64,000 nucleotides of DNA from Rubrivivax sp. (GCA_047602205.1 JASGHX010000001.1:3714601-3778600); one strand, 5' to 3'; shown: positions 1 to 64,000, numbered from the stretch's first letter. Numbers and translations are program-made. The notes: generated by a model not told the origin, from the letters alone.

Positions 1-589
1 CCACCTGCGGCACCACGTAGGTGACGAGGAAGGTCACGATGACCACCGCGATCAGCGAGACGATGGCCGGGTACAGCATCGCGCCCAGCAGCTTGGCGCG
101 CAGCAGCTGGCGCTCTTCCAGGTCGTCGGCCAGGCGCTCCAGCACGGCGCCGAGCGCGCCGCTCTGCTCGCCGGCGGCCACCACGGCGCGGTAGACCTCG
201 TCGAACTCGCGCGGCGCGGTGGCCAGGGCGCGCGCGAAGCTGCTGCCGGCGTTGACCTCGCTCTTCAGGTGCGACAGCAGCTCGCGCTGCTTCGCGTCCT
301 CGCTCTCGTCGGCCAGCGCGGTCAGCGCGCGTTCCAGCGGCAGGCCCGAGCCGACCAGCCCGGCGAGCTGCCGCGTCCACACCGTCAGCGAGGCGTTGGA
401 GAACACGCGCCGCGTGAAGCGCGCGCCGCCGCCGGCGCCGGCCGCCGCTTCGGCCACCGGCGTGACGGCCAGCGGCACCAGCGCCTGGGCGCGCAACGCG
501 CTGCGCGCGGCCCGGGCGCTGTCGGCCTCCACCAGCCCTTTGGCGGCCTTGCCCTTGGCGTCCAGCGCTTCGTAACGGTACGCCGGCAT
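1..589 (-). CDS. gspF: Type II secretion inner-membrane platform protein GspF (3' end runs off the window)
   Basis: Own translation from ATG at 589: MPAYRYEALDAKGKAAKGLVEADSARAAR...WTRQLAGLVGSGLPLERAL...YRAVVAAGEQSGALGAVLERLAD...AMLYP, typical GspF/PilC; directly downstream of gspE. Confidence 0.95.
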   Translation of the reverse strand, partial: MPAYRYEALDAKGKAAKGLVEADSARAARSALRAQALVPLAVTPVAEAAAGAGGGARFTRRVFSNASLTVWTRQLAGLVGSGLPLERALTALADESEDAKQRELLSHLKSEVNAGSSFARALATAPREFDEVYRAVVAAGEQSGALGAVLERLADDLEERQLLRAKLLGAMLYPAIVSLIAVVIVTFLVTYVVPQV

Positions 590-595
590 CGGTGG

Positions 596-2023
596 TCAGT
601 CCCGCGTCACGCGGATGACTTCCTCGGGCGAGGTGATGCCGTCGCGCACCAGGCGCTCGCCGTCCTCGCGCATCGAGCGCAGCCCGGCGTTGCGCGCGGC
701 GGCGATCAACTCCTGCTCGCCGCCCTTGTAATGGATCAGGCCTTGCACGACGGGGTCGACCACCATCAGCTCGTAGACGCCGGTGCGGCCCTTGTAGCCG
801 GTGTGGCTGCAGGCCGGGCAGCCCATCGTGTGGGGGTGCCAGTGGCCGTCGTCGCCCTGCACGCGGCAGGCCGTACATAACTTGCGAACCAGGCGTTGCG
901 CGAGCGAGCCCAGCAGGCTGCTGGCCAGCAGGAAAGGCTCGACGCCCATGTCGATCAGCCTGGTGACGCTGCTGGGCGCGTCGTTGGTGTGCACGGTGGC
1001 CAGCACCAGGTGGCCGGTGAGGCTGGCCTGGATCGCGATCTGCGCGGTCTCGTGGTCGCGGATCTCGCCGATCATGATGACGTCCGGGTCCTGGCGCAGG
1101 ATCGCGCGCAGCGCCTTCGCGAACGTGAGGTCGATGCGCGGGTTGACCTGGGTCTGGCCGATGCCGGGCAGCTCGTACTCCACCGGGTCTTCCACCGTCA
1201 GCACGTTGGTGGTGCTGGTGTCGACGCGGCCCAGGCTCGCGTACAGCGTGGTCGTCTTGCCCGAGCCGGTGGGCCCGGTGACGAGCACGATGCCGTGCGG
1301 CTGCTGGATCAGGCGGCCGAAGGCGGCCAGCACCTCGCCGCTCATGCCCAGGCCTTCGAGCGTGAACTTCGATTCGGTCTTGTCCAGCAATCGCAGCACC
1401 GCGCGCTCGCCGTGGGCCGACGGCAGCGTCGACACGCGCACGTCGATCGCGCGGCCGCCGATGCGTAAAGAGATGCGGCCGTCCTGCGGCAACCGCTTCT
1501 CGGCGATGTCGAGCTCGGCCATGATCTTCAGGCGCGAGATCAGCGCCGCGTGCAGCGCCTTGTTGGGCTGCACCACCTCGCGCAGCGTGCCGTCGACGCG
1601 GAAGCGCACCGAGCTGCTGCGCTCGTAGGGCTCGATGTGGATGTCGCTCGCGCCGTCCTTCGCGGCCTGCGTCAGCAGCGCGTTGAGCATGCGGATGATG
1701 GGCGCGTCGTCGGCGGCCTCCAGCAGGTCTTCCACCGCCGGCAGGTCCTGCATCATGCGGCTCAGGTCGACGCCCGACTCGACCTCGCCGATCACCGCCG
1801 CCGCGCTGCCTTCGCCGCCGGCGTAGGCCGCGGCGATGCGGCCGGCCAGCGTCGCCGCGGCTTCGTACTCGTGGCGCGAGACGTCGTAGACGCGGCCCAC
1901 CTCCGACAGCGCGCTGGCCGGCGTGGTCTCGGCGGCCCACAGCACGCGCTCGCGGCCGTCGTCCTCCAGCAGCAGCGTGTGGGCCTTGGCGAAGGCGTAG
2001 GGCAGGGGATGTCTGGCGCCCAT
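596..2023 (-). CDS. gspE: Type II secretion ATPase GspE
   Basis: ASDIHIEP, Walker [46 protein letters not shown]; gsp cluster context. Confidence 0.97.
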
Positions 2024-2024
2024 G

Positions 2025-4221
2025 TCACTGCGGCGATGAAGGCGCCGATGCCGGCGGTGCCGCCGACGCCGGCGGCTCGAACGGCGCGATCGGCACCACC
2101 TGCCCCGGCACCGCGGGCGGCAGCACCGGCGACTTGTCGATCGGCAGCACGAAGCTGGGCGCGGGCTGGCCGTCGATCTGGCGCGCGCGGATCTGGTCGT
2201 AGCGGTCCAGCGTCAGCCGCGCCTGCGCGTCGGCGTCGCGCAGCACGATGGGGCGCAGGAAGACCATCAGGTTGGTGCGCTTGCGCTCGCGGCTCTCGCT
2301 GCGGAAGAGGGCGCCCAGGAACGGGATGTCGCCCAGCAGCGGCACCTTGCTCAGCGTGGTGGTGTAGGTGTCCTCGATCAGCCCGCCCAGCACCAGGATC
2401 TGGCCGTCGTCGACGGTGACGATGTTCTCGATCGAGCGCTTGGTCGTCGACGGCCCGGCGTTGCTGGTGCCGGCCGCGGTGGTGCTCTTGACGGCGCTCT
2501 GCTCCTGGTAGATCTGCATGCGGATCGCGCCGTTCTCGCCGATCTGCGGCTTGATGCGCAGCGTGATGCCCACGTCCTTGCGCTCGATGGTCTGGAACGG
2601 GTTGGTCGTGCCGGTGCCGGTGTTGGTGAACTGGCCGGTGATGAAGGGCACGTTCTCGCCGACGACGATCTTGGCCTCCTCGTTGTCCAGCGTGATCAGG
2701 TTGGGCGTGCTGACGATGTTGGTCTGGCTGCGGCTTTGCAGCAGGCGCAGGATGGCGGCCAGCGACTTCACGCCGTCGATCGTGCGCAGGATGCCCAGGC
2801 TGAGGCCGTCGCCCAGCGTCACCGAGCCGCTGGCCAGGCTGGAGTTGACGCTGACGATGTTGGGCGCGGCGCCGGTGGTCAGGCTCTGCAGGCCCTGCAG
2901 CGAGGTGCTGCCGTTGCCGTTGAGCGTGCCCAGCCATTCGAAGCCGAAGTCGGCGGCGTCGCCGCCGGCCACCTCGACGATCATGCTCTCGATGTAGACC
3001 TGCGCGCGGCGCGAGTCGAGCTGGTCGATCATCGCGCGCAGCTGGCGGTACAGCGGCTCGGGCGCGGTGATGATCAGCGAGTTGGTCGACGGGTCGGCCT
3101 GGATGAAGCCGCCGGTGGACGGCTGAGCCGAGCCGCTGAGCGGCGCCGTGGTCCTGGCTGCTGCCGAGGCCGCTGCTGGTGGTGGACGAGGTGCTGCTGC
3201 CGATCGCCGGCGCGGCCGCCGGCATCGCGGCGGCGGCCAACGGGCTGCTGGAACTGCCGCCGCCGGCGCTGCCGCCGGTGGCTGCCGCGAAGGCGGCGCG
3301 CAGCACGGTGGCCAGCTTGGTGGCATCGGCGTTCTTCAGGTGCACCACCCACATGCCGGGCGCGCCGGGTACGCCGCCGCCTTGCGCCGGGCGGTCGAGC
3401 TTGGCCACCACCGCCTTCACCGCGGCCAGCCGCGCGGCGTTGCCCGAGCGCACGATCAGCGAGTTGGTGCGCGCATCGGCCAGCACCGTGGTGCCGCCGG
3501 CGGCGGCGATGGCGCCGGGCACCGCCACCGTGGGCGTGCCGTCGGCCAGGCGCTGCACCGTGGCCGCCACGTCGCTGGCCACCAGGTGCTCGAGCGGGAT
3601 GACCTCGATGTCGGAGGCCGTCGGCTGGTCCAGCGCCGCGATGATCTTGGCCAGGCGCTGCAGGTTCTCGGCGTAGTCGGTGATCACCAGCGAGTTGTTG
3701 CCCGGGCTCGCGTTGATCGTGTTGTTGGCGCTGATCAGCGGCCGCAGCACGGCCACCAGGTTGTTCGGGTTCTCGTGCCGCAGCGTGAAGATCTGCGTGA
3801 TGATCACGTCGCCCCGGCGCCCCACCTCGCCCACCGAGACGGTGCTGGTCTGCAGCTTGGCCTCCGACTCGGGCACCACCTTCAGCAAGCCGCCGGTCTC
3901 GATGACCGCGAAGCCCAGGCCGCGCAGCGCCGACAGATAGGTCTGGTAGGCCTCGGCCACGCTTTGCGGCTGCTCGCTGTAGACGGTGATCGTGCCCTTG
4001 ACGCGCGGGTCCACCGCGATCGGCCGGTTCAGCATCGCGGCGAAGGCGCGCGTCACGGCCTCGAGGTCGGCGTTGACGAAGTTCACCGTCACCGGCGCGC
4101 GGCTGCCGCTGCCGCGCGCGGCGGCGCCGCTGGGCTGCGCCTGCAGCGGAGGCAGCGCCATCGTCAGCGCCAGGCAGGCTGCCAGCAGGCGCGGGCCGTG
4201 TGTTCGTCGGGTCATTCTCAT
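2025..4221 (-). CDS. gspD: Type II secretion secretin GspD, with a +1 frameshift near 3152 (probably a sequencing error)
   Basis: N-half (signal peptide, [11 protein letters not shown]-domains) is in ORF 1792..4863 from ATG 4221. C-half ([48 protein letters not shown]) is in ORF 2025..3326. Span 2197 nt = 3n+1. Confidence 0.93.
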
Positions 4222-5036
4222 CCGATCGCGAGAAGGGCCAGCGCACCCTGGCGCGGGCCCATGAGGTTGAGCAGATTGTTCAGCAGTGCCTCGCTGCCGG
4301 CGTCGGCCTGGGCCTGGCCGCGGAAACGCAGCCGCGGCCCCACCCACTGGCCGGCGCCGCTCAGGCGCAGCGGGCCTTGCAGCGTGGCCAGGTCCAGGCG
4401 CGCGCCTTCGTCGGCCTCGCCGCCGCCGCTCAAGCGCAGGCGGTAGCTGCCCAGGCTGTCGAGCGTGCTCAAGCCCGACGACAGCGCCAGCAGCTGCAGC
4501 TCGGCATGGCCGCTGACGCGCCAGCGGCCCTGCACCGACTCCACGCTGAGCGTGTCGGCCGTCAACTGCAGCGCGCCGCCGGGCTGCAGCGTGTTGAACG
4601 GCGCGCCCAGGCCCACCAGCCAGCTCGCCGGCCACTGGCCGACGGCCACGCGGCCCGGGGCCAAACTCACGCGCAGGCGGCCGATGCCGGGCTCGAGCCT
4701 GACGGTCAGCGTGCCGTCGAGGCAGCAGGGCTGCTGCAGGCGCAGCTCCAGCTGCCGCCAGCCGTCGGCCAGGCCCAGCGACCACTGCAGCCGCCCCGGC
4801 AGCACGCTGGCCTGCTGGGCGCCGCTGCCGCCGCTCAGCACCAGCGCGGCGCTGCCGTGCCACAGGCTGCCGCGGGCATCGGCCAGCAGCAGGCGCTGCC
4901 CGGTGGCGTCGGCCAGCGCCTGCGCCAGCCAGCTGGCCGGCGGCTGCAGGGCCAGCGCGATGGCGCCGCCGGCCAGCACGCCGGCGGCCGCCCAGCGCCA
5001 GCCGCGGCGGGCAGGGCGATGCGCCAGAGAGGCCAC
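4218..5036 (-). CDS. gspN: Type II secretion protein GspN (start approximate)
   Basis: N-terminal TM WRWAAAGVLAGG, LLADARGSLWHGSAALVL, LQGPLRLSGAGQW...FRGQA, LNNLLNLMG; lies between gspM and gspD. Confidence 0.85.
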   Translation of the reverse strand: MASLAHRPARRGWRWAAAGVLAGGAIALALQPPASWLAQALADATGQRLLLADARGSLWHGSAALVLSGGSGAQQASVLPGRLQWSLGLADGWRQLELRLQQPCCLDGTLTVRLEPGIGRLRVSLAPGRVAVGQWPASWLVGLGAPFNTLQPGGALQLTADTLSVESVQGRWRVSGHAELQLLALSSGLSTLDSLGSYRLRLSGGGEADEGARLDLATLQGPLRLSGAGQWVGPRLRFRGQAQADAGSEALLNNLLNLMGPRQGALALLAIG

Positions 5037-5050
5037 CCCCACGCCGGCCC

Positions 5051-5554
5051 TCAGCCGCCCGGCAGGGTGACGATCACCGCGCCGGACAGGCCTTGCTCGC
5101 CGCGGGTCAGGTTGATGTCGACGGCGCGCGCGCGCGCCGTGCTGCGCACCTCGGCCAGCCAGGCCTGCAGTTGCTGGCCGGTGGCGCCGCTGATCGTGAG
5201 CACGGCGCGGTCGCCCTGCTCCTGCAGCCGGGCGCGCTCGCCGAGACGGTCGCTGGCCGCCTTCAGCGCGGCCACGGCCTGGGCGCGCGGCAGCGGCGGC
5301 GTGGCGCGCAGGCTGCGCACGTCGGCCGCCTGGGCCTGCATGGCCTGCAACTGGGCTTCCAGGCCGTCCAGCCGCGCCGGCGCCTCGCGCAGCGTGCGCA
5401 GCGCCGGCCGCAGCGCCAACGTCCACAGCAGGAACAGCCCGACGACCCAGGCGGCCAGCAGCAGCAGACGCCGTTCGCGGGCATCGCGCGCAGTCCAGGC
5501 GGCCTGCAGCGTCTGGCGGGCCTTGGCCCAGGGCGGAGCGGCGGCGCCGTTCAT
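5051..5554 (-). CDS. gspM: Type II secretion protein GspM
   Basis: WTARDARERRLLLLAAWVVGLFLLW TM, coiled coil, WLAEVRSTARARAV; ATG 5554 overlaps the gspL stop. Confidence 0.88.
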   Translation of the reverse strand: MNGAAAPPWAKARQTLQAAWTARDARERRLLLLAAWVVGLFLLWTLALRPALRTLREAPARLDGLEAQLQAMQAQAADVRSLRATPPLPRAQAVAALKAASDRLGERARLQEQGDRAVLTISGATGQQLQAWLAEVRSTARARAVDINLTRGEQGLSGAVIVTLPGG

Positions 5555-6771
5555 CAGCGGGCCCCGCGCAGCACGGCGACCTGGGCGCCCTGGCGTTCGG
5601 CCACGTAGCCGGCGGCGCGCACGCGTTCGGCGAACTGCTGGTGCTGGGCGTCGGCCCAGCCCACCGGCGTCAGCAGCAGCCGGCCGGGTTCGAAGCGCAG
5701 CGCCGCCAGCGGCGGCTGGCCATCGGGCCAGGCGGTGGCGGCAGCGGCGAGCAAGGGCTCGGCATCGGCCGGGCCGGGCTGGCCGGCGGCGGCACGCAGG
5801 CCTTCGGTCTCGCGCTGCATCTGCAAGGGCGCGTCGAGCACCGAGCGCACCTGCGGGTGGACGCTTTGCAGCAGGCGAGTCTGCGCCAGGCGCCTGTCCT
5901 GCACCGCGCGGTCGAGCTTCCAGGCCCAGGCGTTGAGGCCGACCACCTGCAGCGCCAGCAAGGCCGCGGCGCCGATGCGCACCGGCCGCCATTCGGGGCC
6001 GGCCAGGCGGCGCAGCGCCTCGCGCACCGCCTGCAGGCCGCGGTGACGCGGCGCGAGGTCGAACTGCAGCAGGTTCCAGTCCGAGCGGCTGGCCTGCAGC
6101 GCGCGCTCGGCGTCGGTGCGCACGCCGACCGGGCCTTCGAGCCAGCGCTCGGCCGCCGCCACCGCCGCCGGGTGCGCGCTGCGCTCGATCTGGCCGCGGT
6201 CCGCGGCCGCGAGCTGCTGGCGCGCCAGGCTGCCGGCGCGCAGGACGCTCACGCCGTCGGCATGGCTCCAGACCAGCGTCGGCTCGTCGCCTTCGGCTTC
6301 GGCCGGCAGCACGTGCGCCTGGGGCTGCGGGGTCGGCCAGCTCAGCGGCAGCACGCGGTCGACCGCGACGCCGGCGCCCTGCAGCGCGGCCAGCGCGCGC
6401 TGCAGCCGCGCCTTGTCGGTAACGGCCACCCAGCCGGTCTGGCCGGGCGTCAGGTCCGGGGCCAAGGCGGCATGCACGGCCTCGTCGTCGTCGAGCAGCG
6501 CGTCTTCGAGCATCGCGCCCAGGGCGGCGCGCGCGCGCGCCGCCGGCGCCTTGGGCACCGCCAGGCGCTGCCAGCTCAGGTCGGCATCGGCCAGCGCCAG
6601 GCAGGTGGTGTCGGCCTTGGGCAGCTCGGCTGTCGCGGCGCGGCCCTGGCGGGTGATGGCCTGGCCGTCGCTGCTGAAGACGAAGGCGTGGTCGCCGGAT
6701 CGGTCGACATCGACGCCGGCATCGGCCGCCTCGCGCAGGCGCGGGGGCAGGAGGATCACGAGCACGGACAT
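5554..6771 (-). CDS. gspL: Type II secretion protein GspL
   Basis: MSVLVILLPPRLR..., LSWQRLAVPK, LEDALLDDDEAVHAAL, WNLLQFDLAP, LNAWAW TM, VLDAPLQMQRE. Confidence 0.9.
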   Translation of the reverse strand: MSVLVILLPPRLREAADAGVDVDRSGDHAFVFSSDGQAITRQGRAATAELPKADTTCLALADADLSWQRLAVPKAPAARARAALGAMLEDALLDDDEAVHAALAPDLTPGQTGWVAVTDKARLQRALAALQGAGVAVDRVLPLSWPTPQPQAHVLPAEAEGDEPTLVWSHADGVSVLRAGSLARQQLAAADRGQIERSAHPAAVAAAERWLEGPVGVRTDAERALQASRSDWNLLQFDLAPRHRGLQAVREALRRLAGPEWRPVRIGAAALLALQVVGLNAWAWKLDRAVQDRRLAQTRLLQSVHPQVRSVLDAPLQMQRETEGLRAAAGQPGPADAEPLLAAAATAWPDGQPPLAALRFEPGRLLLTPVGWADAQHQQFAERVRAAGYVAERQGAQVAVLRGAR

Positions 6772-6899
6772 CGGAGGATCAAGGCTACTACGCGGGTGGC
6801 GCGCGCCGCGGGCGGCGGCCGGCAAAGAAGGGTTGCGGCTTCGCGTCGGGCGCGACGACTTGTATTGTCGCTGCGAAGTCCGACGCCCCGGCCGCCGGT

Positions 6900-7832
6900 T
6901 CAGCCGCCGGAGGCGGCGGACAGCGACTGCCGCTCGCGCCGCAGCAGCGTCAGCCCGTTGGCGCCGCGCGCGAGCAGCCAGCGCTCCTGCAGCACGCGGT
7001 CTTCGTAGCGCAGCCGGCCCAGCACCTCGAAGTAGCTGGAGCGCACGCCGACGCGGCCGTCGTCGATGCTGACGGTGGCCGGCAGCAGCGCGCGCAGCTC
7101 GTCGCCGGTGGTCGCCGGGCTGCGCTTGAGCGACTGCGCCACGCGCTGCGCGCTGCCCAGGTCCAGCCCGTCGATGGCCGCCAGCAGCGCCGGCGCCTCG
7201 GCGGTGTTGGCGTTGAGCGGCGTGCGCACCGGCAGCAGGCTGACGTAGGGCGCGATCTGCGCCAGCTGCGCCGTGTCCAGCCCCAGCCAGGCGAGCTGCT
7301 CCAGGCGCGCCGGCGGCAGCGCGGCGGTCTCGCTGCGGCCGTACCAGGCGTCGGCCAGGCCGGCGGCCAGGCGGTCGGCCAGATCGGCGCCAGCGCCGGC
7401 GGCGTCGCACAGCCGGCGCAGCCCGGCCAGCTCGGCCGGCACCGGCTTGCCGTCGTCGCCGACCAGGCGGCGCAGGTTGTAGCGGCCCTGCGCGTCGCTG
7501 ATCTCGCCGGACAGGAAGACGTCGAGGTTGGCGTCGGCGCTGTTGTCGCGGTCGGCGGCCAGGAACTGCGACAGCCGCGATTCCTCCAGCTTGCTGACCC
7601 AGCCGGCGCCGGGCGGAAAGGGCTTGTCGGCACCGCCGCGCATCAGCACCTTGGCCCAATCGAGCGCGCCGTCCAGCAGCAACGCGGCCTGCGCGCGCGC
7701 GCGCTCGGCGGTCTCGACGTCGACCGCGCGCTGCTGGTGCCACACCATCGCCGAGGCCAGCGTGGCCACCAGCGTGAGGATGATCATCGCGATCAGCAGC
7801 GCGGCGCCGCGCTGGGCGGGGCGGGTGCTCAT
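6900..7832 (-). CDS. gspK: Type II secretion minor pseudopilin GspK
   Basis: QRGAALLIAMIILTLVATLA prepilin-like N-terminus, GEISDAQGRYNL, TPLNANTA, VRSSYFEV. Confidence 0.92.
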   Translation of the reverse strand: MSTRPAQRGAALLIAMIILTLVATLASAMVWHQQRAVDVETAERARAQAALLLDGALDWAKVLMRGGADKPFPPGAGWVSKLEESRLSQFLAADRDNSADANLDVFLSGEISDAQGRYNLRRLVGDDGKPVPAELAGLRRLCDAAGAGADLADRLAAGLADAWYGRSETAALPPARLEQLAWLGLDTAQLAQIAPYVSLLPVRTPLNANTAEAPALLAAIDGLDLGSAQRVAQSLKRSPATTGDELRALLPATVSIDDGRVGVRSSYFEVLGRLRYEDRVLQERWLLARGANGLTLLRRERQSLSAASGG

Positions 7833-8500
7833 GACGCGGGGGCGACCATGACGTCGCGCGTCAGCGTCCGGCCGTCCAGCGTGAGCACCAGGCGCACGCC
7901 GGTGGGCAGCAGCTCGACCTGCCGCGGCGGCGCAGGGGTGCCGCCGGTGCCGCCGGTACCACCGTCGCCGCCGGGCGGCCCTTGCGGCGACGACGACGTG
8001 AAGTCGCCGGTGGACTGCGCATTGGTCCAGGCGTTGCCGCGGTAGAAATAGACCTGCCAGCCGTCGACGCCGTCGAGCAGCCGCAGCGGCTCGGGCTCGG
8101 CGCCCTGGAGTTGCTGGCTGCGCAGCCAGGCCTGCTGCAGCTCGGCCAGCCGCGTGGTCGGCACCGAGGCCCAGCGCTGCCAGGTGCGGCCGTCGAGCGA
8201 CCAGGCCACGAGCTGCACCGCGCCCTCGCTGCGCCGCACCAGGCGCAGCGCGCGGCCGTCGAAGCTCAAGGCGCTGGGCACGCCGGTGTCGGCCTGCAGC
8301 ATCTGCAGATCGGTCTCCCACTGCGACATCAGCGCGGTCAGCAGCAGGCTGCGGTCCACCGCGTCGCGGCTGGCGTCGCGGCTCTTCAGCACGCCGTCCA
8401 CGCCCTGCCAGGCCAGCGCCGCCATCAGCGCCATCACGAAGAGGGCGACCAGCACCTCCACCAGCGTGAAGCCGCGTGCGCGGCGCTGCCGCCGCGTCAT
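7829..8500 (-). CDS. gspJ: Type II secretion minor pseudopilin GspJ
   Basis: RGFTLVEVLVALFVMALMA class III signal; FYRGNAWTNAQS; LPTGVRLVL. Confidence 0.9.
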   Translation of the reverse strand: MTRRQRRARGFTLVEVLVALFVMALMAALAWQGVDGVLKSRDASRDAVDRSLLLTALMSQWETDLQMLQADTGVPSALSFDGRALRLVRRSEGAVQLVAWSLDGRTWQRWASVPTTRLAELQQAWLRSQQLQGAEPEPLRLLDGVDGWQVYFYRGNAWTNAQSTGDFTSSSPQGPPGGDGGTGGTGGTPAPPRQVELLPTGVRLVLTLDGRTLTRDVMVAPAS

Positions 8501-8856
8501 GGCCGGCCCATCACCGTGGTCAGCGTCACCAGAGGGCGGCCGGTGTCGTCGCTGACCACGGCGTCGATGCGGCGCATGTTGGGGTTGGGCGTGGGCCGCG
8601 TGACGAGCTTGCCGGGGAAGCTGCGGCCGAGCTGCTCGCAGCTGAAATCGGCGTCGCCGATGCCCGGCAGCACGCGCGCCAGGCGCAGGTTGGTGAGCTG
8701 GTTGTCGGCGCACCACTGCGCCAGCGTGACCTGCTGCAGCCGCTCGGCGTTGTCGGTCAGCGCGCCGGCGGCGCGCGCGCCGGCGGCCAGCGCGACGGCG
8801 ACCACCGCCAGCGCCACCAGCACCTCGATCAGCGTGAAGCCGCGCGGCCGCCGCAT
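8497..8856 (-). CDS. gspI: Type II secretion minor pseudopilin GspI (alternative start 8883)
   Basis: RGFTLIEVLVALAVVA; AQWCADNQLTNLRL; TPNPNMRRID. Confidence 0.92.
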   Translation of the reverse strand: MRRPRGFTLIEVLVALAVVAVALAAGARAAGALTDNAERLQQVTLAQWCADNQLTNLRLARVLPGIGDADFSCEQLGRSFPGKLVTRPTPNPNMRRIDAVVSDDTGRPLVTLTTVMGRP

Positions 8857-8866
8857 CGGCGTGGCC

Positions 8867-9355
8867 TCAGGGTGTGCCGCCACCGGCCGCTTCGACCGGC
8901 TGCACGGTGAACGGCCGCAGCCCGTCGGTGGCGACCGCGATCACCTGGCTGTCGATGGCCAGCAGCACGCGCTGCGCGCCGATCAGCGCCTCGGGGCCTA
9001 GCACCACGCTGCCGCGGTTGCCGTCGATGCGCGCCACGACCTCGGGGTCCTGCCAGCGCGTGGGCAGCGCGCGCGACGGCGGCAGCCCGACGAAGCGGAA
9101 TTGCCCGCCGGCCGCTTCCGGCGTCAGCAGCCACTGCACCGGCAGCGCCGCGGCCCGCGCCTCGGCGCGCGCCGCTTCCAGCAAGGCGCTCAGGCGCGCG
9201 GCCTCGCGCTCCAGCCGGTCCTGCCGGCCGTCGCGCAGCGCCAGCGAGACGACGCCGGCGGCGATGGCCACCAGCGCCACCACCACCATCACTTCGATCA
9301 GCGTGAAGCCGCTTGGGGCACGCCGGCGGCTACTGCCAGGAGCCGATGTCGGCAT
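8867..9355 (-). CDS. gspH: Type II secretion minor pseudopilin GspH
   Basis: SGFTLIEVMVVVALVAIAAG; LEREAARLSALLE; lies between gspG and gspI. Confidence 0.88.
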   Translation of the reverse strand: MPTSAPGSSRRRAPSGFTLIEVMVVVALVAIAAGVVSLALRDGRQDRLEREAARLSALLEAARAEARAAALPVQWLLTPEAAGGQFRFVGLPPSRALPTRWQDPEVVARIDGNRGSVVLGPEALIGAQRVLLAIDSQVIAVATDGLRPFTVQPVEAAGGGTP

Positions 9356-9761
9356 TCTTGCCCTCGCCGCCGGCCTGCCCGTCGGCGCCGTAGCTGAAGA
9401 CGTCGATCTCGCCCTTCACGCCCGGGTTCACGTACTGGTAGGGGCGGCCCCAGGGGTCGGCCGGCAGCTTGTCGAGGTAGGGCTTCCAGTTGGGCGGGAT
9501 GGCGCCGGCCGTCGGCTTGCGGACCAGCGCGTCCAGCCCCTGCTCGGCGCTGGGAAAGCGCTGGTTGTCCAGCTTGTAGAGCTTGAGCGCCTGCACCAGG
9601 TTGTTGACGTCGGTGCGCGCGGCGGCGACGCGCGCGTCGTCGGTGCGGTCCAGCACGTTGGGCACGATCAGCGCGGCCAGCACGCCGATGATCACCACGA
9701 CGACCATCAGCTCGATCAGCGTGAAGCCCCGCGCGGCGCGGGGCAGGAGGGAGGCTCGCAT
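9330..9761 (-). CDS. gspG: Type II secretion major pseudopilin GspG
   Basis: RGFTLIELMVVVVIIGVLAALIVPN; ALKLYKLDNQRFPS; LPADPWGRPYQY; FSYGADGQAGGEGKNADI. Confidence 0.97.
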   Translation of the reverse strand: MRASLLPRAARGFTLIELMVVVVIIGVLAALIVPNVLDRTDDARVAAARTDVNNLVQALKLYKLDNQRFPSAEQGLDALVRKPTAGAIPPNWKPYLDKLPADPWGRPYQYVNPGVKGEIDVFSYGADGQAGGEGKNADIGSWQ

Positions 9762-9833
9762 GAGGTTGTCGGGCCGCCGGCGCAGCCTGTCCGTAGGGTC
9801 TTCGGGATCGGGGCGCGGAATCATAATCGCCGC

Positions 9834-10517
9834 ATGTGGGCACGATGGTCGACGTTCCTGGTCTGGGCCCTGGTGGCCGCCAGCGGGGTGTTCTGGGGCC
9901 TGAAGCTGTGGGCCAGCCCGCTGGCCGCGCCGCCGCAGACGGTGCTGGCGCAGGGCACGCCGGCCGCCGGCGGCGACTGGTCGCGCCTGTTCGGCGCCGC
10001 GCCGCCGCCCCCGCCAATGGCCGCCGCGCCGGCGCCGCCGCCGGAGAGCAGCCGCTTCCAGCTGATCGGCGTGGTGGCGCCGCGCGCCGCTGCGGCGCAC
10101 GCGCAAGGCGTGGCGCTGATCGCGGTGGACGGCAAGCCGCCGCGCGCCTACCGGGTGGGCGCGGCGGTCGACGGCGACCACGTGCTGCAGTCGGTGCGCG
10201 CGCGCGCGGTGACGCTCGGCCCGCGCCAGGGGCCGGCGACGATCGCGCTGGAACTGCCGCCGCTGCAGCCGCCCGCCACCGGCGTGCCGGCCGCGGCGGG
10301 CGTCGTTCCGGGCGGGCCGGGGGTCTTGCCGCCGCCTGTCGTCACGCCAGGCACGGCCATCGGTGGCGTGCGCGGCTTCCGGCCGCCGGGCACCGTGGCG
10401 CCGGCCGCGGCGGAAGACCCGGCGCGGCTGCAGATGCAGCACGTGGAACCGGCGCCGCCCGACGGCAACCACCCCGTCAACCCGGCCGGCCAGGCCAGCC
10501 CGCTCAGCCAGCGCTGA
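9834..10517 (+). CDS. gspC: Type II secretion protein GspC-like (no PDZ domain), divergent from gspG
   Basis: MWARWSTFLVWALVAASGVFWGLKLW TM; FQLIGVVA...VALIAVDGKPPRAYRVG HR domain; Pro-rich tail. Confidence 0.8.
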   Translation: MWARWSTFLVWALVAASGVFWGLKLWASPLAAPPQTVLAQGTPAAGGDWSRLFGAAPPPPPMAAAPAPPPESSRFQLIGVVAPRAAAAHAQGVALIAVDGKPPRAYRVGAAVDGDHVLQSVRARAVTLGPRQGPATIALELPPLQPPATGVPAAAGVVPGGPGVLPPPVVTPGTAIGGVRGFRPPGTVAPAAAEDPARLQMQHVEPAPPDGNHPVNPAGQASPLSQR

Positions 10518-10527
10518 CGCGGCGCGC

Positions 10528-10800
10528 ACCCTCATCCCCCGCCTTCTCCCGCGAGCGGGAGAAGGAGCCCACGCGACCTACGGCGTGTGAAAAGCGGTCC
10601 CCTCGGGGACAGGTCGCCGCAGGCGACCAGGGGGAGCGGCGGTGAAATGCGCGCCGAACCGGATCCGGCTTTGCCGGTCCGGTTCGGTAGCCCCCTCGGG
10701 GGGCTGAGCCCGGACGAAGAACCGTCCCTGCGGACGGTTCTTCGCCTGGCGAAGGCCAGCGGGCCTGCAAGCCCGCTGGCGGCCGCCCCAGCGGCCGGGG
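10528..10800. repeat. Cluster of about 8 GC-rich REP-like hairpins between the convergent gspC and cobT 3' ends
   Basis: Perfect or near-perfect stems at 10542-10565 (ccttctcccgc-ga-gcgggagaagg), 10597-10610, 10612-10628, 10654-10687, 10689-10705, 10715-10744, 10756-10779 and 10780-10797. Confidence 0.8.
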
Positions 10801-10802
10801 GC

Positions 10803-11904
10803 TCAATACAACGCGGGGCCGCTGAAGCCGGCCGGCAAGCCGGCGTCGAGCTCGCCTTGCACGCTGTCGAACACGTGGTCCTCGGGCTGCGCCTGGTCGT
10901 CGGCGACGTCGCTGAGCAGCGCCGCGGCGCAGCGGATCAGCGGCCAGGTCCAGCGTGGCGCCGGTGCCGTCCATGCTGTCCATGCCCAGCTCCAGCAGCG
11001 CCGAGGCGTTGAACAAGCCCAGGGCCTGGTCGATGCCCTGGTGCTGGCGGCTGCGGCAGAACACGCAGTAGTCGGTGACCGCGGGCGCGATGCGCGAGGC
11101 CACCATCAGCGCCGCGCAGGCGGCCATGCCGTCCACCACCAGCAGGTGGCGGCGGCTGGAGGCCACCAGCATCACGCCCACCATCACCGCGATGTCGAAG
11201 CCGCCCAAGGCGGCCAGCACCGGCGACGGCTCCACCGCGTCGCGGTGGCGCGCCAGCGCGCCCTGGCCCAGGCGCACCAGGCGCGCCAGCTCGTCGCGGC
11301 CCATCTCGGGGCCGCTGCGCAGCAGGTCGGCCAGCGGGCAGTCGGTCAGGCGCGAGAGCACCAGCGCGGCGCTGAAGTCGGCGCCGACGCCCAGGCCGGC
11401 GAAGATCGCGAAGTTGCCGCGCAGCCGCTGGCCGAGCTGCATGCCGGCGCGCATCGCGGCCTGCGCCTGGTCGGCCGACATCGCGGCGCTGAGCCGCGCG
11501 TTGCGGCTGCCGTGGGCGATCTTGCGCATCAGCAGCCGGTCGTGCGCCTGCAGGTTGGAGGCCATGCCGCAGTCGACCACCGACAGCTCGAGCTGCTGCG
11601 CCTGCGCGAAGGCGGCCAGCGGCAGGTAGCCGTCGAGCAGCAGGCGCACCTGCTCGTGGGTCTGCGGCGCGTCGGCCGGGGCGATGCCTTCGACGGCGAT
11701 GCCGTGGTCGGCGGCGAACACCAGCAGCTGCGGATCGGTGAAGCGCGGCTTCAGGCTGCGCTGCATCAGGCCCAGGCGCAGCGCCAGCGGCTCGAGCTGC
11801 CCCAAGTGGCCGCCCGCCTCGCCGCGCCGGCGCAGCGTCTGCGCGAGCTCGTGCTCCAGCGCCGGGTGCGAGGTGGGCGAGACCAGCGAACGGTTGGGCT
11901 GCAT
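10803..11904 (-). CDS. cobT: CobT-family (nicotinate-nucleotide-DMB phosphoribosyltransferase) paralog with degenerate motifs; +1 frameshift at about 10949
   Basis: GHLGQLEPLALRL, LLVFAADHGIA, VDCGM, RKIAHGSRN, LGGFDIAVMVG, VVDG, LLELGMDSMDGTGATL, then shifted frame WPLIRCAAALLSDV ending at TGA 10803. Span 1102 = 3n+1. Confidence 0.8.
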
Positions 11905-11942
11905 GGCCGGCAGTCTATGCGGCGCGCTTCAAAGCGGGAACC

Positions 11943-13544
11943 TCAGCGCAGGAACAGCCGGTAGACCGGGTTGGCCGTTTCCTCGACGTGCGGATAGGCC
12001 AGCGACTTCAGGAACTGCCGGAAGGCCTTCTCGTCGCCCGGCGGCACCTGGATGCCCACCAGGATGCGGCCGTAGTCGGCGCCCTGGTTGCGGTAGTGGA
12101 ACAGGCTGATGTTCCAGCTCGGGTGCAGCGCGGCCAGGAAGCGCATCAGCGCGCCGGGCCGCTCGGGGAACTCGAAGCGAAACAGCCGCTCGTCGCGCGC
12201 CAGCTCGGAGTGGCCGCCGACCATGTGGCGCACGTGTTCCTTGGCCAGTTCGTCGTCGGTCAGGTTGACGGTGGCGAAGCCGTGGCGCACGAAGTGTCGC
12301 TCGATGCGCTCGGCCTCGTCGCGGCGGCTGATGGTCAGGCCGACGAAGACGTGCGCCACGCGCTCGTCGGAGATGCGGTAGTTGAACTCGGTCACCGAGC
12401 GCGGGCCGATCAGCTCGCAGAAGCGCTTGAACGAGCCGCGCTCCTCGGGGATGGTGACGGCGAACAAGGCCTCGCGCTGCTCGCCGAACTCGGCGCGCTC
12501 GGCGACGAAGCGCAACCGGTCGAAGTTCATGTTGGCGCCGCAGGTCACGGCCACGAAGGTCTGGCCCTTGCACTTGTGCCGCGCCACCCACTGCTTGATG
12601 CCGGCCACGCCCATCGCGCCGGAGGGCTCCATCACGCTGCGCGTGTCCTGGAAGATGTCCTTGATCGCGGCGCAGACCTCGTCGGTGTCGACCACTACGT
12701 AGTCGTCGACCAGCGCGCGCGCGACGCGGAAGGTCTCCTCGCCGACCAGTTTGACCGCGGTGCCATCGGCGAACAGCCCCACGTCGGCCAGCTGCACGCG
12801 CTTGCCGGCGCGCACCGAGCGCAGCATCGCGTCGCTGTCGACCGTCTGCACGCCGATCACCCGCACCTCCGGCCGCACCGCCTTGAGGTAGGCGGCCACG
12901 CCCGAGATCAGCCCACCGCCGCCGATGGCGACGAACACCGCGTCCAGCGGGCCCTGGTGCTGGCGCAGGATCTCCATGCCCACGGTGCCCTGGCCGGCGA
13001 TCACGTCGGGGTCGTCGAAGGGGTGGACGAAGGTCAGGCCTTGGGCCTTCTGCAGCTCGGCGGCGTGCAGGTAGGCGTCGGAATAGCTGTCGCCGTGCAG
13101 CACCACCTCGCCGCCCAGCCCCTGCACCGCATCGACCTTGACCCGCGGCGTCGTCACCGGCATCACGATCACTGCGCGGCAGCCCAGGCGGCGCGCGCCC
13201 AGTGCCACGCCCTGCGCGTGGTTGCCGGCCGACGCGCAGATCACGCCCTGGCGCAGCTGCTCCGGCGTCAGGTGCGCCATCTTGTTGTAGGCGCCGCGCA
13301 GCTTGAAGCTGAAGACGGCCTGCTGGTCCTCGCGCTTGAGCAGCACGTGGTTGCCCAGGCGCCGCGAGAGGTTGCGCGCCGGCTGCAGCGGCGATTCGCG
13401 CGCCACGTCGTAGACGCGCGCCGAGAGGATGCGGCGCAGGTAATCGGCGGCGATGCGCGCGCCCTTGGCGCTGATGTTGACAGCGCCCTTGGCGCTGGTG
13501 CCGGCCGGCTCGGATGTCGGGACGGCGGCGGCGCTACGGGGCAT
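11943..13544 (-). CDS. ilvA: Biosynthetic threonine dehydratase (threonine ammonia-lyase)
   Basis: LLKREDQQAVFSFKLRGAYNK PLP lysine, SAGNHAQGV, HPFDDPDVIAGQGT, C-terminal ACT repeats IPEERGSF / FPERPGAL; start chosen at ATG 13544. Confidence 0.96.
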   Translation of the reverse strand: MPRSAAAVPTSEPAGTSAKGAVNISAKGARIAADYLRRILSARVYDVARESPLQPARNLSRRLGNHVLLKREDQQAVFSFKLRGAYNKMAHLTPEQLRQGVICASAGNHAQGVALGARRLGCRAVIVMPVTTPRVKVDAVQGLGGEVVLHGDSYSDAYLHAAELQKAQGLTFVHPFDDPDVIAGQGTVGMEILRQHQGPLDAVFVAIGGGGLISGVAAYLKAVRPEVRVIGVQTVDSDAMLRSVRAGKRVQLADVGLFADGTAVKLVGEETFRVARALVDDYVVVDTDEVCAAIKDIFQDTRSVMEPSGAMGVAGIKQWVARHKCKGQTFVAVTCGANMNFDRLRFVAERAEFGEQREALFAVTIPEERGSFKRFCELIGPRSVTEFNYRISDERVAHVFVGLTISRRDEAERIERHFVRHGFATVNLTDDELAKEHVRHMVGGHSELARDERLFRFEFPERPGALMRFLAALHPSWNISLFHYRNQGADYGRILVGIQVPPGDEKAFRQFLKSLAYPHVEETANPVYRLFLR

Positions 13545-13602
13545 GTCGGACCTGGGAGCTGGTGCTGGCGTGGGGGCGGCGGATGATAAGGGTCCGCCGG
13601 AC

Positions 13603-13712
13603 GAAAAAGACCCCGGTGCTTGGGGCACCGGGGTCGAATCCACCATTGGAGGAGGTGGAGGAGACAAGCGGCTGATCTTTGCGGCCCCCAGAAGGGCCAT
13701 CGAAGACCGATG
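13603..13712 (-). ncRNA. Small RNA with CUCCUCC anti-Shine-Dalgarno motifs, resembling the betaproteobacterial toxic sRNA family
   Basis: Minus strand: 5' hairpin catcg-gtctt-cgatg, then TTGTCTCCTCCACCTCCTCCAATGGTGGA, then an 11-bp terminator stem and T5. Sigma70-like promoter directly upstream. Confidence 0.72.
13604..13635 (-). terminator. Intrinsic terminator of the sRNA, about 60 nt upstream of ilvA
   Basis: gaccccggtgc-cccaa-gcaccggggtc followed by ttttt on the minus strand. Confidence 0.85.
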
Positions 13713-13718
13713 CGACGG

Positions 13719-13746
13719 AGTCTAGCACCTGATTGCTGCAGTGCAA
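13719..13746 (-). promoter_or_regulatory. Putative sigma70 promoter for the sRNA
   Basis: Minus strand TTGCAC-N16-TAGACT. Confidence 0.55.
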
Positions 13747-13809
13747 TACGCCATCGGGGGGTCTTTAGGGGGAGTTCTCCAGCCGCGGTGACGGGCGGCA
13801 CAATCGCCG

Positions 13810-14235
13810 GTGATGGAATGCACAGTCAACTGGGTGCCCGCGATGGGCATGGGCTTCGTCGCCGAGACCGGCAGCGGGCATGTCTTGACGATGGACGGCG
13901 CGCCCGACGGCGGCGGCCGCGACCTGGCGCCGCGCCCGATGGAAACCGTGCTGGCCGGCACCGGCGGCTGCACCGCCTACGACGTGGTGCTGATCCTCAA
14001 GCGCGGCCGCCACGAGGTGCGCGGCTGCCAGGTGCGCATCGAGGCCGACCGCGCCGAGACCGATCCCAAGGTCTTCACGCGCATCCACATGCACTTCACC
14101 GTCACCGGCAAGGGCCTGCCGCCCGGCGCGGTGGAGCGCGCGATCGCGCTGTCGCACGAGCGTTACTGCTCGGCCAGCATCATGCTGGGCAAGACCGCGG
14201 CGATCAGCACCAGCCACGAGATCGTCGAAGTCTGA
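13810..14235 (+). CDS. OsmC/YhfA family protein
   Basis: FVAETGSGHVLTMDG, PRPMETVLAGTGGCTAYDVV, LSHERYCSASIML (two conserved Cys). Confidence 0.9.
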   Translation: MMECTVNWVPAMGMGFVAETGSGHVLTMDGAPDGGGRDLAPRPMETVLAGTGGCTAYDVVLILKRGRHEVRGCQVRIEADRAETDPKVFTRIHMHFTVTGKGLPPGAVERAIALSHERYCSASIMLGKTAAISTSHEIVEV

Positions 14236-14237
14236 TC

Positions 14238-14861
14238 CTAGAGACGGTAGGCGGTGGTGGTCATCACCTTGGCCGCGGCCCGCATCAGCCAGCGCGCCGG
14301 CGCCGGCAGCGGCAGCCCGCCGGCGGCCGCGGCGTCTTCGGCATGGCGGGCCTCGTCGATGCGCATCTGCTCGACGATGGCGCGCGAGCGGCCGTCGGCC
14401 GCCGGCAGCCGGTCCAGGTGGCCGGCCAGATGCTGCTCGACCTGGCGCTCGGTCTCGATCACGAAGCCCAGGCTGCGCGCGTCGCCCAGCCGGCCCGCCA
14501 GCACGCCGATGGCAAAGGAGCCGGCGTACCACAGTGGGTTCAGCAGGCTGGGGCGGTCGCCCAGCTCCTGCAGCCGCTGTGCGGTCCAGGCCAGGTGGTC
14601 CTGCTCGTCGCGGGCGGCCGCCTGCATGCGCGTACGCAGGCCCGGCGTGCGCGCCGTCAGCGCCTGCGCCTGGTACAGCGCCTGGGCGCAGACCTCGCCG
14701 ACGTGATTCACCCGCATCAACGCGCCGGCCAGCGGGCGCTGGTCCGCGGCCAGCCCGTCGGGCTGGCGGTCGCCGGGGCTGGGGCGCGAGGCGACGGGCG
14801 CGCCGGCCAGCGTTCTGAGCGCGTTGTCAGCGCTCACTATCAGTTTGTCGATGGGATTCAC
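14238..14861 (-). CDS. coq7: Demethoxyubiquinone hydroxylase Coq7 (di-iron)
   Basis: [53 protein letters not shown]. Confidence 0.95.
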
Positions 14862-15085
14862 GGTGGCTGCCGAGGATAGCCCAGGCCGAGCGCCGGGCTG
14901 CCAAGCATTTCACGTTGTTGCGGTACCACAGCGCAGCCCGAATTCGGGCCCTTGTTCTTTGCAAGCGGTGGGGGGGTCTGGTGAAATTGCGGCAACTTCC
15001 GCTGCGGAGGTTGGCCTGATCAGCCCCCTTAAGGCGGGTGACCTCCCCGATCGGGACCTCTTGTTCAACCTAGGAGATAGCTGCA

Positions 15086-16157
15086 ATGAAAAAATCTCTG
15101 CTCGCCCTGGCCGCGCTGACCGCGTTCGCCGGTGCCGCATCCGCCCAGTCGTCGGTGACTCTGTTCGGTATCGTTGACGCGGGCGTCGCCCGCATTTCCG
15201 CGGGTGGCAAGTCGGTCACCGGCATGACGAACTCGGGCTACAACAGCAGCCGTCTGGGTTTCCGTGGTGTTGAAGATCTGGGCGGCGGTCTGCGCGCCGA
15301 GTTCTGGATCGAAGGCCAGTTGTTCAACGATTCCGGCGATGGTCGCAATACCGGCACTGCCTTGGATTTCCAACGCCGTTCGACGGTCGCTTTGGCCGGT
15401 AACTTCGGTGAAATCCGCCTCGGACCGCGACTACACCCCGACCTTCTGGAACCTGACCGCCTACGATCCGTTCGGCACCAACGGCATCGGTCAGGCCATG
15501 ACGATCGGCGCGATCGGCGCGAGCGGCTCGGCGACCAACACGGCTACCGCCGTGCGCTCGAATAACGCCATCAGTTACTTCCTGCCCAGTAGCCTGGGCG
15601 GTATCCAGGGCTGGGTGATGTACGCCTTTGGCGAGAACCCCAGCGGCGGCGTCAAGACCAACAATTACCTGGGCTTCCGCTTTGGCTATGCGGCCGGCCC
15701 GATCTCGGCCCACGTCGCCTACAGCAAGACCGAAGGCGCCACCGATGCGGCGGACTACAAGGTGCTGAACTTCGGCGCGTCGTTCGATGCCGGCGTCGTC
15801 AAGCCGACCTTGGTCGTCCACCAAGAGAAGAATGGCGCTGGCATGAAGGTGCTGTCGATTGAGCCGGGCGTCATGGTGCCGGTCGGCCCCATGGGTGTGC
15901 TCCGCGCGTCTTACGCTCGTCATGACATCAAGGACAGCGACAACGACTGGAACAAGATCGCCGTCGGCTATCTGCATAACCTGTCGAAGCGCACCACGCT
16001 GTACGCGACCTACGCGCGCGTCAGCAACAAGGGCGTGCAGAACCGTACCGTTGGCAACAACGGGATCAATAACGGTTTGAATGGCGCGACCACTATCGTC
16101 TCCAGCCCTGGCGGCAACTCCAGCGGCGTCGAATTCGGCGTCCGTCACTCGTTCTGA
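15086..16157 (+). CDS. Gram-negative general porin (OmpC/Omp32-like), +1 frameshift at about 15424
   Basis: MKKSLLALAAL signal, SSVTLFGIVDAG, SRLGFRGVEDLGGGL, EIRLG/RDYTPTFW split across frames, YLHNLSKRTTLYATY, terminal GVRHSF. Span 1072 = 3n+1; RBS aggaga. Confidence 0.92.
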
Positions 16158-16196
16158 TCGGCCCCGGGCTTCAGGCCCGGTTGCCTGTCAACGAAG

Positions 16197-16221
16197 AACC
16201 GCCCTTCGGGGCGGTTTTTTT
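16197..16221 (+). terminator. Intrinsic terminator after the porin gene
   Basis: aaccgccc-ttcg-gggcggtt followed by a T-run. Confidence 0.9.
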
Positions 16222-16237
16222 GCGCCTGGCGTTTTCG

Positions 16238-16435
16238 CTAGCGATGCGCGGCCGACGCCGCCGAAGCGGCCGCTGCCGAAGGCAGCGTCAGCGGGCCCTT
16301 CTGCCCGCAACCCGCGGCGGCGATGGCAGACACCAGCAAAAGGACTTTGCCCAGGCGGCCGGCGCCGTGCCCGATCCGGGCCGCTACACTCGTTGCAGAC
16401 ATCGAATTCATTCTAGCGACCATGACTGCCGACAC
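16238..16435 (-). CDS. lptM: LptM/YifL-family small lipoprotein (start uncertain)
   Basis: Lipobox followed by CGQKGPLTLP; divergent from cyaY as in many proteobacteria. Confidence 0.75.
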   Translation of the reverse strand: MSAVMVARMNSMSATSVAARIGHGAGRLGKVLLLVSAIAAAGCGQKGPLTLPSAAAASAASAAHR

Positions 16436-16778
16436 GCGCGCGTCCAGCCTCAGCGACAGCGATTACCGGACGCTGACTCAAGCGCTGCTCGACGGCATCG
16501 AGGCCCGCATCGACCGCTGGCTGCAGGACGACCTGATCGACATCGACAGCCACCGCACCGGCGGCCTGCTGGAACTGGCGTTTCCCGACGGCAGCAAGAT
16601 CATCGTCAACACCCAGCCGCCGCTGCACGAGGTGTGGCTGGCGGCCAAAGCCGGCGGCTTCCACTACCGCTGGGACGGCCGGCAATGGGTGGACACGCGC
16701 GACGGCAGCGAATTCGTCGCCACCTTGTCGCGGCACGCCAGCGCCCAGGGCGGACGGCGGCTGGACTTCAGCGCTTGA
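16422..16778 (+). CDS. cyaY: Iron donor frataxin CyaY
   Basis: DIDSHRTGGLLELAFPDGSKIIVNTQPPLHEVWLAAKAGGFHY. Confidence 0.95.
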   Translation: MTADTRASSLSDSDYRTLTQALLDGIEARIDRWLQDDLIDIDSHRTGGLLELAFPDGSKIIVNTQPPLHEVWLAAKAGGFHYRWDGRQWVDTRDGSEFVATLSRHASAQGGRRLDFSA

Positions 16779-19141
16779 ACAGATCGAGGATGCTGTTGCG
16801 CTCCTCGGTCGTCGGCGCCGCCGGCACGCTGTCCTCGAGGCCCAGGCTCTGGACGCCGGCGCCCTGCGTGAATTCCTCGTAGGCCCAGCCGCCGCCGCTG
16901 GGCACCACGCCCGGCGGCGCGGTCGGCTCCTGCACCGGCACGCCCTTGAGCGCCTGGGCCATCCACTCGATCCACACCGGCAGCGCCAGTCCGCCGCCGG
17001 TTTCGCGGTCGCCCAGCTTGCGCGGGTTGTCGTAGCCGATCCACACCACCGCGGTGACCGTCGGCTGGAAGCCGGCGAACCAGGCGTCCATCGAGTCGTT
17101 GGTGGTGCCGGTCTTGCCGTAGATGTCGGTGCGCCTGAGCAACTGCTGGGCGCGCGCGGCGGTGCCGTAGCGGGTGACGGCCTGCAGCAGCGAGCTCATC
17201 ACGAAGGCGTTGCGGGCGTCCAGCGTGCGCGCTTCCTCGTCGGCCGGCGCCGGCGGCGAGTTGACCAGCACGCGGCCCTTGCCGTCGACGATGCGGGCGA
17301 TCAGGTGCGGCGTGACGTGCAGCCCGCCGTTGGCGAAGGTGCTGTAGGCCACCGCCATCTGCAGCGGCGTGACCGAACCGGCGCCGAGCGCCATCGTCAG
17401 GTAGGCCGGATGCTTCTCCGCCTCGAAGCCGAAGCGCTGGATCCAGTCCTGCGCGAACGACGGGCCGATGGCCTGCAGGATGCGGATCGACACCATGTTC
17501 TTCGAGCGCGCCAGCGCCGTCATCAGCGGCATCGGGCCGTCGAACTTGCCGTCATAGTTCTTGGGCTCCCAGGGCTGGCTGCCGGTGACGTCGGCGGCGA
17601 AGAACAGCGGCGCGTCGTTGACCACGGTGGCCGGCGTGAAGCCTTTCTCCAGCGCCGCCGAATAGATGAAGGGCTTGAAGCTCGAGCCCGGCTGCCGCCG
17701 AAGCCTGGGTGACGTGGTTGAACTTGCTCTTGCCGAAGTCGAAGCCGCCCACCAGCGCCCGGACGGCGCCGCTGCGCGGGTCCAGCGCGACGAAGGCACC
17801 TTCCACCTCGGGCAACTGGGTCAGCCGCCATTCACCCTTGGATCCCTTGAGCGCCCGCACCACGGCGCCGCGGCGGATCTGCACCTTGGGCCCGGCCTTG
17901 TCGGCCAGCCCCGAGGTGACGGGCCTCAGGCCGTCGCCGGTGACGGTGATCGAGTCGCCCGACTGCAGCATCGCCACCACCTTGCGCGGCGAGGCCTCCA
18001 GCACCACGGCCGAGCGCAGGTCGTCGTTGTCGGGGTGCTCGTTCAAGGCCTCGGCGACGCGGGCGTCGATCTGAGCCGGGTCGGCCGGCAGGTCGACGTA
18101 GGCCTCGGGGCCGCGGTAGACCTGCCGCAGCTCGTAATCCATCAGCCCGCGGCGCAGCGCGCGATAGGCGGCTGTCTGGTCGGCGGCTTTGAGCGTCAGG
18201 TAGACGTTCAGGCCGCGGCTGTAGGTCTCCTCGCCATACTGCGCGAAGACGAGCTGGCGCGCGTTCTCGGCCACGAACTCGGCGTGCACCGCGGCGTCGG
18301 ACGGCGTGCGGTAGCGCAGCACCTCGTCGAGCGCGGCATCGTGCTGCTCCTCGGTGATGAAGCCGTTCTCGAACATGCGCTCGATCACGTAGCGCTGGCG
18401 CGCGCGCGCGCGCTTGGGGTTGGACACCGGGTTGTAGGCCGACGGCGCCTTGGGCAGGCCGGCGAGCATCGCCGCCTCGGCGATGCTGATGTCCTTGAGC
18501 GGCTTGCCGAAGTAGACCTCCGCCGCGGCCGCGAAGCCGCTGGCCCGCTGGCCGAGGTAGATCTGGTTCATGTATAGCTCGAGGATCTGGTCCTTGCTGA
18601 GCACGCTCTCGATGCGGAAGGCGAGCAGGATCTCGTAGATCTTGCGGGTGAAGGTCTTCTCGGTGCTGAGGTAGAAGTTGCGCGCCACCTGCATCGTGAT
18701 GGTCGAGGCGCCCTGGCTGCGCGCCTCGCGCAGGTTCTCCAGCGCGGCGCGCGCCATGCCCTTGAAGTCCAGCCCGCCGTGCTGGTAGAAGCGCGCGTCC
18801 TCGGCGGCGATCACGGCCTCGCGCATCACCTGCGGGATCTGGGCGATGGGGACGAAGTTGCGCCGCTCCTCGCCGAACTCGCCCAGCAGCACGCCGTCCG
18901 CAGAGAACACCCGCAGCGGCAGCTTGGGCCGGTAGTCGGCCAGGCTGGCGACGTCGGGCAGGTTGGGGTAGGCCACGGCCAGCGCCACCGCGGCCACCAG
19001 CAACACGCCGACGAACGCGGCCACCGCACCGCCCAGCAGCCACAGCAGGCCGCGCAGCAACGGGTGGCGGCGCCGGCGCATCGGCGCAGGGGCTCCTTCG
19101 GCGGGGGGCGGTGGCGGATTCTCGGGCTCGTCGGCGGGCAT
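16768..19141 (-). CDS. mrcA: Penicillin-binding protein 1A, +1 frameshift at about 17700
   Basis: TG motifs AAEDARFYQHGG, QGASTITMQVARNF, RKIYE; TP motifs RQPGSSFK, SKN, KTGTTN. Split at NHVTQA/RQPGSS; span 2374 = 3n+1; divergent from pilM. Confidence 0.95.
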
Positions 19142-19423
19142 GGGCGTCCCGAAGAAGTGCTGCGCGGATTATAGAAACCGCATCCCGAAGGCTCTGGATG
19201 GCGTGCGCCGGCGCTTCGTGCGCACCGCCGAGGCCGATCCGTGAAAACCCTCAAAACACGATTGCGGCTTGTTTCAGCTGGCGCCGAATCCGTCGGTCAA
19301 TCACAACGGCTGCAGGGATTGGACGGGCCTTTTTTCATTGGAGTACAAGGGCTTTACTGCTAGCATTGAAGTAACTTCTTAACAAGCTTGGCGCCTCGCT
19401 GGGTGCATGAGGAGTGCTCCGAA

Positions 19424-20503
19424 GTGAGTTTCCTGGATCGACTGCTGGGCCGTAAATCGCCGCCGATGATCGGCCTGGATGTCAGCTCGTCCAGCGTCAA
19501 GCTGGTGGAACTGGGCCAGACCTCGTCGGGCGAGTACGTGCTCGAGCGCTTTGCGCTGGAGCCGTTCGAGAAGGGCTGGATCACCGACGGCCAGATCGAG
19601 AAGTTCGACGAGGTCGCCGAGGCCGTGCGCCGGGTGGTCAGCAAGAGCGGCACCCGCACCAAGCAGGTGGTGATGGCGATGCCGCAGTCGTCGGTCATCA
19701 CCAAGAAGATCGTGCTGCCCGCCGGCCTGCGTGAAGAAGAGATGGAACTGCAGGTCGAGTCCGAGGCCAACCAGTACATCCCGTTCTCGCTGGACGAAGT
19801 GAGCCTCGACTTCTGTGTGATCGGTCCCAGCCCGACCTCGCTGGGCGACGTTGAAGTGCTGATCGCCGCCTCGCGCAAGGACCGCGTGCAGGACCGCCAG
19901 GGCCTGGCGGAAGCCGCCGGCCTGACGCCGGTGATCCTGGACATCGAATCGCACGCCTCGCGGCTGGCGATGAGCCGCGTGATCGCCGCGCTGCCCAACG
20001 AGGGGCGCGACGCGCTGGTGGCGCTGTTCGAGATCGGCGCCGACACCACCAGCCTGAAGGTGCTGCGCGACGACGAGCAGCTCTACGACCGCGACCAGGC
20101 CTTCGGCGGCGCCCAGCTCACGCAGCTGATCTCGCGCCAGTACGGCTTCTCGTTCGAGGAGGCCGAGCAGAAGAAGCTCGCCGGCGACCTGCCCGAGGAC
20201 TACGAGACCACCATCCTCGGTCCCTTCGTCGACAGCCTGTCGCAGGAGATCGGCCGCGCGCTGCAGTACTTCTTCACCAGCACCCCGCACCACAAGGTGC
20301 ACTACGTGATGCTGGCCGGCGGCACCGCCACGCTGCCCGGGCTGAAGGACCGCGTGACCGACCTGACCGGCTTCGCCTCGATGGTGGTCAACCCCTTCGA
20401 CAGCATGCAGCTCGGATCCTCGGTGCGCGAGAACCGGATCCGGCGTGAGGCCGCGTCCTACCTCACGGCCTGCGGCCTGGCGATGCGGAGGTTCGTGCAG
20501 TGA
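19424..20503 (+). CDS. pilM: Type IV pilus alignment protein PilM
   Basis: IGLDVSSSSVKLVEL, EANQYIPFSLDEVSLDF, LAGG, ACGLAMR; GTG start at 19424. Confidence 0.95.
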   Translation: MSFLDRLLGRKSPPMIGLDVSSSSVKLVELGQTSSGEYVLERFALEPFEKGWITDGQIEKFDEVAEAVRRVVSKSGTRTKQVVMAMPQSSVITKKIVLPAGLREEEMELQVESEANQYIPFSLDEVSLDFCVIGPSPTSLGDVEVLIAASRKDRVQDRQGLAEAAGLTPVILDIESHASRLAMSRVIAALPNEGRDALVALFEIGADTTSLKVLRDDEQLYDRDQAFGGAQLTQLISRQYGFSFEEAEQKKLAGDLPEDYETTILGPFVDSLSQEIGRALQYFFTSTPHHKVHYVMLAGGTATLPGLKDRVTDLTGFASMVVNPFDSMQLGSSVRENRIRREAASYLTACGLAMRRFVQ

Positions 20504-21126
20504 TCCTGATCAACCTGCTGCCTCACCGCGAGGCGAAGCGGCGCCAACGCAAGCAGGCGTTCTTCGCCGGCGTGGCCGCGGCGGTGGTCGCGGGCCTCGT
20601 GATCGCCGGCGTCTGGTACCTGGTGCTGCAGCAGTTGATGGCCAACCAGCAGGCCCGCACGCAGTTCCTCAATGAAGAGATCGCACGGCTGGACGTGCAG
20701 ATCAAGGACATCGCGTCGCTGCGCGCCGAGATCGACGCGCTGAAGGCGCGGCAGAAGGCGGTGGAAGACCTGCAGACCGACCGCAACACCCCGGTGCGGC
20801 TGCTCGACGAGCTGGTCAAGCAGCTGCCCGAAGGCGTCTACGTCACATCGCTCAAGCAGACCGGCTACCAGGTCGAGGTGGTGGGCATCGCGCAGTCCAA
20901 CGAGCGCGTGGCCGAGCTGCTGCGCAACCTGCTCTACAACGCCACCTGGCTGGAGCACCCCGAGCTCAGCGAGATCCGGGCGGAGAACGTCAACACCGGT
21001 GGCAAGGAGCTGCGGCGCCTGTTCCGCTACACCTTGAAGGTGCGCATCAAGCAGCCGGTGGTGCCGGCGGCCGCGGCCGCCGCGTCGGCGCCGGCCTCGG
21101 CCCCGGCCAAGGCCAAGGCTTCGTGA
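20500..21126 (+). CDS. pilN: Type IV pilus protein PilN
   Basis: MILINLLPHRE motif, single TM, coiled coil, GIAQSNERVAELLRNL. Confidence 0.95.
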   Translation: MILINLLPHREAKRRQRKQAFFAGVAAAVVAGLVIAGVWYLVLQQLMANQQARTQFLNEEIARLDVQIKDIASLRAEIDALKARQKAVEDLQTDRNTPVRLLDELVKQLPEGVYVTSLKQTGYQVEVVGIAQSNERVAELLRNLLYNATWLEHPELSEIRAENVNTGGKELRRLFRYTLKVRIKQPVVPAAAAAASAPASAPAKAKAS

Positions 21127-21134
21127 GGGACGCG

Positions 21135-21839
21135 ATGGCGACCAACAACAACCCCTCGACCGGCTTCGACGCCTCGGGCCTGTGGGACCAGGCGGTCTCG
21201 CAGTTCCGCGGCCTCAACCCCAGCGAGCCGGGGCAATGGCCCTGGCTGCCCAAGGCCGCGGTGTTCCTGGCGGTGGCGGTGGCGGTCGTCGTCATCGGCT
21301 GGTTCGCGCTGCTCAGCTCGGCGGTCGACGAGCTGCAGGCCGAGCGCGACCGCGAGCCGGGCTTACGCCAGCAGTTCGAATCCAAGCTGGCCCAGGCCGT
21401 CAACCTGGGCGAGCTGCGCAAGCAGAAGCTGCAGGTGCAGGAATACGTCACCCAGCTGGAGAAGCAGCTTCCCGGCAAGGCCGAGATGGACGCGCTGCTG
21501 TCCGACATCAACCAGGCCGGCCTCGGCCGCGGGCTGGTGTTCGACCTGTTCAAGCCCGGGCAGGTGGAAGTGAAGGACTACTACGCCGAGCTGCCGATCG
21601 AAGTGCGCGTCAGCGGCCGCTACCACGACATCGGCGCCTTCGCGGCCGACGTGGCCAACCTCTCGCGCATCGTCACGCTGCACAACCTCAACGTCACGCC
21701 GGTGCAGACCAAGGACGCGCCCGGCGGCCAGTTGTGGATGAACGCCGTGGCCCGCACCTACCGCTACCTCGACGCCAACGAAGTGGCCGAGCAGAAGAAG
21801 GCCGCCGCCGCCAAGGCCGCCGGAGCGAGGAAGCCATGA
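21135..21839 (+). CDS. pilO: Type IV pilus protein PilO
   Basis: EPGQWPWLPK, KQLPGKAEMDALLSDINQAG, YYAELPI, GRYHDIGAF. Confidence 0.95.
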   Translation: MATNNNPSTGFDASGLWDQAVSQFRGLNPSEPGQWPWLPKAAVFLAVAVAVVVIGWFALLSSAVDELQAERDREPGLRQQFESKLAQAVNLGELRKQKLQVQEYVTQLEKQLPGKAEMDALLSDINQAGLGRGLVFDLFKPGQVEVKDYYAELPIEVRVSGRYHDIGAFAADVANLSRIVTLHNLNVTPVQTKDAPGGQLWMNAVARTYRYLDANEVAEQKKAAAAKAAGARKP

Positions 21840-22378
21840 ATCGCATCCGCCGTGGACTGCCGGCGCTGGTGCTGGCCCTGATGCTGGGCAGCCTGGCCGC
21901 CTGCTCCAGCGACCTGGAAGAACTGCAGCAGTGGACCGAGGCCAAGCGGCGCGAGGCCAAGCCCAGCGTGCCCAAGCTGCAGCCGCCCAAGAAGTTCGAC
22001 CCCGAGCCCTACACCTCGGCCCAGGCCGTGGACCCCTTCAGCAACCAGAAGCTGGCGGTGGCGCTCAAGCAGGAGGCGCGGCAGCTCAACCCGCTGCTGG
22101 CCTCGGAGCTGAACCGCCGCAAGGAGCCGCTGGAAGCCTACCCGCTGGACAACATGACGATGGTCGGCAGCTTCACCAAGGCCGGCCAGCCCTATGCGCT
22201 GCTGCGGGTCGACAACCTGCTGTATCAGGTCAAGGTGGGCGACTACCTGGGACAGAACTACGGTCGCATCGCCAGGATCGGCGAGACCGAAATCAGCCTG
22301 CGCGAGGTGGTGCAGGACGCTGCCGGTGAATGGACCGAACGGATGAGCTCCCTGCAACTGCAGGAGAAGGCGCGATGA
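21836..22378 (+). CDS. pilP: Type IV pilus lipoprotein PilP
   Basis: Lipobox LAAC, DPF, RRKEPLEAYPLD, VKVGDYLGQNYGRI. Confidence 0.95.
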   Translation: MNRIRRGLPALVLALMLGSLAACSSDLEELQQWTEAKRREAKPSVPKLQPPKKFDPEPYTSAQAVDPFSNQKLAVALKQEARQLNPLLASELNRRKEPLEAYPLDNMTMVGSFTKAGQPYALLRVDNLLYQVKVGDYLGQNYGRIARIGETEISLREVVQDAAGEWTERMSSLQLQEKAR

Positions 22379-24570
22379 GGAAGACTCAGGAGATCTCCAA
22401 CATGTGCAAGTGGCGAACACTGCCGGCTGCGCTCGTGCTGCTGGGCACGACGATCTGCGCGCCGCTTGCCGCGTGGGCGCAGAACGCGATCCAGGCGATC
22501 ACCAGCACCCAGCAGGCCGGCACCGAGGTCGTGCGCGTCGAGCTGAGCGAGGCCCTGGCCGCGCCGCCCGCGGGCTTTGCGGTGCAGGCGCCGCCGCGGG
22601 TGGCGATCGACCTCGCCGGCGTGGGCAACGCGCTGGGCCGCAACACGGTCGAGATCAACCAAGGCAACCTGCGCTCGGTGTCGGTGGCGCAGGCCGGCGA
22701 CCGCACGCGGCTGGTGCTCAACCTCAAGCAGGCGGCCAGCTTCAAGACGCAGCTGCAGGGCAAGGCCTTGCTGATCGTGCTGGAGCCCAGCGGCGCCGCG
22801 ATCGCGGCGGCCGGCACCCAACCGCCGGTGCAGTTCGCGCCGGCGCAGAACACCGAGGTGCAGGGCCTGCGCGACATCGACTTCCGCCGCGGCGCCGACG
22901 GCGCCGGCCGCGTGGTGGTCGGCCTGCCCAGCAACCAGGTGGGCGTGGACATCCGCCAGCAGGGCCAGAACCTGGTGGTGGAGTTCCTGCGCTCGTCGTT
23001 GCCCGACAACCTGCGTCGCCGCCTGGATGTCACCGACTTCGGCACGCCGGTGCAGTCGATCTCCACCTTCCAGTCCAGCGACCGCGTGCGCATGGTGGTC
23101 GAGCCGCGCGGCGCCTGGGAGCACAGCGCCTACCAGACCGACAACCAGTTCGTGCTGGAAGTGCGGCCGATGAAAGTCGACCCCAACAAGCTGACGCAAG
23201 GCCCGGGCTACCAGGGCGAGAAGCTGTCGCTGAACTTCCAGAACATCGAGGTGCGGGCGCTGCTGCAGGTCATCGCCGACTTCACCAACTTCAACGTCGT
23301 GACCAGCGACACCGTCACCGGCAACGTCACGCTGCGGTTGAAGGACGTGCCCTGGGACCAGGCGCTGGACATCATCATGCAGAGCAAGGGCCTGGGCGTG
23401 CGCAAGTCCGGCAACGTGCTGTGGATCGCGCCCAAGGACGAGCTGTCGGCCAAGGAGCAGGTCGATCTGGAAGCCAAGAAGAAGGTGGCCGAACTCGAGC
23501 CGCTGCGCACGCAGTCGTTCCAGCTCAACTACACCAAGGCCGAAGACATCGCCAAGGGCCTGACCGGGCAGACCGTCGGCCAGGGCGGGAGCGGCGGCAG
23601 CAATCAGTTCAACACCCGCATCCTGTCGCCGCGCGGCAGCGTGCTCTACGAGACTCGCACCAACCAGCTCTTCGTCTCCGACATCCCGTCCAAGCTGGAA
23701 GAGGTGACGGCGCTGATCGCCAAGATCGACATCCCGGTGCGCCAGGTGCTGATCGAGGCGCGCATCGTCGAGGCCAACGATACCTTCGGGCGTGCGCTGG
23801 GCGTGAAGCTGGGGGCCGCCGATGCGCGTGGGCTGCGCGGTGGCATTCCGGGCTACCGGGTGAGCGGCGGCAACTACGTCACCATCGGCGGCAACTACGA
23901 CGGTGTGGGATATCAGACCGGGCAGTTGGGCTCTTCCAATGGGGGCGACAGCTTCGCCAACACCCAGATGGTCAACCTGCCCGCCAACGCCAGCGCGCTG
24001 GGCGTCGCATCGGCGGCGACCTTCGGCCTGTCGCTGTTCAGCGCCGCGGCCAACCGCTTCCTGAACCTGGAGCTGTCGGCGATGGAGACCGAGGGCAAGG
24101 GCAAGATCGTGTCCAGCCCGCGCATCGTCACCGCCGATCAGCAGAAGGCCAGCATCGAGCAGGGCGAGGAGATCCCGTACAACGTGGCCACCTCCAGCGG
24201 CGCGACCTCCATCCAGTTCAAGAAGGCCTCGCTGCGGCTGGAAGTGACGCCGCAGATCACGCCCGAAGGCAACGTGATCATGCTGGTCAGCGTCAGCAAG
24301 GACAGCCGTGGCGCATTGACGCCCAACGCCGGCCCGGCGATCAACACCAAGCGCGTGGACACGCAGGTGCTGGTGGAGAACGGCGGCACCGTGGTGATCG
24401 GCGGCATCTTCCAGCTCGACGAGAGCGACGACGTGCAGAAGGTGCCGCTGCTGGGCGACATCCCCTTCGTCGGCGCCTTGTTCCGCAGCAAGACCCGCAT
24501 CGCCAACAAGACCGAGCTGCTGGTCTTCATCACCCCCAAGATCGTGACCGACCGGTCGGCGATCCGTTGA
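22375..24570 (+). CDS. pilQ: Type IV pilus secretin PilQ
   Basis: AMIN domains, [64 protein letters not shown]. Confidence 0.96.
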   Translation: MRKTQEISNMCKWRTLPAALVLLGTTICAPLAAWAQNAIQAITSTQQAGTEVVRVELSEALAAPPAGFAVQAPPRVAIDLAGVGNALGRNTVEINQGNLRSVSVAQAGDRTRLVLNLKQAASFKTQLQGKALLIVLEPSGAAIAAAGTQPPVQFAPAQNTEVQGLRDIDFRRGADGAGRVVVGLPSNQVGVDIRQQGQNLVVEFLRSSLPDNLRRRLDVTDFGTPVQSISTFQSSDRVRMVVEPRGAWEHSAYQTDNQFVLEVRPMKVDPNKLTQGPGYQGEKLSLNFQNIEVRALLQVIADFTNFNVVTSDTVTGNVTLRLKDVPWDQALDIIMQSKGLGVRKSGNVLWIAPKDELSAKEQVDLEAKKKVAELEPLRTQSFQLNYTKAEDIAKGLTGQTVGQGGSGGSNQFNTRILSPRGSVLYETRTNQLFVSDIPSKLEEVTALIAKIDIPVRQVLIEARIVEANDTFGRALGVKLGAADARGLRGGIPGYRVSGGNYVTIGGNYDGVGYQTGQLGSSNGGDSFANTQMVNLPANASALGVASAATFGLSLFSAAANRFLNLELSAMETEGKGKIVSSPRIVTADQQKASIEQGEEIPYNVATSSGATSIQFKKASLRLEVTPQITPEGNVIMLVSVSKDSRGALTPNAGPAINTKRVDTQVLVENGGTVVIGGIFQLDESDDVQKVPLLGDIPFVGALFRSKTRIANKTELLVFITPKIVTDRSAIR

Positions 24571-24589
24571 ACGACATTAGGAAGCGCAC

Positions 24590-26338
24590 ATGAGCGATTG
24601 GAAGCGGTTGCTGGCGGTGCTGGTCACGCTGGGGCTGGCGGCCTGCGGAGGCGGCGGCGGGAATGCCGGCACGCCCGGGTTGGGTGGTGGCAGCAACGGT
24701 ACGGCGGTGGCGGCGGGCCTGACCTTGACGCTGAGCAGCGCCAGCATCGACAACTCGGGCAGCCGGACGGTGATCGCGACGGCAACCGCGGTCGATGCGA
24801 ATCGCAATGCCGTTGCGGGCATTCCGGTCCAGTTCGCGATCTCGGATCCGCAGACCAGCGCCTTCGTTGCCGCGAACGGCAGCCAGACCGATGCAGGCGG
24901 CCAGGTGACGGGCACCGTCAGTATCGGCCCGGACCGCACCAATCGCCCGATCACGGTGAAGGCGATCAGCGGCAACTTCCAGGCAGAGGCGGTGTTCAAC
25001 GTCACCGGCACGCAGTTCGCGCAGGCCAGCGCGGTGCCCTCGGTGGTGGCGGCGGGCGCAGCGGGAACGGTCCAGTACACCTTGGCCGACGTGAACGGCA
25101 ACCCGATGACGGGCGTGCCGATCACCGTGAGCGGCAGCGGCGTCAGCAGCCAGTCCGGTGCGACCAACCAGAACGGCGGCTACACCTTCAACTACACGGC
25201 GCCCAGCACGCCGGGCACCACCTTGACCATCAATGCCAAGGCGGGAGGTGCAGAGTCCAATGTGAACGTGACCATTCCGGGTGGCAGCACCACGGTGCCG
25301 GTTGCCAAGGCCCCCGTCTCCAAGACGCTGAATCTTTCGGCCAACGTGGTCGCGGTCAATACCGGCAGCACGAGCAACCAGGTTTCGGTCAGCGCCATCT
25401 TCCGCGATGGCGGCAATGCGCCCATCAGCAACGTCCGCGTGCTGTTCGGCGTGATCGGCGACAACGGCACCGGCAGCATCGGCTCCGCCGGCAACGCCGT
25501 GCTGTCCGATGCCAGTGGCTCTGCCTCGACGACCTACAAGCCGGGTGCGGTCAGCAGCCCGACCAACGGCGTCACGATCCTGGCTTGCTGGAAGATCAGC
25601 GATTTCGCAGCCGGCGAAACGGTCGCCAACTGCCCGGCGGAAAATCTGCTGACGACCGCGCTGACGATCGTTTCCAATCCGGTGTCGATCTCGATCGGCA
25701 CCGATAACACCATCGCCAATGGTCCGACAGGCCTGACCTTCATCAAGAAGTACGTCGTGCTGGTCGTTGATTCGGCTGGAAATCCGAAGTCCGATGTCCA
25801 GGTGACGCCTTCCGTGGATCTCGGAGGCTTTAGCAAGGGCGCCTGGGTTCTGGGGAAGTGCGGGTTGTCCGACTGCTGGGTGAAGGCACAGACGGATAGC
25901 TGCCCCAACGAGGACTTGAATCGCAATGGCGTCATCGACACGAATGAAGACGTCAACGGCAACGGGCAGTTGGATCCGCGCAAATCCGACGTCTCGATCA
26001 CCTTGTCGGGTGCCACCAAGACCGACGCCAACGGCGTGGCGGTGTTGCAACTTGAGTACCCGAAGAGCTTGGCAAGCTGGGTGAAATTCAAGATCACCGT
26101 GACGGCGGCCGGTGTTTTGAGCCCGCCCGCGTATTACCCGTTGGGGGTGCCGGTACTGTTGCCTTCGCGGCCACTGGCTGAATTGACCGGTGCCAATGGA
26201 CAGCCGACCGTTGATGGCTATCTTCTGACCTATGAGTGGCTACCCGTCTCCCAGGCGGAGGTTCTGAACGTGGCGCAAGACCCATCGTTCAAGTACAGCC
26301 CCTATGGCACAGCGCCGGGCTGTACCAACTCGAACTGA
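24590..26338 (+). CDS. Lipoprotein with Ig-like (Big_1/invasin-type) repeats and tandem DxNxNG motifs
   Basis: LAACGGGGG lipobox; repeated ATAVDAN / TDAGGQVT / SDASGSAST / TDANGVA Ig-like strands; NEDLNRNGVIDTNEDVNGNGQLDP. Confidence 0.75.
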   Translation: MSDWKRLLAVLVTLGLAACGGGGGNAGTPGLGGGSNGTAVAAGLTLTLSSASIDNSGSRTVIATATAVDANRNAVAGIPVQFAISDPQTSAFVAANGSQTDAGGQVTGTVSIGPDRTNRPITVKAISGNFQAEAVFNVTGTQFAQASAVPSVVAAGAAGTVQYTLADVNGNPMTGVPITVSGSGVSSQSGATNQNGGYTFNYTAPSTPGTTLTINAKAGGAESNVNVTIPGGSTTVPVAKAPVSKTLNLSANVVAVNTGSTSNQVSVSAIFRDGGNAPISNVRVLFGVIGDNGTGSIGSAGNAVLSDASGSASTTYKPGAVSSPTNGVTILACWKISDFAAGETVANCPAENLLTTALTIVSNPVSISIGTDNTIANGPTGLTFIKKYVVLVVDSAGNPKSDVQVTPSVDLGGFSKGAWVLGKCGLSDCWVKAQTDSCPNEDLNRNGVIDTNEDVNGNGQLDPRKSDVSITLSGATKTDANGVAVLQLEYPKSLASWVKFKITVTAAGVLSPPAYYPLGVPVLLPSRPLAELTGANGQPTVDGYLLTYEWLPVSQAEVLNVAQDPSFKYSPYGTAPGCTNSN

Positions 26339-26346
26339 AGCCCGTC

Positions 26347-26877
26347 ATGACCATCGCCCTCGTCGGCATGCCCGGGTCGGGCAAGTCGACGGTGGGCCGG
26401 CAACTGGCCCGCCAGCTCGATCTGGCGTTCGTCGACAGCGACCACGTCATCGAGCGGCGCCTGGGCATGCCGATCCGCGACTGGTTCGCGCAGCATGGCG
26501 AAGAGGCCTTCCGCGACGTCGAGCAGGCGGTGATCGACGAACTCAGCCAGCAAGGCGGCGCCGTGCTGGCCACCGGCGGCGGCGCGGTGCTGCGGCCGTC
26601 CAACCGCAACGCGCTGCATTCGCGCTGCCACGTCTTCTACTTGCGCTCCAGCCCCGAAGAGCTGTTCCGCCGCCTGCGGCACGACACCCAGCGGCCGCTG
26701 CTGCAGGTGGACGATCCGCTGAAGCGCCTGCGCGAGCTCTACCGCGATCGCGACCCGCTGTACCGCCGCACCGCGCACTTCGTCGTCGAGGCCGCGCGCC
26801 CCTCGGTGCAGGCGCTGACCGGCATGGTGCTGATGCAGCTCGAGCTGGCCGGCCTGGTGCCGTCTCGCGAGCCTTAG
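26347..26877 (+). CDS. aroK: Shikimate kinase
   Basis: [41 protein letters not shown]. Confidence 0.96.
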
Positions 26878-26926
26878 CCGCCGCTGCCGGCAGCGCGGCA
26901 GGCCTGCGCCGTACACTGCCGCTCTC

Positions 26927-28045
26927 ATGAGTTCGACGACCGCATCTCTGCGCGCCGACGTGCCGGTCAGCACGCCGGGTCATCGCTACGACATCCACAT
27001 CGCCGCCGGCGCGCTGGCCGATCCGGCGCCCTGGCAAGGGCTGCCGGCCGCCGCGCAGGCGGTGATCGTCACCAACACCACGGTGCAGGCCTTGCATGGC
27101 GCTGCGCTGCAGCGGGCGCTGGCGTCGCATTACCGCGAGATCACCGTCCTGGCGTTGCCCGACGGCGAGGCGCACAAGGACTGGCAGACCCTGAACCACG
27201 TGTTCGACCACCTGCTGGCCGCCGGCTGCGACCGCAAGACCGTGCTGTTCGCGCTGGGCGGCGGCGTGGTCGGCGATCTCACCGGCTTTGCCGCCGCCTG
27301 CTACATGCGCGGCGTGCCTTTCGTGCAGGTGCCCACCACCTTGCTGGCGCAGGTGGATTCGTCGGTCGGCGGCAAGACCGCGATCAACCATCCGCTGGGC
27401 AAGAACATGATCGGCGCGTTCTACCAGCCGCAGCGCGTGGTCTGCGACCTGGCGACGCTGGACACGCTGCCGCCGCGCGAGCTGGCCGCGGGCCTCGCCG
27501 AGGTCATCAAGTACGGGCCGATCGCCGATGCGGGCTTCCTCGCGTGGATCGAAGCCAATCTCGACGCGCTGCTGGCGCGCGAGCCGGCGGCGCTGCTGCA
27601 CGCGGTGCGCCGCTCGTGCGAGATCAAGGCCTGGGTCGTCGGCCAGGACGAGCGCGAAAGCGGCCTGCGCGCGATCCTCAACTTCGGCCACACCTTCGGC
27701 CACGCGATCGAGGCCGGGCTGGGCTACGGCCAATGGCTGCACGGCGAGGCCGTCGCCTGCGGCATGGTGATGGCGGCCGATCTCTCGGCCGGGCTGGGCT
27801 TGATGCCGGCCGCTTTCGTCGAGCGGCTGCGTAATCTGCTGCAGCGCGCCGGGCTGCCGGTCGTGGCGCCGGCGGCGATCGCCGTCGACCGCTTCGTCGA
27901 GCTGATGCGCGTCGACAAGAAGGCCGAGGGCGGCGAGATCCGCTTCGTCGTCATCGAGGCGCTGGGCCGCGCCGCGGTGCGGCCGGCGCCCGATGCGCTG
28001 GTGCGCGAGGTCATCGTCCGCCACCGCCAGCCGGCCGCGCCGTGA
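26927..28045 (+). CDS. aroB: 3-dehydroquinate synthase
   Basis: [54 protein letters not shown]. Confidence 0.97.
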
Positions 28046-29226
28046 CCGTGGCGCTGGCGCCGTGGGCGGTGGACCCGGCGCGCAGCCGCGGCCGCCGCCA
28101 CCCCGAGCCGCCGCCGCTGGACCGCGGCGAGCACCAGCGCGACCGCGACCGCGTCGTGCACAGCACCGCGTTCCGGCGGCTGATGTACAAGACCCAGGTC
28201 TTCATCAACCACGAAGGCGACCTGTTCCGCACGCGGCTGACGCATTCGCTGGAGGTCGCGCAGCTCTCGCGCTCGGTGGCGCGCACGCTGGCGCTGAACG
28301 AGGACCTGGTCGAAGCGATCGCGCTGGCCCACGACATGGGCCACACGCCCTTCGGCCACGCCGGCCAGGACGCGCTGCACGCCTGCATGGCGGCGCACGG
28401 CGGCTTCGAGCACAACCTGCAAAGCCTGCGCGTCGTCGACCAACTCGAACAGCGCTATCCCGGCTTCGACGGCCTGAACCTCAGCTTCGAGACGCGCGAG
28501 GGCATCCTCAAGCATTGCTCACGCCGGCGCGCGGAAGCGCTGGAAGCCGCCGAGCCCGGCGGCGTCGCGCGGCGCTTCATCGACGGCACGCGCCCCAGCC
28601 TGGAGGCGCAGGTGGTCAACCTCGCCGACGAGATCGCCTACAACGCGCACGACGTCGACGACGGCATGCGCTCGGGCCTGCTCGACGAGGCGCAGCTCGT
28701 CGGCCTGGCCGCCTACGGCCGCATCCGCCGCGAGGTGCTGGTCGAGCACCCGGGGCTGGAGACGGCGGGCCGCCGGCTGCTGTTCGAGGTGCTGCGACGC
28801 ATGCTCTCGGGCCAGCTGCGGCAGCTCGTCGAGCACCTGCGCCAGGCCCTGCGCGAGCACGCGCCGCCCGACGCCGACGCGGTGCGCCGGCTGCCGCTGC
28901 TGGCCCAGCTGCCGCCGGCGGCGCGCGCCGAGTTCGACGAGCTCAAGCGCTTCCTGTTCGCCGCGCTGTACCGCCATCCGCAGGTGATGCAGACCACCGC
29001 GGCGGCGCGCCAGGTCGTCAGCGAGCTGTTCGGCGCCTACCTCGCCGCGCCGCAGGAGATGCCGGCCGACTTCGGCGGTGCCGAAGACCGCCCGCGCGCG
29101 GTGGCCGACTACATCGCCGGCATGACCGATCGCTTCGCGCTGCGCGAATACCACCGCTTGACGGGCCGCGTGCCGTTTCCGGCCGCGCTGCACCCGGCGC
29201 CGTGGCCGGCTCCGCCTCCGGCCTGA
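28042..29226 (+). CDS. dgt: Deoxyguanosinetriphosphate triphosphohydrolase (HD family)
   Basis: [58 protein letters not shown]. Confidence 0.95.
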
Positions 29227-29243
29227 ACGGGCGCCGACCGCGC

Positions 29244-29921
29244 ATGGCCCGCCAGCCGCGCCTGTCCCTGCCCGGCGTGATGCACCTCGTGCAGCAGCGC
29301 GGGCACAACGGTGGTGCGATCGTGCTCGATACGCAGGACAGCGAGCAGTTGCTGCAAGCCCTGCGCGAGGCCGCCCGGTTGCACGGCGTGGCGCTGCATG
29401 CCTACGCCTTGACCGCCGCCGAACTGCGCCTGCTGGCCACGCCCGAGACGGCCGACGGCATCAGCCGCACGATGCAGGCGCTGGGCCGGCGGCACGCCGC
29501 CGCGTTCAACCGCCGCCACGGTCGCAGCGGCGCCTTGTGGGACGGCCGCTTCCGCTCGGCGCTGATCGAGTCCGGCCCGGCGGCGCTGCTGGCGCTGCGC
29601 CAGGTGGAGTCGACGGCCGCCGAAGGCAGTGCCGACGGCGTCGAACGCAGCAGCCTGCCACACCGCCTGGGCATCCGCCGCGATGCCGCGCTCGTGGACC
29701 CGCCGGCCTACTGGCAGCTTGGCAACACGCCGTTCGAGCGCGAATCGCAGTATCGCCGGCTGCTGGCCGAAGGGCTGGCGCCTGACGAGCAAGCCGCGCT
29801 GCGCGGCGCGCTGAAGCGCGGCTGGGCGCTGGGCAGCCCGGGCTTTCTGCAGCAACTGGCCGGCGTCAGCCAGCGTCCGGCGCAGCCGCGCCCGCCCGGC
29901 CGTCCGCGCCGCGCCGCCTGA
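29244..29921 (+). CDS. Y1 (IS200-like/REP-associated, RAYT-type) transposase homolog with degenerate catalytic motifs
   Basis: MARQPRL...MHLVQQRGHNG, HAYALT, YGR-equivalent LGRRHAAAFNRRHGRSGALWDGRF; the HUH position reads ELRL and the catalytic-Tyr segment reads QVES. Confidence 0.75.
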   Translation: MARQPRLSLPGVMHLVQQRGHNGGAIVLDTQDSEQLLQALREAARLHGVALHAYALTAAELRLLATPETADGISRTMQALGRRHAAAFNRRHGRSGALWDGRFRSALIESGPAALLALRQVESTAAEGSADGVERSSLPHRLGIRRDAALVDPPAYWQLGNTPFERESQYRRLLAEGLAPDEQAALRGALKRGWALGSPGFLQQLAGVSQRPAQPRPPGRPRRAA

Positions 29922-29980
29922 GATGCTTGGCGAACCGGCATGCGGCATGCATGGCTGTTGGTACACGCCACCGTTTGATA

Positions 29981-30040
29981 TGTCCCTATTTTCAAGGTGA
30001 TGGTCAGATCATTGATTCATTAATCAACCTGACCCCATTT
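29981..30040. promoter_or_regulatory. AT-rich hairpin / direct-repeat element between the RAYT homolog and gltB
   Basis: TGTCCCTATTT (29981) and TGACCCCATTT (30030); inverted repeat GGTCAG..TTGATT-catt-AATCAA.CTGACC (30002-30034). Confidence 0.5.
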
Positions 30041-30111
30041 ATTGCCGATTGTCCCCGTTGCTGCACTGCGGTAGGCTCGCGCCTCCCGCGATTTGCCCGC
30101 CTGGAGTAGCC

Positions 30112-34852
<4,741 letters not shown>

Positions 34853-34879
34853 ACGAAGAACCCGAAGAGCGCACACATC

Positions 34880-36346
<1,467 letters not shown>

Positions 36347-36465
36347 CACAAGCGGCTACAAACGCGCTCAAAGGGGCAACAAGGCTTTGCGTGCGCGGCG
36401 GGCCGCCGGCGCGGAGGGTGCGTGAGACAATCCCGCGCTCCATTCCCCGGCCCCGCCCTTCCGGT

Positions 36466-37275
36466 TTGAAGCCCGACGCCTTCATCGAGATCGACCACGT
36501 CACTTTCGGCTACGACGAAAGGCGCACCATCCTCAAGGACCTGAGCCTGCGCTTCCTGCGCGGCAAGGTCACCGCGGTGCTGGGCGGATCGGGCTGCGGC
36601 AAGACCACGCTGCTGCGGCTGATCGGCGGCGTGCACGGCGTCAACAGCGGCCGCGTGGTGTTCGACGGCGAGGTGATCGACGTGCACGACCGCGCGCAGC
36701 TCTACCGGCTGCGGCGGCGCCTGGGCATGCTGTTCCAGTTCGGCGCGCTGTTCACCGACCTCACGGTGTTCGACAACGTCGCCTTTCCGCTGCGCGAGAT
36801 GAGCGATCTGCCCGAAGGCATGATCCGCGACATCGTGCTGATGAAGCTCAACGCGGTGGGCCTGCGCGGCGCAGCCTCGCTGAAGATCAGCGAAGTGTCC
36901 GGCGGCATGGCGCGGCGCATCGCGCTGGCGCGCGCCATCGCGCTCGACCCCGAGCTGATCATGTACGACGAGCCCTTCGCCGGGCTGGACCTGATCAGCA
37001 TGGGGGTGACCGCCAAGCTGATCCGCACGCTGAACGACGCCACCGGGGCCACCTCGCTGGTGATCAGCCACGACGTGCCCGAATGCATGGCGATCAGCGA
37101 CTGGGTGGTGCTGCTGGCCACCGGCGGCCGCCTGGTCGCGCAAGGCACGCCGGCCGAGCTGATGGCGTCCACCGACCCCGAGGTGCGCCAGTTCGTGCGC
37201 GGCGAGCCCGACGGCCCGGTCAAGTTCCACTATCCCGCGGTGCCGATCGCCGAGGACTTCGGGGTCAAGGTATGA
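36466..37275 (+). CDS. mlaF: Mla phospholipid ABC transporter ATPase (TTG start assumed)
   Basis: GGSGCGKTT, MLFQFGALFTDL, SGGMARRIALARAIALDP, YDEPFAGLD. Confidence 0.93.
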   Translation: MKPDAFIEIDHVTFGYDERRTILKDLSLRFLRGKVTAVLGGSGCGKTTLLRLIGGVHGVNSGRVVFDGEVIDVHDRAQLYRLRRRLGMLFQFGALFTDLTVFDNVAFPLREMSDLPEGMIRDIVLMKLNAVGLRGAASLKISEVSGGMARRIALARAIALDPELIMYDEPFAGLDLISMGVTAKLIRTLNDATGATSLVISHDVPECMAISDWVVLLATGGRLVAQGTPAELMASTDPEVRQFVRGEPDGPVKFHYPAVPIAEDFGVKV

Positions 37276-38057
37276 CGAACCTGCTGGCCCTGCTCGGTGG
37301 CCGCGCACTGCAGGTGCTGCGCGGCTGGGGCCGTGCGGCGCTGTTCTTCGCCGACCTGCTGCGCGCGCTGCTGCCGTCGCTGCGCCGCTTCGGGCTGGTG
37401 GTCGAGCAGATCCACGCGATCGGCAACCGCTCGCTGCTGATCATCCTGGCCTCGGGCATGGCGGTGGGCTTCGTGCTGGCGCTGCAGATGTACTACGCGC
37501 TGGTCACCTACGGTGCGGCCGAATCGCTGGGCCTGATCGTCAACCTGTCGCTGGTGCGCGAGCTGGGGCCGGTGGTCACGGCGCTGCTGTTCGCCGGCCG
37601 CGCCGGCACCTCGCTGACCGCCGAGATCGGGCTGATGAAGGCCGGCGAGCAGATCGCCGCGCTCGAGCTGATGGCGCTGGACCCGCGGCAGCGCGTGCTG
37701 GCGCCGCGCTTCCTGGCCGGCATCGTGGCCATGCCCTTGCTGGCCATCCTGTTTTCGGCGATCGGCATCCTCGGCGCCTGGCTGGTCGCAGTAGGGCTGA
37801 TCGGCATCGACCCGGGCAACTTCTGGTCGATCCAGCAAAACGGCGTCGACGTGTGGCGCGACGTGGGCAACGGCGTGGTCAAGAGTTTCGTGTTCGGCAT
37901 CATCTGCACCACGGTGGCGCTGTACCAGGGCTACGAGACCGAGGCCACGCCCGAAGGCGTGGCCTACGCCACCACGCGCACCGTGGTGGTCTCGTCGCTG
38001 TGCGTGCTGGGCATGGACTTCATCCTGACGGCGCTGATGTTCTCGACGGGCCGCTAG
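37272..38057 (+). CDS. mlaE: Mla permease
   Basis: SLVRELGPVVTALLFAGRAGTSLTAEIGLMK, EGVAYATTRTVV. Confidence 0.95.
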   Translation: MTNLLALLGGRALQVLRGWGRAALFFADLLRALLPSLRRFGLVVEQIHAIGNRSLLIILASGMAVGFVLALQMYYALVTYGAAESLGLIVNLSLVRELGPVVTALLFAGRAGTSLTAEIGLMKAGEQIAALELMALDPRQRVLAPRFLAGIVAMPLLAILFSAIGILGAWLVAVGLIGIDPGNFWSIQQNGVDVWRDVGNGVVKSFVFGIICTTVALYQGYETEATPEGVAYATTRTVVVSSLCVLGMDFILTALMFSTGR

Positions 38058-38073
38058 AAAAAAGGGCAAGGGA

Positions 38074-38595
38074 ATGGCAAAGAGAAACATCGAGATCCTG
38101 GTCGGCCTGTTCGTGCTGCTGGGGGTGGTGGCGCTGGTGTTCGTGGCGCTGAAGGCGGCCAACCTCACCAGTTTCAGCGGCGGCGACACCTACACCCTGA
38201 GCGCGCGCTTCGACAACATCGGCGGCCTGAAGGCGCGCGCGCCGGTGCGCAGCGCCGGCGTCGTGGTGGGCCGCGTCACCGGCATCACGCTGGACCCCAA
38301 GAGCTACCAGGGCGTGGTGACGCTGGACGTCGACCGCCGCTTCCAGTTCCCCAAGGATTCGGCGGCCAAGATCCTGACCGCCGGGCTGCTGGGCGACCAG
38401 TACATCGGCATCGAGCCCGGCGGCGACGACGCCAACCTGAACCCCGGCGACACCATCGCGCAGACGCAGTCGGCCGTGGTGCTGGAGAACCTGATCGGCC
38501 AGTTCCTCACCGGCAAGGCGGCCGACGCGGGCACGGCTTCATCGCCCGCGGCCGCACCCGCCGCGGCGCCGGCCGCCAGTGGGGCCTTGAAATGA
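38074..38595 (+). CDS. mlaD: MCE-domain protein MlaD
   Basis: EILVGLFVLLG, ARFDNIGGLKARAPV, ILTAGLLGDQYI, TQSAVVLENLIGQFL. Confidence 0.95.
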   Translation: MAKRNIEILVGLFVLLGVVALVFVALKAANLTSFSGGDTYTLSARFDNIGGLKARAPVRSAGVVVGRVTGITLDPKSYQGVVTLDVDRRFQFPKDSAAKILTAGLLGDQYIGIEPGGDDANLNPGDTIAQTQSAVVLENLIGQFLTGKAADAGTASSPAAAPAAAPAASGALK

Positions 38596-39353
38596 AGCGC
38601 GCCGCCGCGGCCTTGGCGACGGCGGCGCTGCTGCTGGCCGGCGGCTGCGCCAGCGTGCCGCCGGGCGCCCAGGCGGTGAACCCGGTCGACCCCTGGGAAG
38701 CCTTCAACCGCAAGGTCTTCGCCTTCAACGAGACGCTGGACGAGGCCGTGCTCAGGCCCGTGGCGCAGGCCTACCGCGACCACGTGCCGCAACTCGTGCG
38801 CACGGGCGTCAGCAACTTCTTCGGCAACCTCGGCGACGTCTGGTCCACCGCCAACCACTTCCTACAGGGCAAGATCGGCACCGGCTTCGAGATGGGCATG
38901 CGCGTGCTCAGCAACACGCTGTTCGGCCTGGGCGGCATCCTCGACCCGGCCACCGAGTTCCGGCTGCCGCGGCGCTCTGAGGACCTCGGCCAGACGCTGG
39001 GCGTGTGGGGCCTGCCGGCCGGGCCTTACATCGTGTTGCCGGTGTTCGGGCCTTCGTCGCTGCGCGACACCGTGGGGTTGCCGTTCGACCGCTATGCTGG
39101 CTCCACCAGCCCGTATTTCGACGTCAACGCCTGGGCCACCAGCGCGCTGCAGCTCGTCAACGTGCGCGCCGAGCTGCTGGCCACCACGCAACTGTTGAGC
39201 GACGTCTCGCTGGACAAGTACAGCTTCCTGCGCGACGCCTATCTGGCGCGCCGGCGCGACCAGGTCTACGACGGCGCGCCGCCGCTGGAGAAGTTCGAGG
39301 ACGAGGGGGCCGACGACCCCGAGCCGGCGGCTCCCCCCAAGAAGGGGAGTTGA
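38592..39353 (+). CDS. mlaA: VacJ/MlaA lipoprotein
   Basis: Lipobox AGGC, DPWEAFNRKVFAFN, EDLGQTLGVWG, GPYIVLPVFGPSSLRD, RDAYL. Confidence 0.95.
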   Translation: MKRAAAALATAALLLAGGCASVPPGAQAVNPVDPWEAFNRKVFAFNETLDEAVLRPVAQAYRDHVPQLVRTGVSNFFGNLGDVWSTANHFLQGKIGTGFEMGMRVLSNTLFGLGGILDPATEFRLPRRSEDLGQTLGVWGLPAGPYIVLPVFGPSSLRDTVGLPFDRYAGSTSPYFDVNAWATSALQLVNVRAELLATTQLLSDVSLDKYSFLRDAYLARRRDQVYDGAPPLEKFEDEGADDPEPAAPPKKGS

Positions 39354-39432
39354 GCGTGGCCGCCAACCGGGCCGGGTCGCCCTGCGTTGTAGCTGGGCGG
39401 CCGCGAGGCCCATCGATCGAAAGGAAGAAACC

Positions 39433-40038
39433 GTGTTGAAGAAACTGCTGATCGGCGCCTGGACGGCTGCCTTCGTCGCCGGCGCCGCGCTGGCGCAGAC
39501 GACGCCCGACGCCCTGGTCAAGAAGATCTCCACCGAGGTGATCGACACTGCCAAGGCCGACAAGGCCATCCAGGCCGGCGACATCAACAAGATCATCGCG
39601 CTGGTCGACAGCAAGGTGATGCCCAGCGTCAACTTCGAGGTCATGACGCGCTCGGCCGTCGGCCCCAAGTGGCGCGAAGCCACGCCCGAGCAGCGCGGCA
39701 AGCTGCAGGCCGAGTTCAAGACGCTGCTGGTGCGCGTCTACGCCGGCGCGCTCACGCAGATCAAGGACCAGACGGTCGAGATCACCAAGACGCAGGCCGT
39801 GCCGCAGAGCAACCAGGTCGTCGTGCAGAGCGAGGTGCGCGGCAGCGGCGAGCCGATCAAGCTGGACTACCGGCTCGACAAGTTCGACGCCGACTGGAAG
39901 ATCATCGACGTCAACGTCGGCGGCATCTGGCTGGTGACGAGCTACCGCTCGCAGTTCGCGCAGGAGCTGGGCGCCGGCGGCATCGACGGCCTGATCGCCA
40001 AGCTGGCCGAGCGCAACAAGGCGGCGAGCAAGAGCTGA
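39433..40038 (+). CDS. mlaC: Periplasmic phospholipid shuttle MlaC
   Basis: Signal peptide, FEVMTRSAVGPKWR, WKIIDVNVGGIWLVTSYRSQF. Confidence 0.93.
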   Translation: MLKKLLIGAWTAAFVAGAALAQTTPDALVKKISTEVIDTAKADKAIQAGDINKIIALVDSKVMPSVNFEVMTRSAVGPKWREATPEQRGKLQAEFKTLLVRVYAGALTQIKDQTVEITKTQAVPQSNQVVVQSEVRGSGEPIKLDYRLDKFDADWKIIDVNVGGIWLVTSYRSQFAQELGAGGIDGLIAKLAERNKAASKS

Positions 40039-40047
40039 GGCGCCGGC

Positions 40048-40368
40048 ATGCCCAGCCTGCAGCTCCCGGCCGCGGCCGGCCTCGAACAGGCGCGCGCGCT
40101 GCTGGCCGCGGTGGACGCGGCGGCCGCCGGCGCCTCGGCGGCCGAAGGCCTGCAGATCGACGCCGCGGCGCTGCAGCGCTTCGACAGCTCGGCCATCGCG
40201 CTGCTGCTGCACGCCGAGCGCGCGGTGCAGGCGCGCGGCGGCCGGCTGCGCGTGCTGCACGCGCCGGCCCAGCTGCGCGAGCTGGCGCAGCTCTACGGCG
40301 TGGATGGGCTGCTGTCGCTCGATCCTGAACCCGGGCCCGAGCCAGGGTCCCGCCCCGCCGCGACATAA
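40048..40368 (+). CDS. mlaB: STAS-domain protein MlaB
   Basis: IDAAALQRFDSSAIALLL, LAQLYGV; last gene of the mla operon. Confidence 0.88.
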   Translation: MPSLQLPAAAGLEQARALLAAVDAAAAGASAAEGLQIDAAALQRFDSSAIALLLHAERAVQARGGRLRVLHAPAQLRELAQLYGVDGLLSLDPEPGPEPGSRPAAT

Positions 40369-41219
40369 CGCCGCAAGCGTAGGTTCTTCTTGATCTCGGC
40401 GAGCATCGGCCGCAGGCCGGCGCTGCCCAGCCGCAGCGCGACGCCGGTGGTCAGGATGTCGACGATCACCAGGTGCAGCAGCCTCGACACCATCGGGCTG
40501 TAGCGGTCGGCGTCCTCCGGGTGGTCGGCGGCCAGCAGCACGTGCTGCGGCCCCTGCACCTCCAGCGCCAGCGGCGAGCCGCTGGCGGTGATCGCGATCA
40601 CCGTCGCGCCCTTGCGGCGCGCGATGTCGGCCACGTCCAGCAAGTCCTTGCTGCGGCCGCTGTTGGAGATGATCACCGCGCAGTCGCCGGGCTCCAGCAT
40701 GGTCGCGCTCATCACCTGCACGTGGCCGTCGCTGACCGCGGTGGCGCGCACGCCCAGGCGGAAGAACTTGTGCTGCGCGTCCTGCGCGACGATGCCCGAG
40801 TTGCCGACGCCGTAGAACTCGATGCGCCGCCCCTCGCGGCCGGCGCGCACCAGCGCCTTGATCGCGCGCTCCACCGCCTGGCCGGCGGCCGCGTTGCGGT
40901 AGCGCAGCAGCGCCGCGACGGCGTTGTCGATCACCTTGACGGTGATGTCGCCGGCCTTGTCGTCCTCGTCGACCGCGCGGTGCACGAAGGGCACGCCTTC
41001 GTTGACGCTGCCGGCCAGCTTGAGCTTGAAGTCGGCCAGCCCGTCGTAGCCCACGCTGCGGCAAAAGCGCACCACGGTGGGCTTGCTGACGTGCGAGCGC
41101 TCCGCCAGCTCCGCCACCGGCAGCGAGGCAAAGCTGCGCGGATCGGCCAGCAGCAGCCGGGCCACGCGCTGCTCGGCCGGCGGCAGCGCGGGGATCGAGG
41201 CGCGGATGCGGTCGAGCAT
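40293..41219 (-). CDS. hexR: RpiR-family regulator HexR
   Basis: HTH VAELAERSHVSKPTVVRFCRSVGYDGLADFKLKL; SIS domain FYGVGNSGIVAQDAQHKFFR, ISNSGRS, YSPMVSRL; downstream of zwf. Confidence 0.93.
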   Translation of the reverse strand: MLDRIRASIPALPPAEQRVARLLLADPRSFASLPVAELAERSHVSKPTVVRFCRSVGYDGLADFKLKLAGSVNEGVPFVHRAVDEDDKAGDITVKVIDNAVAALLRYRNAAAGQAVERAIKALVRAGREGRRIEFYGVGNSGIVAQDAQHKFFRLGVRATAVSDGHVQVMSATMLEPGDCAVIISNSGRSKDLLDVADIARRKGATVIAITASGSPLALEVQGPQHVLLAADHPEDADRYSPMVSRLLHLVIVDILTTGVALRLGSAGLRPMLAEIKKNLRLRRYVAAGRDPGSGPGSGSSDSSPSTP

Positions 41220-41280
41220 TTCAGTCGACCTCCGATGGCACATCAGAACAGGCGGCCACCCGCATGCAGAAGCTCAGGCG

Positions 41281-41796
41281 GCAAAGGGCCACCCGGGCCG
41301 CCCGCGGCGCTTCAATGGGGCGGTCGGCTGCGCCGACTCCCTTCCGGTGCTCGGTCTCGTGGCCCGCTGCGAAACTCGCTCCGTTCGCTTCGCTCACTGT
41401 GCTCGAACAGTCGCGGCGAGTCAGAGCACGAAGCGCGCGAGTACGCGCGCGGCCACGAGCCCTCCGCTCCTCAGCGCCCCATAGGCGCGCCGCAGGCGGC
41501 CCGGGCGGCCCTTTGCGGCAACCGGGGTGGCGTGCCACAAGTGGCATGCCACTATCGGTGCCTCGCGGCAGGCGCAGCCCCGCGGGGGCGATTTCTGGGT
41601 CGCCGAGGAGCGCAGCGCTCATGGGCCGCGCGCGTACTCGCGCGCTTCGTGCTCTGACTTCGTCCCGACTGTCCGAACGCAGCGAGCGAAGCGAGCGGAG
41701 TGAGTTTCGGGACGGGCCCATGAGAGCGAGCACCGCAGGGGAGCCGGCGCCAGCCGGCCGACCCAGTATGAGCCGCCGCGGGGCTGCGCCTGCCGC
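41281..41796. repeat. Two inverted copies of a roughly 150-bp structured repeat, each enclosed by its own terminal inverted repeats
   Basis: Core 1 (about 41336-41480, +) and core 2 (about 41598-41746, -) share AAACTCrCTCCGyTCGCTTCGCTC and AGTCAGAGCACGAAGCGCGCGAGTACGCGCGCGGCC. Arms 41281-41310/41487-41516 (2 mismatches in 30) and about 41564-41585/41775-41796 (perfect 22 bp). Confidence 0.85.
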
Positions 41797-41834
41797 GACG
41801 CCTCGACTCCATGCATGCGAGCTCCGGGAGTCGG

Positions 41835-43280
41835 TCATTCCTCCTCCGCCCACGCACAGCCGTCGCGCGCAATGAGCGCGCTGGCCGCCGCCGGCCCCCA
41901 GGTGCCGGCGGCGTAGGGGCGCGGGCCTGAAGGGTCGCTGGCCCAGGCGTCGAGGATGGGCATCACCCAGGTCCAGGCCTGCTCCTGCTCGTCGCTGCGC
42001 ACGAACAGGTTCAGCCGCCCGGCGATGGCGTCCAGCAGCAGCCGCTCGTAGGCGCCCACGCGCTCGGTCGGGAAGGCCTTGTCGAAGTCCAGATCCAGCG
42101 ACACCGGCGACAGCCGCTCGTTGCTGGCGCCGCCCTTGGCGGCCAGCAGGTGCAGCTCCAGCCCGTCCTCGGGCTGCAGCTTGATCACCAGCTTGTTGGC
42201 GCGCGTGGTGCCGGGGAAGATCGGGTGCGGCACCTCGCGGAAGTTGACGACGATCTGCGAGTCGCGCGCCGCCAGCCGCTTGCCGGTGCGCAGGTAGAAC
42301 GGCACGCCGGCCCAGCGCCAGTTCTGCACCTCGGTGCGCAGCGCGACGAAGGTCTCGCAGCGGCTGCCGGCGGGCACCTTCACCTCGTCCTGGTAGCCCA
42401 CCACGGGCTTGCCGTCGACGTTGCCGGCGCGGTACTGGCCGCGCACCACGTCGCGCGCCACGCTGTCGGGCGTGAAGGCCTTCAGCGAGCGCAGCACCTT
42501 GAGCTTCTCGTCGCGGATGGCGTCGGCGTCGCTGGTCGACGGCGGCTCCATCGCGATCATCGTCAGCAGCTGCAGCGCGTGGTTCTGCACCATGTCGCGC
42601 AGGGCACCGGTCTTGTCGTAGTAGTCGCCGCGGGTGCCCACGCCCAGGCCCTCGGCCAGCGTGATCTGGATATTGGCGATGCTCTCGCGCCGCCACAGCG
42701 GCTCGAACAAGGCATTGCCGAAGCGCAGCGCCATCAGGTTCTGCACTGCGGGCTTGCCCAGGTAGTGGTCGATGCGGAAGGCCTGGGTCTCGCTGAATGC
42801 CGAGCGCACGACGCGGTTGATCTGGCGCGCGCTGGCCAGGTCGTGGCCCAGCGGCTTCTCCAGCACCACGCGCACCTTGGGGCCGTTCAGGCCCGCCGCG
42901 CCGAGCTGCTCGCAGATCACCGGGAACAGGTAGGGGCTGGTGGCCAGGTACAGCACCGCGGTGTCGGCGTCGCGCGCCTCGATCCACTGCTTCAAGCCCG
43001 CGTAATGCTCGGGCTGCGACAAGTCCATGCGGCGGTAGTGCAGCAGCTCGGCGAAGCGTGCGAACTCGTCGTCGCTGGGGCGCTTGCTGGGCTCGACCTC
43101 GGCGAAGCGCTCGCGGATCAGGCCGCGGTACTGCTCGTCGCTGCGCTCGTCGCGCGCCACGGCCAGGATGCGCCCGCCCGCCGGCAGCTTGCCGTGCCTG
43201 AAGGCCTGGAACAGCGCCGGCATCAGCTTGCGCCAGGTGAGGTCGCCGGTGCCGCCGAAGAACACGAGATCGAAGGACAT
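41835..43280 (-). CDS. zwf: Glucose-6-phosphate 1-dehydrogenase
   Basis: FFGGTGDLTWRKLMPAL, VVLEKPLG, RIDHYLGK, GALRDMVQNH, RWAGVPFYLRTGKRL. Confidence 0.98.
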   Translation of the reverse strand: MSFDLVFFGGTGDLTWRKLMPALFQAFRHGKLPAGGRILAVARDERSDEQYRGLIRERFAEVEPSKRPSDDEFARFAELLHYRRMDLSQPEHYAGLKQWIEARDADTAVLYLATSPYLFPVICEQLGAAGLNGPKVRVVLEKPLGHDLASARQINRVVRSAFSETQAFRIDHYLGKPAVQNLMALRFGNALFEPLWRRESIANIQITLAEGLGVGTRGDYYDKTGALRDMVQNHALQLLTMIAMEPPSTSDADAIRDEKLKVLRSLKAFTPDSVARDVVRGQYRAGNVDGKPVVGYQDEVKVPAGSRCETFVALRTEVQNWRWAGVPFYLRTGKRLAARDSQIVVNFREVPHPIFPGTTRANKLVIKLQPEDGLELHLLAAKGGASNERLSPVSLDLDFDKAFPTERVGAYERLLLDAIAGRLNLFVRSDEQEQAWTWVMPILDAWASDPSGPRPYAAGTWGPAAASALIARDGCAWAEEE

Positions 43281-43290
43281 GCGCAGGAGT

Positions 43291-43307
43291 TTGTAATTTT
43301 GTTACGA
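43291..43307. promoter_or_regulatory. Probable HexR operator just upstream of zwf
   Basis: TTGTAATTTTGTTACGA matches the remembered HexR-type palindrome TGTAAT-N3-ATTACA; 10 nt from the zwf ATG, with hexR adjacent. Confidence 0.7.
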
Positions 43308-43369
43308 ACTTCACTATGCAGGAGTTTCCTGCGCGGGTCAACGCGGCGGCCGCGCGGTGGACGTGCAGA

Positions 43370-44543
43370 TCAGGGCGTCTGCATCGCCCCCGGCGACCAG
43401 GCCGCCGGCGGCTGGATCGGCCGCGTGCCGCGCGGCAGCTTGAACTCGGCGGTCGGCTGCAGCGATTCGCCGCCGCCCTGGCCCGCCGGGCCCACGCTGC
43501 CGCGCAGGCCCGAAGCCTCGGTGAGCTCGAACTCCAGCGTGTAGATGCTTTGCACCGCACGGCGGCGCAAGGCCCAGCGGTTGCCTTCGAACACGCCGCT
43601 GGTGCCGGGGCTGAACAGGCCCAGGCCCAGGCTCAGGTTGTTGACGGCCTTCACCTCCACCGGGCCCGGCAGCCGGCCCTCGAATACGCGCACGTTCCAA
43701 CTCGGCGGCCAGGGGTTGCCGATGAAGCTGTTGTGCGACAGGTACAGCGCGTTCTTCGGCCAGCGTCCGCCCTCGGCGCCGTAGGCCACCATCACCGGGT
43801 TCTCGGCGTGCTCGCTCTGGCCGATCACGTTGCCGATGATCCAGGTCCAGCCCGCCCTCGGGCAGGTCGATCTCGTACGAGGACCGGCCTTCTTCGCCGT
43901 CGTAGATCAGGTTGTAGGCGATGCGGTTCTCGCCCGCGCGGCTCTTCACCAGGTGGCCCTCGTAGCCGCCGTAGAAGCGGCTGCCGCGCAGGCTGAAGCT
44001 GGCGATGCGGCCCACGTACAGCAGGTGCGGCAGGCCGCCTTCGATGTGCGGCGCCTGGCCGAACTCGCTGTCCTCGACCACCAGGCGGGCCTGGCCGTCG
44101 TTGGCCGTCATCAGGCCTTTCTCGTTGTCGAGGAACAGGCAGTTGCGTACGGTGAGCTTGCCGCTGTCGTGGCGGATGCCCGAGCCGTCGGCGTCGGCGG
44201 CGCGCGCGCCGCGGAACTCGATGTTGTCGACCGTGACGTCGCCGCCGCGCACCACCAGGATGCCCTTGCGCTCGGCCATCTGGCCCGCGGCTTCGAGCAC
44301 CGGGCGCTCGGCCACCGCGCGGATGGTGAGCTGCTTGTGCGTGACCACGCCGGTCTGGCCCTTGTAGTGGCCGGGCATCAGCGCCACGGTGTCGCCGTCG
44401 GCCGCGGCGGCCAGCGCCTCGGCCAGCGTCATCGACGGCTTGTCGGGTCCGACGATCCAGGTGGCGGCCTGGGCCAGGCCGCAGCACAAGGCCAGGGCGG
44501 CGGCCGGTCCCGCCCGGCGTCCGCGGAAGCAAAACGTCTGCAT
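43370..44543 (-). CDS. Secreted right-handed parallel beta-helix protein, +1 frameshift at about 43846
   Basis: Signal-like AAALALCCGLAQAA; GDTVALMPGHY; NIEFRGAR..DGSGIR; LTVRNCLFLDNEKG; HLLYVG; GHLVKSRA; YEIDLPEGG then shifted WIIGNVIGQ. Span 1174 = 3n+1. Confidence 0.72.
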
Positions 44544-44685
44544 GACGGCGATTCTGGCGCCATCCGCCGGCCGGCCGTCCGCCCGCGGATCGGGCCCTGC
44601 TCGGGCTTCCCCGCTGGCCGGCCGGCCGGCGGACTGTCATCCTGCTGTCATATTCCAACCTTCACCAACAACAAGGAGAGCCGCT

Positions 44686-45726
44686 TTGACGAAGAAGCAT
44701 GGCCTGATCGCCCCCCTGGCCCTGGGCCTGACGCTGGCGGCCGCCGGCACCGCCGCCCAGGCGCAGGACGGCGGCCAGCTCAACGTGATCTGCTCGGTGC
44801 AGGCCGAGTGGTGCAACATGATCCAGACGGTGTTCGCGCGCACCACCGGCATCAAGGTCAACATGTCGCTGAAGGGCTCGGGCGAGGCGCTGGCGCAGTT
44901 GATCGCCGAGCGCGCCAACCCGAAGACCGACGTCTGGTTCGGCGGCACCGGCGATCCCCACTTGCAGGCCGCCGAGCAAGGCCTGTCGCTGGAGTACAAG
45001 AGCCCGGGCTTGAGCCAGCTCCACCCCTGGGCGCAGCAGCAGGCCCAGCAAAGCGGCTACAAGACGGTGGGCATCTACAGCGGCCCGCTGGGCTTCGGCT
45101 ACAACACCGAACTGATCGCCAAGAAGAAGATGCCCATCCCGCAGAGCTGGGCCGACCTGCTCAAGCCCGTCTACAAGGGCGAGATCCAGGTCGCCAACCC
45201 GGCCAGCAGCGGCACCGCGTACACGATGATCGCGACACTGGTGCAGCTGATGGGCGAGGACAAGGCCTTCGACTACCTGAAGGCGCTGCACAAGAACATC
45301 GGCGCCTACTCGCGCAGCGGCACCGGGCCGATCAAGGCGGTGGCGCGCGGCGAGACCACGGTGTCGATCAGCTTCGTGCACGACGGCCCCGGCGAGGCGA
45401 TGCAGGGCTTTCCGGTGGCCACCATCACGCCCAGCGAAGGCACCGGCGCCGAGATCGGCTCGATGACCATCATCAAGGGCGCGCGCAACCTCGACAACGC
45501 GAAGAAGTTCTACGAATGGGCGCTGACGCCGGCGGCGCAAGAGATGGGCGCCGCGGCCAAGCAGTACCAGGTGCCGTCGAACAAGGCTGCCAAGGTCGAC
45601 CCGCACGTGCCCGACTTCAAGAAGATCAAGTTCATCAACTACGACTACGCGAAGTACGGCGCCAGCGCCGAGCGCCGGCGCTTGATCGCGAAGTGGGAAA
45701 AAGACGTCAACAGCCTGCCGCGCTGA
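44686..45726 (+). CDS. ABC substrate-binding protein, AfuA/FbpA-like; probably binds sugar phosphates
   Basis: TTG start with RBS aaggag; signal peptide; WFGGTGDPH, ANPASSGTAY, SFVHD, EGTGAEIG. Confidence 0.85.
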   Translation: MTKKHGLIAPLALGLTLAAAGTAAQAQDGGQLNVICSVQAEWCNMIQTVFARTTGIKVNMSLKGSGEALAQLIAERANPKTDVWFGGTGDPHLQAAEQGLSLEYKSPGLSQLHPWAQQQAQQSGYKTVGIYSGPLGFGYNTELIAKKKMPIPQSWADLLKPVYKGEIQVANPASSGTAYTMIATLVQLMGEDKAFDYLKALHKNIGAYSRSGTGPIKAVARGETTVSISFVHDGPGEAMQGFPVATITPSEGTGAEIGSMTIIKGARNLDNAKKFYEWALTPAAQEMGAAAKQYQVPSNKAAKVDPHVPDFKKIKFINYDYAKYGASAERRRLIAKWEKDVNSLPR

Positions 45727-48023
45727 TGGCGCCCCCTACGGCCCTGCAGGCCGGTCCCCCCGAGGGGGAGCGATCCGGACCGGGGAACCCGGATCCGGAT
45801 CCTCCTCGTCTTGCGGTACCGCTGATTCTGACGCGCGGACAGATCCGCGCGCGCCGCATCGTCCTCGGCTGGCTGCTGCTGGGGCTGGCGGCCTACGTGC
45901 TGCTGCCCTGGTACTTCCCGCAGAACCTCAGCCTGCTGAAATCGCTGCCCGGCATCTTCGGCGGCAGCGAGACGGCCAGCGGCCTGGTGCAGGCCGCCGT
46001 GCACCACAAGCCCTGGCTGTGGCTGGGACTGGCAGGGCTGCTGCTGGCGGCCGCGGGCTGGCCGCTGCCGGCCGGGCGCGTGCAGGGCTGGCTGTGGCTG
46101 GGCGGCGGCGGCCTGGGCCTCGCGGGCCTGCTGGCCAGCGGCTTCGCGATCGGCGCGCAGGGCTGGTCCTACGAGTGGCTGACCCGCCTCTTCGGCGAAC
46201 TGGGCGGCGGCCAGTTCGGCGTCGGCCTGGGCGCCGCGCTGGTGCTGCTGGCGCTGCTGATGCTGATGGGCGCCGGCGTCGCGCGCCTGAGCTTCTTCCG
46301 CGGCGACATCTTCGTGGCCGCGGCCGTGCTGCTGTGCGCGGCGCTGCTGCTGCTGTTCGTCGCGCTGCCGGTGGGCAAGAGCCTGGTCGGCGCCTTCCTC
46401 GACGACGGCGGCGCATTCTCGCTGCAGGCGCTGGCCGAGCGGCTGGGGCAGGACCGCGTCTGGGGCCTGTCGTGCCTGGCGGGCGGCGCGCACTGCGGCG
46501 TGGCCTGGAACACGCTGTTCCTCGCGCTGCTGACGGCCGCCGGCACCACGCTGCTGGGCACGCTGATCGCGTTGATGGCCGAACGCGGCAACCGCGCCTA
46601 CAGCAAGCCGCTCAACATCCTGGCGCTGTTGCCCATCATCACGCCGCCGTTCGTCGTCGGGCTGGGCCTGATCCTGCTGTTCGGCCGCGCCGGGCTGGTC
46701 AACCAGTTCCTCGAATGGGCCTTCGGCGTCACGCCCTCGCGCTGGTTCTACGGGTTGTTCGGCATCCTGCTGGCGCAGTTGTTCGCGTTCACGCCGATCG
46801 CCTTCATGATCATGCGCGGCGTCGTGCAGGGCATCAGCCCCAGCATGGAGGAAGCCGCGCAGACGCTGCGCGCCAGCCGCTGGCAGACCTTCAAGACGGT
46901 GACGCTGCCGCTGATGAAGCCGGGGCTGGCCAACGCCTTCCTGGTCGGCTTCATCGAGAGCATGGCCGACTTCGGCAACCCGGTGGTCGTGGGCGGGCAG
47001 TACGCGGTGCTGTCGACCGACATCTTCTTCGCGATCGTCGGCGCGCAATACGACCAGGGGCGCGCCGCCTCGCTGGCGCTGATCCTCACCGGCTTCGCGC
47101 TGGCGGTGTTCTTCGCGCAGCAGAAGCTGCTGGGCCGCAGCAGCTACACCACGCTGGGCGGCAAGGGCGACGCCGGCTTGCCGATGCCGCTGCCCGAGCG
47201 CGTGCGCCGGCTGTGCCGCGGCGTCGCGCTGCCCTGGCTGGCGTTCACGGTCGTCGTCTACGTGTTCGCCTTCATCGGCGGCTTCGTGCAGACCTGGGGG
47301 CGCGACTACACGCCCACGCTGCGCCACTTCAAGACCGCGTTCGACCTGCAGTGGGGCGACTACGGCCTGGTGTGGGCCGGCACCGCGTGGAACTCGCTGT
47401 TCACGACGCTGAAGCTCTCGGCCATCGCGGCGCCGATCTGCGCGGCCATCGGCCTCTTGATCAGCTGGCTGCTGGCGCGCACGCAGTTCGTCGGGCAGAA
47501 GGCCTTCGAGTTCGGCGCGCTGCTGGCCTTCGCCATTCCCGGCACGGTGCTGGGCGTGAGCTACATCCTGGCCTTCAACGTGCCGCCGTTCGAGCTGACC
47601 GGCACCGCGCTGATCATCGTGCTGTGCTTCGTGTTCCGCAACCTGCCGGTGGGCGTGCGCGCCGGCACCGCCAGCTTCAAGCAGCTCGACAAGAGCCTGG
47701 ACGAGGCCAGCACCATGCTGCGCGCCGGCACCGCCACCACGCTGCGCCGCGTGGTGCTGCCGCTGCTCAAGCCCGCGGTCGTCGCGGCGCTGGTCTACAG
47801 CTTCGTGCGCAGCATGACCACGGTGTCGGCCGTCGTCTTCCTGGTGACGGCCGAGAACGAGCTGGCCACCACCTACATCATCGGCCGCGTCGGCAACGGC
47901 GACTACGGCATCGCGCTGGCGTATTGCACGGTGCTGATCGTGCTGATGTCGCTGGTCACGGCGCTGATCCAGTTCCTCGTCGGCGAGCGCAAGCTCGGCC
48001 GCCGACCCACGCAAGGACATTGA
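45726..48023 (+). CDS. ABC permease, AfuB/FbpB-like with fused double TM domain (start uncertain)
   Basis: LPIITPPFVVGL, MEEAAQTLRASRWQTF, ESMADFGNP, second EAA loop LDEASTMLRA. Confidence 0.88.
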   Translation: MAPPTALQAGPPEGERSGPGNPDPDPPRLAVPLILTRGQIRARRIVLGWLLLGLAAYVLLPWYFPQNLSLLKSLPGIFGGSETASGLVQAAVHHKPWLWLGLAGLLLAAAGWPLPAGRVQGWLWLGGGGLGLAGLLASGFAIGAQGWSYEWLTRLFGELGGGQFGVGLGAALVLLALLMLMGAGVARLSFFRGDIFVAAAVLLCAALLLLFVALPVGKSLVGAFLDDGGAFSLQALAERLGQDRVWGLSCLAGGAHCGVAWNTLFLALLTAAGTTLLGTLIALMAERGNRAYSKPLNILALLPIITPPFVVGLGLILLFGRAGLVNQFLEWAFGVTPSRWFYGLFGILLAQLFAFTPIAFMIMRGVVQGISPSMEEAAQTLRASRWQTFKTVTLPLMKPGLANAFLVGFIESMADFGNPVVVGGQYAVLSTDIFFAIVGAQYDQGRAASLALILTGFALAVFFAQQKLLGRSSYTTLGGKGDAGLPMPLPERVRRLCRGVALPWLAFTVVVYVFAFIGGFVQTWGRDYTPTLRHFKTAFDLQWGDYGLVWAGTAWNSLFTTLKLSAIAAPICAAIGLLISWLLARTQFVGQKAFEFGALLAFAIPGTVLGVSYILAFNVPPFELTGTALIIVLCFVFRNLPVGVRAGTASFKQLDKSLDEASTMLRAGTATTLRRVVLPLLKPAVVAALVYSFVRSMTTVSAVVFLVTAENELATTYIIGRVGNGDYGIALAYCTVLIVLMSLVTALIQFLVGERKLGRRPTQGH
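45755..45801 (-). repeat. Second copy of the double-hairpin REP-like unit found at 10654-10705
   Basis: Reverse complement ccggatccgg-gttcc-ccggtccggatcgct-ccccctcgggggg matches ccggatccgg-ctttg-ccggtccggttcggtag-ccccctcgggggg. Confidence 0.7.
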
Positions 48024-48025
48024 AG

Positions 48026-49072
48026 ATGCCCGCAGGGATCGAGTTCCGCCAGGTCACCAAGCGCTACGGCGACGCGACGTCGCCGCTGGTCGTCAAGGGC
48101 ATCGACCTCGTGGTCGAGAAGGGCACGCTGACGACCATCCTCGGCCCCTCGGGCTGCGGCAAGACGACCACGCTGCGCATGATCGCCGGGCTGGACGCGG
48201 CCAGCGGCGGGCGCATCCTGATCGACGGCCAGGACGTCACCGACCTCGGCCCGGCCGAGCGCAACGTTTCCATGGTGTTCCAGAGTTATGCGCTGTTTCC
48301 GCACATGAAGGTGCTGGACAACGTCTGCTACGGCCTCAGCGTCAGCGGCGTCTCGCGCGACGAGTCGGCGCGCCGCGCCCGCGCGGCGATGGACAGCGTG
48401 GGCCTCGCGGGCTACGAGGAGCGGCTGCCTGCTGAGCTGTCGGGCGGCCAGCAGCAGCGCGTGGCGGTGGCGCGATCGCTGGTGCTGGAGCCCAGCGTGA
48501 TGCTGTTCGACGAGCCGCTGTCCAACCTGGACGCGCGGCTGCGGCGCAGCATGCGCGAGGAGATCCGCGCGCTGCAGCAGCGCCTGGGGCTCACCGTGGC
48601 CTACGTCACCCACGACCAGAGCGAGGCGCTGGCCGTCAGCGACCAGATCGTGGTGATGAACGCCGGCCGCATCGCGCAGGCCGGCACGCCGCGCCAGCTC
48701 TACGAGCACCCGAACAGCGAGTTCGTCGCCGGCTTCATGGGCGAGGCGATGCTGTTCGCCGCGACGGCGGATGCCGACGGCATCGTGCAGCTCGGCCCCT
48801 TGCGGCTGCCGGCGCGGCGCGCGGTGCGGCCGGGCGCGGTGAAGGTGGCGGTGCGGCCCGAAGCCTGGGCCGTGTGCGACGGCGCGCCCGACGCGCTGCC
48901 CGGCAGCCTGCTGAAGAGCGCGTACCTCGGCAGCTTCCAAGAGCTGACCGTCGGCACCGAGATCGGCGAGATCTTCGTCGTCTCGGCCGACGTGCAGCGC
49001 GACTGGCGCATCGGCGAGGCGCTGGCGCTGCGGCTGGCGGGCAGCGGGGTGTCGGTGGTTGAAGCGGGCTGA
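48026..49072 (+). CDS. ABC ATPase, AfuC/FbpC-like
   Basis: GPSGCGKTTT, VFQSYALFPH, LSGGQQQRVA, FDEPLSNLDARLR, YVTHDQSEA, TOBE tail. Confidence 0.93.
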   Translation: MPAGIEFRQVTKRYGDATSPLVVKGIDLVVEKGTLTTILGPSGCGKTTTLRMIAGLDAASGGRILIDGQDVTDLGPAERNVSMVFQSYALFPHMKVLDNVCYGLSVSGVSRDESARRARAAMDSVGLAGYEERLPAELSGGQQQRVAVARSLVLEPSVMLFDEPLSNLDARLRRSMREEIRALQQRLGLTVAYVTHDQSEALAVSDQIVVMNAGRIAQAGTPRQLYEHPNSEFVAGFMGEAMLFAATADADGIVQLGPLRLPARRAVRPGAVKVAVRPEAWAVCDGAPDALPGSLLKSAYLGSFQELTVGTEIGEIFVVSADVQRDWRIGEALALRLAGSGVSVVEAG

Positions 49073-49084
49073 GCGGCGGCGGCG

Positions 49085-49810
49085 CTACAGCGGCAGCTCG
49101 ACCCGCGTGCGCCCGTCCAGCCGCAGCAGCACCGAGCGCGGCTGGATGCGTTCCAGCACGATGCCCGGCGCCAGCACGTCGCCTTCGTGCGCGATCTGGC
49201 CGCCCACCAGCACGAAGCGCTGGCTGCGGTCGGGCGAATAGACGCCGCCGCTCAGGCCCAGGCGGGCCAGCGCGCTGCGCTGGGGTTCGGGCAGCATCGC
49301 GGCGTTGATGGGCGGCGGCTCGGGTGCGCTGGCGGCGGCAACGGGCGCCGATGCGGAAGACGATGCCGATGCTGTTGCCGAGGCCGGTGCCGATGCCGAT
49401 GCCGAAGCGATGGGCGCCGGCGGTGCCGACGCCGCCGCGGCGGGCGTGCGGCGGGCTGCGGCCCGCGGCGGCGGGGGCGCTTGCGCCGGCCTGGGCGGCA
49501 GGCGCGGCGGCGCGGCGGCCGGTGGTGGCGTCATGGGGGCCGCGGCCACCGGCGCCGCAGCGGCCGGCGGCGGTGACGTTGGCGGTGGCGACATCGCCCG
49601 CGACCACCACCAGGCCGCCGTCGCGGCCGCGACCGCTGCCGCGCATGCGACGACGGCGATCAGCAGCGACAGCCCGCCGGGCCGTCCATCTCGCGGCCGG
49701 CCCGGCGCCGCGTCCAGCGCCGGCCAGCGCGCCACCTGGTCCAGCGCCGGCGGTTCGCCGCGGCGGCGTTCGGCCTCGGCGCGGCGCAGGGCATCGAGGA
49801 TGTAGGACAT
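49085..49810 (-). CDS. gspB: General secretion pathway protein GspB/ExeB
   Basis: [18 protein letters not shown] motif, TM, Pro/Ala linker, VYSPDRSQRFVLVGGQIAHEGD. Confidence 0.88.
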   Translation of the reverse strand: MSYILDALRRAEAERRRGEPPALDQVARWPALDAAPGRPRDGRPGGLSLLIAVVACAAAVAAATAAWWWSRAMSPPPTSPPPAAAAPVAAAPMTPPPAAAPPRLPPRPAQAPPPPRAAARRTPAAAASAPPAPIASASASAPASATASASSSASAPVAAASAPEPPPINAAMLPEPQRSALARLGLSGGVYSPDRSQRFVLVGGQIAHEGDVLAPGIVLERIQPRSVLLRLDGRTRVELPL

Positions 49811-51396
49811 CAGGGCTCCGGGCGCAGATGGGGCTCGTCGGCGCCGCCGGCGCGCTGGAGCTGCATCAGCGTCAGCGGGCCCAGCAGGCCATCCGCCGGC
49901 AGGCCCTGCGCCAACTGGAAGGCGTAGACGCGGCGGCGCAAGGCCTCGTCGCGGGCCACGGGCGGCGCGCTGGGGCTGTCGGCGCCTTGCAGCGCCAGCA
50001 GGCGCTCCAGCGCCCAGTCGGCCATGCGCTGATCGACCGGCGGCGGCCGCCACCAGGCCAGCAGATCGCCGCTCCACAGCGCCTGCAGGCGCTGCAGCGG
50101 CAGCCGCTGCTCGCCCGCCGCGCCGCGCAGCAGCGCGTGGTCGCGGCCGAGCGCTTGCAGCAGCACCGGGCCGCCGCCGTCGCCCAGCGTCAGCAACAGC
50201 GGGCGGTCCAGGCGGCGCAGCAAGGCCAGGTCGCCGCGCCCCTGGTGGCAGGCCAGGCCCAGCGTGCGCGCGCGGCTGCAGGCGTCGCCGGCGGGGGCCG
50301 ATGCCGCCAGGCCCCAGGCCGCGGCCAGGGCCGCGCCGGCGGCTTCGGCATCGGCGAAAGGCGCGGGCTCGGCGGTCGAAGCGAGGGCGGCAGACGCGGC
50401 CGAAGCCGCAGCGCCGGCGGCCGACGCCGCGGTCCGCGCCGGCCCCGCGGCCGTCCTGCCGAAAGGCCAATGCCCCGGCAGCGCCGCGGCCAGCGCCACC
50501 ACCATCGCGGTGCCGACAGCCAGTCCGGCCAGGCCGGCCGGCCACGACCATGGCCACGGCCAAGCGTCGCGGCGCCGCCGTTCGGCGCCGAAAGCCTCCT
50601 GCGCCGCGCGGCGCACCGTGGCCGCGTCCACATGGTGCCGGCCCTGGGCGTAGGCGCCCAGCAAGGCGCGTTCGCACAGCAGGTTGATGCGCCGCGGCAC
50701 GCCGCCGCTCAAGGCGTGAATCCGCGCGAGCGCGCGGCGGTCGAAGGGCGAGGGGCCGCTCAGGCCCGCGACGGTCAGCCGGTGCTGCACGTAGTCGGCC
50801 GTCTCGGCGGCCGTCAGCGGCCCCAGGTGCACGCGCGCGATCACGCGCTGCGACAACTGCTCCAGCTCGGGCCGCGCCAGCTTGTCGCGCAGCTCGGGCT
50901 GGCCGATCAGCACGATCTGCAGCAGCTTGCGCTCGGTGGTCTCCAGGTTGGTCAGCAGCCGCAACTGCTCCAGCAGATCGGCCGAGAGGCCCTGCGCCTC
51001 GTCGACCACCAGCAGGCACTTCTCGCCTTTGGCATGCGTGTCCAGCAGGAAGCGGTTCAGCGCATCGATCCAGGGCTTGACGGTGGCCGGCGGCGGCCCG
51101 TCCGGCGCGATGCCGAACTCCTGGCAGACGGTCTGCAACAGCTCCACCGGCGTCAGCTTGGGGTTGTAGACGTAGGCCACGCGGTGGCCCGGCGGAATCT
51201 GGTCCAGGAAGCAGCGGCACACCGTGGTCTTGCCGGTGCCGATTTCGCCGGTCAGCAGCACGAAGCCGCCGCCGCCCTGCAGCCCGTACAGCAGGTGCGC
51301 CAGCGCTTCGCGGTGCATCGTGCTCAGGTGCAGGAAGCGCGGATCGGGGGCGATCGCGAACGCCGGCTGCCGCAGGCCGAAGAAGGGCGCGTACAT
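49810..51396 (-). CDS. gspA: ExeA/GspA AAA ATPase with C-terminal peptidoglycan-binding domain
   Basis: [71 protein letters not shown]. Confidence 0.92.
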
Positions 51397-51439
51397 GGGG
51401 CGCCAGCATAGCCCCGGCCGCTCGGGTTCTAATGCCGGC

Positions 51440-52393
51440 ATGAACCAGCTCGACCAACTGAAGCAGTACACCACCGTCGTCGCCGACACCGGCAACTTCA
51501 AGCAGATGGCGGCCTTCGCGCCGCGCGACGCCACCACCAATCCGTCGCTGATCCTCAAGGCCGTGCAGCAGGCCGACTACGTGCCGCTGCTGGCCGACAC
51601 CGTGGCCGCGCACCGCGGCGAGCCGCTGGACGCGGTGGTCGACCGCGTGCTGGTGCGCTTCGGGCTGGAGATCCTGAAGATCGTGCCCGGGCGCGTCAGC
51701 ACCGAGGTCGACGCGCGCTTGTCGTTCGACACCGCGGCAACGGCCGCGCGCGCGCGGCGGCTGGTGGATTGGTACGCCGCGGCCGGCATCGCGCGCGAGC
51801 GCGTGCTGGTCAAGATCGCCGCCACCTGGGAAGGCATCCGCGCCGCCGAGGCGCTGGAGCGCGACGGCATCCATTGCAACCTGACGCTGCTGTTCGCGTT
51901 CAGCCAGGCCGTGGCCTGCGCCGACGCCGGCGTGCGGCTGATCAGCCCCTTCGTCGGCCGCATCTACGACTGGCACAAGAAGGCCGCCGGCAGCGCCTGG
52001 GACGAGGCCGCGAACGCCGGCGCCGACGACCCCGGCGTGCGCTCGGTGCGCGCGATCTTCAACCACTACAAGCGCCACGGCATCGCGACCGAAGTGATGG
52101 GCGCCAGCTTCCGCAACGTCGGCCAGATCCTGGCGCTGGTCGGCTGCGACCTGCTGACCATCAGCCCCGAGCTGCTGGCGCAGTTGCAGGCTGCCGACGC
52201 GCCGGCGCCGCGCGCGCTGGATGCCGCGGCTGCGCGCGCGCTGGATTTGACGGCCGTGCACCACGACGAGCGCAGCTTCCGCTGGGCGCTGAACGAGGAC
52301 GCGATGGCCACCGAGAAGCTGGCCGAAGGCATCCGCGCCTTCGCGGCCGATGCGTTGAAGCTAGACGCGCTGATCGAGCGGGCGCGCGGATGA
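51440..52393 (+). CDS. tal: Transaldolase
   Basis: [59 protein letters not shown]. Confidence 0.97.
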
Positions 52394-54006
52394 ACGCCGC
52401 CGCTGCCTATCCGCGTTGCGACCGCACCAAGGCCTGGGGCGCGCTGCAAGGCCACTTCGAGGCGCACGGCCGCGAGCTGGACCTGCGCGAGGCCTTCGCG
52501 CGCGACCCGCATCGCTTTGCCGCCTTCAGCCTGCAGGCGCCCGAGGTGTTTGCCGATCTGTCGAAGAACCTGATCGACATCGCGACGCGGCGCTTTTTGC
52601 TGGACCTGGCGCGCGAATGCGGCATCGAGCCACGGCGCGACGCGATGTTCGCCGGCGAGGCGATCAACGCGACCGAAGGCCGCGCGGTGCTGCACACCGC
52701 CTTGCGCGCGCCGCGCGGCGCCGCGCCGTTCAGCGACGAGGTGCACGCGGTGCTGGACGCGATGCTGGCCTATGCCGAGCGCGTGCGCGCCGATGCGGCC
52801 ATGGGCGGCTTCACCGACGTCGTCAACATCGGCATCGGCGGCAGCGACCTCGGGCCGGCGATGGCGGTGCCGGCGCTGGACGCCTACTGCCAGCGCGGGC
52901 TGCGCCTGCACTTCGTCAGCAACGTCGACGGCCACGACATCGTGCCGGTGCTGCGCGAGCTGGACCCGCGCAAGACGCTGTTCATCGTCGCCAGCAAGAC
53001 CTTCACGACCCAGGAGACGATGGCCAACGCCGCGGTGGCGCGGCAGTGGTTCCTGCAGCAGGGCATGGCCGAAGCCGAGATCGGCCGCCACTTCTGCGCG
53101 ACGACCACCAACGTGCAGGCCGCAGCCGCGTTCGGCATCGCGCAGACCTTCGGCTTCTGGGACTGGGTGGGCGGGCGCTATTCGCTGTGGAGTGCGATCG
53201 GGCTGCCGATCGCGATCGCCGTCGGCGACGCGAATTTCCGCGCGCTGCTGGCCGGCGCGCATGCGATGGACCGGCACTTCGCCGAGGCGCCGGCCGAGGC
53301 CAACCTGCCGCTGCAGCTCGGGCTGCTGGACGTCTGGTACCGCAACTTCCACCGCTTCGCGTCGCGCAGCGTCGCGCCGTACCACCAGGGCCTGCGCCGG
53401 CTGCCGGCCTACCTGCAGCAGCTGGAGATGGAAAGCAACGGCAAGCGCGTCGACATGGCCGGCGAGCCGCTGCCGCTGGCCACCAGCCCGGTGGTCTGGG
53501 GCGAGCCCGGCACCAACGGCCAGCACGCCTACTTCCAGATGCTGCACCAGGGCACGGACGTGATCCCGGTCGAGTTCATCGCGGTGCGCCGGCCTGCGCA
53601 CGGCCATGCGGATCTGCACGCCAAGCTGCTGGCCAACTGCCTGGCGCAAAGCCAGGCGCTGATGCGGGGCAAGACGGCCGACGAGGCTGCCGCCGAAAAT
53701 GCGCCCACCGCGTCGGCCACGATTGATCCCGCGGTGCTGGCGCGCCACCGCAGCTTCCCCGGCAACCGGCCCAGCACCACCTTCGTGCTGGACGAACTGA
53801 CGCCGCGCTCGCTGGGCGCGCTGCTGGCGCTGTACGAACACCGCGTGTTCACGAGCGGCGCGCTGTGGGGCATCAACAGCTTCGACCAGTGGGGCGTGGA
53901 ACTGGGAAAGGCGTTGTGCAATCAGCTCCTGCCGCGTTTCGACAGCGGGGACGTGAGCGGGCTCGACGCCTCCACCGCCGGACTGCTGCAGCGGCTGCGC
54001 GGATGA
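52390..54006 (+). CDS. pgi: Glucose-6-phosphate isomerase
   Basis: [64 protein letters not shown]. Confidence 0.98.
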
Positions 54007-54290
54007 GCGTGGCTCACCCGTCCCGCGCTGTGGTGTTCTCGACTTCGGCGCTGTGTTGTTCCGCTGGCAGCCGGCCGAACTGCTGCAGCCGGCGATGCCC
54101 GAACTGGCGCCCGACGAAGCCGCTGCCCGGCAGCTGGCGGCGCGGCTGTTCCAGGGCTTCGTTCGAGCTGGCGGCGCATCGCTTCGGGCTGGAGCCGGCG
54201 CACACGCTGTTCATCGACGACGACGCCGCCAACGTCGCCGCGGCCCGGGCCCTGGGCTGGCAGGCGCTGCGGTTCAACGATGCCGCGGCG
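54003..54290 (+). pseudogene. HAD-family phosphatase remnant (frameshift, internal deletion, 3' truncation)
   Basis: VVF / DFGAVLFRWQP (motif I, frameshifted)...LFQGF joined directly to FELAAHRFGLEPAHTLFIDDDAANVAAARALGWQALRF (motif IV); the cap region and motifs II-III are missing. Confidence 0.75.
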
Positions 54291-54780
54291 TGCGGCTCGA
54301 ACGCTTGGTGCGCTACGTGGCGCGGCCGGCGCTTGCCAACGAACGGATCGAGTACGACGAAGGTGCCGGCTGCGTGACCATCGAACTCAAGTCCCCCTGG
54401 CGCGACGGCACCACGCACCTTGCGATGACGCCGCTGGAATTCATGCAGCGGCTGGCGGCGCTGGTGCCCAGGCCGCGGCTGCACCTCATCCGGTTCCACG
54501 GGGTTCTGGCGCCCAACGCCAAGCTGCGCCCGCTGGTGGTGCCCATGGGGCCGCCCGCGCCGCGCACGGCCATCGGCGCCGAAGACGACCCGTTCGAGGC
54601 GGCGCCCGAACCCAAACGCCGGAACTACATCCCTTGGGCCAAGCTGCTGGCCCGCGTCTTCAAGCTCGACCTGGAGCACTGCCCCCACTGCGGCGGCGGC
54701 CTGAGGATGGTCGCGGCGATCCTGGAGCGCGATGCCATCGAGCGCATCCTGGCTGTGTGTTCCAGCGAGCGGATGGTTCA
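54291..54780 (+). mobile_element. IS91/ISCR-family (Y2 rolling-circle) transposase C-terminal fragment
   Basis: LERLVRYVARPALANERI, LKSPWRDGTTHLAMTPLEFMQRLAALVPRPRLHLIRFHGVLAPN, WAKLLARVF, CPHCGG; N-terminal two-thirds absent. Confidence 0.85.
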
Positions 54781-56811
54781 AGGTCGAACGTGTGATTCCC
54801 CTGCTGCCTGGGCGTCCCGTATCGACATCATCGGGTCGCCGAAGTGCAAGTCCTTGAGTTCATCCGGCGGTTGAACGTGGTGGCTCAGCGGGTGGATCTG
54901 CAGTGCGTCACGGCCCTTTCGCGCATATGCGGTCTTCCACTCCCACTCCACCCACTCGGACCTGGCCGAATGCTCTGACCAAAAGAGGAGAAACAGGTCC
55001 CGATCCATGATCTCGCGTTCGAGTTGGGGCTTCCATTCCTCGCCGGGATGCAGCGACATGCAGTCGAGGAAGATGTCGAGACTCGCACTGATCCGAGCAC
55101 TCGCGACGCGATCCAGCACGCGCTGCCGGTCCTCGCTCGAGTAGGACGCAAACGCCGTTCGGGAGGCCTTGGCACGCGCCTCGACCGTCGAGGTGCCTTC
55201 AATTCCGGCCGCAACCGATATGTCGAGCCGCAGCCGCGCGACCGTGATTCCATCCATCGAGACTTCGAACTTGAGAACGGACGTCCGCGCCGGGGCCGTG
55301 GTCGGCACGGTCACGTCGAATTCGACGAGAACGAACCGGCCCGACCATGTGGCCGCCTGCGTCTGTGGTTCGACGCCGAAATCGCTCGCGCTCAACCGAA
55401 CGTCGAACCGAGCCCCGATCTTCCAGCAGCAGGGTTGCAGGGCCATGTGCGAGGTTGACCGCGGGCTGAGCTTGCGAAGGATCTCGGCGACCGTCTCTTC
55501 GAGTTCGGGAACGTACGCGACGAGTCGTGCCGTGAACTCGTCGCCAGGGCGAACCGCCTGCGGCGCCGAGGCGCCGAGAAGGACTTCCGAGGCTTGGGCC
55601 TGGGGTGCAGGCGCATGCGTGCCGGGGTGCTGCTCGACCGCCGGCACGGCAGGCATGCGAGGTGCGGGCGCCCCGCCGACGATGGACAGGTGCTCGATGC
55701 CCGCGGCCAGGTCCTGGGTCCTCGCGCGCTGACTCGTCAGCTTGACCTGCAGGCGAAAGTCATTCAGCGAGGAGGCATGGCGCAGCGCATCTTCGTAGCT
55801 GATGTGGTTGGCCTCGTACAGATCGAACAGCGCCTGGTCGAAGGTCTGCATGCCCAGTTGGCGGCTGCGCTTGACCATCTCGTTCATGTCGCCGAACTCG
55901 CCCTTGGCGATCAGCTCGGACACCACGGGCGAATTGAGCAGGATCTCGACGGCCGCGATGCGGCCCCTGCCGCTCTGCCTGGGTATCAACTGCTGGGAGA
56001 CCAGAGCCTTCAGGTTCAGCGAGAGTTCCATCCAGGCTTGCTGGCGCCGATCGGCACCGACGAAGCTGCCGATCCGGCTCAGCGCGTCGACCGCATCCTT
56101 GGCGTTCAGCGTCGCCATGCACAGGTGGCCGGCCTCGGCGAACGCTACCGCATGCCGCCAGGCGGCACCGTCGCGGATCTCCCCCATCACGACGACGTCG
56201 GGTTCCTGCCGCAGCGCACTCCGATAGGCCTCTTCCAGGCTGTCGGTATCGACCCCGACCTCGCGCTGCGTGACGATGCAGTTCTTGTGCAGATGATCGA
56301 ATTCAATCGGATCCTCGATGCTGAGGATGTGGCCGTGTGAGTTCTCGTTGCGCCAGTCGATCAACGCGGCGAGCGTCGTGCTCCTGCCCGACCCATCGGT
56401 GCCGGCGACGACCACCACGCCCCTCCTGCTGAGGGCGACTTCGCCGAGCACCGCTGGCAGCCCCAGGCCGCCGAGGGTGGGCAATGCCTGGGTGACGGCG
56501 CGAAATACCAGCGCGATGCTGCCCTGCTGAAGAAACGCGTTCGCGCGGAAGCGCCCTGTGCCCGGCGAGCTGACCGAGAAGTTGCAGACCTTGGTGCTTT
56601 GGAGTTCGGCGGCCTGCTTGTCGTTCAGCACCGCGCGCGCCAGGGCCGACATGTGCCCGCTGGTCAGCGACTGCGGGCTGGCTCGGATCACCTGGCCGTC
56701 GACCTTGATGGCCGGCGGGAAGCCGGCCATGAGGAACAGGACGGAGCCGTTGCGGGTACGCGCCAACAGAAGCAGGTCTTCGACGAACTTCAGGGCCTGA
56801 TCGCGTTCCAT
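54778..56811 (-). CDS. PilU-like ATPase (degenerate) fused to a beta-rich domain and a C-terminal TIR domain, 677 aa
   Basis: aa 1-378 are full-length PilU (MERDQ..., FPPAIKVDG, SIEDPIEF, QREVGVDT, GEIRD, GMQTFDQALFDLYE, DLAAGIEHLSIV). aa ~553-665 are TIR_2 (AFASYSSED, IFLD..SLHPGEEW, FLLFWSEHSARSEWVEWEW). One uninterrupted ORF. Confidence 0.88.
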   Translation of the reverse strand: MERDQALKFVEDLLLLARTRNGSVLFLMAGFPPAIKVDGQVIRASPQSLTSGHMSALARAVLNDKQAAELQSTKVCNFSVSSPGTGRFRANAFLQQGSIALVFRAVTQALPTLGGLGLPAVLGEVALSRRGVVVVAGTDGSGRSTTLAALIDWRNENSHGHILSIEDPIEFDHLHKNCIVTQREVGVDTDSLEEAYRSALRQEPDVVVMGEIRDGAAWRHAVAFAEAGHLCMATLNAKDAVDALSRIGSFVGADRRQQAWMELSLNLKALVSQQLIPRQSGRGRIAAVEILLNSPVVSELIAKGEFGDMNEMVKRSRQLGMQTFDQALFDLYEANHISYEDALRHASSLNDFRLQVKLTSQRARTQDLAAGIEHLSIVGGAPAPRMPAVPAVEQHPGTHAPAPQAQASEVLLGASAPQAVRPGDEFTARLVAYVPELEETVAEILRKLSPRSTSHMALQPCCWKIGARFDVRLSASDFGVEPQTQAATWSGRFVLVEFDVTVPTTAPARTSVLKFEVSMDGITVARLRLDISVAAGIEGTSTVEARAKASRTAFASYSSEDRQRVLDRVASARISASLDIFLDCMSLHPGEEWKPQLEREIMDRDLFLLFWSEHSARSEWVEWEWKTAYARKGRDALQIHPLSHHVQPPDELKDLHFGDPMMSIRDAQAAGESHVRP

Positions 56812-57100
56812 GCGGAGAAGCTCCAGCTCGAGGCGTTGCGTACCATTCACCGCGGCGGTTCCACCCCGGGACTGATGTGCCGCCGAGCGGCATTGTCGCT
56901 GGCCCGCCGAGACTGCGAACGAGCCGCCCGAAGCTCACGAGCTTGCCGCAAGCCGCATGCGCGCGCGGCGTATGCATTCAGCGGATCGCTGAAGGGGTTC
57001 GGGGAGGCACCATGCGGCTCATGCAGCGGCGGACGCTCGCGGCGGGCCATCAACGAACCCAGCCCCGAGCGACACGCCCGCCCACGGCGGCATCGCCCCG

Positions 57101-57142
57101 CCGCGCATCGACCACCGCGCATCAACCACCGCGCATCGAACT
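57101..57142 (+). repeat. Three tandem 14-bp repeats
   Basis: ccgcgcatcgacca / ccgcgcatcaacca / ccgcgcatcgaact. Confidence 0.75.
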
Positions 57143-57177
57143 GCGCGCCCATGGGCGCCGCCTTGGCGCGTCGCGGC

Positions 57178-57909
57178 TTACACGCTCGGCTCGACGGCCC
57201 GGATCGGTCGCCTGCGACGCAGCTTCAGTACGGCCATGCCCAGACCGAGCAGCACGAAGGTGGATGGCTCCGGCACCGGCGCCAGGGTGAGGGCCAGGAA
57301 CGTCGGAGGCGCGATGCCGTTGCTGGTGTCCACCCGCAGGCCGGGCGACAGCGAGAGAGAAATGAACGAGGGGTCGATCCCGTCGAAGGCGGCCGCTTCG
57401 ATGGCCGTACCGCTCTCGTCGACCACCACCTGGTACACGTGGCCGGCAATCACGTCGTGGAGACCGTGAAGTCGGTGGAGATCGATGGCTGCACCGAAGC
57501 GCAATCGAACACCTGGCTGGTGCAGATGCTGTAGCCGGCTGTCTCCAGTGTGCCCGTGGTGAGGTCGCGCAGCTGCACGTACTCGCGCAGGTAGGCGAAC
57601 TGCGGGATGTAGGGCGACGAGGGTGGATCGGCCGAGACCGTGCCCTGGAAGTGCACCGTGGACGAAAAGGTGCCCGAGTTGGTGAATTGAATGTTGATGC
57701 CGAACCGAGCCAAGCGCCGCCGCGGCTGCTGGCGCTCGATGAGGGCGCGATGCTGGCCGCTTGACAGTCACGTTGGCGAGCCAGGCACACGGCATGACGA
57801 GCAGGGTGACCCGGTGACGGCGGGCCGCCCTGGTGGCGCTGGGTGCGGGCGCTCGCCAGGGCTTGGCGAGGGCGATCAGGCCGTGGGTTGAGGGGGCTGT
57901 CGGGCGCAC
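57178..57909 (-). pseudogene. PEP-CTERM surface protein, frameshifted (5' end unclear)
   Basis: C-terminal VPEPSTFVLLGLGMAVLKLRRRR sorting signal; the upstream Thr/Ser-rich body (57450..57713) is in another frame; no clear signal peptide in frame. Confidence 0.65.
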
Positions 57910-58024
57910 TTTGAGGGCGGATTGCGGGCGGCGACCGGCGCCGGAGTGGTCGGTGGGCGTTCCAGGGGCGCCTCGGGGTGTTCAAGTTGGGCCCGGATTT
58001 GACAGAATGGTTGTTGAAGTTCCT

Positions 58025-58273
58025 ATGCTCCGACGAGACGCCGAGGCAGAAGAAGCAGGCGTCGTGGCCAGGCATGGCGGCGGCGATCGGTTCGGGATCG
58101 AACAGGTCGGCGTGCAGGATCTGCGTGACCTTGGGGCCGGCCGCTTCGGGCAGATCGGCCGGCAGCTTCGAGCGGCCGGCGCAGGTGACCTACGTAACGT
58201 CGACGGCGCGCACGCACTCGCGGAGGACCGGTTGGCCGACCATGCCGGTGGTGCCGAAAAGGAGGATCTTCAT
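58025..58273 (-). pseudogene. NAD(P)-binding epimerase/Rossmann-fold fragment
   Basis: Own translation MKILLFGTTGMVGQPVLRECV..VT*VTCAGRS...HADLFD...HDACFFCLGVSS; internal TAG and truncation. Confidence 0.75.
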
Positions 58274-58293
58274 GGCGGGGGATGGTACGGTCC

Positions 58294-59850
58294 TCACGCC
58301 GGCCCGACCGCCGGCGGCAGCGCCGCCATGACGTCGTTCGGTCTGCACATCAGTCGTTGCATCAGCTCCTCGCGAAGGCCACGGTAGGCCGGGTCATCAA
58401 AGCGATTGACGCACTCGTGGGGGTCTTCACGCAGGTCGTAGAGTTCCCCGGCGCCGGAGCCCCGTTCGAGGGTCAGTTTCGCATCGACGCTGCGAACGCC
58501 GCGCAGGTCGAGTGCCACGCCACAACGCGACGGTCCGAGCCGCCATTCGGTGTAGGCATGCCCGCGCGAGCCCGGGTCTTGCGCAACGCCCTCCACCAGT
58601 GGCCGAAGCGATCGGCTATGCGCGGCCATTGGTATCGGCACGCCGGCGTAGTCGCCGAATGTGGCCGCCAGGTCGACCGTCGACACCGGGTCGGCGACGA
58701 CCCGCTGTGCAGGCACGCCGGGCCCGCGCAGGATCAGGCCGACCCGCAGCAGCCCTTCGTAGAACATCGGTCCCTTCAGCACGAGCCCGTGGTCACCCAG
58801 CCAGTCGCCGTGGTCGGAAGTGAAGACCACCAAGGTGTCGTCGGCCAGGCCTTCGTCCTGCAGTGCCGCCAGCATGCGGCCGACGTTGTGGTCGACCAAC
58901 GAAACCATGCCGTAGTAGTTGGCGATCAGCTCGCGCAACTGGGAGTCGTTTTGCTGAGGCATGCGCGAGTACTCGCGGCGCACCCGGCTGGCGGGTCCTC
59001 GCGGCGGGTTGTCGAGCGCAGCCCGATGCCACCAGGGTCGCCGCTCGAGGTCGCGCGTTCTCTGAATCGGCAGGTCGACTTCCTGTGGCCGGTGCATCTC
59101 GCTCCACGGCATGGGTGCGTCGAACGGGTGATGCGGATCGGCAAACGACACCCAGGCGCAGAACGGGCGGGCGGAGCCGCTGCGGCGCTCTCGCCCCCGC
59201 CCGCGAAGGTACTCGACCCCGCGGTCGCCGACCCAGCTGCTGTTGTGCCATGCCGTCGGCAGCGCCGATGCGTGCGTTTGCGCGGCCGTGACCGACGGGC
59301 CGACGTGTCGCCGATACAGATCGTCCTTGAGGTCGCCGAGGCCGTCGGCGTGGTACCAGCGCTCGTAGTGCATGCCACCGGGCGGGCGCTCGGGCAGCCA
59401 GTAGTTGTGTCCCAGCTGCATCAGCTCGACATGCTCGAAACCCATGTATGGGCCGTGCCAGTCGTCGGCGAATCGGTGCGAGCTCGCGACGTTCTCGCAA
59501 CGTCCAGTCGGCTGCGCCGAATGGTTGCTGGAGAAGTGGGCCTTGCCGATGAACGCCGTGTGATAACCGTTGCGGCTCAGCGTGCCGGCAAACCCGTTCG
59601 CCGCGATGCCGGGGGCCAGGTCGATGCCGTTGTCGGCCGTGCCGTGGGTCAGCGGCAGCAGACCGGTCAGGATCGACGCTCGTGCGGGCATGCACACCAC
59701 ATTGGGCGTGATGCAAGTGGAGAAGCGAGTGCCCTGTCGCGCCAGGAGATCCAGATGCGGCGTGCGAACGCGGCGGCCCTCGAAGCCAAAGCAATCGCCG
59801 CGGTGCTGGTCGCTGGTGAGCAGGAGAATGTTCTGTCGCCGGATCTCCAC
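58294..59850 (-). CDS. Cys-type (formylglycine) sulfatase
   Basis: NILLLTSDQHR, CMPARASILTG (CxPxR), GYHTAFIGKAH, DPHHPF, FTSDHGDWLGDHG, ELYDLREDPHE. Confidence 0.93.
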   Translation of the reverse strand: MEIRRQNILLLTSDQHRGDCFGFEGRRVRTPHLDLLARQGTRFSTCITPNVVCMPARASILTGLLPLTHGTADNGIDLAPGIAANGFAGTLSRNGYHTAFIGKAHFSSNHSAQPTGRCENVASSHRFADDWHGPYMGFEHVELMQLGHNYWLPERPPGGMHYERWYHADGLGDLKDDLYRRHVGPSVTAAQTHASALPTAWHNSSWVGDRGVEYLRGRGRERRSGSARPFCAWVSFADPHHPFDAPMPWSEMHRPQEVDLPIQRTRDLERRPWWHRAALDNPPRGPASRVRREYSRMPQQNDSQLRELIANYYGMVSLVDHNVGRMLAALQDEGLADDTLVVFTSDHGDWLGDHGLVLKGPMFYEGLLRVGLILRGPGVPAQRVVADPVSTVDLAATFGDYAGVPIPMAAHSRSLRPLVEGVAQDPGSRGHAYTEWRLGPSRCGVALDLRGVRSVDAKLTLERGSGAGELYDLREDPHECVNRFDDPAYRGLREELMQRLMCRPNDVMAALPPAVGPA

Positions 59851-59854
59851 GGCG

Positions 59855-60829
59855 TCAGTCTTCGGCCTTGTAGCCCGTCGCCTTCACCATGGCGCCCCAG
59901 TGCTCGTACTCGGCGGCGAGGCGCTTGGCGATGGCCTCCTGCGAGAGCGTCAGAGGAGTGAAGTCAGCGGCTTCCAGAGCCGCCTTTACGCCGGGCTCGG
60001 CGGCCGCCGCGCTCAGCCGCTCCGCCCACTCCTTCTGGGTGGCGATCGGCGTGCGGGTGAGCGCCACGAACACGAACATCTCGCCGATGGTCAGCGCCGG
60101 GAAGCCGGACTCGGCGAAGGTCGGCACGTCGGGCAGATCGGGCAGTCGCTTCGCGGCGGAGTGGGCAAGGATCCGGACCTTGCCGGCCTTGTGCGGCTGG
60201 ACCAGGTTGGACACCGTCGTGAACACGGCCGGGATCGTGCCGCCCATCACGTCGGTCAGTGCCGGGGCGCCTCCGCGGTAGGGAACATGCTGCAGTTGGA
60301 CATTTGCTTGGGCGGCCAGTTGCACGCCGATGAAGTGCATCGCCGACCCGGCGCCCGGCGAGCCGAACTGCGCCTTGCCGGGGTTGGCCCGCGCCCAGGC
60401 GATGAACTCGGGCAGGGTCCTGGCGGGCACCTCCGGCCCGACGGCCACGCCGAAGGCGAGCTCGCAAGCGGTCGCCAAAGGTGCAAAGTCGCGCAGGCCG
60501 TCGTAGCGAAGCTTGGCGTAGATGTGCGGATAGAGCGTCAGATTACCTCCGGGCACCAGCATCACGGTGCTGCCGTCGGCAGAGCCGGCCAGCAAGGCGT
60601 CGGCGGCCAGCCGGCCGCCGGCGCCTGCCTTGTTGTCGATGAGCGCCGTGCAGCCCTGGCGGCGCAGGCCCTCGCCGACGGCGCGGGCCACCGTGTCGGG
60701 CGCGCCGCCGGCCGGATAGCCCACCAGGACATTGAGCTTCTTCGCGGGCTGCGCCGCCGCGATCAGGGACCCGGTGAGGGACGCAGCGGCACCGAGCAGG
60801 GCGAGAGTCTGGCGTCGATGAAGCGGCAT
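59855..60829 (-). CDS. Bug/TctC tripartite tricarboxylate transporter substrate-binding protein
   Basis: Tat-like leader RRQTL, VGYPAGGAPDTVAR, NKAGAGG, GSPGAGSAMH, HVPYRGGAPALTD, PDVPTFAESG. Confidence 0.93.
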   Translation of the reverse strand: MPLHRRQTLALLGAAASLTGSLIAAAQPAKKLNVLVGYPAGGAPDTVARAVGEGLRRQGCTALIDNKAGAGGRLAADALLAGSADGSTVMLVPGGNLTLYPHIYAKLRYDGLRDFAPLATACELAFGVAVGPEVPARTLPEFIAWARANPGKAQFGSPGAGSAMHFIGVQLAAQANVQLQHVPYRGGAPALTDVMGGTIPAVFTTVSNLVQPHKAGKVRILAHSAAKRLPDLPDVPTFAESGFPALTIGEMFVFVALTRTPIATQKEWAERLSAAAAEPGVKAALEAADFTPLTLSQEAIAKRLAAEYEHWGAMVKATGYKAED

Positions 60830-60978
60830 GTCGGCTTCCCGGAGGTCGCGATGGTGCTCGCATTGTTGGCAAGCGCCTCCGCGGCGTCAGTTCCCGCTGG
60901 AACAAGAATGGGGGTACACGGCGGACTACACTGGTACGCCCGCCTGTCGCCGCGCTCGCTGACGGAGAGGCCCCGCCG

Positions 60979-61662
60979 ATGCATCCGTCCGACGAAGCGA
61001 TCGACAGCCGCGAGCAGAGTCGCCATCTGGCCCTGGAGCTGGCTCCGTTCGTGAAGCTTTCGGAGCGTCCGCTGCTGCAGATCAGCGCGGGCACGACGCT
61101 GATGTGGGCCGGCGAGAGGTTTACGCGGATCGCGTTTCTGGAGACGGGCCTGGTCAACGCTGTCCTGCATCTGCATGGTGCCGAAGGCGGACAGGTCATC
61201 CCGATCTCGTTCGGGGGCGGCGAGGTGGTGGCCCTGTCTCGCCTGTTCGGCAACGAACCCGGTCAGCTCGATCTTGTCGCAGCCACCGACTTGCGCTTGC
61301 GTTGGGTACCCAAGACTGAAGTCGAGCAGGCCTTGCTGCAGCGCCAGGACCTGTTGGTGCTGCTGGTGCGGTTCCTGGCCGCTCGCTTGCGCGAAGTACA
61401 GTCGCGCGAAGCCGGCTGGCTCGAGCGCGGCGTGCGCGAGCGCGTATGCGCGACCTTGGTTCGGCTGGCGCGAGAGTCGACGCCGCTCACTGGCGCACGC
61501 TGGTTGATCGACGCGACACACGAGGATCTGGCCGTGCGCTGCGGCGTCAGCCGACCGAAGGTCTCCGGCGAGCTGAAGCGACTCGAGAAGATCGGCCTGT
61601 TGCGTCTGGGTCGGGGCGTCGTCGAGATCCTGGACTCGGAACGCCTCTTGGGGGGCTCTTGA
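60979..61662 (+). CDS. Crp/Fnr-family transcriptional regulator
   Basis: cNMP-binding-like N-domain; C-terminal HTH ATHEDLAVRCGVSRPKVSGELKRLEKIGLLRLGRG; divergent from Bug-sulfatase. Confidence 0.85.
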   Translation: MHPSDEAIDSREQSRHLALELAPFVKLSERPLLQISAGTTLMWAGERFTRIAFLETGLVNAVLHLHGAEGGQVIPISFGGGEVVALSRLFGNEPGQLDLVAATDLRLRWVPKTEVEQALLQRQDLLVLLVRFLAARLREVQSREAGWLERGVRERVCATLVRLARESTPLTGARWLIDATHEDLAVRCGVSRPKVSGELKRLEKIGLLRLGRGVVEILDSERLLGGS

Positions 61663-61934
61663 CGGCAGGTCGATGACCACTGAGCGGCACGAAGCAGCGC
61701 TCCATCATTCCGGGTGAAGTCGCTGTTCTGCTTGGCCGCGCGGGCGGCGGCGGGCCGGCCGCTGAAAGGCTACCGCGCATGGCGAACAATCTCGGCATGA
61801 ACGCCTTGCAAACCCGCATCGCCGGCGTCGCGCCTCTCGCGCTGGTCGCCCTGCTCGCCGCCGGCCCCGCCCACGCCGGCCAGGACTCCCGTACGCTCGG
61901 CTGGCCGCCGCCACGAGGCGGCGGCCAGGCGCCT

Positions 61935-62160
61935 CATCGGACTCGCCCCCAAGGTGCCCACTCCGCCGTGGGGTCGTGACGAGCACAGGGTCGGCGAGAT
62001 GTGGAACTCCAACTCGGTGATCTCCTGGCTTCTGGCGCGAAGCGGCATCGGAGTGGAGAAGGCGAGTCCGCCTGCGCATGGACGGGCGCCCGGCCGGGGT
62101 GCGGGTCTGGCGGTGGCGGCGGCGCAACAACGTGGGGTGGCACATCCGCCGTTTGCGTGA
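61935..62160 (+). pseudogene. C-terminal fragment of a conserved hypothetical protein
   Basis: PTPPWGRDEHRVGEMWNSNSVISWLLARSG...PPAHGRAPG looks like a conserved-family motif (from memory); no matching N-terminus in frame. Confidence 0.45.
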
Positions 62161-62302
62161 GCGGGTTCGACCCCGCTTGGCCGCCGCAGCACAGGGGAGA
62201 ACGAGAACGGCTGCCGCCTTGAACACCTGCTGAATCCTTTTCGACCGCATGCCCCTCCTTGTCTACGATGCTCGCCGTGATCGGGCAGATCGAGGTGATG
62301 AG

Positions 62303-62515
62303 ATGTTCTACCGCAAGAACATGGGCCCCAAGGAAAGCTGGGCGCGGGCGATCGGTGGTGCGTTGATCGTGGCCTGCTCACTCACGCAGATCGGTCCGAC
62401 GCCGCTCGGCTGGGTGCTTGCCGGAAGCGGCGTGCTGACGGCGCTGACGGGGCTGATCGGCTTCTGCCCCGCTTGTGCCATGGCCGGCCGCAAGCCGCGC
62501 GAAGGTCCACGGTGA
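62303..62515 (+). CDS. DUF2892 (YgaP-like) small membrane protein
   Basis: KNMGPKESWAR, two TMs, LTGLIGFCPACAMAG. Confidence 0.85.
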   Translation: MFYRKNMGPKESWARAIGGALIVACSLTQIGPTPLGWVLAGSGVLTALTGLIGFCPACAMAGRKPREGPR

Positions 62516-63054
62516 TCCGGGTCGATGCAGCCTTGTTCGCCGCCGCCCAGGCTGGCGATCCGGCCGCTCTGGACAGGATGCTGCGCGAACTGCAGCCCGA
62601 CATCCGCCGCTATGCAAGGCGCCAGTGCCATCGCACGACGGCCATCGAGGACGTGGTTCAGGAAGCGCTGATCGTGCTGTACCGCCGCCTGGGCAACGTG
62701 CGCGACCCGCTGGCCATCGCGGGCTGGATATTCCGCGTGGTCACCCGGCTGTGCATGCTTCCCGTACTGGGGCTGATACGGGGCGCGGAAGAACTGACGG
62801 AGCGGCACGAGGCCGAGTACTTTGCGCAGGTTCCGAAGGACGATCTGCGCATCGACGTCGTCCGTGCGCTGGAGTCGCTGCCGGACATGTACCGCGAAGT
62901 GATCCTGCTGCGCGACATGGAGCAGCTCACCATCGCCGAGGCGGCCGATCGCTTGCGCATCACTCGCGAAGCCTGCAAGAGTCGTATTCATCGCGGCCGC
63001 GCGCTTCTGCGCGAGTACCTGCAAGGCGATGAGCCGCGAGGAGGAAAGAAATGA
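62512..63054 (+). CDS. ECF-type RNA polymerase sigma factor
   Basis: IEDVVQEALIVLY region 2; ALESLPDMYREVILLRDMEQLTIAEAADRLRITREACKSRIHRGR region 4; GTGA overlap with DUF2892. Confidence 0.92.
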   Translation: MIRVDAALFAAAQAGDPAALDRMLRELQPDIRRYARRQCHRTTAIEDVVQEALIVLYRRLGNVRDPLAIAGWIFRVVTRLCMLPVLGLIRGAEELTERHEAEYFAQVPKDDLRIDVVRALESLPDMYREVILLRDMEQLTIAEAADRLRITREACKSRIHRGRALLREYLQGDEPRGGKK

Positions 63055-63074
63055 AGCCATTGAGAGGTTGCCTT

Positions 63075-63611
63075 ATGAGCACGCAGCAACGAGTGTCGGG
63101 AACCGCCGAGCAACGAATCATTGCCGTCCTGGGCTCGGCGGTTTTCTTCGTGGTCGCCCCATGCACGCTGGCAGGGCTCATTCCATGGTGGATTACGGGT
63201 TGGCAACTCCAGCCGCCGTTCCTGGGTCTGGAGCTGACGCGCGGCGTCGGCGCGGTCCTGATTCTGGCAGGCGTGCCTGGGCTCGTTGACGCATTTGCGC
63301 GTTTCGCGCTGCAGGGTCTCGGCACCCCCGCGCCCATCGCGCCGCCCCGGAATCTCGTGGTGACCGGTCTCTACCGTTATGTGCGCAATCCCATCTACGT
63401 CGCGCTCGTTGCCATCGTCCTGGGCCAGGCGGTGCTGATGGGCGATTGGCGCCTCATCGCCTGGGGCGCGCTGCTCTGGCTCTCGTTCCACGCGGTCGTC
63501 GTGGCGTCCGAAGAACCTTCGCTCGAGCAGACGTTTGGGAGCGAGTACGCGGCGTACCGCGCCGCCGTCCCGCGCTGGATACCGCGGATGACCCCATGGC
63601 GGCCGGAATGA
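63075..63611 (+). CDS. Isoprenylcysteine carboxyl methyltransferase / PEMT family membrane protein
   Basis: GLGTPAPIAPPRNLVVTGLYRYVRNPIYV, EEPSLEQTFGSEYAAYRAAVPRWIP. Confidence 0.9.
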   Translation: MSTQQRVSGTAEQRIIAVLGSAVFFVVAPCTLAGLIPWWITGWQLQPPFLGLELTRGVGAVLILAGVPGLVDAFARFALQGLGTPAPIAPPRNLVVTGLYRYVRNPIYVALVAIVLGQAVLMGDWRLIAWGALLWLSFHAVVVASEEPSLEQTFGSEYAAYRAAVPRWIPRMTPWRPE

Positions 63612-63725
63612 TGGACGGAATCTGGCTCGAAGACCGTCGCCGCGCTGCCAGCCCATGCGCGCCATCCAGCGCCGCAGGTCGAGCTCGCACGGCCGCCGAG
63701 GCGAACGAAACTGCGGCCGGCCCAT

Positions 63726-63989
63726 TCAGCCCGCGAAGCCGCCCCGGCGCAGGAATTCGGCTTCCGCCGCCGTCGTCGTGCGGCCGAGCAGCGCATTGCG
63801 GTGCGGAAAGCGGCCGAAGCGGCGCACGATGTCCTGGTGCCCTTGGGCATGCGCACGGAACTCGCGGCCCAGGCGCGTGTTGAGTTCGACCGACAGCGCC
63901 TGGTCCGCCAGGTCTTCGGAGTGCGCGAAGGGCAGGCACAGGAACAGCCGCAGCCCGGCCTCGACGCTGTCGAAGAAGCCGGCGTCCAT
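63726..63989 (-). pseudogene. DUF924-family C-terminal half; an in-frame TGA lies just upstream (rest is outside the window)
   Basis: LPFAHSEDLADQ, HQDIVRRFGRFPHRNALLGRTTT, FLRRGGFAG. Confidence 0.65.
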
Positions 63990-64000
63990 GCGGCTTCAGG

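Follow-up and report, generated by a model that had tools for sequence, protein, structure and literature searches.

A gene in the window, by which we mean the whole 64,000-nucleotide stretch of Rubrivivax sp. DNA that was analysed, encodes a 677-aa protein that begins with a full-length PilU-type domain and continues through a Pro/Ala linker and a beta-sandwich to a TIR_2 domain. The explanation that we favour, with confidence slightly above even for the whole of it, is that a PilU-derived pseudo-ATPase is joined at PilU's natural C-terminus, via a flexible Pro/Ala linker, to a cassette consisting of the beta-sandwich and the TIR domain. By a little, we also judge it probable that the pseudo-ATPase serves as a non-catalytic sensing or assembly module controlling the TIR domain in a conflict or defence setting. 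The gene and its domains, with residues numbered from the ATG at 56811 as residue 1, are:

54778..56811, minus strand: whole gene, 677 codons and a TGA stop (54778-54780); the start is the ATG at 56811 (MERDQA...), matching PilU homologues
56497..56811, minus strand: PilU-type N-terminal (PAS-like) domain, residues 1-105; arginines of GRFRANAF retained, Asp24 of SDLF replaced by Val
55678..56496, minus strand: PilU-type C-terminal ATPase-fold domain, residues 106-378, ending in the PilU-specific tail ...AAGIEHLSIVGG
55591..55677, minus strand: Pro/Ala-rich linker, residues 379-407, recognised from sequence
55207..55590, minus strand: beta-sandwich (Ig/MG-like), first half of the cassette, from an AlphaFold model (pLDDT 91)
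54781..55179, minus strand: TIR_2 domain (PF13676, 53.1 bits against a gathering cut-off of 28)
54940-54942, minus strand: candidate catalytic Glu624 of the TIR domain, within SEWVEWEW

An in-frame GTG at 56850 is a possible but unlikely alternative start. Domain matches in the protein include T2SSE and TIR_2. The PilT/PilU family model TIGR01420 matches with 367.7 bits (cut-off 319.1) and is covered from position 3 to 341 of 343. The best solved-structure match of the PilU-type domain is PilU 9n32 (E = 4e-115). Placement in the PilU subfamily follows from a position inside the betaproteobacterial PilU clade on the ATPase tree and from the PilU-type C-terminal tail; as in PilU, the AIRNLIRE motif is absent, VVSELIAKGE standing in its place. 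The beta-sandwich matched no Pfam family, and a fold search with it returned only complement MG domains and similar generic sandwiches. The start of the cassette model, next to the linker, has low pLDDT. The modelled TIR domain has a TIR fold, with MyD88, MAL and the SPARTA TIR among its fold matches.

The nucleotide site of the PilU-type domain is altered at residues that do not vary in PilU. Its motifs read as follows:

56377-56403, minus strand: degenerate Walker A, GTDGSGRST, residues 137-145
56308-56319, minus strand: Asp box, IEDP (IEDPIE), retained
56170-56184, minus strand: Walker B, GEIRD, with catalytic Glu211 retained; the conserved RET after the motif reads GAA
56104..56127, minus strand: His box, HLCMATLN, with H229 retained and the second His replaced by Asn236 (56104-56106)

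The Walker A Lys is replaced by Arg143 (codon AGG, 56383-56385), and Asp139 (56395-56397) occupies the place of an invariant Thr in the P-loop. The helix after the His box is heavily altered, and the SDLF motif reads GSVLF (V24, 56740-56742). The first-pass annotation had quoted the Walker A, His-box and GSVLF readings together with SQQL (Q274, 55990-55992), and all of its residues and coordinates are correct, as is its statement that the Asp box and Walker B are intact. The PilU consensus behind its comparison is right: 107 stand-alone betaproteobacterial PilU proteins and the host's own PilU have GATGSGKST, ATLHAN, GSDLF and SQRL. The comparison with native PilT/PilU that it had proposed sets the window protein apart: all 4 native PilT/PilU paralogues of the genome are canonical, with the Walker A Lys and both His present in 4/4, and Walker A reads G(A/P)TG(S/T)GKST across the 107 PilU proteins and these paralogues. 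One item on its list does not belong there. Gln in SQQL had been counted as an altered ATPase residue and is ordinary variation, since AQQL occurs in gammaproteobacterial PilU proteins as well as in the solved PilU 9n32, and SQTL in PilT.

Apart from the altered residues the catalytic set survives (12 of about 14), and Lys-to-Arg is the mildest of Walker A changes, so the PilU-type domain may have kept residual ATP binding or even slow hydrolysis. Carried further, this would make it an ATPase still, with Arg143 and Asn236 tolerated: a slow but functional motor, or a switch run by ATP, that would drive or gate the TIR domain. The P-loop glycines, Ser/Thr, Asp box, Walker B Glu, first His and N-terminal arginines are all as such a motor would have them. 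We nevertheless consider this highly improbable. The Walker A Lys and both His are invariant in the 107 PilU proteins and the 4 paralogues, the Lys and the His-box His are described as required for function (PMC6762196), an Asp now lies within the P-loop, and the nearest related fusions are conserved though they have no nucleotide site at all. The same study found all four motifs to be required for PilT/PilU function (PMC6762196).

Related fusions of a PilT/PilU-type domain to the cassette argue strongly for the pseudo-ATPase reading, with the canonical motifs lost repeatedly and more thoroughly than here. One group, family B, has 57 relatives (P0242-P0298, 52-93% identity) in Rubrivivax/Aquabacterium-type genomes, including a copy in the same genome as the window gene (G000:C1:1034805-1036910). 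Family B and two further fusions, P0309 and P0319, have neither Walker A nor Asp box nor His box, and in all of them the Asp of SDLF is Ala. P0307 is a PilT-type fusion with an E-to-D change in Walker B (GDMRD) and both His of the His box replaced by Arg (RLMLASLRT). The window protein shares 25-36% identity with these degenerate fusions, and its best full-length fusion relatives are at 34-36%. The first-pass annotation had pointed to homologous fusions as a check, and not one cassette fusion with intact ATPase motifs was found among the 1.84 billion representatives searched. Other long PilT-like matches (P0300, P0303, P0304, P0316, P0340, P0379 and P0392) were set aside as tandem ATPases or TPR fusions with no cassette.

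Close relatives of the exact fusion were not found. A full-length protein search returned stand-alone PilU and artefactual PilT-PilU read-throughs, a related-locus search of genome contigs with the window fusion returned pilT-pilU tandems only, and a contig-record search for the encoding gene gave no match.

On the ATPase tree, family B, P0309, P0319 and the window protein fall together within PilU (98% SH-aLRT), and P0307 falls within PilT (98%). All PilU-type fusions have the junction ...HL(A/S)IVGG in common. The cassette tree lacks a single PilU-fusion clade and had suggested three independent fusions; this was dropped, since such a clade is not rejected by the AU test (p = 0.44), while a single PilU-type event is favoured by the ATPase tree as well as by the common junction. 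The ATPase-cassette fusions thus appear to have two origins, PilU-type and PilT-type. The PilT-derived fusion is of separate origin and is also crippled. Of the PilU-derived TIR fusions grouped by the ATPase tree, the window protein shows the least decay; the others have kept a strongly conserved N-terminal domain and no nucleotide site, and their cassettes, like that of P0307, are of a divergent subtype relative to that of the window protein.

The family B pseudo-ATPase is under purifying selection, with the N-terminal domain (NTD) the most constrained: dN/dS is 0.19 in the NTD, 0.28 in the CTD and 0.49 in the TIR domain for a close pair, distant pairs (0.4-0.9) having been left out as unreliable where extreme GC3 depresses dS. 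The family B site is fixed, syntenic and chromosomal, lying between housekeeping-type genes, which is atypical of defence islands. P0309 is carried by a MobA/ParB element, where its neighbour is the specificity gene (HsdS) of a type I restriction-modification system.

Divergence in the window protein extends well beyond the nucleotide site. Of 206 PilU columns that are at least 97% conserved, 53 (about 26%) are changed in the PilU-type domain, compared with a median of 1 and a maximum of 6 in the 107 PilU controls. Sequencing error as the source of the altered residues is rejected because 53 substitutions are present; the first-pass annotation had argued in the same direction from the several that it noticed. 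Its claim that the surface motifs are kept is unsupported, as the near-invariant positions are altered throughout the domain. The changes are dispersed, many of them in the N-terminal domain, and the least changed parts are the PilU-specific tail and the region 266-385. Segments chosen post hoc give a mild excess near the nucleotide pocket (27/75 changed against 26/131 elsewhere, Fisher p = 0.013). Catalytic residues were lost no faster than other conserved positions. The cassette deviates at 2/42 columns that are at least 97% conserved and at 8/84 that are at least 90% conserved, within the range of its family. The divergence is therefore asymmetric, with the PilU part far beyond the PilU range and the cassette normal for its relatives. 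Since the divergence of the PilU part is global, relaxed constraint on a recently acquired gene could give the same picture.

The setting of the gene bears on that point. Two remnants lie beyond its 3' end:

54296..54518, plus strand: IS91-family (Y2_Tnp) transposase remnant, C-terminal part only, convergent with the 3' end of the gene
53865..54374, plus strand: HAD hydrolase remnant with about 106 codons missing internally; this gene follows pgi in related genomes

A non-exhaustive scan of the gene's neighbours in the window gave tal, pgi, the HAD and IS91 remnants, a PEP-CTERM gene, a sulfatase and TctC. The IS91 remnant and the PEP-CTERM gene are the immediate neighbours, and the gene is not downstream of pilT. 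The native pilT-pilU pair is complete and lies elsewhere (G000:C1:2848511-2850775). The window gene looks acquired because it is absent from 36 congeners, its GC3 is low (0.83 compared with 0.97-0.99 in native pilT and pilU), the IS91 and HAD remnants adjoin it, and synteny breaks after pgi at its site.

The catalytic substitutions could then be plain erosion in a recently transferred PilU-TIR gene with no maintained function in this host. Such decay would account for substitutions spread over the whole PilU domain with no focus on catalytic residues, and it fits a singleton among 36 congeners with atypical codon usage and gene remnants for neighbours; at 70% G+C, long open frames also survive by chance. 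We find it quite improbable all the same. The 677 codons hold no frameshift or stop, the in-frame GC3 of 0.83-0.88 still marks a coding frame, the cassette half is as conserved as in its relatives with all but two invariant residues kept, and purifying selection maintains an entire lineage whose ATPase domains are much further degenerated.

The C-terminal cassette, of about 270 residues, belongs to a large family whose members are annotated only as "TIR domain-containing protein". It shares 50-58% identity with family proteins, has at least 238 relatives (for example P0123-P0241) and nests among cassette proteins on the tree. Among the invariant residues retained in the window protein is Glu624. 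It does not vary across 62 cassette proteins, and its counterpart in Cat1 and in a TIR-TPR protein is the Glu of the W-x-x-x-E TIR motif. We take the Glu of this helix to be the catalytic residue of TIR NADases, and the cassette is probably NAD-cleaving. No known defence family in PADLOC or NCBIfam scored above threshold, the only matches being weak and ThsB/ThcB4-like. Plasmid records gave one weak cassette match and phage records none.

Members of the family follow a common plan of a variable N-terminal module, a low-complexity linker and the cassette. The N-terminal partners found elsewhere are patatin, kinase, caspase/CHAT, LRR, TPR, NB-ARC, HTH, a membrane anchor, MotA/ExbB, a TssA N-domain and a TssK fragment; an LRR-cassette protein occurs in a congener. 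As read from the sequences, the patatin keeps GxSxG and DGG and the kinase keeps VAVK, HRD and DFG. Both are apparently catalytically intact, and the cassette is thus not specifically a partner of dead domains. The patatin-cassette gene is clustered with TIR, caspase and CHAT genes, and the orphan TssA- and TssK-cassette genes, the two such neighbourhoods that were read, are outside their machine operons and beside integrases. The host genome has three cassette proteins and several other TIR_2 proteins, all at separate loci.

These partners bring in the main rival to a decoy, a pure scaffold or adaptor connected neither with pili nor with phage factors directed at them. Here the dead PilU ring would only supply six-fold oligomerisation or an ATP-bound lock, or the cassette would be a homotypic adaptor in a network with the other cassette and TIR proteins of the genome. 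PilU hexamers assemble through NTD-CTD contacts and do not need nucleotide for it (PMC13142100), and the N-terminal domain that makes those contacts is the best conserved part of family B. The occurrence of the same cassette on an apparently intact patatin and kinase also fits, and an adaptor network would be expected to show the clustering of cassette genes with caspase and CHAT genes and the several cassette and TIR_2 proteins at separate loci of one genome. A plain ring scaffold accommodates the same data as the decoy does. We regard it as unlikely, though the strongest competitor, since it leaves unexplained why both PilT and PilU were recruited independently and why orphan envelope-machine partners (TssA, TssK, MotA/ExbB) recur, when many simpler oligomerisation domains exist.

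In the reading that we prefer, of a sensing or assembly module, the PilU-type domain would no longer hydrolyse ATP. ATP binding may persist because the glycines, Ser/Thr, Asp box and Walker B are retained. The pseudo-ATPase domain would still form a PilU-like ring, and this non-catalytic module would govern the clustering of six tethered TIR domains and, through it, NAD+ cleavage, in a conflict or defence setting, abortive infection for example. Binding of some factor to the PilU-like ring would be the trigger. In a bait or decoy version this factor would come from a phage and be directed against the motor that retracts the pilus; in a guard version the trigger would be a change in the real motor, on which the ring would dock. 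The HsdS neighbour of P0309, the TIR, caspase and CHAT cluster, the integrases beside the TssA- and TssK-cassette genes and the LRR-cassette protein of a congener fit a conflict setting; the family B site, the near absence of the cassette from plasmid and phage records and the lack of an above-threshold defence family match weigh against this reading.

The integrated-decoy version, which the first-pass annotation had put forward, is plausible and fits several results. By tree placement the PilU-type domain copies a host protein, and the cassette is also found on orphan envelope-machine parts (TssA N-domain, TssK fragment, MotA/ExbB) and on the classical sensor repeats LRR and TPR. A decoy role for inactive host-enzyme copies in bacterial conflict systems has been suggested earlier (PMC7159879). 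Against it stand the catalytically intact-looking partners of the same cassette, the lack of an NLR-type core, and the fact that no phage factor targeting PilT or PilU appears in the papers found, where Tip and Aqs1, the two that the first-pass annotation cited, and Zip, PfsE and PlzR target PilB, PilZ or PilC. A literature search for PilT/PilU-TIR fusions, or for bacterial integrated decoys with TIR, returned nothing specific.

A broader form of this idea we put forward tentatively, as a possibility on the doubtful side. The cassette would be a general bait-plus-executioner platform carrying orphan, often disabled copies of cytoplasmic parts of envelope machines (the PilU/PilT retraction motors, TssA and TssK of the type VI system, MotA/ExbB/TolQ channels) that phages exploit or attack, and the window protein would itself work as a genuine integrated decoy. 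Its dead PilU ring would be bound by a phage protein directed at the pilus retraction motor, the six TIR domains would cluster and NAD+ would be destroyed. The window protein would then represent an early evolutionary stage, with most of the nucleotide site still present that is erased in its relatives.

A direct role at the pilus has also to be weighed, in which the dead PilU is a dominant-negative or docking subunit at the base of the type IVa pilus that modulates retraction, for example by blocking pilus-dependent phage entry or DNA uptake, and the TIR is a signalling or interaction domain and no death effector. The host has a complete native pilT-pilU pair, and alteration of the domain is lowest in the PilU-specific tail and in the region 266-385. 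PilU works through direct interaction with PilT and needs Walker A and B boxes of its own to function in retraction (PMC6762196); in bacterial conflict systems, inactive modules have been proposed to act in a dominant-negative way (PMC7159879). We think this role improbable, as neither the window gene nor its relatives lie in or near a pilus operon, the invariant TIR Glu points to enzymatic use, and 26% of the PilU-invariant positions are altered, many of them in the N-terminal domain.

If the preferred reading is true, a type IV pilus motor was converted on at least two occasions, once starting from PilU and once from PilT, into a module without enzymatic activity that serves a TIR effector in sensing or assembly. 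The sequences compared form a graded series from the nearly intact active site of the window gene to complete erasure in family B, which would be a natural record of an enzyme becoming a pseudoenzyme. It would also be a concrete, testable case of bacteria, as plants do, building copies of pathogen targets into immune proteins, with the retraction motor a possible and so far undocumented target of phage factors. The analysis further brings to attention a TIR cassette family that is large, uncharacterised and fused to very diverse partners.

Among known proteins, the window protein is most like PilU (TIGR01420), which serves type IVa pili as an accessory retraction ATPase dependent on PilT. It has the same complete fold and length, 60-66% identity to betaproteobacterial PilU, the PilU-specific tail, a place in the PilU clade and a score above the family cut-off. 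It differs in three replaced residues (Walker A Lys, second His-box His, SDLF Asp), in the 53 of 206 invariant positions that are changed, in its location away from pilT, and in a 300-residue C-terminal extension that ends in TIR. Within the cassette family it is set apart by its N-terminal partner, a PilU pseudo-ATPase, where other members carry other modules. With family B, P0309, P0319 and P0307 it shares the architecture and a crippled active site, and with the PilU-type fusions the IVGG junction after the PilU tail; most of the degenerate fusions have no Walker A, Asp box or His box left, whereas the window protein keeps more.

Immunity proteins have been proposed to incorporate inactive copies of cellular enzymes, including ATPases such as MinD/ParA and FtsK, that act as decoys or bind in a dominant-negative way (Kaur, Burroughs, Iyer & Aravind, 2020, PMC7159879), in a paper in which PilT and PilU occur 0 times. 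The MoxR-vWA ternary systems described there embody the same idea (PMC7159879); the effector in the window protein is a fused TIR, and no MoxR or vWA gene is found among the window neighbours covered by the non-exhaustive scan or the genes listed near relatives. Membership in Thoeris is rejected on weak ThsB matches (PF08937 at 18.9 bits against a cut-off of 21.2, and PADLOC ThsB models at only about 1e-7) and on the absence of a ThsA (SIR2/SLOG or Macro) gene among the neighbours that the non-exhaustive scan covered.

Plant NLRs with integrated decoys, such as RRS1-WRKY and RGA5-HMA, would share the logic of a copy of a pathogen target wired to a TIR-type death or signalling domain. The window protein has no NB-ARC or STAND core and no paired helper gene nearby; without an NLR-type NTPase core, the plant parallel is one of logic only. 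Activation of TIR by induced clustering is what the proposed mechanism would have in common both with plant NLRs and with the single-protein TIR defences of bacteria (ThsB-like, TIR-NLR).

Because PilU homologues open with MERDQA, the start of the fusion gene is placed at the ATG at 56811, giving a protein of 677 residues. TIGR01420, the PilT/PilU family model, is matched over its whole length (367.7 bits; cut-off 319.1); Pfam T2SSE also matches, and Pfam TIR_2 is found at the C-terminus (53.1 bits). An AlphaFold model (pLDDT 91) places a beta-sandwich after the linker, followed by a TIR fold.

Features of the fusion gene and its surroundings.
54778-56850, minus strand: open frame of the fusion gene, the sole long frame there with family support
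Residues 379-407: Pro/Ala-rich linker between the PilU-type and TIR halves, ahead of a region without family match
Walker A, GTDGSGRST: Arg143 (AGG at 56383-85), with Asp139 close by
His box, HLCMATLN: Asn236
GSVLF: Val24
SQQL: Gln274
IEDP (Asp box) and GEIRD (Walker B): both retained
53865-54874: HAD hydrolase remnant (~106 internal codons missing), then C-terminal remnant of an IS91-family (Y2_Tnp) transposase, after pgi
57178-57909, minus strand: PEP-CTERM sorting-signal protein gene, directly upstream of the fusion gene

The first-pass annotation had called the PilU half a pseudo-ATPase, and re-reading the sequence bears out all the residues and coordinates on which it drew. The PilU consensus that it used is also right: GATGSGKST, ATLHAN, GSDLF and SQRL occur in 107 stand-alone betaproteobacterial PilU proteins, and the four canonical paralogues of the genome all retain the Lys and both His. 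Two of its points fall away. The change of SQRL to SQQL is normal variation, as AQQL is found in gammaproteobacterial PilU and in the solved PilU 9n32. Nor are surface motifs kept while only catalytic residues change; changes are spread across the whole PilU-type domain. Of 206 columns conserved to at least 97% in the 107 PilU proteins, 53 differ here, against at most 6, median 1, in real PilU. The domain is 60-66% identical to PilU proteins, which are mutually 75-99% identical. In segments chosen post hoc, change density is somewhat higher near Walker A, Walker B and the His-box helix (36% vs 20%, p = 0.013); the last 120 residues of the domain have the fewest changes.

PilT and PilU require the Walker A Lys, Walker B Glu, Asp box and both His, and for its retraction function PilU needs Walker A and B boxes of its own (PMC6762196). 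Judged by its residues, the window domain is probably hydrolysis-dead, and ATP binding may be retained. Only 2 of ~14 canonical catalytic residues are replaced; that the ATPase is still active seems to us extremely improbable.

The gene order is tal, pgi, HAD remnant, IS91 remnant, fusion gene, PEP-CTERM, sulfatase, TctC. Related genomes have pgi and HAD in common and nothing further within 12 kb, synteny ending at the HAD/IS91 remnants, and the window fusion is absent from all 36 congeners examined. With a GC3 of 0.83 vs 0.97-0.99 in native pilT and pilU, the fusion gene looks acquired. The PEP-CTERM gene, with its unusually low GC3 (0.72 vs ~0.95 in core genes), could be part of the acquired stretch too.

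Among 1.84 billion representative proteins, three further full-length fusions and no fusion with intact motifs were found; homologue searches returned no close orthologue of the window fusion. A second fusion in the same genome (P0242, G000:C1:1034805-1036910, 701 aa) is PilU-derived and belongs to family B, whose 57 relatives are 52-93% identical. In a motif table, Walker A, Asp box and His box are all gone from family B and from the PilU-type fusions P0309 and P0319 (e.g., ASRSxxLRRD for Walker A), and family B still retains GELRD. The PilT-type fusion P0307 retains Walker A, with GDMRD as Walker B and RLMLASLRT as His box. Repeated loss of the same residues, which the first-pass annotation had proposed to look for, is observed: the second His-box His is missing from every fusion, and the SDLF Asp and Walker A Lys from every PilU-type fusion.

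The changes in the window gene could reflect erosion of an acquired gene, a reading that we consider very unlikely. In the window cassette, 2 of 42 columns conserved to at least 97% and 8 of 84 conserved to at least 90% deviate, inside the range of its relatives. The N-terminal domain of family B is nearly invariant, and dN/dS for its closest pair is 0.19 in that domain, 0.28 in the ATPase-fold domain, 0.34 in the sandwich and 0.49 in the TIR; family B is not junk. Its gene order (EptA, PAP2, family B gene, hydantoinase) marks a site common to several species. In one species a RES-Xre toxin-antitoxin pair is inserted directly upstream of the family B gene (locus L114, 6778-7859), so that the site counts as a small accessory-gene hotspot. 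A further degenerate PilU-type fusion in a congener (L122, G417:C139:3000-8000) has its cassette and ATPase-like part in different frames, through a frameshift in a pseudogene or through an error of assembly. P0316, a metagenome protein of 942 aa, is tandem PilT-like without TIR; its first copy has both His-box His replaced (GCLVLSSMNT) and may represent another route to a PilT pseudo-ATPase.

The ATPase tree groups the window protein, P0309, P0319 and family B within betaproteobacterial PilU (98% SH-aLRT) and places P0307 within PilT (98% SH-aLRT). The junction ...HL(A/S)IVGG, the natural PilU end, is common to the PilU-type fusions. In the cassette tree, the window cassette lies among generic cassettes and P0307 beside the membrane-anchored cassette protein of the source genome; the AU test on cassette data does not reject placing all PilU-type fusions in one clade (p = 0.44). 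From the ATPase tree, junction and AU test, we claim that recruitment took place twice independently, once from PilU and once from PilT; in the PilU line the window protein has decayed least.

The C-terminal ~270 residues of the window protein share 50-58% identity with at least 238 proteins with very different N-termini. Confirmed domain calls give patatin, protein kinase, caspase, MotA/ExbB, the TssA N-domain (ImpA_N) and a TssK fragment as partners; precomputed Pfam lists add CHAT, clostripain, NB-ARC, TPR, HEAT, pentapeptide repeats, HTH and RHH. Read by eye, the patatin and kinase sequences seem to be intact enzymes, so the cassette is not reserved for dead domains. Glu624 (54940-54942), invariant in the cassette, aligns with the W-x-x-x-E motif Glu of Cat1 and a TIR-TPR protein, which we take to be the catalytic residue of TIR NADases. 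A congener encodes an LRR-cassette protein of the membrane-anchor subtype (L123, G419:C67, frame from 1840; repeat pattern read by eye), a TIR-LRR arrangement in a bacterium. A third cassette protein of the source genome (G000:C1:2648048-2649265) has an N-terminal membrane helix, Pro-rich linker, beta-sandwich and TIR; its cassette is 39% identical to that of the window and groups with that of P0307. That genome also has three TIR_2 matches above cut-off without the sandwich (G000:C1:4388260-4388631, 1482390-1482722 and 3951344-3951583), one interrupted by a TGA. The metagenome protein P0122 (840 aa) carries two tandem cassettes after an unassigned N-terminal region.

TssA- and TssK-cassette genes lie outside type VI clusters, beside integrases; the P0309 gene sits on a MobA/ParB element, just after an HsdS gene (specificity subunit of type I restriction-modification); and one patatin-cassette gene has TIR, caspase and CHAT genes clustered around it. 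In locus L115 (GCA_018819845.1, JAHJPI010000027.1, 2479-18067), at least five TIR_2 proteins, one patatin-fused and one TPR-fused, cluster with a caspase gene, a 1797-aa DUF7379-CHAT protein and a TPR-S protein, in what looks like a multi-component conflict locus centred on the cassette.

Clustering switches TIR enzymes on. NTD-CTD contacts hold PilU hexamers together even without nucleotide (PMC13142100), and the window domain would still form rings. The reading that we find most likely is a defence-type setting in which the ring, itself without catalysis, acts on six tethered TIR domains as a sensor or an assembly platform. A role purely as hexamer scaffold or as adaptor we hold to be possible though doubtful. 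Direct contact with PilT is the route by which PilU acts (PMC6762196); a dominant-negative pilus regulator is unlikely in our judgement.

The integrated decoy proposed by the first-pass annotation, a bait tethered to TIR, is plausible and unproven as a version of the sensing module. It gains from relatives in which this position is taken by orphan parts of machines or by classical sensor repeats, and from a proposal that bacterial conflict systems use inactive host-derived modules as decoys (PMC7159879). Against it, phage anti-pilus proteins in the literature target PilB, PilZ or PilC and none PilU or PilT, the fixed chromosomal position of family B is atypical of defence islands, and, unlike plant NLRs, the window protein has no NLR core. 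We found no description of PilT/PilU-TIR fusions in the literature, and in databases they go under the names "PilU" or "TIR domain-containing protein". Fused-sensor TIR effectors are of an already known kind, as are inactive host modules in conflict proteins; a pilus-motor pseudo-ATPase as the fused module, with its graded decay series, is new.
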